DNA from: Octopus vulgaris
Lineage: Eukaryota
Length of the DNA: 64,000 bases
Direction: 5' to 3'
Assembly (NCBI GenBank): GCA_951406725.2
Contig: OX597823.1
Location: 9,796,001 to 9,860,000, forward strand
Program-made: the position numbers and the translations under genes
Notes under the pieces: generated by a model
Told to the model about the DNA's origin: nothing
The model's input: the letters and a program-made list of their open reading frames with translations, nothing else
Database searches by the model: none
Shown here: one piece after another, positions 1-64,000 of the stretch
Layout: each line of letters opens with the position of its first letter
How positions within the stretch are numbered: the first letter of the stretch is position 1

Positions 1-757
1 AATAGGTATTTCGTCTGCCGTTACGTTCAGAGTTCAAATTCCGCCGAGATCGACTTTGCCTTTCATCCTTTCGGAAGTCGATTAAATAAGTACCAGTTAT
101 GCACTGAGGTCCATATAATCGACTTAATCCGTTTGTCTGTCCTTGTTTGTCCTCTCTGTGTTTGGCTCCTTGTGGGTAGTAAAGAAATAGGTATTTCATT
201 TGCCGCTACGTTCTGAGTTCAAATTCCGCCGTGGTTGACTTTGCCTTTCATCCTTTCGGGAGTCGATTAAATAAGTACCAGTTATGCACCGAGGTTCATA
301 TAATCGACTTAATCCGTTTGTCTGTCCTTGTTTGTCCTCTGTGTGTTTAACTCCTTGTGGGTAGTAAAGAAATAGAAATAGGTATTTAATCTGCCGTTAC
401 GTTCTTAGTTCAAATTAGTCTGAGGTTGACTTTACCTTTTATCCTTTCGAGGTCGATTAAATAAGTAGCAATTACACACTGGGCTCGATGTAATCAACTT
501 AATCCGTTTGTCTGTCATTGTTTGTCCCCTCTGTGTTTAGCTTCTTGTGGGTAGTAAAGAAATAGCTATTTCGTCTCCCGCTACGTTCTGAGTTGAAATT
601 CCGCCGAGGAGGTCTACTTTGCCGTTCATTCTTTCGGGGTCGAGAAATAAAGTGCCAGTTACGCACTGGGGTCGGTGTAATCGACTCAATCCCTTTTTTC
701 TGTCCTTGTTTGTCCCCTGTATGTGTAGCCCCTTGTGCGCAATAAAGAAATAAGAAT
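1..757 (+). mobile_element. SINE family C, tandem multimer of 4 ~185-bp units (5' part outside window)
   Basis: Units restart at AATAG(G/C)TATT at about 1, 187, 377 and 561. Each has a B-box-like GTTCAAATTCC and core GTCGACTTTGCCTTTCATCCTTTCGGGGTCG. The last unit ends TAGCCCCTTGTGCGCAATAAAGAAATAAG. Confidence 0.85.
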
Positions 758-842
758 ACAAATCACGATGACTCAATTTTATTGTGAGAAATTATCCATC
801 ACATATCAAACGTCTGGTTGGCATAGCTTGTTAAAAACCTAG

Positions 843-1155
<313 letters not shown>

Positions 1156-2055
1156 CGAATATTTTTTAATTTTAATTCCCTATTCCTATTCAGAAAAACA
1201 TGTTTCAAAAGATTATATGAGAGCTATATACGCATATAGATTATAAACATACAGATATGTTGTATACGTTCAGCGGATATTAATACTGTCTTGCTTCTTT
1301 ATTTATCTCCCACTTTTTGGCTCATTCATGTGTCAGTCTTTGAGAAAATGTATGTATGAGCTATGCTTATGTCTTTAAGGGAAATATTTTCACTTCGTAT
1401 TGATCCGTCCCTTTTCACATAATTCTTTTTAGAGTAAATATTGAAAATCCTGTTAACATCTACAACAACACTCTTATGTCTTCGTTAATAAAACAGCAAG
1501 GTATAGAATTGTATAATATTCTCACTATCAAATCCTGGTTTTACAGCAAATTGTCAACTATCTGCATATTTCATAACGCCTCAGGCGTCTAGACATTCTG
1601 TTTGCCCCTTATTAAAGAGAGCTTGTAAATAAGTATCTTTTCCCATCGTATTTTTCCTTTCTCAGTTAAACTTAATATATCAATAAGCATCACTTGTAGG
1701 TAATCCTGGTACATGAGCAAAAGCCACTTTCTATGCTTTACACAGCGTAATGTTGTTTTATTGTCATATGTATGTTTATTTTCCATATTTTCTTTCTTTT
1801 ATGGAACAGAATGAAAATGAATGAAGACTTGCTGTTAAAAATTTCAACATAGGCAAATTTTCGTGTTGATCGAATAAAGGAGCAATATGGTTTATACGAC
1901 CAGAGTTAATAATTTCTTCAAGCAATGCAATTTTGCTACCGGAAGGGTGGCAGCTTAATGTTTGTAGGGCTGTTCTTCAGTACCGGCTTGCAGACAGCAT
2001 GTTCCAGAGTGAAATAGCTGTTATTGCTCAGAGAAAAATTCTATTATACATATAT

Positions 2056-2152
<97 letters not shown>

Positions 2153-2294
2153 TGCATGTATGCATGTACGTATAAAGAAAATTAAGAAAATGGAGATATA
2201 GCATTTAATAAATCATTGTATTAGGCAAAATCTCATCAAATATTAGGTAATGAACCAGGATTCCATTGGATATCATTGTTCCTTAACGAGTAAC

Positions 2295-2360
<66 letters not shown>

Positions 2361-3276
2361 TGTGTGTGTATATGTATCTCTCTCTTTATATATATATATA
2401 TGTATATATTTATATATATAAATATTCAGGAATATTCAAATATGAACTCCTGAAAATTTATATATATATATATATATATATATTATTTCTAAATCCCTCT
2501 GTATGTATAAATACATTCACATACAGACAGGCTTATATATTCTGAGCGTATATATGTGAGTGTGTATATCTGTGTGCGTGCATGTGTGTGTGTATATGTA
2601 TATATATACTGTTATTTTTGTTAATTTTGCTTTAGAATAATAACCATATTTCAATATTATCAATTTTCTGCAAAATGTTTCAGAATGTATGAGAAATAAG
2701 TTATTTAATTGCTTATGTAAATTTGAGAAAAAAAATGCGAGAACACAAATGCAGAAAAGGAAGGATGTGAAAATATTCGAGGAAGAAATTTAGAAAAATG
2801 TGGAAGGAAGATACGGAAATGCAACCATTAAGCTTAGATAAATGCAAAGTGCCCAATTGAAGCTATGAAAGTTTAACTAAATAGAAGAAAAAACAAACGA
2901 ATAGACTAAAATAATGAAATCAAAATTGCTCCATAGCTTTATTTTGAAGAAAAGCGACCATTGCATACTCCAGATATTAACTTTAATTCTAAGAGTGAAT
3001 CAGATTTTATTGGAATATACAGATGTTAATTTCCCCCATAGTATTACACGTGTATATCCGTGAAGTATATATATCTAATATCGTGAGTTTATAGTTTGAA
3101 TCAACTGCATTTTTGAATTTGAATAATATATTTTTGTTAAACTAAACTAAACGCCATCATGTAGTCATGTAGTTGTTGGTAAGTATGCAGCATTGTACAG
3201 TCTGCAGTTTGTAGGAGTACGGTTAGTTTGTTGAAATATATAAAATTCTTGTAATATTATTCGAAATAGGCTTTCT

Positions 3277-3600
3277 CCTATAAATCCTTAAATCCTTAAA
3301 AATGTTTTAGCCCGAAGGCCGCGGCCATGCTGGGGCACCACTGCTGAATGAGCTACACTAATATGTGAATCCACCTCTGATACGTGGCACTTGATCAACA
3401 AGGGAGTTCGATGCTGCTGCCCGCATCTGCGTCTCCTGTCGTGAGGTAGGTTCATCTGGGACTCCCGACAAGAAGAGATCCAGTTTAGTTTTAAAGAAAC
3501 CCACATCCACACCATGAAAGTCTCTTAGGCATTTAGGGGGGATGTTAAAGAGCTGTGGTCCTTTGAAACCGAAGCTGTTGCAGTATCTGGTCCTGTATGT
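3277..3600 (-). mobile_element. 5'-truncated LINE 3' end (CR1/Jockey-group-like ORF2 C-terminus plus tail)
   Basis: Translates YCNSFGFKGPQLFNIPPKCLRD...FKTKLDLFLSGVPDEP...AAASNSLVDQV. The 3' UTR GGTGCCCCAGCATGGCCGCGGCCTTCGGGCT ends in a short (TAAGGATT)n tail. Confidence 0.75.
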
Positions 3601-4311
3601 AAAACAAACATAAATAATTGTAGTCAGTGGGTAACTGAGAAAGAAAACTTTCGTACATAGTTGCAATCATTGAAAATCTACTACGGAAAATATAATAGAA
3701 AATATTATAAACACACTCATTTCCGTAACGTTGTTATAGTTTGTAACATTGCTGAAGATGTTTGAATAGATATATTAAGGGTGTAGGCCGTAATGAGTAT
3801 AGTGAAAATTAATTAATGTAACGGGCTGAAAACTTGCATGATACAAAGGCAGCTGTCGGTTACACAGCTACACACACATTCACGAAACACAAATATAAAC
3901 CTATGCCTGTATGAACTCCGAGACTCATACACACACATACACACACGCAGGCACACATACACACACGCAGGCACACATACACACACACACATTTATTTAA
4001 GAGCCAATCCCAGGAAGCTAAGTAAATCGTGAGAGAATGTTCGTTTCGTAGGATGTAAGGAAATATAAAAATGAAAGCGTATTCGTGACAACTGTTTGTG
4101 AAAATGAAATCAAGTGAAAATTTGTTGATATATGATAATACTATATGTAAATAGACATAATTAGAAGAAACTTATGTGTCAGGAATCGTTAAAATACTAA
4201 AGTTTATGACGTAAGACGTATGCGAAAGTATGACAGTTTTGCATAAATTACTGTTTTTCTTGAGATGCATTACTAGAATATCATATACATAAAAACAGGT
4301 ATCTTCATAAA

Positions 4312-5150
4312 AGCAGGTATCTCTCGCTCACTCTCCCTCAGACACAAACACAAACACACACACACACACACATACACACACACAAACACACACACACACA
4401 TACATACGTGTATGTTTTTTGCGTGTGTGTGTGTGTCTGTGTGTTTTAGTGTATTAGTGTGTGTAAGAGAGGTGAGTGCCCGCGCGCGAATTTATGCGTC
4501 GTGCGCATAAAGTCAATTACCGAGTTTCAAATTAAATCGTTTGTGTCGTTATGGTTACATATGAAGAATTCTGAATATTCTTTAGCTTAAGTTCGTGTAG
4601 CTAGTGTTGTTGTGCATTTATATTTTAAGCTGGTAAAACAATTCATATGGGCCCTATAGCGAGGCTCGAAATTCTATGTAAACTCTTACCCTATGTGTGG
4701 CATCTGTCTCTACACAGCACTTATAAACTACATTTCTGCGTAGATAGGATCCAGCAAGTGGGCATGAGTCCGGGATGCGACAATTACATGTTTTTCTTCT
4801 TGTTTCAGCATTAATCTTCCGTTTAACTGTCAGATCCACCTCAACTTGTAGGGGATGTACTGGTGTATCATCTTTATTAGAATTAGTATGGGCTTTGTGT
4901 TATGGGGTGTAATACAAGGAGTTGAGTAGGTAGACGTCTTAAATCTAAGTTTGGATCTATCAATGGAGGTTAAGATCGATCCTAAATTTGTTGTAGTGGA
5001 ATACGAGAGTTTCAGAGACGACTTTTTTGAAGATAGGATACTATTTATGATATTTTGGGAAATTTTCTTTCAAAAATTTGAAGAATACTTCTGGTACTGA
5101 TCTTCCTGCTAACATTAACTCGTTATGACAGTAAATGAGATGTGAATCCT
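4312..5150 (-). mobile_element. Degenerate Penelope-like element (Naiad-type): RT C-terminus plus GIY-YIG endonuclease
   Basis: Minus-strand peptides SLKLSYSTTTNLGSI, KTCNCRIPDSCPLAGSYLRRNVVYKCCV...VYI and FEPRYRAHMNCF...YKCTTTLA match the PLE pattern CNCR-CPL-VVY-YIG-FK.R..H..SF. Frameshifted. Confidence 0.75.
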
Positions 5151-5574
5151 TAACTAATATATTCTTCCTGATGAAAGAGGCTGTGTCTAAAATTTGGATA
5201 GGAATATCCCTTATTTGTATGGATTATTGAAACGGCCGTCGGATTATTACAATTTAATTCTTGAAATTCGAGTACCACCATCTAATTATTGGAAACTTCA
5301 AATTCCATCTGGATGCTTAAACATTTCTGTTTCACATTTTTGCGAGGATTTACACTTTTATTTTATTTTATTTTTTAGTATATGTTTTGATATATTTTTT
5401 AAATATCTTTTTAACAAGGCACCCAACCTTTAAGGAGGAGGGTGTCTTCAATATACCTTTCAAAATTCAATATATATATATTGTATGTATGCATGTATGT
5501 ATGTATGCATGTATGTATGTATGCATGTATGTATGTATTCATGCATGTATGCATGTATGTATGTATGTATGTAT

Positions 5575-5788
5575 GCATTTTTGTGTGTGTTTGACCGTCA
5601 ACATCGCTTCAAAGCCGATGCTGGTGTGTTTACGTTCCCGTAACTTAGCGGTTCGGCAAGAGGGACCGATAAAACAAGTACTAGGCTTACAAAGAATAAG
5701 TCCTGGGTTTTATTTACTTGATTAAAGGCGGTGCTCTAGCATGGCTGCAGTCAAATGACTGAAACAAATAAAAGAATAAAAGAATAAA
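5575..5788 (+). mobile_element. SINE family B, 3' half
   Basis: CCGATGCTGGTGTGTTTACG...GGCGGTGCTCTAGCATGGCTGCAGTCAAATGACTGAAAC followed by a (TAAAAGAA)n tail. Confidence 0.8.
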
Positions 5789-5813
5789 TGAATCGGAAAG
5801 TAACAATTAAATA

Positions 5814-6204
5814 TCTTTATATATAAAAGAGAGGTTGTGTGTCTGTCTCCTACAATTTAGATTCCTAACTACTCCCACATTTTGCGGTGCAGTTTAACCA
5901 AAACCGGGTATCTTATAGTCGTGATTCATATCGAGCTCTTCTGGGTATTAGCGCGCGTCTACCATGAGTCTACGATTTAAAAAAAATTTACCATCAATTT
6001 TTCCCATTTTTAAAGCATTTTTGGCATGTATAAGGGAAGTAACTCTCTAAAAATTTATTAAATCTCAGAACGTAACAAGCTACAGTAACACCACCCCCCT
6101 TTGTGTTTAGCCATATTGAGATGGCTATTATACTTTACATCTCTAAAAATGCTTATATAGTTATTTCCCTTACAAACCCGAGCAACGCCGGGCGATACTG
6201 CTAG
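5814..6204 (+). mobile_element. Non-autonomous Helitron
   Basis: 5' TC, 3' CTAG, subterminal hairpin CCCGAGCAACGCCGGG, inserted between A and T with no TSD. A second copy is at 57254-57549. Confidence 0.85.
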
Positions 6205-6543
6205 TTTATTCTAAAACAATTCTTACGGAAGTGCCGATATTTGTTTCATTCATATGCAAGTAAATTTTTCATTTGCTTGCTAATTTATCAATCGCCAGCA
6301 TATATAGCACATATATTAATACATGGGTACTCATAGAAGGACATAAGCCCCAAACATAAACTTAGAAGAAGCGCACTTGATGCAATGTGCCAACTTTAAT
6401 ACATGGAAACACTTTCAATCAGACACACAAACACTGTATATATACGCTAAATCTTCAGTACATTCGTATCATAAACACTCGCAGCGATACACATACATTT
6501 ATGCATACATATATATGCATATACATATATATATGTGTGTGTG

Positions 6544-6604
<61 letters not shown>

Positions 6605-6668
6605 GCGTGTGTGTGCGTGTGTGTGTTTGTGTGTGTAATGTACCCATGTGTATATGTATGTATATATA

Positions 6669-7222
6669 TTGGGCTGTCCGAAGAGTTCGTGCCGATTTTT
6701 AAAGGAAAGAAAAAGGTCAATAAATACTTGCCGTTACATTTTTAATCAACCAAATATGAACCATTTTGTTGCACAATGTATCTCCATCTTTCCTTTAATT
6801 TGAAAAAAACCTCTTCCCAGAATTGAGGTGCTTTCATGGCAAAGAATTCATCAAGGTATCTTTTTACTTCATCCAAGGAAATGAAATTTTTACCATTAAG
6901 AGACCTGAATAAGTGGAAAACCAAAAGAGCAATATTTGGTGAATATGGAGGGTGGGGTAGCACATCCCAGCCGAGCTGCAGCAAGTTTTGCCTGGTTCCC
7001 AAATCATCAAGTTCCGAAAATGAACTTTCTTATGTTCCATTTTAAAGTTTTACAGAATTAACACAGGTTATAGGAACATAAACCTTCTTCCACAAAAAGA
7101 TAGCTTAAACTGTGTTCTAAATGGAGGTGTAGTCAAATCCTATTTTATGGACTCAACCATGTTCTAAAATAAGACGAAAGGTAAACTACTATAAATCGGC
7201 ACGAACTTTTCGGACAAGCCAA
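6669..7222 (-). mobile_element. Internally deleted mariner transposon
   Basis: ~30-bp TIRs TTGGGCTGTCCGAAGAGTTCGTGCCGATTT / AAATCGGCACGAACTTTTCGGACAAGCCAA with TA on the left. Transposase C-terminus GWDVLPHPPYSPNIALLVFHLFRSL (6742-7002). Confidence 0.9.
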
Positions 7223-7252
7223 TGCATATATAACTATATATTAGATTATATA

Positions 7253-7320
<68 letters not shown>

Positions 7321-7733
7321 AACATACGTACATATTCACACATATATATGAATTATTGTGAGTGTTATTCATGCAAAATTCACACACGCGCACGCACACA
7401 GAGACACACACACGTACATACACACGCACACACATATACTTACACACACGTACGCACCCCCCTTGCACACGCACACCATCGCCACCCACATGGAAATACA
7501 TGGTCCTCTTGATAATTTAATCGTCAGCATTAGCGCTTCTCTTACAGTAAGTAGTATTGCGCATGGTCGATGACTGGTATATCTTATCCCGTTTATGACA
7601 CTGATTTATTGTGCTACAGTCAAGAGGTTCCATGTATCATGCGATACGTATACTGGACAAATTTTCGACAAATTCAGATTGTATAGCTATGAAGAACAAC
7701 AAAAGCAATCACGACGATAACAACGACAACAGC

Positions 7734-7832
<99 letters not shown>

Positions 7833-7851
7833 TATAATAATAATAGTAATG

Positions 7852-7885
<34 letters not shown>

Positions 7886-7886
<1 letters not shown>

Positions 7887-8158
7887 CTACGCAAAATACT
7901 CTCTATGTAATCTCAAGCCTACGCAAAATACTCTCTATGTAATCTCAAGGTTTTAAACAAACATAATTTTCGGTTTAAAAAAAAAAAAAAAAAAAACCTT
8001 TTTTTTTTCTTTTTAGACATTCATTATACAACATCCCCACCCCCAAATATATGGCACACTAGGCATAACAACAACATGAACTTCAACCCTGTTGTCTCTT
8101 GAGGTCTCTGGGTGAGACTTGGAGCCAACTTGTACAAATATAAAAAAAGTCAAACATA
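7886..8158 (+). mobile_element. R4/Dong-type LINE extreme 3' end inside an (AAT)n array
   Basis: Encodes LRKILSM*, matching LRRALSM* of the 32313 ORF. The 3' UTR matches 51857-52094. There is a 32-bp tandem duplication at 7886-7949 and (AAT)n on both sides. Confidence 0.75.
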
Positions 8159-8196
<38 letters not shown>

Positions 8197-8842
8197 TGAT
8201 GATGATGATGATAATAATAATAGTAATAATAATAATAATAATGATGATGATGATGATGATGATAATAATAATAGTAATAATAATAATAATGATGTTGATG
8301 ATGATGATAATAATAATAATAATAATAATAATAATATTCTACATCATGAGTATTGATAATATATTTATATTATGGTTTGTTTAATTCATTGGTTTCACGG
8401 CATTCTTCGCTATAGAACCAAATGTGTTTCAGGTGTCTTATAGTATTGCTGTCTTTTGTTCCAGGGGTCAGTATTTATGTTATATATTATAATCAATCAT
8501 TGTTCGATCCTTTGCTTGGTTTATAGGATTGTTTACTTATACCGTGCATTGTGTATTTATTGAATGAAAAGAGAAACCTTGTTATACCAAGTATCGCATT
8601 TGTTGCAATATGCAAAAGGATAATATCTGAAGATTCCTCTATATTATTCTACACCAATATTATGATTAATTTTATTATCACTGATCTGGTATCTATGAAG
8701 AAATCTGGTTTACACCGTGGAGATCAAATAGAATGAAATAATTTCGCAGTTGACTCCCATGCTTGTCAACATTAGATTAAATATGTATTAGTGTTTGAGT
8801 TAAAGGATTCTGTCTTCATTACAAAAGTATTTTTAATTGATT

Positions 8843-9231
8843 GTGGAGGCGCAATGGCCCAGTGGTTAGGGCAGCGGACTCGCGGTCATAGGATCGTGGT
8901 TTCGATTCCCAGACCGGGCGTTGTGAGTGTTTATTGAACGAAAACACCTAAAAGCTCCACGAGGCTCCGGCAGGGGATGGTGGTGATCCCTGCCGTACTC
9001 TTTCACCACAACTTTCTCTCACTCTTACTTCCTGTTTCTGTTGTACCTGTATTTCAAAGGGCCGGCCTTGTCACTCTCTGTGTCACGCTGAATATCCCCG
9101 AGAACTACGTTAAGGGTACACGTGTCTGTGGAGTGCTCAGCCACTTACACGTTAATTTCACGAGCAGGCTGTTCCGTTGATTCGGATCAACCGGAACCCT
9201 CATCGTCGTAACCGACGGAGTGCTAGAGAGA
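8843..9231 (+). mobile_element. SINE family A, full length, tRNA-derived head (possibly the octopus OR type)
   Basis: A box TGGCCCAGTGG, B-box-like GTTTCGATTCC. 14-bp TSD ATTTTTAATTGATT at 8829-8842 and 9232-9245. Confidence 0.9.
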
Positions 9232-11624
9232 ATTTTTAATTGATTATTGTTTTTCCATCATTGCATTCAATATACAGCTTTACTGTCACTTTTCGTATGG
9301 ATGGAACCCGTAATCGATTTTTCGCAACTATTGTATAAAACTCATTGTTTAAAACTTCCGTTATTTCATCCTACTTTTAATATTGTTTTTCTTGTCTGGA
9401 TAGTTTCTACCTTAGCGGAATTGTCAAAGTATCAGACAATGCCTCGCTGTGTTCGTTCCACTACTTTACCTCCTCAGTGTAAATTCTACCGAAGTCAGCT
9501 TACATTTTATCGTTTCAGAGTTAACAGCGTTTGTATAACAGAAATATTTCTGACCCTCAAAAACTGATGCTGCATATGTAAATTTGAAACAACGTTTATA
9601 ACAGGTTTGTATATTCATTGTTAATAGTTATATTGAAGGGTCTTTTGACTGAATATAGAGACGCGTGTTCAGTTCAGCCTGTCGTAGCACATAATATTGT
9701 TTTCTAATAAGGGAACTACGGAATCACGAAGAGCAGTGTGACCTCGGTAAAATTTGAAATCAGAAACTACAAGACTCAATCTTAACTCTTCAGGCGATTT
9801 TCTTCGATATTCAGTCAACTAATCAACCGAATTCTTCTGGTCGACCTTGCTTGAAATGCCCGGCTTTTTTGCACCAACTTTCATGAATCCATTTATCTTA
9901 AAGAGTTAAACAGGACGTCAACTGTGTTCAGATCGTGGTGATCGATGAAGGTCTTTGCTGGGTAGAAGACACATGAGTTTCCATAGTAGAATGCATGTTC
10001 GAATGTATCACTAATGAGTTCTTGCTTAAATCTCCAGTAAGGTTTTGTAAGATATGTGTGTCTCGTTGAAATAACATCAATGATTGCAAAATGACTTCCA
10101 AGAGGTATTCAGGATGACTTGCAGTATCCATATGAAAGTAATGTGTTGTTTTCCCTACAAGTGTTTGTGAATGCCCACTCGGTGGAAATCTTTTATACCA
10201 CAGCTTCAATTGTTGCATGGGGTTCAAGCTAATACAAAAAAAAACACCAAAACACAATTCATTCTCTACTAATATTTTTTATTATTTTTCGGTGGATGTG
10301 ATGAAACTTTCAAAGTACACAAGGGTTTCTACAGCTTTTTAGATGATTTTGTTGAAATTTGATCAATTAAAACTCTTGATAGTAACAAGTATTTTCAGTT
10401 TTAAGCACTTACAGATAAAATAAATTCTTCATGTTTTGAATGTTGTTGTGGGGCAGGATAGTAGCTTCTGAGAAAGTGTTTGCGAAGTATACACTAATCT
10501 CAGCATAATCTATGACTATTTTTGTTGTGAATGGTTAGTGTGAAGCGAAATTTGAAGACATTATCAACTAAAGTGTGAAGGACATAGCTCTGGCAGATGA
10601 TAAATAAGGATAGTAAAAATTATTACTTTGCAAGTCGCTGTATTAATCTCGACGTTGTGTTATTGCGTGGCATTATTACTTGCTGGAAGCAAGGTGTAGA
10701 GTTGGCAGTCGGAAATATGCCTTCCGGAACTTCTTCTGTCTTCTAATGTTCTGACTTAAATATCAGAAAGGTCTACTTTATTCGTCATTCATTTGGCGTC
10801 CATGAAGTAAAGTACCTGTCAAGTTCTCAGATCGATAGTATTAACTATTAATAATTACCATTCTCTAAAACAGATGGCTTCGTGCCTAAATTATTATTAC
10901 ATCCAGAAATTATTATTACTGCTGGGAGTAATTCTTCTGGTACATCTTATTTAAAATCAGCATTTTCCCTTTTGTTCAATGAGTGAAAAGCTCTTGGAAA
11001 GTCAATAAACAGTACAGCTGGTAATAGATGAGCTTTTACTAACTTCGTACACGACCGATTTTCGTTAGACTCAAATTTCGTTCCGTCCTAAGACCTACTA
11101 GAGCTTTGCCTGCATATTTCCAGGAATGATTTATTGTAGCTTTTTTCTGCAATCCTTGTAACTGTAATCTCTCCGTACTTCATAATCTACTTCTAAATCG
11201 CCTTTCTTAGGAAAGTCTAATTCTTAACCGGGTTTTGATTGTATACTGGACTGTAAAATTGAAGAAAAGTATCATTAATTGCCTTTGACTTTCGGATTTC
11301 TGGTGAGATATTATCAAGGTCAGCTTATTTAATATGTTTTGGGATTGTTTGTACTTCAGGAAATTCATATAATGTGAAATCATAATTACAGGATTATATT
11401 TAGCACCAGCTTCTACGATTCTATCTGAAACTATTTTAGATTACTCTGAATTTCTGGAAATGGTCCTTTCCTTCGTCCCTGGAGGTTTATTGTTTTCTTA
11501 TCAATTAATTCTCACATCTCCTTCCTTGGATTACCAAGCCAAAGACGACTGCCTGTTTGCCGCTTCATGCACAGCCATCTCTATTTTGCTTTCAGTATAT
11601 TTTGGCTGCTTGATTTAATAAATA

Positions 11625-12875
11625 TTAGGTCGTCAAGTATGAAATTTGTAGAAGAGAAAAAAGTTTGCTGATGTTTTATAAATACAAGGAATAGTTTTAT
11701 TCTTCAAAGTATGCATCCATATTGTCAATACACTTTTGCCATTTCAGCGGTAGTTTGTCCAGCCCGGAACTGTAAATGCCTAGCAATCTAGAGTCAAGAA
11801 AATCTTGGCAGGCCTGTTATACAGCATTGTCGGAATTAATTATTTTTTCCTATCAAAAAGTTATCCAAATTCTGGAAGAACTTGTTTTCAGTGGGGTCAA
11901 TATGATGTGAGTATGATGGATGATGGAGAACTTACAACTCCACTCCCTGTAGTTTTGCCAATGTCATCTTTGCGAGGTGTGGTCTGGAATTGTCTTGCAA
12001 TAAAATAGGAGTGGATCTGTTGACTAATCTAGGCTGCTTTTTGTAAGTTTCTGCATCATTTTGTCCAATTGGCTGCAGTATACTTCGGCCGTGATTGATG
12101 AACCGGGTTTAATGATATCATAATTGATCACACCTGCTCCAGACCACCAAATACACAGCATCAGCTTATTTTGACGAATTTTACTTTTTGGACTGTGTTT
12201 TGGTGGATCGTCTTTTTCCAGTCATTGTGCTGAACGTTTACTGTTGTTGTATTGGATCCATTTCTCCTCACATATCACAATTCCATTAAAAAAATTATCC
12301 ATTTTTGTAACGAGAAAGTAGCATAATACAGGTTTCCAAACGTTGCTGTTTCTGATTGTTCATTGAATACACGTGGAACCCATTTATCCAACGTTTTCAC
12401 TTTACCGATTTGAGCTGGGTAAGGCAATATTGTTTTCTTGCCAACACAAAAGAACGATAATTCACGGGCACTTTGAGATGGATCTAACTCGACGGTGGCT
12501 TTCAGTTCGTCATTATCCACCTTTGTTTCTGGTCGACCGCGTTGCTCATTTGTGAGGTCAATGTTACCAGAACGAAATTTTGTAAACCAATTTGATACTG
12601 TCTGCTGTATAATAACATTAGAACGAAATACTGCATTAATATTCTGGGCTTTCTGTGATGCTCTATTTTCAAGAAACTGTGCGAATTTCCGACTTATACA
12701 ACTCTAAACAAAAATAGCAAATACGATTTATAAATACTTTACAAAGCACAAAATAAATTAGAATAGAGAAATAGATGCGTCAGCCTTCTAACAATAAATA
12801 TAATAATAGTGCAAAATGAGCAGCTGTCAAATTTTAACATATAACTTACTACAAATTTCATACTTGACGCCCTAA
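11625..12875 (-). mobile_element. Full-length but decayed mariner transposon
   Basis: TIRs TTAGGTCGTCAAGTATGAAATTTGTAG / CTACAAATTTCATACTTGACGCCCTAA with TA TSD, about 1.25 kb. Fragments GRP...DNDELKA...KTLDKWVPR and an HPxYS-like motif near 11900-11925. Multiple stops and frameshifts. Confidence 0.9.
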
Positions 12876-12883
12876 TATATAAT

Positions 12884-12941
12884 ACTTTACTGAACTCCAT
12901 GTGGAGTTGCTTAAGCAACTCCACATGGAGTTCAGTAAAGT
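12884..12941. repeat. Perfect 58-bp loopless palindrome
   Basis: ACTTTACTGAACTCCATGTGGAGTTGCTT|AAGCAACTCCACATGGAGTTCAGTAAAGT. Confidence 0.95.
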
Positions 12942-13273
12942 TTGGTTGACTTATATTTATGGAAGTCTTAAACTGAAAGTGATTCTTATAATTCCTATAC
13001 ACTCTTGTGAGAATCGATGCCTGACGCTAATACTGATGGGTAGTCATTATTATGCTGCCTATTGGTATGAGTTCCTAAAATTGTTTTTATGTTGTATTTG
13101 GTTAGTTCGTTCCGTTTGTGACTTGAAATCCGAAAATCTTTATTAGAAACTTTATTTTAATAATCTTTAAGAAAAAATCGCGTGTTGCTCGTCTTAACTT
13201 TTCCTTCAGTTACGTGAGGCTTGACATTTTAACATACCATCTTAAAAAAAATGACTGACATCTGTGATCATGC

Positions 13274-13523
13274 ATTCCAACGTATGATATACTCATAAAT
13301 GGGTGAAATAATTACATTTGACCATACGTATTATTAAGTTTCAACAGTGAGCTAAAAACCCGCATGGGCAATAAGTTACAAGATCTTTAGCGATTTCTCA
13401 CAATCGCTAAAGATCTTGTAACTTATTGCCCATGCGGGTTTTTAGCTCACTGTTGAAACTTAATAATACGTATGGTCAAATGTAATTATTTCACCCATTT
13501 ATGAGTATATCATACGTTGGAAT
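13274..13523. repeat. Perfect inverted repeat, 122-bp arms, 6-nt loop
   Basis: 13274-13395 is the exact reverse complement of 13402-13523. A further 20-bp match links 13226-13245 and 13523-13542. Confidence 0.95.
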
Positions 13524-14259
13524 TAAGATGGTATGTTAAAATTTCAGGGCGATCGCATCCTACATCCAGTAAACTGAACGGCATCTAGAATTGTCTCCAA
13601 TTTCGTCGTAAGAAAGTTCTTTATGGTTTTGGTATGGTGATGCTAAGCAATGTATCAATAATTCCATCATTAACTACATACGTATTGTCCAATACAAAAT
13701 ACAATGACACAGCATGGCTGAGGATTTGTTGCTTTTCATGTCATTTAAATTCTCCTGTTCACAGAGTCCCTATCGGGTCTCTTCATCTACTAGATATTGT
13801 AGCCAAATTGTACTCAAATTACACCACACTACGGAATTAAAAATAGGCAAATACAACTTGCATAATTGCACAAAAGCTGGTTGGTCACGATGGAAATACT
13901 TTTCACCATAATTTTGTTCGGCTTTAATTAATTGGAGTTTCCCAATTATACGAACATTTCTGTTGTATTTTTATAGTATACAGCTCTGTCACTGCTTGTA
14001 CTCTAACGTTCGCTGCAAATCAAATTTAATAAGGTTTCTCCGAAGTTTAAAGAATTTTTATTTGAAATATATTCTGTTACAGAAAACCTTCCATTGGTGT
14101 GGCTTCTTCAATTTGCCATTTCTCGATTTAATAATTCTAAATACAATTGAGTATTTAAATAATAAGTATATCCTGATTATTTTCCTATTCCCATTTTTTT
14201 GGTTTCTATACAATTCTCATACATTTCAAGTACTTATTTATTATTTTTTCCATTTACAT

Positions 14260-14682
14260 AGGCGCAGGAGTGGCTGTGTGGTAAGTAGCTTGCTAACCAA
14301 CCACATGGTTCCGGGTTCAGTCCCACTGCGTGGCATCTTGGGCAAGTGTCTTCTGCCATAGCCCCGGGCCGATCAATGCCTTGTGAGTGGATTTGGTAGC
14401 CGGAAACTGAAAGAAGCCCGTCGTATATATGTATATATATATGTATATGTGTGTGTGTGTTTGTGTGTCTGTGTTTGTCCCCCTAGCATTGCTTGACAAC
14501 CGATGCTGGTGTGTTTACGTCCCCGTAACTTAGCGGTTCGTCAAAAGAGAACGATAGAATAAGCACTGGGCTTACAAAGAATAAGTCCCGGGGTCGATTT
14601 GCTCGACTAAAGGCGGTGCTCCAGCATGGCCGCATTCAAAATGACTGAAACAAGTAAAAGAGTAATAGAGTAAAGAGTAAGA
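14260..14682 (+). mobile_element. SINE family B, full length, with internal (TA)n(TG)n
   Basis: A box TGGCTGTGTGG, B-box-like GGTTCAGTCCC, then CTTGGGCAAGTGTC, an internal microsatellite and a (TAAAAGAG)n tail. Confidence 0.9.
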
Positions 14683-17014
14683 GTTATTTGCAATACATTT
14701 CTTATTCAATAACTTAAATTTCTAAATCTTCATTGCCTTTTATGTTATCGTTTCTTTTATCTAGGCTCTGGAATTACTTTAATTGCATGCACTAAGATTG
14801 TTGAGTAATTATTGAAGATTAGAATACGCTATAGATTTCAACAATGTTTTTTGAGGTTGGAAATAATATACATCCTAGTTAAGCAGGTCTCATCGAAGTG
14901 TTAGAATGCCATGTCATCTTTCCAAATGGATGATATCAAATCCTATTTTGGGAAAAAATGTCCATTTTTTATCTTCATTTCCTTCATTTATAATTATTCT
15001 TTGATGTGAAGAAATAATACAAAGAATGCACATAATTGCCTCAAATGACTAGCAGGAGATAATAACGAAAAGCATAACGGTAGCATATATAATATGCTCT
15101 TAATAAAGACAGATGTCTGTTATCATGAAGAATTTCCATGTATTTCAACAATATCTTTGATCCACTTTTGCGGTTGAGTTCATGGATTTCTTCTGAGTTG
15201 ATCATGCTACGCTGACTAAGATAATCATTCTTATAAATCTCAATAATCCACGGCAGCGGTATTTCGTATCATTAAATGGATGAGTGACACATCCTGCAAA
15301 GTGGACGCTGGCAATTAATTTCCCCGGAAGAAATTGAATTTCGAGCTCAATGCTAATTAATCTCCTGACAATTCTACAGCACTGACGTCTTTTATAATCG
15401 TTAACTAAATTGCTATGCACCTTTGCAATAAAACATTCTTTTGGAAACCGATGCCTTGGCTAAGGTCTCACACTACATTCAAGGTAAGCGATAAAATGTC
15501 GACCTTCAAGTTGATTTTTCCCGTGCCTTATTGTCATCATCATATTTACTTTGCCAACAGATTAAGACTCATGTAATTCTCTCATTTAGATGCAACCTTA
15601 TTTTTATGGTAATTTTTGCTTATACGCTATTAACGCCACACCATACTTAAATGATTTTCTTCAATGATCTAGCTTCTCACTTTTCTTCCGGTGCAATCAA
15701 ATTTTGTCTTGATTCATCCCCCGCTTCACGAGTTCTTTCCCCTCTGGACATGAATTCCCAGCAACTTAATTTAGCTTATCCCATGTTGCAAATACTCTGG
15801 AAAAACCATTGCTTTCGTTGCAATCGAGTATGACCTGTGAGCAAGAACCATATTTTGGCTAAATGGTTAAAACTTCAACGCAGTCGTAAGCAGAATCGCA
15901 CCTCTTACTCTTGAGAAAGTGGAGTATCCAGAATATGACAGATCAAGTTTAGGGAGGACCGCAATACTTCTGGACCGGTATTTGGTTTCAGCTGAATCGA
16001 TTGGCTTTTATATTTAGAAGAGTCAGTAACTCTGTAGAGCACTACAAACAATGACCACGTGACTCTCGTCTAATGAGATTGACCTAATACAGTGTCCTCA
16101 TTTACAATCTTTAAATGTGGTTTACATATGAAAAATATCTTTATCCATTGTAAACTTTCTTTATATACTTAATGCGGAATCACTAAACGCGAACCTCTGA
16201 AAGACACTTAGCCAATTATATACAGAGCAAGCATACCTCCTTCAAAAGAAACTGTACGAAACTCCATCAGTTTGGTTTTAGGTGTAATATTCTTGAGAAA
16301 ATATTCTGAAATTACTATGGTTAGAACTTATTGCGATCAAAGATTTGTTCGATCAGAAGTTAACTAGAGCTAATCAGCATGAACCTGTGGAAGTTTTGTA
16401 GAAGTGATGCAAATGTTACCAATTCTATATGTATTCAAGTATAACATGTTGATTGATTAATAATGATGTGTAATATGAAAAGGGTTTTGCGTAAAATAGA
16501 GACAAGACCGTGTTGAAGAAGTTGCTTCTTTGATGAAGAAGCTTTTCAATATATTAGCAGAGAAATTTCTTTATGGATTGGATTATTAGAAAAGTGCAAA
16601 ACGTCAACCGCACAAATCCCAGAAGCAAATTTAGGGATAAGGATTTAGCCACGAAATTTCTGAATTTATATAATGTTCTGTCTGAAGAAAGGGGACGCAT
16701 TATTCAAATTAACTCTCTCGCAGAAAACTTGCTGGAAAAATTTAAGCAGGGTGATAGTTTGTGGTTAAGGACAGAGTAGAGGTACTAGTGCAGTGTTTTT
16801 CTAGACTATAGAGAATGAATGGGGAGGGTTGAAGCAAGTCAGTCGGTTGGAGATGGGACGAGATCGGTTAGCCGGAAACAACTGTAGCAGCTGTAAAGAA
16901 GTAGAGTGGGGGCCAAAACGTTTGTGGGATAGGGTTTATTGTGTGCTGAAGAAAAGTGTAAGAATTATTTTTAAGGCTTTAAGTAGTTCAAGTACAATGT
17001 AAGCAGATTCTTGC

Positions 17015-17180
17015 ACTTGCTGTGTGGTTAAGAAGGTTACTTTGAAACCGCATGTTTCCCGGTTCAGTCTCACTGCGTGGAACCTTGTTCGGGTATCTTC
17101 TACTATTACTACGGGCCGACCGAAGCGTTGTGAGAGGATTTGGCTGACGGAAAATGAAAGAAATCCGTCGTGTATATATA
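17015..17180 (+). mobile_element. SINE family B, diverged 5' half
   Basis: GCTGTGTGGTTAAGAAG...GGTTCAGTCTCACTGCGTGG...GACGGAAAATGAAAGAAATCCGTCGT. Confidence 0.7.
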
Positions 17181-17277
17181 TTCATAGTAATACACATATA
17201 TATATATTAATAGTAATGGTATAACTACTAAAGAATGAATGAAACCTCGATATCATGTAAATAAAGGAATTTATCTG

Positions 17278-17868
17278 TAATATAATATGTGACAATTATT
17301 CGGTTGCCATAATAAGTCTCCGAGTTTCGGTTGTCGGGGCGGAAATCTGCTCCGGCATCTCGTCAGTTATCAAGGCAATCGAAAAATGCTATGAAATTGC
17401 ATTATTAAGAAAAAAGAGCTATCAGAATGACCGTTAAAGAAGAGGAAAAACTGAAGGGGAGAAAGTAAAAACGTAAAAACGCTCATAGAAATCGCGTATG
17501 TATGCATGTACATACATACGCATGCGCCAAATTATTCAGTCATATATGGTCCTTAAAAGATAAGGGCGTCAGTTACGATATCCACTTGAAGATCTTAGCC
17601 AAGCGTAAGCCTTACACCAACGGCAGTGGAAAGTGCGGTCTTTGAGATATGGAATGTTGGCTCACCTGGAAAAGCAGCTTAGACCTCGCTACATGTCTAA
17701 ATTCATGAACTGAATTTTTTGGATCATGTCCACGTATGGCTCAATATTTGTTACGTTTTTAGTCCCCCCCCCAAGATCACAGATAGAGCCTGCTTTTTAT
17801 ATTGTGTCCCCGTAAAAGCATTTTATCTCTCTATGTTTATATATATATTTTTTAAATATTGTTCCACA

Positions 17869-17934
<66 letters not shown>

Positions 17935-18700
17935 CTTTAAATAATTTTACATATTTTTTCTGTATTTTACCTTTCACCCTGCATTTTCATGTGCATATGC
18001 ATATATAGACGTGTATATGAACATTTTTGTGCGCGTATGGGTATATATACGTGTGTGTGTGCGTATGTGCAGGTATGTATATATGTACATGCATATGTAC
18101 ATGTGTATGGTTGCATATATATATGTGGGTTCACACGCATGTGTTTCACGCGAGTGTGAGGGAGCGTATGCATATATAGCATGTGCGTATTCTAGACGTG
18201 TATTTGAATATAATTGTCTGCGTATGGGTATATTCACGTGTGTGTGTGTGCGTGTCTGAGCGGATATGTATATGTGTACATGTATGCTTGCATATATATG
18301 TGCATATATAGGTGTATATGTGGGTATGCATGTATGTATTTCACGCGAGCGTGAGCAAGTATATGAATATATGCACATGTACGTGAGTGTGCGTGCGCGC
18401 ATGTGTATGTATGTACATATGCGCATATGCGATCTCTATGACCATTTTTACTTTTTTACTCTTTTACTTTCTCCCTTCAGTTCCCCCCCCCTTATTTAAC
18501 GGTCATTCTAATAGCATTTTTGTCTTAATAACGGTCAATTACATAGTAATTTATCTTTGTTTAACGGTAATTTTTATAGCATTTTTGATTACCTTGATAG
18601 CTGACGAAATTCCGGACAGATTTCCGCCCCGAAATCCGAAACTCGGAGTCTTCTTATGGCAATCGTATAATTGTCTTGTCACTTATTGTATTGTATTATA
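17278..18700 (+). mobile_element. Penelope-like (Naiad-type) element: inverted pLTR, GIY-YIG C-terminus, pLTR
   Basis: 17278-17527 is an inverted, diverged copy of about 18397-18700. 17526-17762 translates AKLFSHIWSLKDKGVSYDIHLKILAKRKPYTNGSGKCGL*DME...LNS*TEFFGSCPRMAQYLL, matching the PLE pattern HIW.LK...C.LC..E...LN.R.E...C.H...LL. Confidence 0.8.
18595..18656 (+). ncRNA. Hammerhead-ribozyme-like motif in pLTR (inverted copy at 17310-17372)
   Basis: CTGACGA (18601-07), long imperfect stem II, GAAA (18638-41), CTCGGAG, TC. Stem I is TGATAA/TTATTA in the 17.3-kb copy. Confidence 0.55.
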
Positions 18701-18722
18701 TTATATTATATATGTATATATG

Positions 18723-18773
<51 letters not shown>

Positions 18774-18851
18774 CAAGAAGAAAAAATTGTAAAAATGCAG
18801 AATGCTAAATTGAAAGAAAATTTTAAATTGATAAAATATATAAATATACAT

Positions 18852-18895
18852 CAATTCAAACCGGTTTTCGTCATAATGTGACTTTTCAAGAATTG
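18852..18895 (-). ncRNA. Minimal type I hammerhead-like motif, U3:A8 variant
   Basis: Minus strand reads CAATTC-TTGAAAA-GTCA(CATTA)TGAC-GAA-AACCGGTT-T-GAATTG, with perfect stems I and II and palindromic stem III. It lies between inverted repeats at 18778-18824 and 18971-19013. Confidence 0.6.
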
Positions 18896-19064
18896 TAAAG
18901 GAAATTTTTTTTTTAAAGTGAGAAAGGGGAAAAAAGAAAATTGCATTGTTTTTTGCAAAAGAATAATAATAAATTTTCTTTCAATTTAGCATTCTGCATT
19001 TTTACAATTTTTCGTTGGTTATCATTTCTCCACGTGCGGTCAACACAACCCCACCATTTATTGA

Positions 19065-19134
<70 letters not shown>

Positions 19135-19450
19135 TTATTTGAGGAAATAAAATCCAAACTTACAAGGAAAAATATTCAATTTAGAAAAACTAAAGTAAAT
19201 TTCACAAAATATAATATATATATAAAAAATTAGAAGAAAAACACCTTTTATCAATTCAAAATGAACAATTAAATTACACCCTCTATAAAATTACATATAA
19301 TAGAAAGATTAAAATTAAAATAACAATAAAATGTCAAAGATTAAGTAAATTGCAAAGAATAATAATAAAAACGTATATAATAATTATTTGAGGGAATAAT
19401 AATCCAAACTTATAGGGAAAAATTCAATTTAGAAATACTAAATCAAATTT

Positions 19451-19484
<34 letters not shown>

Positions 19485-19633
19485 CATATATACATACACA
19501 TACACGGAAACATACATATATATATATATATATATACACATACACACACACACGCACACACACACACATATATATATATACGACAGGCTTCTTTCCGTTT
19601 CTGAATTTATATATATATATATATATATATATA

Positions 19634-20292
19634 AATTCGATTACGTAAAAATGTTGAAACTATGCATGGTACAAAGTTGAAGGGGATAAATGTTTTTATT
19701 TCTCCTTTAGTTTCAGAATTACTACTATTTTGCGGTTTGAGTTTAGCTGCTCATTTCAAGTGAGTTGAACGGCCTGTCAGGGTCATTCCTTAATATTATT
19801 GTTGAATATATTATATAGTCTGTGACTATTTCTACTTTCTGACTTGAACGCTGGTTGCAGAAAATTTTTCTTGAATTTTTTTTGAATTTTTTTGCTACCC
19901 TTATACTGATTAATTAATGATTTTTTGACTAATTCTGAAATTGTATCAGCAGTTTATATTTGCTGCTGAGTAGATGGCGCGGTTACGGTGGATTTCGAAA
20001 ATTTAGGATATATAAACTCGAGGCTTCGATGGTGCTGCCTCGTGTGTATATATTTTCCTTTTCTTTGGCGACTTTGCTGATGAGACAAGCCAATCGTAAA
20101 CGGATTTAATTTAATTTAATTTAATTCGATTACGAAAAAAATGTTGAAACTATGCATGGTACAAAGTTGAAGGGGATAAATGTTTTTATTTCTCCTTTAG
20201 TTTCAGAATTACTACAATTTTGCGGTTTGAGTTTAGCTGCTCTTTTCAAGTGAGTTGAACGGCCTGTCAGGGTCATTCCTTAATATTATTAT
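19634..20292 (+). repeat. ~165-bp direct repeats (19634-19800, 20123-20290); probable tandem pLTR-type element beside (TA)n
   Basis: Near-identical AATTCGATTACG...GGTCATTCCTTAATATTATT copies, with a degenerate CTGATGAGA...TCGTAA motif near 20076-20100. Confidence 0.6.
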
Positions 20293-20317
20293 TATTATTA
20301 TTATATATATATATATA

Positions 20318-20600
20318 AATTCAGAAACGGGAAGAAGCCTGTCGTATATATATATGTGTGTGTGTGAGTGTGTGTGTATGTGTGTGAGTGTGTGCATGTG
20401 TGTATGTATGTGTGTGTGTATGTATGTATATATTTGTGTGTCTGTGTTTGTCACCCCTCATCACTTGACAAACGATGTTAGCGTGTTTACGGCGCAGTAA
20501 CTTAGCAGTTCGGGAAAATAGAGCAATGAAATAAGTACTAGGCTTACACAGAATAAATTTTCGGCTAGAATTGTTCGACTAAAGGTCGTGCTCCAGCATG
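20318..20600 (+). mobile_element. SINE family B, 3' part (another diverged tail at about 20690-20878)
   Basis: GAAGAAGCCTGTCGTATA(TG)n...GTAACTTAGCAGTTCG...GTGCTCCAGCATG. Confidence 0.75.
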
Positions 20601-20638
20601 TGTGCGTATACATGTATATGTACATGTGTCTGTATGTT

Positions 20639-20680
<42 letters not shown>

Positions 20681-22333
20681 TGCAAGTGTGTTTGCCTTTG
20701 TGTCTGTGTTTGTCCCCCGCCGCCCTTGACAATTGTCCCCGTAAATTAGAGGTTCGACAAAAGAGGCCGATTGAATAAGTAAGAGGGTCCATTAGTTGGA
20801 CCACAATTCCCAAAGGTGGAGCCCCAGCATGGCGGTAGCCTAATGACCGAAACAAGTAAAAGATAAAAAAATAAAAGATGCATCTAAGAGTTCGAATATG
20901 CAGTCTTGTTTTTCATTTCATTATGAGTTCACGTTTGTCACTGTTTATAGCATATGCGAAACGTTTGGGTCCCCTTACAGCTGAAATATACGTATGAATC
21001 AGCTGCATATAGTTTTCAGGAAAACATTTAACGGTCGCTAGGGGAAAAATATTTTCAAGATATGTGTTAGTACTAAAGTTGATATATGTTTCCAATACAT
21101 TAAAAACGGTAAAACTTAAAATGATATGGCTGCGGTTAGCTAGATCAAAGCAATGTCTTCGCTATGCTATATGTACCGTAACTTTCCCATGATATAGGAT
21201 AGATTTCCATGAAGAACAAAAAGTTGCTAATATTATATATTATTATAAAACGCCCGTGTTTGAGAGAAATAGTTTTATCACATAACACGTAACTTCCGCT
21301 TGTATACTTGACAGGACAGAAGAATGAACGGCTTGATTAACAAAAATAACAGGTATAGTCAGCGTGAAAGAAAGAAATATAAGGGAAATTACTTACCTTA
21401 TATCTACCTTTAAAGTATGGCTGATGTTGTTCAGTAGCCACATTTTATACCTGAATGAGAAAAAAAAATGAACTAATTCATTCTACGGGTGACCAGTCCG
21501 TAATGTCGTGTACCTAAAACTACAATGTGTAATAGGTTTGACTTTCTTTAACCTGACACCTTTCGATTTCAGAGGAATTTAGATATTTCTTGCGAATGAC
21601 ATGTATAGCTAGCGCTTCCTTAATAGCTTGTGTGTTGAGTAGTTTTATTAGCATTGAAAGTAACAAATTGATGTTGATGATTGTAACACTCACAGCTCTG
21701 TCAATGTCGACAAGTTAGTAGAGGTAAAATGAGAACAAAGTTGCGGAAACGTGCTTAGAAGGGAACTTAGATACGCATGGAACAGTTTTGCGAACACCAC
21801 TCATATAACTGACAGTTGCTGTTGTCTTCTTCTTCTTCCAATCAGGACTCACGCCATTAGCCACAAAGATACTACAGTACAACTAAGTGGAATGTCTTTA
21901 TTTTTTCCGCTTTACTGCTGATTTGAGATACAAGAAATTATTATCAATTTACTGTAACTAATAATAATTTACTCGCATAAATACGACACTTCCAGAATAT
22001 TTAGTTAGCGAGTTTAGACGCTGAATTATTGTTGTTGGACTTTAGGGTATGCCTATGGACTAAGCAAGGGTCACTATTATCTCCGTGATGTTCAAGCTGC
22101 TACAATGCTGTTAGACACGAAATGCATTATTACCAAGGGATGTATGCGTTGAGCTGAGTTACGATAAACAATCTACTAAAGTTGATACTTTGAGGTGTTA
22201 GTAGTGTTGGAGTGAGTGTTCCTGCTATGAACTGAAAGAATTAGTTCTTCGAACGAAAATATGATAAAGTTAATTTAAATTTTTCTCTTAAAAACCGAAT
22301 TCATTTTTGTTTATTACATGCAAATTCACCCGG

Positions 22334-22377
<44 letters not shown>

Positions 22378-23492
22378 GTTTATATATATATATATGGATG
22401 CATGTATGTATGTACAACAAACATGACATATAACGTGACATATAGAATAAATATACAATCAGTTAATAGCTAAATGTATGCAGAGGAAAAAGTCATTCTA
22501 TTCAATTACAGCATAATTGAAAATTTCCGTGAGATATCTTTAGGCTTAACACGAGCAATGATATTGAATGAAATTCTTCGTCTTATATCGTCATTTCCAA
22601 CTAGGAAAATTTTATTTTTCAGTTAGTTTTCTTTATTTTATCTTTTATCTTTTATTTTTTCTTTTGCTTCCTTTCCTATAAACAGAAAGTGGAGTCAAAA
22701 ACTAGCAAAAATTACGCATCCAAACACGAATTTTCGGTAATAAAATCACTTGCGGTCAGAGAAAAGTTCATGGGCAGGATGGTAAGAAGAAAACAATAAA
22801 AGAAATGAAAAAAGCAAGTTTAAATAAAAACAAGCTAAATGTTTATAAAGCAAATAGCTTGTTTATGATGAGTTTGACACGATAGTTCCAGGTGTATAGG
22901 GTTATGTCAATGTTGTTTTTCGATTTTACTTCCTATCACTATGTCGCCATCTTTGCAGACACTGAAGAATATATAATAAATAAAATATAAAGCGCGACGA
23001 TGGCTACATACCAGTGACGTGTGATACGTCGTACTGAGTGGAAGGTTGAGCTGGAAATCACCTTCAATAACAATGGCTTCACTTAGCATTTTTTTTATCA
23101 CCCGGCTAGTTGTTGATTATGTTGTCATTGGTCATATCATTGATAATCTTATATCATTCTTATCCACGATGTTACGAGTCATGATAATCTTTGCCTTTAT
23201 CCGTATGTAGGAATATTGTCATATTGTTTCAGATGGCGACGTTAAATGCAACTGAATAGACAATAGCCGAATAATAAAATGGAGTGAATAAATGAATATT
23301 TCAATTATCACACGTTCACAGTCGTTGCATCGTAACATGAAGTGTATAGCTTTCATCTAATAGCAGTTATGTTAAAGTTGCTACACCTACCCAAAAGAAA
23401 GTTTACAGTTGTGACTCGACACATACAATAAGCGTGTAGGCCTCAGGAACAGTTTTGCGAACACCTCTCTTATAACTGACGGTTGCTGTTGT

Positions 23493-24038
23493 CTTCTTCT
23501 TCTTCTTCTTCTTCTTCTTCTTCTTCTTCTTCTTCTTCTTCTTCTTCTTCTTCTTCTTCTTCTTCTTCTTCCAATCAGGACTCACGCCATTAGCCACAAA
23601 GAATAATTTCTAATTCGAGCCTTCTCTCAGCTACTAAGAATACGTGTGGCAACTTGAAGATCCACCCATAACACACAGACTGGTGGTTGCACGTCCGTGA
23701 AAGCTACATTGTTATCCACATTCCGTAAATATTGGCTTTTAACGGGTGGAGAGCTGAACTATCCTGGGGTACAGAGGATTCGCAATCTAGACTGGGGTCT
23801 GAAAGTTTACCACACCATAGTAAACATGATTCTTCTGCTTTGTGGCAGAAGTAGGAAGAAAGAGAAGAGAACGTTGATGTGAAAGAGTACAGCGGGTTTG
23901 TCCCCCCACCCGCCGGAGCCTCGTAGAGCTGAGGTGTTTTTATTCAATAAACACTCACAATGCGCGGTCTGGGTATCGAAACCCCGTTCTTACGACCGCG
24001 AGTCTGCTGCTCTAACCACTGGGCCATTGCGCCTCCAC
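23493..24038 (-). mobile_element. SINE with family-A head but a different body and a (GAA)n tail
   Basis: The head GTGGAGGCGCAATGGCCCAGTGG matches family A for about 160 bp, then diverges. (GAA)n tail. 11-bp TSD GTTGCTGTTGT at 23482-23492 and 24039-24049. Confidence 0.8.
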
Positions 24039-24069
24039 GTTGCTGTTGTTTTATCTGACCTATCAGCAA

Positions 24070-24345
24070 GATATTTCGTTATCCTATTTCTTTACTACCA
24101 ACAAGGGGCTAAACACAGAAAGGATGAAAGGCAAAGTCGATCTCGGGGGAATTTGAACTCGGAACGTAAAGACAGACGACATACCTATTTCTTTACTACC
24201 CACAAGGGGCTAAACACAGAGAGGACAAACAAGGGCAGACAAACGGATTAAGTCGATTACATCGACCCCAGTGCGTAACTGGTACTTAATTTATCGACCC
24301 CGAAAGGATGAAAGGCAAAGGCGACCTCGGGGGAATTTGAACTCT
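24070..24345 (-). mobile_element. SINE family C, partial multimer
   Basis: Reverse complement of family C units (CTTTACTACCCACAAGGGGCTAAACACAGA...CGAAAGGATGAAAGGCAAAG). Confidence 0.8.
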
Positions 24346-24711
24346 ATGGAGCTTTCTACTTTGTCGCTCAAACTTGCAAAAGAACAACAGCCCCTAAAAA
24401 GAAACAAATAAAAAGAAAAAAAAACCGAGCTAAGTCTCTTAAATCAAATCTCCTCCACCGTTTTACAAAACGGTAAAGACAGTTTAGATTATCATTGATA
24501 ATCCTAGCCACGATCTGGATGGCCAACGTTGAAAATCTTTGATGACAAATCTTCTCAGCAACAAAAAAATGATAATAACAATAACAATAACAAATCATTG
24601 ATCTACAACAACAATGACAGGAGCAATAAAAGGCAACTATAAAGACAACAGCAAACAACGACCACTACTACTACTACCACCACCGCCACTACTACTACTA
24701 CCACCACCACC

Positions 24712-24747
<36 letters not shown>

Positions 24748-25206
24748 TCTTCTTCTTCCACAAGTATAGTACGGCTTCTAGAAAGGTACATCTACTGGAG
24801 AAAGACGCTTTTGTATCAACCACCACTAGTCGGCTTACATTTTAGAAAGGTTGGAAATTTCAAGAGAGACTTCGGCGGTGCCTAGCATGCAAATATCCTA
24901 TCAATATTTCCCGCTAATACATTCCATACATTGTCCATCCCTTGGATGAGAAATTTGCTAACCCATCGAACTATCGTGTTGATGGAGACTTTTCTCCGGA
25001 TCTCTCAATCAATCTTAGTGTTTCGTTGGGAACACCTGGATTGATGTCCCCACACACTTCTTTCTATACATTAATAACTTCTTTCTGATACATTCAACAA
25101 CACGTATGTAAATGACACCACCCTTCAATCCCCCTAAATTTTCCCCATACAAATACAAGTTACTACACACTAAAGCTGCATTACATAAACAGAAACCTTC
25201 AGAGCA

Positions 25207-25976
25207 GTGGTGAGCTGGCAGAATCGTTAGCACTCCGGCCGAAATGCGTAGCCGTATTTCGTCTGCCGTAACTTTCTGAGTTCAAATTCCGCTGAGGTCG
25301 ACTTTGCCTTTCATCCTTTCGGGGTCGATAAATTAAGTACCAGTTTCGCACTGGGGTCGATATAATCGACTTAATCCGTTTGTCTGTCCTTGTTTGTCCT
25401 CTCTGTGTTTGGCCCTTTGTAGGTAGTAAAGAAATAGGTATTTCGTCTGTCTATACATTCTGAGTTCAAATTTCGCCAAGGTCGACTTTGCCGTTCATCC
25501 TTTCGGAGTCGATAAACTAAGTGCCAGTTACGCACTGGGGTTGATATAATCGACTTAATCCGTTTGTCTGTCCTTGTTTGTCCTCTCTGTGTTTGGCCCT
25601 TTGTAGGTAGTAAAGAAATAGGTATTTCCTCTGTCTTTACATTCTGAGTTCAAATTTCGCCGAGGTCGACTTTGCCTTTCATCCTTCCGGGGTCGATAAA
25701 TTAAGTACCAGATACGCACTGGGGTCGATGTAATCGACTTAATTCCTTTGTCTGTCCTTGTTTGTCCTCTCTGTGTTTGGCCCTTTGTAGGTAGTAAAGA
25801 AATAGGTATTTCCTCTGTCTTTACATTCTGAGTTCAAATTTCGCCGAAGTCGACTTTGCCTTTCATCCTTTTGGGGTCGATAAATTAAGTACCAGTTACG
25901 CACTGGGGTCGATGTAATCGACTTAATTCCTTTGTCTGTCCTTGTTTGTTCGCTCTATGTTTAGCCCCTTGTGGGC
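25207..25976 (+). mobile_element. SINE family C: head plus 4 tandem 184-bp units
   Basis: Head GGTGAGCTGGCAGAATCGTTAGCA (A-box-like). GTATTTC restarts at 25254, 25438, 25622 and 25806. Confidence 0.9.
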
Positions 25977-26577
25977 CACACTCACTTTGATTGATTTAAC
26001 GTGATAAATATCGTAATCACTACTTCTGATATAATAAAAGCGAAATTCTGTCTGGCGGGGATCCCTGCATCTCAATCTACATTTGCTCTGCATAGACATA
26101 TATACCTTTTTGCAATCAAGATGAACAAGTGATGGAAAATGTGACTTTCATTTGGTTCTTGAACATCCAACATTACAATCTGATTTTAAAGCATTTGAGT
26201 TGCTATTTCAAGCAGGTAAAAATAGACTGATTCACGTCTTGGTTGGGCTTTGTCAGATGACGTCAGAGATCAAGGAGGAGATAAATGATATTTGCTTGGT
26301 TAAATTTACTTCGAGATAAGAAGTTTGGGACAATTTGGCCAACAGATGGTATTCAACTTGGGACTGGAACAATGAAATGATTGCGCCACAGGGTTAATTC
26401 TCATCCATTAATAACCTCTGATCAAACACCCCTGGGACATATAATCATTATTGATGTATCATAGTCATGCTATTTAGCTCTCTTTAGTTTTGGGCTGCAA
26501 GTCTCATTAGCCCTGCGCAAGACCTTGTGGCTTTTAAGCTAGTATATGATAAGACGTCCCTTCATTATACGAGTATG

Positions 26578-26959
26578 GTGGAGGCGCAATGGCCCAGTGG
26601 TTAGGGCAGCGGACTCGCGGTCGTAGGATCGTGGTTTCGATTCCCAGACCGGGCGTTGTGAGTGTTTATTGAGCGAAAACACCTAAAGCTCCACGAGGCT
26701 ACGGCAGGGATGGTGGTGATCCCTGCTGTACTCTTTCACCACAACTTTCTCTCACTCGTTCTTCCTGTTTCTCTTGTACCTGTATTTCAAAGGGCCGGCC
26801 TTGTCACTCTCTGTGTCACGCTGAATATCCCCGAGAACTACGTTAAGGGTACACGTGTCTGTGTAGTGCTCAGCCACTTACACGTTAATTTTACCAGCAG
26901 GCTGTTCCGTTGATCGGATCAACCGGAACCCTCGTCGTCGTAACGGACGGAGTGCTTCC
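26578..26959 (+). mobile_element. SINE family A, full length
   Basis: Near-identical to 8843-9231. TSD ATACGAGT(A/G)TG. Confidence 0.9.
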
Positions 26960-26969
26960 ATACGAGTGT

Positions 26970-27516
26970 GACGCAACTAGAGACAGCACATTCGGTTTGA
27001 ATGAGGATTCAAACTAAAACTAATCGTCTATTCTATCCTGGTGAAATCACATTCTAAACAGAACCGCTTCCCAAGATAGTGCTCTTTTGTTCAGGGCCAA
27101 AAACATTTCCCACTTCAGAAGCTGCAGATACTATTCAAGGTCAGCTGAGACTCTCACAAATGCAATGTTTTCACATTTCCCACAGTGCTCTAGTAACACA
27201 TAGTTTATTATTGGACTGCATTCAGAGAAATGTCACTCGATTGATTAGCATCTTCCATGGGTTTGAATGTTCTCACAACTTCATCTTACAAGCAATCTAT
27301 CCCATTCATATCATCCCCCCCTTGTATTGTTAAATGCAGCAACATGCATTCCACATTAATCCATCATCCAAATTCTCCCTACTGAGACCATCAATTCTTC
27401 TGGTATTTTGTCCATGTCCATGTCTTTCTTGAGCGTGTGGTACACAGCGATTGGGAGAGAATATTAACGACATCAAGCCTGCCAGGATCAGAGGACCTGC
27501 AAAGTCATGTTCACAG
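26970..27516 (+). mobile_element. Old CR1/Jockey-like LINE RT C-terminal relic
   Basis: LLDCIQRNVTRLI resembles the L(E/D).VQRRA.RLI motif. A PSNYR-like piece lies near 24963-24977. Confidence 0.45.
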
Positions 27517-27753
27517 AACCTATTCCTTTACTACCCACAAGGGGCTAAACACAGACAGGAAAAACAAGGACAGACAAACGGATTAAGTCGATTACATCGA
27601 CCCCGGTGCGTAACTGGTACTTATTTAATCGACCCCGAAAAGATGAAAGGTAAAGTCGACCTTGGCGGAATTTGAACTCAGAACGTAGCGGCAGACGAAA
27701 TACGGCTACGCATTTAGCCCGGCGTGCTAACGTTTCTGCCAACTCGCCGCCTA
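27517..27753 (-). mobile_element. SINE family C, monomer
   Basis: Head GGCGGCGAGTTGGCAGAAACGTTAGC with a single unit. 10-bp TSD ATGTTCACAG at 27507-27516 and 27754-27763. Confidence 0.9.
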
Positions 27754-28435
27754 ATGTTCACAGTACCGTCCTCCAGACTGAGGAGGTGAAGTAAATCACC
27801 AGAACAATAAGAAAAGAAACATCAAAGCTATTACAACAAGAATAAAAACAAGAAAAAAATCAGTAACAACAGCGGCAGCAACAAAAAGGATGTAGAAATT
27901 CTACGGTAAGGACGTCTGGTAACTAGATGTAGGTGGAAGATATTGCTCTTAAGAAAAGTATGAACATCAGATTAGAACATTTAATGTTAATGCCTTAGAC
28001 TTGGCAGAGCCGATGTAACGGAATTATAAATATTCCTACTATAACTAGAAAAGTATATTAACACATCCAACTTTCCAGCTCCAACTTATCTATAGATCTT
28101 CAAGTTAGCTCCATATCTACTTAAATAATCAATGTATTTGTTTTTCCGTTCCGTTTATAGAATCTGTCATTTAGTTCATGTTAGTATTTGGTGTTGTTGC
28201 TGTTATTTTAGAAGTAACATATTTGTTATTGCAATATCATTTTATTGATATACCAGAGTAAATTTTAGTAGAGAGTAAAAAAAAAAAAAAAAAACTAGAA
28301 TTCTCTATACTGGAATGTTAACAAGATTCAGTATTCCTCTATCGATCCTAATTTTATACACGACTTTAAAAAAATGTTGTTTATGATGCAAAAGAATTGT
28401 CGGAATCAATTACTGAGTGCGTATATACCCATTCC

Positions 28436-28555
<120 letters not shown>

Positions 28556-29127
28556 TGTGTATATATACACGTGTATGTATATATGTATATATATATATAT
28601 GCATGTCTGTATGTGTAATTTATCGTGAGTGTGGGTATATTTGTGTGGCTTTGCATATAAAGACGGTATAGAACTAATGTTTAGAACGATGTGTCTTTAC
28701 AATAGAATAGATAAGTCCGCTAAGAGAAATCGAATTTTCTATTCGAAGTATTTTGTTTCAGTCATACATCGATACCCTGAACACAGAGTAATTGTAAGAA
28801 AACCAGAATAGTGGATGTGAGATTATACGTTTATCTAATAAATACTCACATGTGATTCATTCATGAATAGATTCGTACAGCAAAGACATACCTTGCGCAC
28901 AAAAGATATTATCAAGTTATCAGAGATTTAAAACGTACTACTTTATGTTAATGTAATGAGAATCTGTATTTGCTATTTCACAACACAAACGTGGAGTGAT
29001 ATGTATCTATGTGTGACGCAACCACGTAGTGAAAGCATTTTTGAATTGTTTTCTCAGTTTTTGAGTTTTGGTGATTTGGTGATTTTTTTTAATATATACA
29101 CGCACATACATACACACACACACGCAT

Positions 29128-29175
<48 letters not shown>

Positions 29176-29264
29176 ATATATCTCAGACAATGAACACGAA
29201 AACTAAATAACACGAGGTAAATACGTTTTAACAAGTGTGGTATTTAACACTTGAAAAATAACGA

Positions 29265-29303
29265 TTTTTGACATTTCGGACACTGTTCCTTCATCAGGAA
29301 AAA
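29265..29303 (-). ncRNA. Minimal hammerhead-like motif (canonical CUGAUGA), slightly decayed
   Basis: Minus strand reads TTTTTC-CTGATGA-A-GGA(ACAGTG)TCC-GAAA-TG-TC-AAAAA. Reverting two CpG transitions gives GAAACGTC and a paired stem I. Confidence 0.6.
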
Positions 29304-30253
29304 ATTTAAAAATCAGAGATAGTAGTGGGAAAATATAACATAGAAAATAATGTGTTTGTAAATATTTAGGGGCGAGTTGATAATTCAATTTCCCCCTGAT
29401 GTGAACCGATGGGCACTTAGGGACTGTTGTGACCGAGTTAGTGTGGGAGAGTGGTATGTAGACTTCCCAAACTCTCACAGTGCTTTACCAAATTTTCCTG
29501 TATTTGTACCACTTATTTTCTGATTCTTTCCCCGTCTTTTTCCCCTGAATGAAAAAAAAAGTAAATGATTGTAATACTGTATCCAATTCATTATATGTTA
29601 TCTAAAAATTTTGTATATAAATTTACATTGTAATCTGTTATTTAGCAATTTATGTTCATATGCTGTGTAATCAAGTTTAACTTATGTATAGATATTTTTT
29701 AAAGCATTTATGTTCAAATAAAAACACATAACACCTAGCCAATATGTAATAACAGCGACAAAACATCAATAGCAACAGCAGCAACGATAGAAAAAATAAC
29801 ATCAACGAGTGTATTATAAATTATTTCGCATTTCAAGAATTAATTAAAACTAATAACAACATTTGAAATGAAATTCAAAAATATTCAACCTGTCTGAGAT
29901 GGTGCTTGAAATTGAGAGATATTTCAGCTGCCTCAGGAATGTCATAAAGGGAAAATATCATATCTGAAATTTAAAAAAAAAAAAATCATAATTTAGCAAA
30001 TGCATTATTTTGTTTATCTCGTTGAGGTGGCAGAATCGTTAGAGCGTCGCACAAAAGGCTTGGCAGCATCTTTTCCCCGAAATTTTAACTATCTCTTTTG
30101 AAATGCGGCCGAGGTCAACGTTGCCTTAATTATTCGCTGTGGATAAAAAAAAAACATGTGTACCTGAAGATCCCTGCCCACAGAATTACTGGGCATCATA
30201 TGTGATACTTAAATATGAATTATTATTATTATCATTATTGTTATTATTATTAT

Positions 30254-30312
<59 letters not shown>

Positions 30313-30348
30313 ATAGTAGTAGTTGTTGTTGTTGTAGTAGCAGGAGCA

Positions 30349-30432
<84 letters not shown>

Positions 30433-30650
30433 CGCCGGACATGCCGAGCAAAATGCTTACGGGTATTTCGCCCGGCTTTATGTTCTGAGTTTATATTCCT
30501 CTGCGGTCGACTTAGCCTTTCATCCAATTGGGGCCAAGAAATTAAGTACAAGTGAAACACAAGTGAAACGAAGCATTGGAGATGTAATCGATGAATCCCC
30601 TTCCAAATGTTTCAAGCCTTGTACCTGTAGTAAAAAGGATTATTATTATT

Positions 30651-31182
30651 GAGTGAGAGAGCTGTGCATGCTATTAAAGTGAAACTGGGGTACAGATATA
30701 TGAAGCCCAGTATACCCATCACTACTCACCGTCTGATAAGGGTACACCAGACACATTCATCAGAAACACATATACGCAACATGGTGATCTCTTATCAAGA
30801 TAAACAGCGCATGGACTTGTAAGTGGGGTCCTGTTAGAATTTTCTTCAGGTCGAATGGTCCATTCCGTTCAAAAGGTCTTTGAATGAAGATTGATTAAGG
30901 ATGTTGAACAAAACAGCTATGTTTCCAAAACTGAAATATCCAAACTCCATAGAATTCTACTCAGCAAATAGCTACGATGTTCCCCCACTACTTATGCTCG
31001 TGATCAGAGATGCACACATCGTCAGCCACTACGGGCTCCACTGGTTAAGGTCAAACAATTGACAAACAAATCTATGACATTGAACAGAATATTTGCTGTA
31101 GCCCATCTTTTATAAAAAAGACAAAACAATGTACATGATAACATTTCCAGCCGGTTAAGTTCAGAAACCATGAGGGCCACTG

Positions 31183-31183
<1 letters not shown>
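30651..31183 (-). mobile_element. Non-coding (AAT)n-flanked retroposon, family E
   Basis: Homologous to 31674-32131, 35025-35390 (inverted) and the ~40-nt piece at 51503-51545. The 3' end ...CACTTTGATGGCATG...CACT is followed by (AAT)n. Confidence 0.65.
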
Positions 31184-31257
<74 letters not shown>

Positions 31258-31258
<1 letters not shown>

Positions 31259-31670
31259 GGCGGCGAGCTAGCAGAATCGTTAGCAAGCCGTGCAAGATGT
31301 TTAGAAGCATTTCGTCAAACCTATGTTCTGATTTCAAATTCCACCGAGGTATAACTTGTCATTCATTCATCCGATTCGATAAAATAACTGCCAACTGACC
31401 ACTGGGGTCGATTTAATTGTCTTACCCGTCGTCCAAATTTGCTGGCCTTGTGCCAAAATTTTGAAGCCATTCTTATTGATCTGACAGAATTGTTAGCATG
31501 TCGGGCAAATTATTTAGTGGCATTTTTTTTCCTGTCTTCTTGTTGCTATGCCTCCCATCCTTTCGGGGTCGATAAATTAACTACCATTGCAACACTGGAG
31601 TTGATGTAATCGACTAGTCCCCAACTCTGAAATTCCAGGCCTTGTGCCTTCGGTAGTAAGGATTATTATC
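31258..31670 (+). mobile_element. Two old, diverged family-C-related SINEs (others at about 10700-10910, 30020-30180, 30432-30645)
   Basis: GGCGGCGAGCTAGCAGAATCGTTAGC heads and CATCCTTTCGGGGTCGATAAA core. Confidence 0.65.
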
Positions 31671-31673
31671 ATT

Positions 31674-32131
31674 GTGTGAGAGAGCAGTTCATGCCATCAA
31701 AGTGACACTTGATCATAATATACGAAGCCCAGTATACCCATCATGACTACCCGTCTGATAAGGGTACACTAGGCACATGCATCATAACCATACGTGGGCG
31801 ATATAGTGATCTGATATCAAAATAAACAGCGCATGACCGTGCAGGTCGAGTAGTCCATCCCACTCAAAAGGTCCTTGAATATGGGTTGTTTAAGGATGTT
31901 AAACAAAACACCCATGTTTCCAAAGGTGAATTATCCAAACCGCAAAGAATTCCTTTCAATACATGGATATGATGCTCCTCCACTACTTCTGCTCGTGTCA
32001 TCAGTTACTAAGGAACATGCTCAACTGTCTAAAGTCAAACAAATGACAAGCAAATCAGTGGAATGATCAGACTATTTGCTGTAGCCCATCTTTTATACCA
32101 ATGTACATAATAACACTTCCATTGTTTTGTC
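31674..32131 (-). mobile_element. Family E retroposon, second copy
   Basis: Colinear with 30651-31183 apart from small deletions, with TTA repeats on both sides. Confidence 0.65.
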
Positions 32132-32146
32132 ATTATTATTATTATT

Positions 32147-33126
32147 TATTTTTTCTTCTTTCAAATTTGCTTCCATTTCTTGCCGAGTGTCTTCCCGACT
32201 CCTAGGGCAAAGAAACTCATAGTTTATATTGGTAGGCCATTAAACCAAACTCAGTAGTTCGTTCTTTTTTTTTTTTTTAAGTTAAATTAAAATACATGAG
32301 CAGCAACAGTTCTCACATCGACAATGCTCTTCTCAATACGTGTGATGTACCAGTTAAGACAATCTTTTGCACTTCTTGCAGGGATGGTAAGCCAGGGATC
32401 ATTCTCATATAATTTTCGGTTCCCTTCTTGATCATTCCTAGTGCTCCTACGATCACTGGTATTGTAACTGCCTTGAGATGCCACATTTTCTCAATTTCAA
32501 TGAGTAGGTCTTTATATTTTCTGAGCTTGTCAAACTCTTTCGCTGAGATATTATGATCACAGGGGATGCTCATGTCGATCAATAAGCAAACTTTATTGTT
32601 TTGGTCTTTCACAACAATATCTGGTTTATTGGCCTTGATGGTTCGGTCTGTATGTATTGGAAAGTCCCACAGAATGGTTACATTTTCTCCTTCAGTTACA
32701 GCCTCAGGGTGGTGATTATACCACTTGTCGGCAGTTTTGATATTGTAATGCCGACTTATTAGCCAGTGTAGATATTGGCCAACTCTGTCATGTCTTAATT
32801 TATACTCCACTGGAGCTAAGACTTTACATCCAGAGATTAGGTGGTCCACTGTTTCAATCATGTCGTTGCAGAATCGGCATTTTGAGTCTGCTCCATTTTT
32901 CATCACATTGGCCTGGTAGTTCCGGGTTAATAGGCTTTGATCTTGAGCAGCCAGGATGAAACCTTTGCTCTCTGCTTTTAGCCCTGAGCTCCGTAGCCAC
33001 TGATGGGTTTGCTTCTGGTCAACATCAGCTTGTTTGCTGCGGGTCACATATTTGCCGTGCAGAGGTTTTTCCTCCCACCTATCAGCCAATTGCTCGTGCG
33101 CTTTTTTCGTTGCCATTATTTTCACC
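32147..33126 (-). mobile_element. 5'-truncated R4/Dong-clade non-LTR retrotransposon in a (TAA)n array
   Basis: TAA repeats at both junctions. Contains the open frame 32313-33125 and an A-rich 3' UTR. Confidence 0.88.
32313..33125 (-). CDS. C-terminal 270 aa of R4/Dong ORF: CCHC zinc finger plus restriction-like endonuclease (truncated, no true start)
   Basis: WEEKPLHG, ILAAQDQSL, CRFC...ETVDHLISGC, RHD, ILWD, NKPDIVV...LLIDMSIP, K..KYKDL, IVGALG. No stops. Confidence 0.85.
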   Translation of the reverse strand: MKIMATKKAHEQLADRWEEKPLHGKYVTRSKQADVDQKQTHQWLRSSGLKAESKGFILAAQDQSLLTRNYQANVMKNGADSKCRFCNDMIETVDHLISGCKVLAPVEYKLRHDRVGQYLHWLISRHYNIKTADKWYNHHPEAVTEGENVTILWDFPIHTDRTIKANKPDIVVKDQNNKVCLLIDMSIPCDHNISAKEFDKLRKYKDLLIEIEKMWHLKAVTIPVIVGALGMIKKGTENYMRMIPGLPSLQEVQKIVLTGTSHVLRRALSM

Positions 33127-33168
<42 letters not shown>

Positions 33169-33210
33169 GTATTATCATTATTATTATTATTATTATTATT
33201 ATTAGTATTA

Positions 33211-33394
<184 letters not shown>

Positions 33395-34059
33395 GAGGAG
33401 TAGTAGTAGTAGTAGTATGAAACAGAGGGGAGGAGAAGGAGCTAACTGAGGGTGGAATGTCGGTGGTGGTGGTCGTGGTGGTAGCGATGAATACACTATC
33501 AATTTGTGAATCTTAAAATCACTTTTTTCAGCCTTCTGAGACTGCTACAGTAAACACTAATGTGTGTAATAACACCTTAAGCAATATCTAATCTGTATTT
33601 ATCAGGTTTCTTAAAGCCAAAATATTCGGACAATATATGTTCTAAGTCGAACACATACATATATTCAACGACGCATTGTTTTTCACTGAAATCTTGGAAA
33701 TTTGTTAGTAAAATTTTAGGTATACGGCCAAATTAGACAACATATAGAGATGTCTGCATTTTATAGTCGTAGTTTGTAGTTTATTTCGAGGAGCAACGGA
33801 CTCACGGTGTTGATATTCTTTGCCTTCTCGAAGGCCTGCAGCTACATTCAACCTGACATGCTGCGTGTGGCAAAATACACCCCAAAAGCGATACTGACAG
33901 CCTGCATGTGTCTACAAACAGGGGTGGAAGAGTTCTCATAGGATGCAAAATCTGTGTTGTCAACGAGAAGAACAGACTGGGTTAGAACACTAGGCAACAG
34001 AGTGAATAGTTGCTTGTCTCTGTAGGAATTAACAATATACGCACCCATAAACATTTAAG

Positions 34060-35000
34060 AAACAAAATGAAGAAGAAACATTAAACAACTGGAAAATGAA
34101 ACCGCTGCATGGGTAATATCTCGGAGAAATCGAAGGAAACCACATGATCAATACTTGAAGATGGCTAAGAAAAAATGGTCTGAGAGGATGCACTGGGGCA
34201 TTGATATGCAGCGCCCAAGAAAAAACTCTGACAACTAATTACACCGAGTTCCAAGTATATAAGAATAGCGAATCGCCCGTTTGTAGGATGTGTGGCAGCA
34301 GAAACGAAACAATCTCACATTGAGTGAGCGTAGCAAGCTGAGAATAGCACGTTATCGTGCCTCCTTTTGTTGTGCTTTTGCACTAGAAAAGGAGGTACGA
34401 TAGCGTGGCTAAGTTCGTCCACTGGATACTGTGAAAAGTACGGCCTGAACAGAGTACGGAAATGGTACGAACATGAATCAGAAGGAGTCATCTAGGACAT
34501 ACGATACTGAAGAACTTTATAATCTAACGTGATTCCCTAACTGAGGCTCGGACCAGAATATTGTTGTGGTAGACAAAGGAAAGAGAGAAATCAAGATTAT
34601 AATTACATGATGTTGCACGTATAAGTGACAAAAACTAGCAAAGATTGAAAAATACAGGCTACTAAAACACAAAACTGTAAGAATGCGGACTATGAGGAGA
34701 GTGTCTGTCATTCAAGTAGTTGTAGGGAAACTCGGAGCACTAACAACCAGAATGTCAAAGAAATCGGAATTGATGTGAGGGAAGAGCAAGCCCAAAACAC
34801 TGTTCTATTTAGGTTAGCTAAGATTTGAGGATTGGTATTTGAATATTGAATGCTTCCCACGATAATTAACAACCAAATATCAAAGCTTATAATATGGAGA
34901 AATAGACACTGCGAGACCTCTGACAGTAGGTTGCTGTCCGCTCTCACAGACTCTACAAGGAGAAACAAGACCGAAAGTTCTGAGAATTAAAACAAATTAA
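34060..35000 (+). mobile_element. Decayed R4/Dong-type LINE 3' portion
   Basis: Broken frames WKMKPLHG, ICSAQE, CRMCGSRNETISH and RTRILLW/PEYCC at the RPD region, then VVVG. Followed by (AAC)n/(AAT)n. Confidence 0.75.
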
Positions 35001-35024
35001 CAACAACAACAACAATAATAATCT

Positions 35025-35390
35025 CGCTGGAAGTGCTATCTGTACATGATTTGTCTTGGTATAAAAGACCGAGTACAGCAAGCATTGTGTCAATACCACA
35101 GATTTGCTTGTCAGTGGTTACACTTTAACCAGTTGACCATATCCTTTGGTGACTCACGATATGTGCATCTCTGATCACGACCAGAATTAGTGAGGAACAT
35201 CGTAACCGTATGTTTAGAGGAATTCTTTGTGGTTTGAATAGTTCACTTCTGGAAACAAGGGTGTTTTGTTCAACATCTTTAAACAACCCTTATTCAAGGA
35301 TCGTTTGAGCGGGATGGGCTACTCGACCTGAAAAAAAATTCTAACTGGGCCCCACCTGCAAGGTCATGCGCTGTTTATTTTGATATGAAA
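35025..35390 (+). mobile_element. Family E retroposon, partial copy
   Basis: Reverse complement of part of 30651-31183, preceded by AAT repeats. Confidence 0.6.
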
Positions 35391-35993
35391 TGAGAAGAAG
35401 AATAGGAATAAAGGGAGGACGAGCAGTAGGAAGAGTGGGAGTAGGAAGATAGTGATGGTTATTGGATATGAAGGGGCTGGCATTATTGTGTTATACTAGA
35501 TGATGAAGAAAGGAAGGAGAAAGAAGGAAGGGGGGACGAATGTTATAAATTTAAAAAGTGACTCAACTAAAAGCAGGGAAGTAACATTTTACAGTGCGTT
35601 GGTGTTATTTTTGGAAGCTTACCATAAAATCGTGAGCAGATTGATTAGTAATCTATAACAGTACTGGCACATTTACTTCAAGCAGACGTCTCTACATCAT
35701 TTTTAGAAGTCTAATTCTAAGCCAGATAGTGCTTTTCTAATGTATGCAGTGGTTTTTGTTGCTGTTCTTCCTTCTTTTCATTTGGCTGCTGCAATGTCTT
35801 AAGACAGAAATGTTGATTAAAAAAGAGTAAAATCGTAATAACCACCAATCTCGAAACAGAATGATTAAAGAAATAAATATAAACGACAAAAATAAAAACA
35901 CAAAATGGCTTTAAAAGACGGGACTAAGAATGAATACTCCTATATAACATATACAAAAGAAAACACGATTGTATATAACATTATGCAACAAGA

Positions 35994-36000
35994 TCTATCG

Positions 36001-36061
<61 letters not shown>

Positions 36062-36062
36062 C

Positions 36063-36093
<31 letters not shown>

Positions 36094-36094
36094 C

Positions 36095-36160
<66 letters not shown>

Positions 36161-36291
36161 CTGTCTGTGTATCTAACGATCTATCTATCAATCTGTCTAT
36201 CTATGTATGTATGTATCTATTTATCTATCTATCAGTCTATGTATGTGTGTATGTATGTATTTATGTATCTATCTATCTCTCTATCTCTCAA

Positions 36292-36323
<32 letters not shown>

Positions 36324-36350
36324 CCTATCTATCTATCTAGCTAGCTATCT
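35994..36350. repeat. (TATC)n microsatellite
   Basis: Direct inspection. Confidence 0.9.
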
Positions 36351-36640
36351 AGACATGCATATACGCACACACGCACATACGCACATACGTATGCACGTAC
36401 GTATGTACACACACTCACAAACACGCACGTACGCTCCCGCGTGCGTACAACCCATCCCCCAAAAGGAAGATCAGTTCACACGTTAGGGACTTTCGAAGAT
36501 AGGCTTCGATTAATCTGTTCCGTACAGACAACAGAACTGCAATGGATACGCTTTTTTCTTTCTCATTCAGCGTTGTCAGCACAGTGGTGCTCTTTGTGTT
36601 TAGTAGGTGTGGTATCTAGAAATACAGAAATAGAGTTGTT

Positions 36641-37023
36641 GGAAGCACTCCGTCGGTTACGACGACGAGGGTTCCGGTTGATCCGAATCAACGGGAACAG
36701 CCTGCTCGTGAAATTAACGTGTAAGTGTCTGAGCACTCCACAGACACGTGCACCCTTCACGTAGTTTTCGGGGATATTCAGCGTGATACAGAGAGTGACA
36801 AGGCCGGCCCTTTTAAATACAGGTACAACAGAAACAGGAAGTAAGAGTGAGAGAAAGTTGTGGTGAAAGAGTACAGCAGGGATCACCACCATCCCCTGCC
36901 GGAGCCTCGTGGAGCTTTAGGTGTTTTCGCTCAATAAACATTCACAACGCCCAGTCTGGGAATCGAAACCGCGATCCTATGACCGCGAGTCCGCTGCCCT
37001 AACCACTGGGCCATTGCACTTCC
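36641..37023 (-). mobile_element. SINE family A, full length
   Basis: Reverse complement of family A. TSD CAGAAATAGAGT at 36625-36636 and 37023-37034. Confidence 0.9.
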
Positions 37024-37415
37024 AGAAATAGAGTACAAACGTCTTAAAGCGCAGGACATTTTTAATCATTTAAACAGAAATGTGCTTCCCATTAATGCTC
37101 AAAAATCTCTTCACGGTTATGATTTTTTCCTCTGGATATCGGCATCATTGTCTTTTTGATAGTACCTCGAGTTCAAGTACTTATTTGGATGTGAACACCA
37201 TTGCCACTAGGCATTTGTTCACTCTCCTCTCTATGCGGAGATAATTTCAAGAAATCAAGACTATCTTTTCTGTATAGTATATCATGAAAATTTATTCGTC
37301 TTCATACTTTATAGTCATACCACCGATCACTCACATATACGTACATACATTTATACATATACACATGCATACATACACACATACATATATACATACATAA
37401 TATGTGTGTGTCTAA

Positions 37416-37610
<195 letters not shown>

Positions 37611-37970
37611 CGGTATCTATATATTTGCATATATCTATATATCTATGTACCTCTCTCTCCCCCACTTTCTTCTTCTCTCTCTATTTCCTTCTCTCCCTTC
37701 ACACACGCACACACACGCACAAACACACACACACATACACATATATATATATATATATATATGTTTATAAGAGAAATATGTTACAAAAGAAAATAGAAAC
37801 TACACGTGGAAATGTAAGGGGAAAAAAAGAAGAAAAATAAGCGAAAAAGGCACATTGAAAATCAAAAACGTAAAGGCTTTTCATGAAAAGTAACGATAGA
37901 TATATACAATTAGATGAACTGAGGCAGGAACAAAAGTAATAAAAGTCATTATTGGGAATTTTTGAAGAGA

Positions 37971-38016
37971 TTCAAAAGCATACCGGTTTCGTGAATTTAC
38001 TAATCATTGCTTTGAA
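37971..38016 (-). ncRNA. Minimal hammerhead-like motif, A3:U8 variant
   Basis: Minus strand reads TTCAAAGCA-ATGATTA-GT(AAATTC)AC-GAA-ACCGGT-A-TGCTTTTGAA, with paired stem I, palindromic stem III and a GUA cleavage triplet. Confidence 0.5.
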
Positions 38017-38396
38017 TGCACACCGATTACTGAACCGTGTCAGGTCTACTAGTCCCTGAGTGAAACGATTATGTGTAAGGGAGGTATGTAGCTCTGGATT
38101 TGGTGCAATTAAGGTAGATATAGATCTGTAATGTGAATCGTGTATGGGATTATGGATGTCAGTGGTATTAATTTAAAGGTTAGTAGTGTTCTGTATTATG
38201 CTATGTGTTCATATATATATACATATATACATGCATATATGTATATATATACATACATATATATATGTGTGTGTGTTTTACTCTTTATCTTTTATTAAAC
38301 TTTTAATACTTTTGATATAAAAAAACAATTTTTTAATAATAAAAAAATAAAAAAATAAATTAATTAATAAATAAAATAATATATAAATATAAAAAT

Positions 38397-38438
<42 letters not shown>

Positions 38439-38667
38439 TATATATATATAAAATTTGTAAGTTTAAATTATTTAAATATTTTTTTTGTTTTTAACTTTTA
38501 TATTTTTAAATTAATTTTATGTATTGGCTTATGTTTTTCACTGTTTGATTTGCCTAATGGTGGTTTTATCGCTAATTTAATATAATATAATATAATATAT
38601 TTATACTATAAAATTGGATTTAATCCTAAATCTAATATTTCCCTGTAAGTTTGGATTTATTCCCTAA

Positions 38668-38805
<138 letters not shown>

Positions 38806-39857
38806 AATCTTAGGGTAGTAAAAAAAATTACAATAATTCTTTGCTACCAGTGGTCTAGTGAGAAGAAAAAACGCTAGTCAATAGACTATATATTATTCAT
38901 ATAAAAGTTACTCACATAAAAAATGTACACTGTATTTATATATATATATATATATATATTATGTCATACTAAACATTTTCTGTACGTGTAATTGTTATAT
39001 ACTTAGGAGACCTCTCTTTTGATACTATCAGCAATTGTTGAACTACTAATATTTTCCTAATGGATTCAAATTGATAAGCCATGTCTATCAATTCACAATA
39101 AAAACGAACAATATATACATATGCGTGTGTATGTGCGTCATTATTAGTATGATTCTCTTCTGTAGAATGCTAAATGTGGCTTTATCGTGAAGACATGTTT
39201 AGTTCAGTGTAGATGAATATTTATATTGAAGCACGTTTGTGCGGCTTTCAATTTTATCCCAGGTTTACATACTCACGTCATCATAAATATCTGACGTATA
39301 TATTTATGCATGTGTGAATGTTTCTGAGAACAGCACAGCATAAGAAACATATCTGCTTCCCAAGATATACAATATTATCATTAACTGAATACATAGGGAG
39401 ATACGCGGGGAACCTCCTACCAAATTTCAAGCTTGTTCCTATATAACAATGCAACATCGGTTAAATAAAGAGACTAAATTCATTGTTGATGTTGTCGTTT
39501 CCTTTTGAGTCAACACTGAATTGAACTCTGATTGAAACCATTCTAGTTCAGGCTATTTCTTTATTTTCACGAATTCTAACACTATATTATCTATCTAAGT
39601 TTGCTAATTAAACAATACGATGAAATTTACGGTACAATTTGCATGTCAAGTGATTAAATAGAAGTCATTTGTTGAATCGTAGCTGAGACTCATAAATTTG
39701 CTTATCTACGACTGTGTAGTCTAATATATGTAGACTTGGATTCGAAATTTGGAACGAGCTATAGATTTATTATATATCAATAATTACGTGATGCCAACAT
39801 CAGACACCTCTACCTCCATTGAATGACAGCGAGAGGCATTTGCTTACTTTTTCTCTG

Positions 39858-40078
39858 TACTCATTTACTTGTTTCAGTCATTTGACTGTGGCCATGCTGG
39901 AGCACCGCCTTTAGTCGAGCAAATCGACCCCAGGACTTATTCTTTGTAAGCCTAGTACTTATTCTATCGGTGTCTTTTTGCAGAACCGCTAAGTTACGAG
40001 GACGTAAACACACCAACATCGGTTGTCAAGCGATGTGGGAGGATAAACACAGACACACACAAACATACACACACACAT

Positions 40079-40153
<75 letters not shown>

Positions 40154-40325
40154 CATAAATACGACGGGCTTCTTTCAGTTTCTGTCTACCAAAACCACTC
40201 ACAAGATTTTGGTCAGCCCGAGGCTATAGTAGAATACACTTACCCAAGATGCCACGCAGTGAGACTGAACCTGGAACTATGTGATTGGTAAGCAAGGTAC
40301 TTACCACACAGCCACTCCTACGCCT
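39858..40325 (-). mobile_element. SINE family B, full length
   Basis: Reverse complement of 14260-14682, including the internal microsatellite. Confidence 0.9.
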
Positions 40326-41009
40326 GTGCTTGGTCATTATGAGGATGATAACATGTAATATTTCTCCATATATTCTGTTTTGTAAATTGTTATTGAGTTC
40401 TAACGTATCAAATATAACATTTTGCATGTTGAAGTGTATGATGTATCATTGACCCAAATAGTATGCAGGTATTTTATTTATTAATCCTGGGATTATGAGA
40501 GGAAAATTCAATGCGAGCGGCATTTGAACTAAGAACGATAGTGTAGGAACTAAACGTTACAAATCATCTTCCTTGAATGAACTGAATTTTAAATAGACAT
40601 AAATCTATTTAACTAAAATATATTTTATTTACACGAGCCTCGATCTGAAATGCGAATTCCCATTTGGAATTAAAAATAATAATGTTTTAAAATTGAGAAA
40701 CGAAGTCATATGATTCTATCTAGAATATATATGCCATTGTCATCACTAGAACATCAATCACCAGAAGCTTGCTTTAGCAGGAGAAATGATTTGAGTCGAA
40801 ATAACATTAATAGCAGCAGTAGCGTGACTTCGTTTGTTAAATGTTCAAATAATAGTTACTTTCAGTATGGAGCCAACGCGTTATCACAAAAAATCCAGAA
40901 ATGAAACAAGTGTTTTTATAAAAGAGAGTTACATCGGATAATTTAGTTGTGCGTACTCGTATAAAGAGGGGATGGCCTCGCCTGGAATGATATTAATCAG
41001 ACAAATAAT

Positions 41010-41172
41010 AGGCGTAGGAGTGGGTGTGTGGTAAGTAGCTTGCTTACGAACCACATGGTTCCGGGTTCAGTCCCACTGTGTGGCATCTTGGGCAAGTGTC
41101 TTCCACTATAGCCACGGGCTGACCAAAGTCTTGTGAGTGGTTTTGATAGACGGAAACTGAAAGAAGCCCGTC

Positions 41173-41249
<77 letters not shown>

Positions 41250-41487
41250 TGTGCATGTTTGTATGTGTGTGTGAATGTGTGTGTGTTTGTCCCCCCCCCC
41301 CAACATCACTTGGCAACAGATGCTGGTGTGTTTACGTCTCCGTAACTTAGAGGCTCGGTAAAAAAAGACCGATAGAGTAAGTACTCGGCTTACAAAGAAT
41401 AAGTCCCGGGGTCGATTTACTCGACTAAAGGCGGTGCTCCAGCATGGCCACAGACACATGACTGAAACAAGTTAATGAGTAAAAGAG
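41010..41487 (+). mobile_element. SINE family B, full length
   Basis: Same head, internal (TA)n(TG)n and tail as 14260-14682. Confidence 0.9.
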
Positions 41488-42042
41488 ACATTTACCAAAT
41501 CGAATTCGGCCTGGGGGGGGGGACATACAGCAACAACAATAAGCAAGAAGACGTAAGCCTTAATGTGTTCCATCGAATTGCTAGAAATAGCTGCATAAAC
41601 ACACGGAGAACATAGTTTGCCTTCTGAACTACGATGAAAAGACAGATTGTGATATAGTTATCAAAGATAGCGTTAAAACAACGGGACGGTCATGCATGGA
41701 AGATATTCGATCACACATCTGTTCGTTCAGAAATTACTTCGGGCTAGACAATAAACACATCTATAACGATGCAATCATAAATAGTAACAGTAAGACGATG
41801 ATGATGATAATACGACACAATTGTCAGTGCCATCGTGGTAATACCTAGACGTAGAGATATCTCCCGCAGTCGCCATAGCAATACTTTTATACGCCATTAA
41901 ATATGATCATAATCAAAATAACGTGCAAAACAACAAGAAAATAAAGTTAATACTATAAAGACAACGTTATATCAAGCCGCATTTCGTTTCCAATTCATCA
42001 ATGCTCCAGCCTTTTCAATTATACATACACAAAGACATTTAA

Positions 42043-42122
<80 letters not shown>

Positions 42123-42135
42123 ATATCTATCTATA

Positions 42136-42170
<35 letters not shown>

Positions 42171-42214
42171 ATATCTATCTATCTATCTATATATCTATCT
42201 ATCTGTCTATCAAG

Positions 42215-42256
<42 letters not shown>

Positions 42257-42276
42257 TTTTCTATCTACATACCTAC

Positions 42277-42364
<88 letters not shown>

Positions 42365-42365
42365 A

Positions 42366-42396
<31 letters not shown>

Positions 42397-42434
42397 ATAT
42401 CTATCTATCTATCTACATACCTACCTATCTATCG

Positions 42435-42528
<94 letters not shown>

Positions 42529-42541
42529 ATGTCTGTCTGTA

Positions 42542-42612
<71 letters not shown>
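42043..42612. repeat. (TATC)n array, 5' flank of the Tx1 element
   Basis: Direct inspection; it resumes at 48483. Confidence 0.95.
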
Positions 42613-42937
42613 TGACGGATGTGATGTCGTTTCAGCTCCGAAGGTAATCATTTATTTTGACTATTTATAGGCCAATTTTTGTGTAGATTTTTGCAAATAA
42701 GGTGTGTAAGGCAACCAACTTTCATTTGAGTGCTTTTCCAAGGGAGGAATTCGCCCCTAGGGGCAGTTTCGACCCCATTTCATTTCTGTTATTTTCTTCT
42801 CGACATTAGAAAATGTCTAGAAATTTTATTGTTGAACGCTGGTCGCGTTCTTTTTTGGAACAACATTTTCCTAGTCTCGAAACGACAGAGAAAAAAAGAA
42901 CGTTCGCACGGAAAATGCCAACGTGAAATTCGGTGAG

Positions 42938-44675
42938 ATGAACGCTGCAACCACGTGCGTTAACAGCCCTGTCACCACCGCCACCACCACCACTAACAAC
43001 AGCAACCACGAGACAACAACTGCTACCACCACCACCTCCACCACCACCACCACCACTACCACGACCAATATAAATGATAAAAATAAAACTGAAACGAAAA
43101 CTATTGACAAAAACAACAGCAACAACAAGAACAACAATAAAAATGAACTATCTAATAGTGAAGATGCCAATACAAAAAAGTCAACAACAGTAAATTTCGC
43201 AGATATTCTTCGCCAGAAAAAGGAGATTTTTACATTCACAAATGAAGAGCTCATAGAAACAAGAGCTCTCTTTACAACCCGTGGACAAGATTTAGTCCTG
43301 CATACACCTCAACATATAAAACAAGAAATTGAAAATAAGACAATTGTATATAAAATTATTAGAAAAAACAAAAAACCAAATGAACAGATTTGATGTGGAG
43401 AAATGTTTAAAAAATATAATGAAAGAAAAAGAGTATATAAACTGGGGTCCACAGTTTAACACAGTAGTGGTCCGCTTCCCTAACCAGGAAGTGGCAAAAG
43501 CTCACTCTACTGAGTCTCTGGGAAATGATGAAATCATCATGGTCCCTTATTATAAAAACCAGAGGGTGAGTAGAATTACTATCAGAAATGTACCCCCCGA
43601 TATGCCGAACAAATGGATAACAGGGGCAATCTGTTACCACTTGAAAAAGATCAATATTCTAGAAACAGCCGTGTACCTAAACGACAATTGGGGTGGAAAA
43701 ACAGTAGTTGTGACCATCCAGATTGATGGGGCCTCTATCGAGAGCCTACCCGACAAGATATACTTGGAGAATGGGCAATGCCTATATGTTATGGCAGAAG
43801 GCAAAAAGCCTAGATGCTACAAATGTGGCAGCCCCGAACATTTGATTGCCAAGTGCGATCTGGTACAGAAAAAACAAGAAAGAACAATTCAGAAAACAAA
43901 TAAAATCCCTTTGTTGCCAACACCAACACCAACACACTCAATTATGGAACAACGCCAAGAAAAACAACAAACCCCAACAACATCACCAAGAAAAACAGTA
44001 CCAACTCAATCACCGTTGACGTCACAATCAATTAAACTTGTTGAATCTTCAAAAAATCGACCCACACCCACACCCAGGACGACAATTAAAAAGACAGAAA
44101 ACACTGACGAGAAGACAAATGCTACCCCTAACACCACAACAACACAAACACCGCACAAAACATCAACAATTTATACAAGCATACATAGTGATCCTGTTCT
44201 TTTTCCTCTACCCCATACTGATACCTCGGACGACGAAAGTTCGACGGAATGGCAAATAGCCACAGGGGGTAAAAGAAAAAGATCCAAAAAATCCACCAAA
44301 CAAGGAATTAAAGCAGGGAGATATCTCACTCAGGACAACATTCCCCTAGACAATCAGAAAAGTAATGAACCCGTAAAACCACACACACAACTAACTGCAA
44401 TAGACACAGACAATAAAGAATTAATGGACTACATCAAATCTAACATGGTCGTCTGTGAAGATGATTTTAAGACAAACAATCATCCGCACACCACACCACC
44501 GAAACACATCAGAATTTTACACATAACACAAGCACAACACCACATACTGAAAACATTATTTCCGAATGCGGTAGGCGGGTATCAACGATACCTGTCGAAA
44601 AAACTATACAAACACCTCATCAAAAACGATACAAAAGAAGAAGAAAAAAATGAAACTTTTAAAATGAGTAAGTGA
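42938..44675 (+). CDS. Tx1 ORF1 (gag-like nucleic-acid-binding protein), split by an apparent 1-nt frameshift near 43361-43380
   Basis: The frames 42923-43393 and 43329-44675 overlap in an A-run. Contains RITIRNVPPD, zinc knuckle CYKCGSPEHLIAKC (CX2CX4HX4C), a Thr/Pro-rich linker and WQIATGGKRKR. Confidence 0.8.
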
Positions 44676-44741
44676 CCTCACTTCTTGCCTCTTGTCTCTT
44701 CTAATATAGTGTGTAAAACACAATTTTCGTAATTGTCAAGT

Positions 44742-47700
44742 ATGCTTAAATTAGGTTGTGTGAATGCGCGTGGCTTGGCGTCGGCTTGGAAGCAAGGTTA
44801 CCTTCTAAACGACATCAAGTCACTGGACGTGGATATAGTAGCTATCAGCGAAACCAGACTCAGTAAGCCGCGGGCCCTCGAGTCCATGTTTGGCAATCAA
44901 TTTGACATTTATTTTTCTCCCTGTCTGCCGAACATGGGTGGTGGAGGTACTGCGGTGCTTTTTCGAAAGAGTCTAAAGGTAAAAGTAAGAGCAATATTCC
45001 TAGACCCGGAGGGTAGGCTGGTTGTCTTGGACGTGGATGGCAGAAATGGGTGTGCATTCCGTCTGATGGCAGTTTATGCACCGTCCTTAACGGGTCGGGC
45101 GGATTTCTTCAGACGTCTAGAGGTTTTCCTGGGTACGTCTAGACCTTTACTGTTAGTAGGGGATTGGAACGCTACCTTGGACACGCATCTAGATTATGTG
45201 GGAAGGGATAGGAATAGAAGGGGGTGTAAGAGCCTCAAAGACCTGCTCAGACGTTTCCATTTGTCTGACAGGTTCCGACTCGACCATCCGAACGTGCCAA
45301 CGTGGACTCGGACAAACCGCGTCGGATCGTCGAGATCTTATCTAGATAGAATTCTATGCAGGACAGCGGATAGGGATAGTGTAGGATGTCCACAATTTAA
45401 AATAGTCAGCTACACAGATCACAAATTTGTTACGTGTACGCTCGACTTAGATAAAACACATAGGCAGGGTCCCGGTTACTGGAAACTGAACACGTCGCTG
45501 TTAGCGCGACAGGTTTACAGGAACCGGATTAGCGAGTTAATTAAGAGGGCGCTGACGGGAGCGGTCGTTAACAACCGCTGGTGGTACGCCCTGAAAATGG
45601 CAATAAAATCGGAATCAATTAGGTTTAGCAAGGAATTAGCGATAGAACGAAATAGAGTAGAGGGAGACTTAGTTAAGAAACTAGAAGAGGCACTTACCAC
45701 TGGCAGCGCAACCAACGTGCTAGCTGCGAGGATGGCCCTCGACCAACACCTCAACGCCAAGCACGAAGGTTGCGTCGTCAGAGCTAAAATGCGTGCCTTA
45801 AGGAACGAAGGGATTGAAGCTGCGCGAGAGGCCCGGGTAGCGGAGGCGCAGCGTGGCAACAGATCAACCATTCGGTCTCTAATAGATCAACAGGGATGCA
45901 GTTTACTCGAACCCGAAAGGATGTGTGAGGCCTTTCAACAGCACTTTGCTCGACTGTTTGGTGCGAGTGGTGGGTCGGAACGAGGGATGGATTTCAGTGC
46001 CTACCTGACCGACCTGCCGCGGCTCTCGGCAAGAGAGGCGGAGTGTTGTGAAAGTCCCATCACAGCCGCTGACGTGTGGGATGCGATGGCGGGCTGCGCG
46101 AGGGATAAGTCGCCTGGATTGGATGGTTTACCCTACGAGCTGTATTGTCGAATGCCAGACTTGTTTGGCGAACTCTTGGCATCAGTCTACTGCAACTGGC
46201 AACAAAACGGGAGAATCCCCGGTTTCGTGAGCCGAGGTGCAGTGACGTTGCTGAAGAAAGACTCAAACAAGGGGAATTTTATAGATAATTTCAGGCCCAT
46301 CACTCTGCTCAACGCAGATTTGAAAATTTTGGCCAAAGTAATAGCCGAGAGGTTGGCGCTTGTCATTGGTAAACTGGTCGACAGGGCGCAAACATGCGCC
46401 GTGCCGGGCAGAACCATACATGACAACCTCCATCTGATGCGCTACATTGTGGACAGGGTAGTTAAGGATCCTGGCATGGGTGGGGCGCTGATCAATTTGG
46501 ATCAGTCTAAAGCCTTCGATAGGGTCGACCATCGGTACTTGGCGGCCGTCCTCAGGGCGGCTGGCTTCGGTCCCGTCTTCCGCGGTTGGATCGCTGCCTT
46601 GTATAGCGGCATCCGATCGGTGATTCGGGTAAACGGTCACCTGTCTAAACCGTTTGACATCACGCGTTCGGTCCGTCAGGGGTGTCCCCTGTCGGCGCTT
46701 CTGTATGTATTGACTCTCGAGCCGCTACTGCGGAAGCTGGCGACACTGAGGGGCATCCCACGGGAACTGGGTTGCGAGACGAGCGTGTCGGCATATGCGG
46801 ACGATGTCACCGTCATAGTGTCGAGCTACCAGCACATCGAGCTGGTCGGCGAGACACTAAGAAAATATGAAACGGTGACGGGAGCAAAGATTAACCCGGA
46901 AAAGTCAGTGGGTTTGCTACTCGGCACCTGGAGAAGCAAGCCCATGCCGTCCGACTGCGGCTCAGTAGTGGGACGCTGGACGGACGGACCGGTTAAATTG
47001 CTCGGGGTCTGGTTCAGTCCGGACCTCCAAATGGATAAGAACTGGGACGAGATCACGAGTAGAGTGGTCGCTCTCAGCCAAACATGGGCCGAGAGAAAGC
47101 TGTCTCTAAAAGGCCGGGCGGAGGTGGCGAACGCGTACATCGCATCCGTCATCGATTACCGCCTGACCGTCGTACCTTGTCCCGACGCCACCATCACCAA
47201 ACTGGAACGCATACTCTTCCGCTTCCTGTGGAAGGGTGGCGTTCCGATGGTGAGGAAGTCCATTTGCTGTCAACATCCGTTGAATGGAGGACTGGGCATG
47301 CCGTGGTTGATGATGCGCAGGCATGCGCTGAGACTGCGACATCTCTGGAAATTCATCGACGATTGTGAACAGGTGTGGGCGCCGTTTGTGAGGCGCGACT
47401 TCCCGCAGCTCGTCTCACTGACCGAACTGCAAACGTGGATCAAAAAGAGACCGAAACTGGGCGATTGGCACCGAGAGTGTCGCCAAGCTCTACAGCAGCT
47501 CTGCCGACCGGGGTCAAACTTGTGCAACTTACAAACGACTAAAGCGTTCTATAGAGGACTAGTGGAGGGGAGGTCCGACGACACACTCGGGGCAAACCTG
47601 GGCGTCGACGAGGAATTCCTAACCCGCCTGTTCAGGACGACGTTCGGGCCGGGGCCTATGGATAACTTCCAGAAATCCCTGGCTTGGCAGTGCTATCGAG

Positions 47701-48182
47701 ACGCACTACCTGTTCGAGAGAAGAGCTACAGACACGGTTCGAAAACCATCACCGGACCGACCTGCCCGAGATGCGGTCAAAGCGACGAAACCGTTCTGCA
47801 CGCACTCGTGCAGTGTCCAGATATTTCAGAGCTGTGGTCCTTCGTCGAACAGCTGTTGTCACGTGTAGGTCAGGCTCGCCTATCGGCCGAGTCTATTGTG
47901 AATATTGTTCCACCACCTTCCTTTAAACGGGAAGGGAAAACGGTTTTCGTTACGCTGATGGCTATGGCGAAAGAATGTGTGTGGTGGACGCGTTTGAAAG
48001 GACTGCAAACAAACACCTTCCTCTCTGGTCAGTCTCTCGTCAACTTTTTCAAGTACCACTTGAAAAGGAGGATGAGAATAGAGAGGAAGGCTTTGTCGAA
48101 CGAATGTTTTAATAAAAAGTGGGTAAAAGTGGCAAAAATGGTCAGTATGAAAGACGACACTATTTTAAGCATAAATCTGTAA
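44742..48182 (+). CDS. Tx1 ORF2: APE endonuclease, reverse transcriptase and C-terminal zinc finger (1146 aa, uninterrupted)
   Basis: APE motifs NARGL, ISET, VYAP, GDWN, YLDRI, TDH, then WKLN. RT motifs SPGLDG, FRPITLLNAD, DQSKAFDRV, RQGCPLS, YADD. Also GGLGMP and CPRC...ETVLHALVQC. Confidence 0.95.
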   Translation: MLKLGCVNARGLASAWKQGYLLNDIKSLDVDIVAISETRLSKPRALESMFGNQFDIYFSPCLPNMGGGGTAVLFRKSLKVKVRAIFLDPEGRLVVLDVDGRNGCAFRLMAVYAPSLTGRADFFRRLEVFLGTSRPLLLVGDWNATLDTHLDYVGRDRNRRGCKSLKDLLRRFHLSDRFRLDHPNVPTWTRTNRVGSSRSYLDRILCRTADRDSVGCPQFKIVSYTDHKFVTCTLDLDKTHRQGPGYWKLNTSLLARQVYRNRISELIKRALTGAVVNNRWWYALKMAIKSESIRFSKELAIERNRVEGDLVKKLEEALTTGSATNVLAARMALDQHLNAKHEGCVVRAKMRALRNEGIEAAREARVAEAQRGNRSTIRSLIDQQGCSLLEPERMCEAFQQHFARLFGASGGSERGMDFSAYLTDLPRLSAREAECCESPITAADVWDAMAGCARDKSPGLDGLPYELYCRMPDLFGELLASVYCNWQQNGRIPGFVSRGAVTLLKKDSNKGNFIDNFRPITLLNADLKILAKVIAERLALVIGKLVDRAQTCAVPGRTIHDNLHLMRYIVDRVVKDPGMGGALINLDQSKAFDRVDHRYLAAVLRAAGFGPVFRGWIAALYSGIRSVIRVNGHLSKPFDITRSVRQGCPLSALLYVLTLEPLLRKLATLRGIPRELGCETSVSAYADDVTVIVSSYQHIELVGETLRKYETVTGAKINPEKSVGLLLGTWRSKPMPSDCGSVVGRWTDGPVKLLGVWFSPDLQMDKNWDEITSRVVALSQTWAERKLSLKGRAEVANAYIASVIDYRLTVVPCPDATITKLERILFRFLWKGGVPMVRKSICCQHPLNGGLGMPWLMMRRHALRLRHLWKFIDDCEQVWAPFVRRDFPQLVSLTELQTWIKKRPKLGDWHRECRQALQQLCRPGSNLCNLQTTKAFYRGLVEGRSDDTLGANLGVDEEFLTRLFRTTFGPGPMDNFQKSLAWQCYRDALPVREKSYRHGSKTITGPTCPRCGQSDETVLHALVQCPDISELWSFVEQLLSRVGQARLSAESIVNIVPPPSFKREGKTVFVTLMAMAKECVWWTRLKGLQTNTFLSGQSLVNFFKYHLKRRMRIERKALSNECFNKKWVKVAKMVSMKDDTILSINL

Positions 48183-48481
48183 CCAAAAGAGACAACGAGA
48201 AGTAAGGCGACTTACTCATGTGTTCTTTTTCGAATTGCCTGAGGTGACCTTGGTCTTTTTTGTAGGTTTTTCTTTCCAAGACTACACCTAAACTGTGAAC
48301 CTTATATATATATATATATTGCTTTTTTATACACCACACAACCCACAAATCCCTATTGATCAAACGTTTTTTTTTTTTTTTTTTTTTTTGCCCCACCCAT
48401 CCCACCTCGAAAAGAAAAATTCTACATTGTATTTCGTCCATTTTTATTCTGTGTTTAGCCCTGTGTGGCTACAATAAAAAG

Positions 48482-48482
<1 letters not shown>

Positions 48483-48556
<74 letters not shown>

Positions 48557-48565
48557 CATACCTAC

Positions 48566-48608
<43 letters not shown>

Positions 48609-48700
48609 CCTACTTACCTACCTACCTATCTATCTATCTACTTACCTACCTACCTACCTATCTATCTATCTATCTATCTATCTATTTCTATCAATCTATC
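48483..48700. repeat. (TATC)n/(TACC)n array, 3' flank of the Tx1 element
   Basis: Direct inspection. Confidence 0.95.
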
Positions 48701-49510
48701 TATGCATCTATCTATGCATCTATATTTATGCCTACATATACTTACATATATATACTTACATACATACGAATATATGGGTACGCACATGCAGTCCTATCTT
48801 TGTGTGAGTATGGGTGACTAGATGTATAAGTATATATTTGTGTATGAGGTCTGTGTCCATTCATATTCACACAACCGTTTGCTTACAAATATAAAAGCAA
48901 ACGCACAAGCAGATATGGCCATGAAAGCATGTTCACCACACACATACACAAACACATAATATAAACATGCACCAATACATTTGTACATATCAAGGCCAAT
49001 ATATAAATGTAGTATACGCATAGATACATATATCTACATACTCTGTGTTTTGGAATCACGCCCAACACTGTTTCCCCACGGTCAATGGATTTTAGTAACA
49101 TTTAGCTAAAGCTGAAGCATCGTTCAAATGTGGCGTGGTTATTGTTCAGCCTGGTCAAGAAACCATACCAATCTATGCGTGGAATATTATAGGATAGAGA
49201 AATGGGAAATCTAAATATAGAGAGTGGGGAAGCAACATGTAGAAAGAGGTCGCGGTAATATCATGTGACAGGGCCATAAGGCAAGAAAGTGTATATTGCC
49301 GCGTGAATGAAACAGTAGACAGGTTATTCTCCATAAATTGTGCGTATGGAGGCAAGGATTTGAAAAGTGAAAGAATGAATGTGATTCTGTCTATGTATGA
49401 GTGTATCTCTGTCCGGCTACGCTACAAGAACGAAAAATAACATTTACCCTAAAGTGTATGAATACACGTATACAACACTCACACACACACACACATCTAT
49501 ATCATTTATG

Positions 49511-49820
49511 TGAAGGCGCATGGCTCAGTGGTTAGAGCGTCGAGCTTACGATCGTGAGGTTGTGAGCTCGAATCCCGGACCGGGCTGCGTGTTGTGTTCT
49601 TGAGCAAGACACTTTATTTTTCACGTTGCTCCAGTTCACTCAGCTATAGAAATGAGTTGCGACGTCACAGGTGCCAAGCTGTATCGGCCTTTGCCTTTCC
49701 CTTGGATAACACTGGTGGCGTGGAGAGGGGAGGCTGGTATGCATGGGCGACTGCTGGTCTTCCATAAACAACCTTGCCCAGACTTGTGTCTAGGAGGGTA
49801 ACTTTCTAGGTGCAATCCCA
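49511..49820 (+). mobile_element. SINE family D (tRNA-derived head, distinct body)
   Basis: A box TGGCTCAGTGG, B-box-like GCTCGAATCCC, then GTTGTGTTCTTGAGCAAGACACTT and CCAGTTCACTCAGCT. Runs into (TA)n. Confidence 0.8.
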
Positions 49821-49842
49821 TATATATATATATATATATATA

Positions 49843-50448
<606 letters not shown>

Positions 50449-50597
50449 CAAAATAAGCAACAAGGATATCCAGAGCTAATGCAGTATCTCTGGATATCCA
50501 TGATGCTTATTTTGATTGTAATCACCCCATTTTGAATTGTATGGATGATACCATATTAAATTCTGGTGCCTTTAACTTAAGTATCATATTCAACTGA

Positions 50598-50661
<64 letters not shown>

Positions 50662-50686
50662 GTCTATCTATCTATCTATATATTTA

Positions 50687-50806
<120 letters not shown>

Positions 50807-50903
50807 ATATCAAAGGGTAATCAGAGATATTTGAAATTGCTATTGCCAGTGGCCTAGCGTGTAAAAATGTAGTCAATAGATTATATATTATTCATATAAA
50901 TAG

Positions 50904-51122
50904 AGTGTACATTTAAACACATAAGAGTTATACATCATAGGACTCCTTGCACGCTAGAGGGGACAGTCAAATTCCAAACCACTATTAGGGATAAACATTT
51001 TGTTTTTTTATTTTTTATTACCTTCGAAATTTTATCCCTAATAGTGGCATGTAATTTAACTGTCCTTTCTAGCGTGCAAGGAATCCTATGATGGATACCT
51101 CTTATGTGTTTAAATGTACACT
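50904..51122. repeat. Imperfect fold-back with ~90-bp arms next to (TA)n (smaller one at 50447-50515)
   Basis: AGTGTACATTTAAACACATAAGAG...CCACTATTAGGGATAAA versus TTTATCCCTAATAGTGG...CTCTTATGTGTTTAAATGTACACT. Confidence 0.8.
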
Positions 51123-51502
51123 GCATATATATATACTTATATATGCATAATGCATACATATAATATATACATACATATCTATATACATCAAATGCTCACA
51201 CACACATACACACACTTACACGCACACTTAGTACACACACATATGCATATATATTTACACAAGAGAGAGAGACAGAAAGAGAGAAAGAGAAACAGAGAGA
51301 AAGAGTGAAAGAGAGAGAGAGAGAGAAGAAATAAGATTTTCAGCAAACCAAGAGAAATGTAAATATCTAAGAAAATATACGCACAAATAAGTGTGGCATT
51401 GTTATAACAATACAACTCCTGCTACGCATACCACTGCATACTAATGTTGAAATTGTAGTTTTTCATTATTTAGTTATAATAATAGCCATATCATTATCTC
51501 GT

Positions 51503-52207
<705 letters not shown>

Positions 52208-52449
52208 AATTTCACGAAAATATAAAAAATGTAAGCATCTGTAAATTGTGTGCTGGTGCCATGAGAAAAAGTTGTTATATTATGACAGTTACAGAATACA
52301 GAAAGAAGTGTAAAACTGATAAGTATATAATCCAACCAAAATATCTCAGTTACGCAAACGTAAACAGAATTACTATCTGTCTTAAAATACATCATACGTA
52401 TTCTAAGGACTTTCTTGGATTAGTGGTGCGGAACGTTCTTCTGGTATTC

Positions 52450-52670
52450 TTTTATTTTCTTACTTGTTTCAATAGTTTGTCGGTGGCTAAGTTACGGGGA
52501 TGCAAACACACCAACATCGGTTGTCAAACAATGTTGTTAGTGGTGGGGAGGAACAGAGACACAAACACACACACACATATATATATATATATATGACTGA
52601 CTTCTTTCAGTTTCCATTTATCAAATTCACTCACGAGGCTTTAGTCGGCCTAAGACTAGAGTAGAAAACA
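52450..52670 (-). mobile_element. SINE family B, deleted and diverged
   Basis: GCTAAGTTACGGGGATGCAAACACACCAACATCGGTTGTC...CTTCTTTCAGTTTCC. Confidence 0.7.
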
Positions 52671-53108
52671 GTCTTTAAAGTATTCAGTTGAATTTTGTGT
52701 GGCCACCTGTTGGCTACATTCCGTTCGAAATTTGCATTAGTTTTTGCATGAAAAAAGGAAGGCAGGTGAGGGGCTTGTTTGTAGTTTGTAGAGAAAGCGT
52801 TAAATGTGCCTGAAAAAAAATCGTGCCTCCTACCAACTCAAAGACATGAAGAACTATGAAAGGAGGCGAGTAAGTACCGCGATGGGGGATAGAAAAGATA
52901 ACTAACACCCAATTGTTCTAGAACTCCCAGAATAAAAACGTAAACACCTGAAAGACTTTCCCACTATTACTAAATGTCTTTCCTTCTTCCTCGTTGTTAA
53001 AAGTAAAGAACCGAGAAAAATCGATCGTATTTCAGTGTACTGGCATTTTAAATGATTGAGACTTTCCTTTCTCTGTCTCTATCATTTTACTCTTGTTCTC
53101 TACGGAGA

Positions 53109-53390
53109 GTGAAGGTGTGTTGCTCAGTAATTATGGGTATTTGGCCCACGATCGTAAAGTCACTAGAACGATTCTCTGTGGCGCGCTGTGTTCTTGAGCA
53201 AGGTACTCTACTTCACCTTGCTGCAGTCCACTCAGCTGGTAAAAGTGAGTTGTAGCCGTAATTCAAAGGGGCTTGCCTTGTCACATCCTGTGTGAGGCTG
53301 AATATCCTTGAGATCTACCTTATCGTATGCGTGTCTGTGGAGTACTCAGCCACAGGCGCGTTCTTGTCATCGTAACTGACGAAGTGTCAT
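53109..53390 (+). mobile_element. Old chimeric SINE: family-D head and core with family-A 3' half
   Basis: TGTGTTCTTGAGCAAGG...CAGTCCACTCAGCTG (D) joined to TTCAAAGGG...GCCTTGTCAC...GCTGAATATCC...GTCTGTGGAGTACTCAGCCAC...CGTAACTGACGAAGTG (A). Confidence 0.7.
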
Positions 53391-53649
53391 TTTTAAGTGA
53401 AAATTATAGACATGTTCCATATTGTAAGGGATGTGTTTAGTATAAGCAGTGAAAGCTAAGACGAAGTCATTCTTATTCCGTTGTGTATTCATCCTCGACT
53501 CACGCTCAGTTTGGTAACAACAACCTGCGCATCGGTGTTTACCTGGGGGCTTGGTCTCCAGGTCTATGTTAGGATGAGATTAACACCCATAGTGACCCTA
53601 AAGACTAAAAATATTCTCCTGTCCCTACATAGAATCTTTTTTCGTTAGA

Positions 53650-54637
53650 GCAGCGAAAGCAACATAGAATGGTATGTAAACAATGCCATTGAACCACTAT
53701 TATTGGAAGCAAGAAGGTCAAGCTTATGCAGGATGGAAGGCTGCAAAGATAAACCAATGTACAAGAACTTGAGAATGAATGAAAATAAAAGTAGATGGAT
53801 AATGAAAAAATGCATGGACAATTTCATTGGGATGTTGAAGATAACACAAGCAGAGGAAAAAAGATTGCTATAGATGACTAAGAGTGATTTAAAACCGGAA
53901 ACGGAGGTTAAAATCTGTGCTGCTCAAGAGCAAGCATTAAGGACCAATTACGTCAAATACAGAATAGACAACACATCAGAAAGTGATAAGTGCAGAATTT
54001 GTATACAAAACTGTGAAACTTTATGGCAAGTTACCAGTCAATATACGTCACAAGCCCAGAAAGAATATAAGAGACATCATGACAATATAGCAAGGATTGT
54101 CCATTGGATACTTTGCAACTAATATGGACTTGACAGAGCAAAAATGTCGTGCGAACATAAACCCGAAGACATCATCGAAAATGATAATGCAAAGATCCTA
54201 TGGAATTTTATGATTCAGTGCAACCATGAGATAGAGAATAGGAAGCGAGACATAGTATTAATTGAGAAAGAAAGCAAACAATGCTGGATCATAGATGTAT
54301 CATTTCCATTTGACAACAAGATATGCGATAAGGAACAAAGAAAAGTCGATAGATATGAAAAGTTTCTTTGGGAGGTTAAGAAGTTCTGGTCACTGAAATA
54401 GGTGGTAGTTGTATCAATAATTGCCGGAGCCCTGTGAACAGTGAGTAAAAATCTTGGTAAGTACAGGGCACAAATATGGGCTGAGATAACGGAGTAATAC
54501 TTGCAGAAAGCAGCTACGCTTTGAACCGCTCGAATACTGCGGATGGTGATCGAAAAATACGGGATGGTACCTGAGTCCACTGATAATGAACAGCTGGAAC
54601 CGTAGTACATCTCCAGCGTTAGAAGCTGTGTAAAGAC
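53650..54637 (+). mobile_element. Decayed R4/Dong-type LINE 3' portion ending in (AAT)n
   Basis: KMHGQF, LKPETEVKICAAQEQALRTNY, CRIC, YKRHHD, ILWNF, RKRDIV...WIIDVSFP. The tail GAAGCTGTGTAAAGAC is followed by (AAT)n. Confidence 0.85.
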
Positions 54638-54702
<65 letters not shown>

Positions 54703-54754
54703 TAATAATAATAATAATAATAATAAAATAATAATAATAATAATAATAATAATG

Positions 54755-54808
<54 letters not shown>

Positions 54809-55247
54809 GTTAATAATAATGACAAGAAGAAGGATAACAAAAACAACAACGACATTATTATTATTATTATTATTAATAATAATCATTAATAATGTAATCG
54901 TGTTCAATACACTCTAATTCACAGAATATTCAAACGTATAATCAGATGGCTTTAAAGCAGATAGATAAACAATTAAATGAAGTTTCGGTGCTTAGTCGAA
55001 ATGGCAATCCGTGGGATTGGATAATAATGGTACTACAGTTTTAATAACTACAATGCACTTCTATGTAATTGATTTATTCGCAAATTACACCCGCCTATGA
55101 AGCGACTTGCCTTACTCAAGCAGCTGAAGACTATACATGTGTATATCTGAAATTGTATTCTCTAATGAATCTGATTTGACGAACTGATAAATTTTTAAAA
55201 TACCAATGGAACGCATGATCGGCAGGCTCTGTAATATTACAATACAT

Positions 55248-55603
55248 TGGAAGCACTCCGTCGGTTACGACGATGAGGGTTCCGGTTGATCAGAATCAAC
55301 GGAACAGCCTGCTCGTGAAATTAACGTGTACCCTTAACGTAGTTCTCGGGAATATTCAGCGTGACACAGAGAGTGACAAGGCCGGCCCTTTGAAATACAG
55401 GTACAACAGAAACGGGAAGTAAGAGTGAGAGAAAGTTGTGGTGAAAGAGTACAGCAGGGATCACCACCATCCCCTGCCGGAGCCTCATGGAGCCTTAGGT
55501 GTTTTCGCTCAATAAACACTCACAACGCCCGGTCTGGGAATCGAAACCGCGATCCTATGACCGCGAGTCCGCTGCCCTAACCACTGGGCCATTGCGCCTC
55601 CAC
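55248..55603 (-). mobile_element. SINE family A with a 29-bp internal deletion
   Basis: 13-bp TSD TATTACAATACAT at 55235-55247 and 55604-55616. The deletion lies between ACGTGTA direct repeats near 55324-55330. Confidence 0.9.
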
Positions 55604-56323
55604 TATTACAATACATACAAGTTATATGTCTGTGTATGCATAATCTAAGTCTTTGAGTAACGTTCGGTAGGAAAACATGAAACAGTGTCAGAGATTGTAA
55701 GGAAGTTACAGGCTATGTAACAGCTATTGATACTATCCAAAAAGAGTTTTCTCCACTGACGTGTTGAACGTTTCTGTTTCCAGAACTAGAAAAGCAGAAA
55801 TTTATTCTTTTTAACCCCTGATGCTTAAAAATTACGAAGAATTTTGTATTGTATTTTAATACATATGGGAAAAGTAACTGATTACAAAAATAATTCATTT
55901 ACAGTAATTACGGAAAATAGAGTAATATGTTAATAAAATAAAACATTCTTAATATATTTTTGTTTTGTATTTGTGTACTAATTATTTACACGTGCCTGTG
56001 AAAGTCAACTTGACCCACCTTTTAAATTTATTGGTTAATCTATTTCTTGGCAAATGAACATATCAGACCAACGTATTCTAAGGACTGACATCTTTTGAAA
56101 TAATTTATTTAAACTATAGTGGGATAATGCTGCTAATATTCTCATAAAAAGACAATGGAAAATTTTGTACAGGGTTCTTATTAACAAATTAAATAGAATT
56201 TAAAATGTTTCAAATATAGTTGAATTTGGATTTATATGTCATTTTATGTACAATACGATATTTCAATGTTTTGTCAACATCCGTTTCGTTTAAATTTTAT
56301 TGATACGAGATAAATACCTACAT

Positions 56324-56708
56324 GGGAAGCACTCCGTCGGTTACGACGATGAGGGTTCCGGTTGATCCGAATCAACGGAACAGCCTGCTCGTGAAATTAA
56401 CGTGTAAGTGGCTGAGCACTCCACAGACACGTGTACCCTTAACGTAGTTCTCGGGGATATTCAGCGTGACACAGAGAGTGACAAGGCCGGCCCTTTGAAA
56501 TACAGGTACAACAGAAACAGGAAGTAAGAGTGAGAGAAAGTTGTGGTGAAAGAGTACAGCAGGGATCACCACCATCCCCTGCCAGAGCCTCGTGGAGCTT
56601 TAGGTGTTTTCGCTCAATAAACACTCACAACGCCCGATCTGGAAATCGAAACCGCGATCCTACGACCGCGAGTCCGCTGCCCTAACCACTCGGCCATTGC
56701 GCCTCCAC
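56324..56708 (-). mobile_element. SINE family A, full length
   Basis: 13-bp TSD TAAATACCTACAT at 56311-56323 and 56709-56721. Confidence 0.92.
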
Positions 56709-57253
56709 TAAATACCTACATACGAACATTTTCAATCCATTTTAATCAGGTTTTTAATAATTCGTCTATTTATAGTTTAATTAAACTTCTTTATTTTCCT
56801 AAATTAAGGCAATATCGTTTTAAAAAATAAATCCCGCATCCCTTAATACTAAATGGCAAAATATTGGCAAATATTGTTCTTCCTTAGATTATGACAGGAC
56901 GTTCTTTACGAATTTATCATCACACATAAGCATGTAAAATAACATCAACATCAGGATGTTAAACCAAAATACCAGTTTAGGATTGAGTTTAGGATTGGTT
57001 CATCCACATATCTACCACATAAGTAAAATGTTTGTGTTGACTAAGCCACCATCTTAAGCGCAACAAGTAGTCCTCCCGTCCCAAAACTAATTTTCGATAT
57101 CAATCGTACCAGTGTACTAGGGCCTCTAAATGACGTTTCCTACGCTTTCTTCCAGTTACAATAGGTAAAAAAATAGTTTTATAACAAAGTCGTATAAAAT
57201 GTGGAACTATTAAAACATTAAACTCATGTTTCGAACCCTATTTTATAACTCAA

Positions 57254-57549
57254 CTAGCAGTATCGCCCGGCGTTTCTCGGGTTTGTAAGGGAAATAACTA
57301 TATAAGCATTTTAGAGAGTTACTTCCCTTATATAATAGCAAAACAATGCATTAAAAATGGGTAAAAATGATGGTAATTTTTTTAAAATCGTAGACTCATC
57401 GTAGACGCGCGCTAATACCCAGAAGGGCTCGATATGAATCACGACTATAAGATACCCACTTTTTGTTAAACTGCACCGCAAAATGTGGGAGTAGTTAGGA
57501 ATCTAAATCGTAGGAGACAGACACACAACTTCACTTTTAAATATAAAGA
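57254..57549 (-). mobile_element. Non-autonomous Helitron, shorter variant of 5814-6204
   Basis: Same TC...hairpin...CTAG termini at an A|T site. Lacks ~95 bp between CTCTAAAA direct repeats. Confidence 0.85.
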
Positions 57550-59074
57550 TATGAACGAAGGCAACTTGGGTATTATTTTGATTCTAATTCGAAGGAAAAA
57601 AAATCATTGTTCTGCTAAATTTATTGAAACGAAAAATTAACAAAAAAAATCTTTTAGTTTCCCCCCTCACATATGTAATACCCGGTAAAAAGAAAATCAA
57701 TATTTCATATACGTCTGTCATAAAATATTTTAATAAAACAATAAAAAAAACTTTGAAACGTTCTCCATATCAAATGGTATTTTTTCCTATTGTTGATTGA
57801 GACAAGATGAATATATTTTAATCTGGTATCTTTTTGACATTTCGGATTATTTGGGTATCAACTTTTGTTACAATTATTTACAAATATATCAGAGTGGTAA
57901 AATAAGGGGATATTCTGATGTCCTTGAAGTTATCGGCGATTATGATTTGAACTGATTTATTCTGTCAGTAAAAAAAAAAAATTATCTTTGATAAATTATT
58001 TTCCAATACACGAACTACGGAAATAGTTTTTAGCGTTTTCAGACATAACAGATCACAAATGATCAACATCTATATTTTTCCATGTGATGTTTGTAGTTTT
58101 TTTTTTTAATATCAATGATATTCCGTTTCAAAGGGTTTAAAACTAGACTTTTCCTATGAACTGTTTTGTGAAGTTCGTTATCTAATAAGACTTTAAATTT
58201 CAAAAGAAAATTCCCGCAGAAAATTGTTGAAAATAAAATTAAAATTCCATGATATGCACAACATGCCCATAAATAGATTGCAATATTCTTTCTCAATTTG
58301 AAAGATTAGAATTTAGTAATTAACATGTGTTTTTCGATAGTATGATTTAATATTTATTTCTTTTGTTCACTATTTTATAATTTTTTTTAATAAAAATGCA
58401 TTTATATCTATTCTACATCTAAACGTATCATAGTTGGTGTGTACATCTATATAATTTTAGTGCATAACTTTTCAATTCATTAAAGGTCTTTAACGTCTGT
58501 TTATTAATAGTTGTTTTGAGATGGGATAAAAACTAGTGAACACTATTTGAATCAGTTTATGTATCCTGGACAACACTAGAAAGTGAAAAGATGGAAGTAA
58601 TGTTTTCTACGCTTACAAATATATGTGAACGAATGCATATTTAAATAATCTGTCAGTAAATTTCCAATACTAATATTATCGGTGTATCTGTTATCGTGAA
58701 ACAACGCAAATATGATACCGTGGTATCTAGTATACTATATGTAATAAAGGTTATTCAAGGGCACACTAGTGATTTTTCCTCCAAAGAGCTTGTATATTCC
58801 GTACGTTGAGAATTTAAAAGTAAAAAAAATAAAGAAAAAAGAAAAGATACCAACGCATTGTATGAAGCAACGGAAATTAAATGCAGCCTCTAAAAAGTTA
58901 ATAGTAAAGAAACAAAAGAAAAAAAAAAGAGAAACGAATGTTTAAAATGGAAACAGTGAATGCATTTCCCAATAAAAAATACCAGAGAAATTGAAAACTC
59001 AATTTTATCTCTTTATTTACTCATACTTCTTTATATTTTTCATACATACATAAATTCATGCATACATACACACA

Positions 59075-59163
<89 letters not shown>

Positions 59164-59502
59164 CATACATATATATACATACATACATACATACATACAC
59201 GATCCTGACATTTGGGATAGTTTACTGGTGTGTAGAGGAAATGAACTCTATGAGCGTTAAAACACGCAAGCCATTGGAAATCTTCATAGATATAATGATA
59301 GCTACTGCCTCAATCTAAGAAGAGACTGAGGATGTAGAGGCTTCAGATCACTGTACACAGCCTTTGAATTTCAAATAATCTCTCTCAGACACCACTTATT
59401 AAATAACAACAGGAAAAATAAATACGTTAACTTAGTGCTGAAAAGTGAAGAGATCAAAATCCTGAGTGTCAGCAGCGAGATCCTAGGAATTATTCTCTCT
59501 CT

Positions 59503-59775
59503 GATGACCTCCGTAAAAGAGGGAATACAAAGGAGTGACAGAGAGAGAGAGGAGAAATGGAAAGAAAGGAAGAGACGTAAACAAGAGACTATAGCACTTC
59601 AACCAGCCAGGAACAGTCTTCGCTACATTTGCGGTACCTGCCAGAGGGAGTGTTTGTCCAGGATAGGACTACACAGCCACAGCAGGAAATGTATCAGGAC
59701 ATGAAACATAAAAGCCGGACTAGACTCATTCATGCGCAACTCCATTGTCTCCCGAGACAAAAAGGATGCCAATAC
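59503..59775 (+). mobile_element. 5'-truncated RTE-clade (BovB-like) LINE 3' end
   Basis: SVKEGI...ERKRRK...YICGTCQRECLSRIGLHSHSRKC (C2H2-like C-terminus) and 3' stem-loop TGTCTCCCGAGACA...GGATGCC. Confidence 0.8.
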
Positions 59776-59799
59776 AGATGACCTCCCATACAACCACAA

Positions 59800-60455
59800 A
59801 ACGGCCGAACTAATATACGTCAAAGAAGGCCCGGATATGGTACCCTCAGCATATCAAACAAATCCTATGCATAGATACGTTTCTCGATGATATACGGAGG
59901 ACAATGATATCGACGTGAAGCGTAGCATCTTTTGGTCTTCTGGCCGATATATTACATCATTCATCAAAGGCTATTCATTTGCAATCCAAGAATAGAAGAT
60001 TGCTACGAAATGCTTAATAAAGTAGAGACAGCGAAGCCCTTGGAGCGACAAAATGCAACCGGAATGTAGATTATATCGTAATTCTGTAGACGACATCATA
60101 CATGTTATTAGCAGTTCCACCAAAATATCATCAAAGTTCTACCACGCGGCACGATGTTATCGCAAGCACAGAATACAATGCAATTCGGAATAAATACAGA
60201 GAATACACCCGTTGTTAAATACATACCATAACATTAACACAAGGAATACTGGTGAGGCATTCCCATCAAAACATCGGTCAAGTGTAAACCTAATAGACTG
60301 GATATTGTTGTTTTGGACAGAAAAGATAATGTATGTGCCTTTATAGAGGTCAACGTTTTTGCTGATGGTAATATCTCCTTGCAAATCAAATTGAAATCTG
60401 ATGATTATGGACAACTGCTTCGAAAACTTCAAGTTTTTATATCCAGATTATATAT
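59800..60455 (+). mobile_element. Decayed RLE-type (R4-like) LINE fragment of a more distant lineage
   Basis: GYSFAIQE, CRLY...DDIIHVISS, RHDV, EYW*GIPIKTSVKCKPNRLDIVVLD...CAFIEV...DYGQLLRKLQ. Confidence 0.7.
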
Positions 60456-60456
60456 G

Positions 60457-60864
60457 CTCTTTACTCTTTACTCTTTTACTTGTTTCAGTCATTTGACTGC
60501 GGCCATGCTGGAGCACCGCCTTTAGTCGAGCAAATCGACCCCGGGACTTATTCTTTTGTAAGCCCAGTACTTATTCTATCGGTCTCTTTTCCCGAACCGC
60601 TAGGTTACGGGGACGTAAATACACCAGCATCGGTTGTCAAGCAATGCTAAGGGGACAAACACAGACACACAAACATACACACACACATATATATATATAC
60701 ATACATATATACGACGGCCTTCTTTCAGCTTCCGTCTACCAAATCCACTCACAAGGCTTTGGTTAGCCCGAGGCTATAGTAGAAGACACTTGCCCAAGAT
60801 GCCACGCAATGGGACTGAACCCGGAACCATGTGGTTGGTAAGCAAGCTACTTACCACACAGCCA
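60457..60864 (-). mobile_element. SINE family B, near full length
   Basis: Reverse complement of family B with a (CTCTTTA)n tail. Confidence 0.9.
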
Positions 60865-61547
60865 TATTTATTTCAATAATAATTGATGCAGTTAGTTTTC
60901 TGAGTAAATGCCTAAGTGACAATATAGATAAGTTTGGGTTTTCAAAAAATAAATCAACCAGCTAACTAGTAATTTACATTTACAATCTGTAGGTGTAAGA
61001 GTAAAAATATGCCAAACTTTCTTTAAGTATAAAGTGTTATATTATTTTTGTCAGGTTCCAGGAATGAAGCTTTGTATCTTTGTTACAATCCACCTCCTTC
61101 GGCGGAATTATTCAAATAATTAAGCATAAAAGAGAACGTACATACATACATACATACATACATACATAGATGTATATTAATATCTCGAAATTTTGTTGAA
61201 AAAGTTTTCTGAGGAGTTGGGAAGCGGAGTTTTGGAAAATTCACAAGACCCGAAATGTTCTCCCCTCATAACTTTCTGGAAAATAGGTATTTTATTAAAT
61301 GAAATTTTATACGAATACCTTTTAAACGGTGTAAATTATGATTACAAAGAAATTTGTAGGAAAAAGTTTTGGAAGTGGGTAGGGTGGATGGGTTTCTGGT
61401 AAACTGAGTCCCGAATCAGACGGCTCACATAAGTTGGAAATTCTCCATTTTGACGAGGATTTTTTCCAATGTTTTCCACCAAACTCATCAGAATGATGGA
61501 ATGCATTTTTTCCCGAGCAAAAAAAAAAAAGAAAAAAGAAAAAGTAT

Positions 61548-61712
61548 AGGCGCAGGAGTGGCTGTGTGGTAAGTAGCTTGCTAACCAACCACATGGTTCC
61601 GGGTTCAGTCCCACTGCGTGGCATTTGGGCAAGTGTCTTCTACTATAGCCCCGGGCCGACCAATGCCTTGTGAGTGGATTTGGTAGACGGAAACTGAAAG
61701 AAGCCTGTCGTA

Positions 61713-61746
<34 letters not shown>

Positions 61747-61988
61747 AGTGTGTGTGTGTATATGTTTGTGTGTCTGTGTTTGTCCCCCTAGCATTGCTTG
61801 ACAACCGATGCTGGTGTGTTTACGTTCCCCGTCACTTAGCGGTTCGGCAAAAGAGACAGATAGAATAAGTACTAGGCTTACAAAGAATGAGTCCCGGGAT
61901 CGATTTGCTCGACTAAATGCGGTGCTCCAGCATGGCCGCAGTCAAATGACTGAAACAAGTAAAAGAGTAAAAGAGTAAAGAGTAAAAG
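61548..61988 (+). mobile_element. SINE family B, full length
   Basis: Same head, internal microsatellite and (TAAAAGAG)n tail. Confidence 0.9.
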
Positions 61989-63460
61989 GAAGAAAAACAT
62001 TTGAAATTTCTTTTTTTACTCCCGCCACTCCCTCACCACCCTAGTCCGAATCTATTTTTGCCATTTGGATTTTTTTCACTACGCATTTAAGATCTGTGAG
62101 AGAAACATTTTCGGTTAAAACAAATTGATAATAATATCAGACGAAAATGTATGATTTAAGGGAGGTCTGGTTGTTGTTCCTAGCACATCACTAAACCCTC
62201 CCTCCTTGTTTCTTTCTCACTCACACATCTATTCATGTTTTGCAATATTTTTCTCCCCATAAACACATTTTATGGAATGCTGATTTCGAAGTAACGCGCG
62301 TGTAGTCCCAACCGAGCGAGGTCATATTATTTGTATGTAAGAAAAAAAATTTAAAAACATCTTTAGTGTTCATATTAATTTGTCAAATGTAATGCTTATT
62401 TGTTCACGTTATTTTGAATTATTCAGGTTCAAGAGAGGTATCCATAAACAGTTGCTTGTAACTTGGTGAATTTTTTATATACAGATTCGAAATTTTGTCA
62501 GTGGGTGCTTTATACACCAGTGGTTCATTACGTAATTTTGGCTGATCTTGTTAAGTAAATTTGATGTTACAGGCAGGTAAATTTAAATAACAGGTGTAAA
62601 AGCAATAACGCTAAAATTGAAATTCTTAATGCATCTTGTTTGATTTTTTTACTAAAATTATCCCGACAAAAATGTTGCCACTTTTCAAGATGAGGTATAT
62701 TAATTTTAATTAATTAAGATATGGTTATAATCGGTACAATATTTTATTATTTCGATAGATATTTCGTACCTCGGTGTGGAATAATGTTTTTCCACAGTTT
62801 TGTCGGCTACATTCAACGTATTTGACCTCCAAAACCGCTGAAAGCCACTTTTTTCCAGAAAAGAAAAGTGGAAGGAGCGATGGGGATCTCAAAGTTTCCC
62901 ACTAAGGAGGTTTTGTTTCGCATGTCTTTTTTTCTTTTTCAGGTTATTTTGCATGCTTTCAACGAATGTGACATCGAAATCACGCGTAAGCGGCTCCTTT
63001 TTCCAGAAAAGGGAAGAGTTGGCTGCTATTTCGAGAATGCCATGCTATCACGTAACAGCAATTTGTGTTCACACCGAAATATGTTCCAACTTTTTTCCTT
63101 CCATTTATTTTTTTTTTTTTCATTTTATGGAAGTCAATATTTTCTCTGTTCATATTTGCTTTTTCCCCAGTTCTGTGCTTTCTGGAAGAAAAACCCTCAC
63201 ATTATCTCAAGGCTACGAGAATTCATTAACGTGATTTGTTTATTTTTTAGGAAAGATTTCGTAGAAGAATTAGATAGAACGGGTTTTGCCCGGTTGAAAC
63301 ACTAAAGGATTAAAAATTGCCAAAACTGCAGAATCAATTTATTTGTCCTTTTTGAGGGCTTTAGAACACAAAAAACTATAGTTTTATTTATTTTAATTAT
63401 TTTTTGCTTTGAGTTACAAAATATTGATTTTGTAGTTTTAAATTTCAAAGAGCCTATATA

Positions 63461-64000
63461 CGAGGGGCGTTCAATAAGTAATGCCCCTGTCCCACTTCCC
63501 ATAGCAGTAGAGCAACGAAACTTGGCACAGTTATTAGTCTTTTTCTACAAAGGAACCACCCAGAGTTACGTATTTCTCCCATCGTTTGATGCAGCTCTGG
63601 AGACCGTTTTTGTAGAAGAACCCAGCTTGGTCCTCCAAACTCAAGGCTGCATCATCTAGGAAACGCTTTCCTTTCAAAAACAACTTCATGATTGGGAAGA
63701 GGTGAAAATCAGAGGGATCAAGGTCAGGAAAGTAGGGGGGATGGGGAGGAGTTCATAGCCATACGCCTGTGCTCCTGATCTGGCGACAAGCGAGTTGTGG
63801 ACCGGAGCGTTGTCCTGCAGGAGGAGGATGCCTTTGCTGATCTTGCCCCGCCTCTTGATTTTGATAACTTCTCTTAATTTCCTCAAAAGTGAAGCATAAT
63901 AGGCTCCTGCAATTGTGGTACCCTTTTCCAGGAAATCTGTCATCACTACTCCGTCCTGGTCCCAGAAAACTGTGAGCATGACCTTGCCAGCGGAGGGCTG
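63461..64000 (-). mobile_element. Mariner transposon 3' part (continues beyond window), frameshifted
   Basis: TA followed by TIR-like CGAGGGGCGTTCAATAAGTAATG. Transposase GKVMLTVFWD...LLLQDNAPVH...YELLP, then PDLDPSDFHLFP in a shifted frame. Confidence 0.9.

Follow-up and report, generated by a model that had tools for sequence, protein, structure and literature searches.

The window analyzed here, the whole stretch of 64,000 nucleotides from Octopus vulgaris (contig OX597823.1, positions 9,796,001-9,860,000), contains a full-length LINE whose 3′ tail lacks poly(A) and resembles the end of SINE C, a dispersed non-coding element of ~230 letters. The locus raises the question of which enzyme copies the SINE, and by which feature of the RNA such a passenger would be chosen. 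An earlier note on this DNA had proposed that an enzyme of the Tx1 group recognizes a structured tail and thereby mobilizes the SINE. The reading favored here, at a probability of roughly 0.7, is that SINE C and the Tx1-type families have this conserved poly(A)-less tail in common, and that the ORF2 of a sister clade of the window LINE (the G clade) copies the SINE via a predicted hairpin in this tail. The LINE and its target are composed as follows (window positions):

42043 to 42611, plus strand: (TATC)n array on the 5′ side of the target, from the sequence
42612 to 48483, plus strand: full-length L1-group (Tx1-type) LINE, family A, 5′ end approximate
42875 to 44675, plus strand: ORF1 region with two overlapping frames, 42875-43393 and 43320-44675
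44733 to 48182, plus strand: ORF2 (1149 aa) with AP-type endonuclease, reverse transcriptase, and C-terminal zinc motif, from Pfam
48426 to 48483, plus strand: conserved poly(A)-less 3′ tail, common to Tx1-type families and SINE C
48456 to 48471, plus strand: predicted hairpin with 5-pair stem and 6-letter loop
48473 to 48478, plus strand: AATAAA, predicted in several families to pair with a T/G-rich stretch 5′ of the hairpin
48484 to 48700, plus strand: (TATC)n array on the 3′ side of the target, from the sequence

The 3′ terminus of the LINE (48483) immediately abuts the (TATC)n array; the arms of the predicted hairpin are formed by positions 48456-48460 and 48467-48471. Pfam matches in ORF2 were PF03372, PF00078 and, slightly below the cut-off, PF13966. 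Among solved structures, human L1 ORF2p was the best match (E 1e-58, vs 1e-21 for R2), a contrast that is partial, because RTE, CR1, and L2 proteins were absent from that list of relatives. A protein search with ORF2 returned four relatives only; the single named one, from Argonauta hians, was 58% identical across the C-terminal 390 residues. The label Tx1 rests on domain order and target specificity, no named Tx1 having been returned for the tree. The ORF1 region yielded no Pfam match, and one CCHC knuckle is recognizable by eye in its second frame. The two frames (42875-44675) overlap near an A-rich stretch, and the double frame is likely a frameshift of this particular copy.

Family A prefers (TATC)n as its target. 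A first look across the genome with its 3′ end gave 1333 candidates, of which 40 were scored and the best 30 fetched, and all 30 of these top matches (the query contained 7 letters of the TATC array) carried the tail, followed by the (TATC)n repeat. That the tail might be a SINE fragment captured by the window copy, an objection which the earlier note itself had raised, is thereby excluded. TATC arrays often house several Tx1-type families in the same orientation (L004, L010, L014-L018, L020, L022, and L027). Just 3′ of the window LINE lies a further tRNA-like SINE family (49513-49820, plus strand), which we take to be CORE-like.

SINE C occurs singly or as head-to-tail units, and both arrangements are found in the window:

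1 to 750, plus strand: SINE C, four units arranged head to tail, with three of the units having their junction at the site in the SINE head that family G uses
24087 to 24343, minus strand: SINE C, two partial units, with the 14-letter match at 24207-24220 and 24106-24119
25207 to 25975, plus strand: SINE C head, then four units with junctions at the family G head site
27523 to 27750, minus strand: SINE C, full-length single copy at a non-TATC site, flanked by a target duplication of 14 letters

The likeness between the two elements had been noticed as 14 identical nucleotides, and these were found exactly as claimed: positions 48448-48461 of the LINE recur without mismatch in three SINE copies of the window (24106-24119, 24207-24220, and 27542-27555, all on the minus strand), and 17 matches with up to two mismatches compare with 0.31 expected. 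The homology is longer than this motif and spans about 50-60 letters; alignments of SINE with LINE tails scored 39-66, compared with means of 15-19 for shuffled tails. A tail profile built from 22 Tx1-type LINE tails and no SINE rows (threshold at least 15 bits) found 60 matches in 780 kb of evenly spaced sequence, namely, 53 SINE C tails and seven LINE-type ends, four of which lie behind a Tx1-type ORF2 and three of which resemble short Tx1-type ends. The same 780 kb, when reversed, gave no match. No other kind of LINE end matched the profile in these 780 kb; the better match in another LINE clade envisaged by the earlier note did not turn up among the profile matches. The one other-clade LINE end that was compared individually, in the window, is unrelated to the tail; it belongs to the 3′ part of a LINE with a restriction-type endonuclease and an AAT-repeat end (32150-33125, minus strand), presumably Dong/R4-like.

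Every Tx1-type family sampled carried a homologue of the tail, and AATAAA or a near variant was retained in 22 of 22 LINE representatives. The targets of these families differ: TATC for the A and B types, ATT/ATC for the young family D and the older families E and F, TC for one copy, and the SINE head as well as varied sites for the G clade. Sequence comparison thus supports a Tx1-lineage origin of the SINE C tail, and this origin is graded much firmer than any role of the hairpin. Exchange in the opposite direction, from SINE to LINE, may also have occurred, as two loci (L255 and L257) combine the 3′ UTR of family G with a SINE-type tail end.

SINE C tails are numerous: 52 were counted in 78 evenly spaced stretches of 10 kb (780 kb), which extrapolates to ~190,000 in the 2.8 Gb genome. 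None of the 52 has poly(A), and the SINE termini lie within a few letters beyond the point where the LINE stops. Target duplications of 12-25 letters were found in 13 of the 41 chains listed, and the copy at 27523-27750, with its 14 letters, agrees with the earlier observation of duplications at non-TATC sites. The initial letters of the duplications often match the final letters of the SINE, which suggests pairing between RNA and target; such pairing would explain why the SINE occurs in three 3′ variants, one found at the head site, one at TA runs (466 exact matches), and one at another site within the head. The core domain may belong to the Meta/Deu/Nin superfamily, and we assume that the element resembles the octopus OK SINE (Ohshima and Okada 1994). 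No tRNA was detected in the head (ARAGORN, 0 hits; Rfam, 0 hits in 25150-27800), and words resembling A and B boxes are visible there by eye. In the accessible parts of PMC4824008 and PMC3531059, no partner LINE is named for the OK SINE, and two supplement files of PMC4824008 contained no match to the SINE C core.

Candidate carriers of SINE C were sought by the combination of tail and SINE head. This pattern search gave 34 matches, of which 30 were fetched: 29 SINEs and the first copy of family G, which then served as the query that retrieved the family. Behind the tail lies the SINE head, from position 48 onwards, in 28 of 30 family G loci (of the other two, one is masked at this place and one is a chimera). 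Intact young copies with an ORF2 of 1134 aa were present in three fetched loci, a copy with intact ORF1/ORF2 lies at G000:C17:54.657-54.662 Mb, and one intact copy is flanked by a 16-17-letter duplication of the SINE-head site. The same site follows 19 of the 52 SINE tails (chance, 0.00016 per position). Three SINEs inserted there (L063, L206, and L219) show both the host head and the duplication and are therefore true insertions; many other SINE-in-SINE joints may stem from tandem duplication or multimer transcripts. A single multimeric master as the sole cause of the tandem SINE arrays was dropped, because nested copies show host head and duplication. Further insertion sites in the SINE head lie at approximately position 14 (L192, L227, and L294) and position 35 (L348 and L353), of which one serves a SINE 3′ variant and the other a further family of the G clade.

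Sister families of G, retrieved by protein search at 58-71% identity, carry the tail in 35 of 37 loci. Several sister pairs share flanks, whereas flanks otherwise vary, which indicates that some of these families use their own targets. Two sister copies are flanked by duplications, one of 16 and one of 19 letters (one mismatch each), that fall inside the SINE range. In the ORF2 tree (FastTree; two of 61 loci, with fewer than 150 residues, were dropped), the G clade forms a single branch of 34 rows with support 1.0; the support for the deep branching among A/B, D/E/F, and G is 0.14. When each SINE tail was compared with 22 representatives (one self-chosen copy per family), a G-clade family was the best match of 51 of the 52 (K of 34, Q of 11, and old G of 5, with K and Q tied once) and B2 that of the remaining one. 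SINE C and the G clade also have the stem type in common. None of the LINE tails compared was identical to a SINE tail, so that an exact donor was not found among them. The carrier of SINE C is thus likely the sister G clade, as judged from tails and insertion sites. The driver suspected by the earlier note, a related but non-specific Tx1, is retained as to the relationship and qualified as to the lack of specificity, for one candidate family is strictly specific for the SINE head.

The fold of the shared tail was assessed by comparing the tails with one another. RNAalifold predicted a 4-pair hairpin for 22 LINE and three SINE tails, with 89% of the paired cells occupied by pairs, compared with 78.3 ± 2.2% in shuffles (reached in 0 of 500). 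Seven double changes occur in the stem, a number reached in three of 500 shuffles; the shuffle control ignores the relatedness of the families, and because these are related, the seven changes amount to about four events. With loops of 4-6 letters permitted, a swap test gave no significant result (3.73 vs 3.59 ± 0.14; 1031 of 5000). The covariation proposed as a check in the earlier note was therefore borne out by one test and not by the other, and the hairpin covariation across the tails is suggestive. Single tails fold weakly (z from −0.09 to −2.26 across eight tails); for the window tail alone, z was −0.55, and 49 of 200 shuffles folded equally well.

At the third pair of the predicted stem, families A-F and O have G-C, the SINE shares C-G with most of the G clade, family I has T-A, and family H has A-T; the loop comprises six, five, or four letters depending on the family. 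The stem that the earlier note had described as similar in LINE and SINE is present in the sequence of both, but its register in the SINE differs, with four pairs, a loop of five letters, and C-G in place of the G-C of the window LINE. Of the A-rich end noted at the same time, AATAAA is present at 48473-48478, and no poly(A) follows it. In several tails, this motif is predicted to extend the stem by pairing with the stretch 5′ of the hairpin. In 29 of 52 SINE tails, its second A is a G, which spoils the poly(A) signal and keeps the predicted lower stem. As the covariation results are mixed, reading of the hairpin by the enzyme remains a proposal.

The favored mechanism would begin with a SINE head and core that acquired the tail of a G-clade LINE through template switching. 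The resulting SINE, presumably transcribed by pol III, would be bound at its hairpin in trans by a G-clade ORF2 protein, which would then nick the target. Reverse transcription would begin some 15-20 letters behind the hairpin, with priming assisted by pairing between the terminal letters of the RNA and the target. Family A would be a younger, TATC-specific cousin that has retained the tail and altered the loop. The shared poly(A)-less tail thus suggests that Tx1-type LINEs are likely to choose their passengers by a folded RNA tail.

Because the tail is short and T-rich, one might put the likeness down to coincidence, or to a single LINE copy that picked up a piece of a SINE; the odds of this are negligible given the presence of the tail in all 30 family A copies and all sister families, the alignment scores, and the 60 matches of a LINE-only profile vs none in reversed DNA. 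A main role as carrier is also very unlikely for family A or its sister B. In favor of it, family A and three SINE copies agree exactly over 14 letters; 170 SINE-type tails genome-wide enter an ATCT array directly and in the orientation of family A, a few of them with the last letters of family B, and most of 25 such tails inspected have TATC flanks on both sides. However, 138 tails enter in the opposite orientation, random expectation is ~307 by a rough estimate, and among the 52 sampled SINE tails, TATC follows none and family A is the best match of none. The loop has six letters in family A and five in SINE C, and the third pair is G-C and C-G, respectively. In the L2 elements tested, the loop sets specificity (PMC4176376, accessible parts), which would fit the exclusion of family A. 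SINE units diverge from their majority sequence by a median of 5.6% (range 2.8-12.9, n = 49), compared with 4.8% for old G (n = 30) and 0.2% for A (n = 29, without L018), the values for A and G being biased toward top-scoring matches. Rows L101, L122, L123, L126, and L255 were omitted when majority sequences were made. Within these biased samples, the activity of family G overlaps in time with that of the SINE, whereas family A is younger than the SINE burst. The window family is thus likely not the carrier, and it may have carried few if any SINE copies, occasional help from TATC-type enzymes being conceivable; of the earlier claim that a Tx1-group enzyme mobilizes the SINE, the Tx1 origin of the tail survives and the partnership with the window family does not. 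Equally improbable is an early acquisition of the tail by the SINE, with present-day mobilization through another LINE clade (RTE, CR1, or Dong/R4). Activity of other clades in octopus is documented (PMC13282606, table 1, accessible part), and the family G site is not the one behind ~60% of SINE tails. Against another clade stand the SINE ends, which stop at the Tx1-type end with no further tail or repeat, the target duplications, the lengths of which match those of the G clade, and the unrelated tail of the one other-clade LINE end compared in the window. A point against the G-clade explanation itself is a subgroup of SINE C inside (TA)n tracts, for which one narrow search found no matching LINE.

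A different objection leaves a Tx1-type enzyme in place and concerns its signal: the enzyme may move the SINE without the hairpin being that signal, with the conserved part acting in 3′ end formation or being recognized as plain sequence, and with priming provided by pairing between RNA and target. The weak folding energies, the non-significant swap test, the AATAAA motif or its near variants in all LINE representatives, and the SINE duplications that begin with letters matching the RNA end are all in line with this. It is nevertheless unlikely, since the third stem position is occupied by four types of pair across the families, the seven double changes were rarely reached by shuffling, and more than half of the SINE tails (29 of 52) have given up the second A of AATAAA with the lower stem preserved. 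Recognition of the hairpin by the G-clade ORF2 is thus preferred.

The published systems are compared here on the basis of parts of the cited papers. Shared 3′ tails are known in the L1 group; the novel part, as far as the sequences tell, would be an animal pair of Tx1 type that is poly(A)-less and target-specific. A 2012 survey lists three SINEs with shared hairpin tails in the L1 clade: ZmSINE2 and ZmSINE3 of maize and sorghum with LINE1-1_ZM, and SINEX-3_CR of Chlamydomonas with L1-1_CR (PMC3472496 and PMC3747384). In these plant and algal pairs, too, LINE and SINE are alike over their last 50-80 letters or so, a part that contains a predicted hairpin, and the compensating changes in it have a suggestive counterpart in octopus; in contrast, the algal pair ends in poly(A), whereas the octopus families are of animal Tx1 type, lack poly(A), are target-specific, and are accompanied by ~190,000 SINE tails. 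In crocodilians, SINEU is tied to Tx1-Mar by its target; SINEU has poly(A), and no LINE is described as sharing the 3′ end of SINEU-1 (PMC4494074). In both cases, the SINE is linked to Tx1 enzymes via a common target within another mobile element, but this is a DNA transposon for SINEU, whereas in octopus LINE and SINE have the tail in common, and the head of the SINE itself is among the targets. UnaL2, ZfL2-1, and ZfL2-2 (PMC4176376) resemble the present families in having a 3′ stem-loop near the end; their stems are exchangeable and their loops family-specific, as the loops of six, five, and four letters suggest for the present families; these stringent L2 elements belong to another clade, and binding and transposition were tested there, whereas the present case is one of sequence comparison. 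Kibi, Koshi, and the crocodilian (TTCC)n/(TTTC)n Tx1 families (PMC4494074) are, like family A, LINEs with an AP endonuclease that use one microsatellite in one orientation; the target here is (TATC)n, and the likeness is drawn from their description only. For bivalve SINEs, the partners given are CR1, L2, Nimb, and CR1-Zenon, and Tx1 does not figure in the accessible parts (PMC11481361, PMC4824008, and PMC4758252). Cephalopod repeat surveys, in the parts accessible, list L1-Tx1 and SINEs without pairing them (PMC13282606 and PMC8967140), and the accessible parts of PMC3531059 and PMC5786205 contain nothing on a pair of Tx1 and SINE C. A published Tx1-SINE pair with a shared tail was not found in the open literature; Repbase reports, subscription papers, and supplements may contain one.

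Tentatively, and with less than even odds in our estimation, the 3′ hairpin of animal L1-group elements could be an address code replacing poly(A), in which stem type and loop length would sort RNAs between the many Tx1 families present side by side and the end letters would pair with the target. The SINE, having taken over the G-clade address, would be cargo and landing pad at once, with feedback between the two roles. If true, this feedback could explain the rise to ~190,000 SINE tails, and the pair would show from the animal side that recognition of specific tails goes far back in the L1 group, the reading of poly(A) being a later relaxation. A likely engine is also named for a SINE expansion that ranks among the large ones in this genome. 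The related families differ in loop, stem, and target, and intact ORF2 copies exist in families A, D, G, and I, so that the question of the hairpin is directly testable by tail swapping.

The SINE C copies inside (TA)n tracts (L152-L181) form a subgroup with 466 exact matches, compared with roughly 100 expected (three sampled copies). A search for a (TA)n-targeting Tx1 partner with two patterns found one place, which was a SINE copy; and of 30 fetched SINE-type ends in front of (TA)n, 29 had a SINE body and one was too short, with an ORF2 upstream of none. Other SINEs share head and core with SINE C but have a different tail that ends in ATT repeats, both in the window (30462-30620, 31322-31450, and 31557-31680, plus strand) and outside (L057, L093, L122, and L128). 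By eye, this tail contains a hairpin with the identical five-letter loop and reversed stem pairs; judged by its sequence, this could be another tail of Tx1 origin, adapted to families that target ATT. Among the latter, the young family D forms head-to-tail arrays (G000:C4:93.80-93.83 Mb, contigs C47 and C50; L133-L138 and L184), in which full-length copies ~5.87 kb apart are joined by a few ATT units, and many of these array copies have an open ORF2 of 1145 aa.
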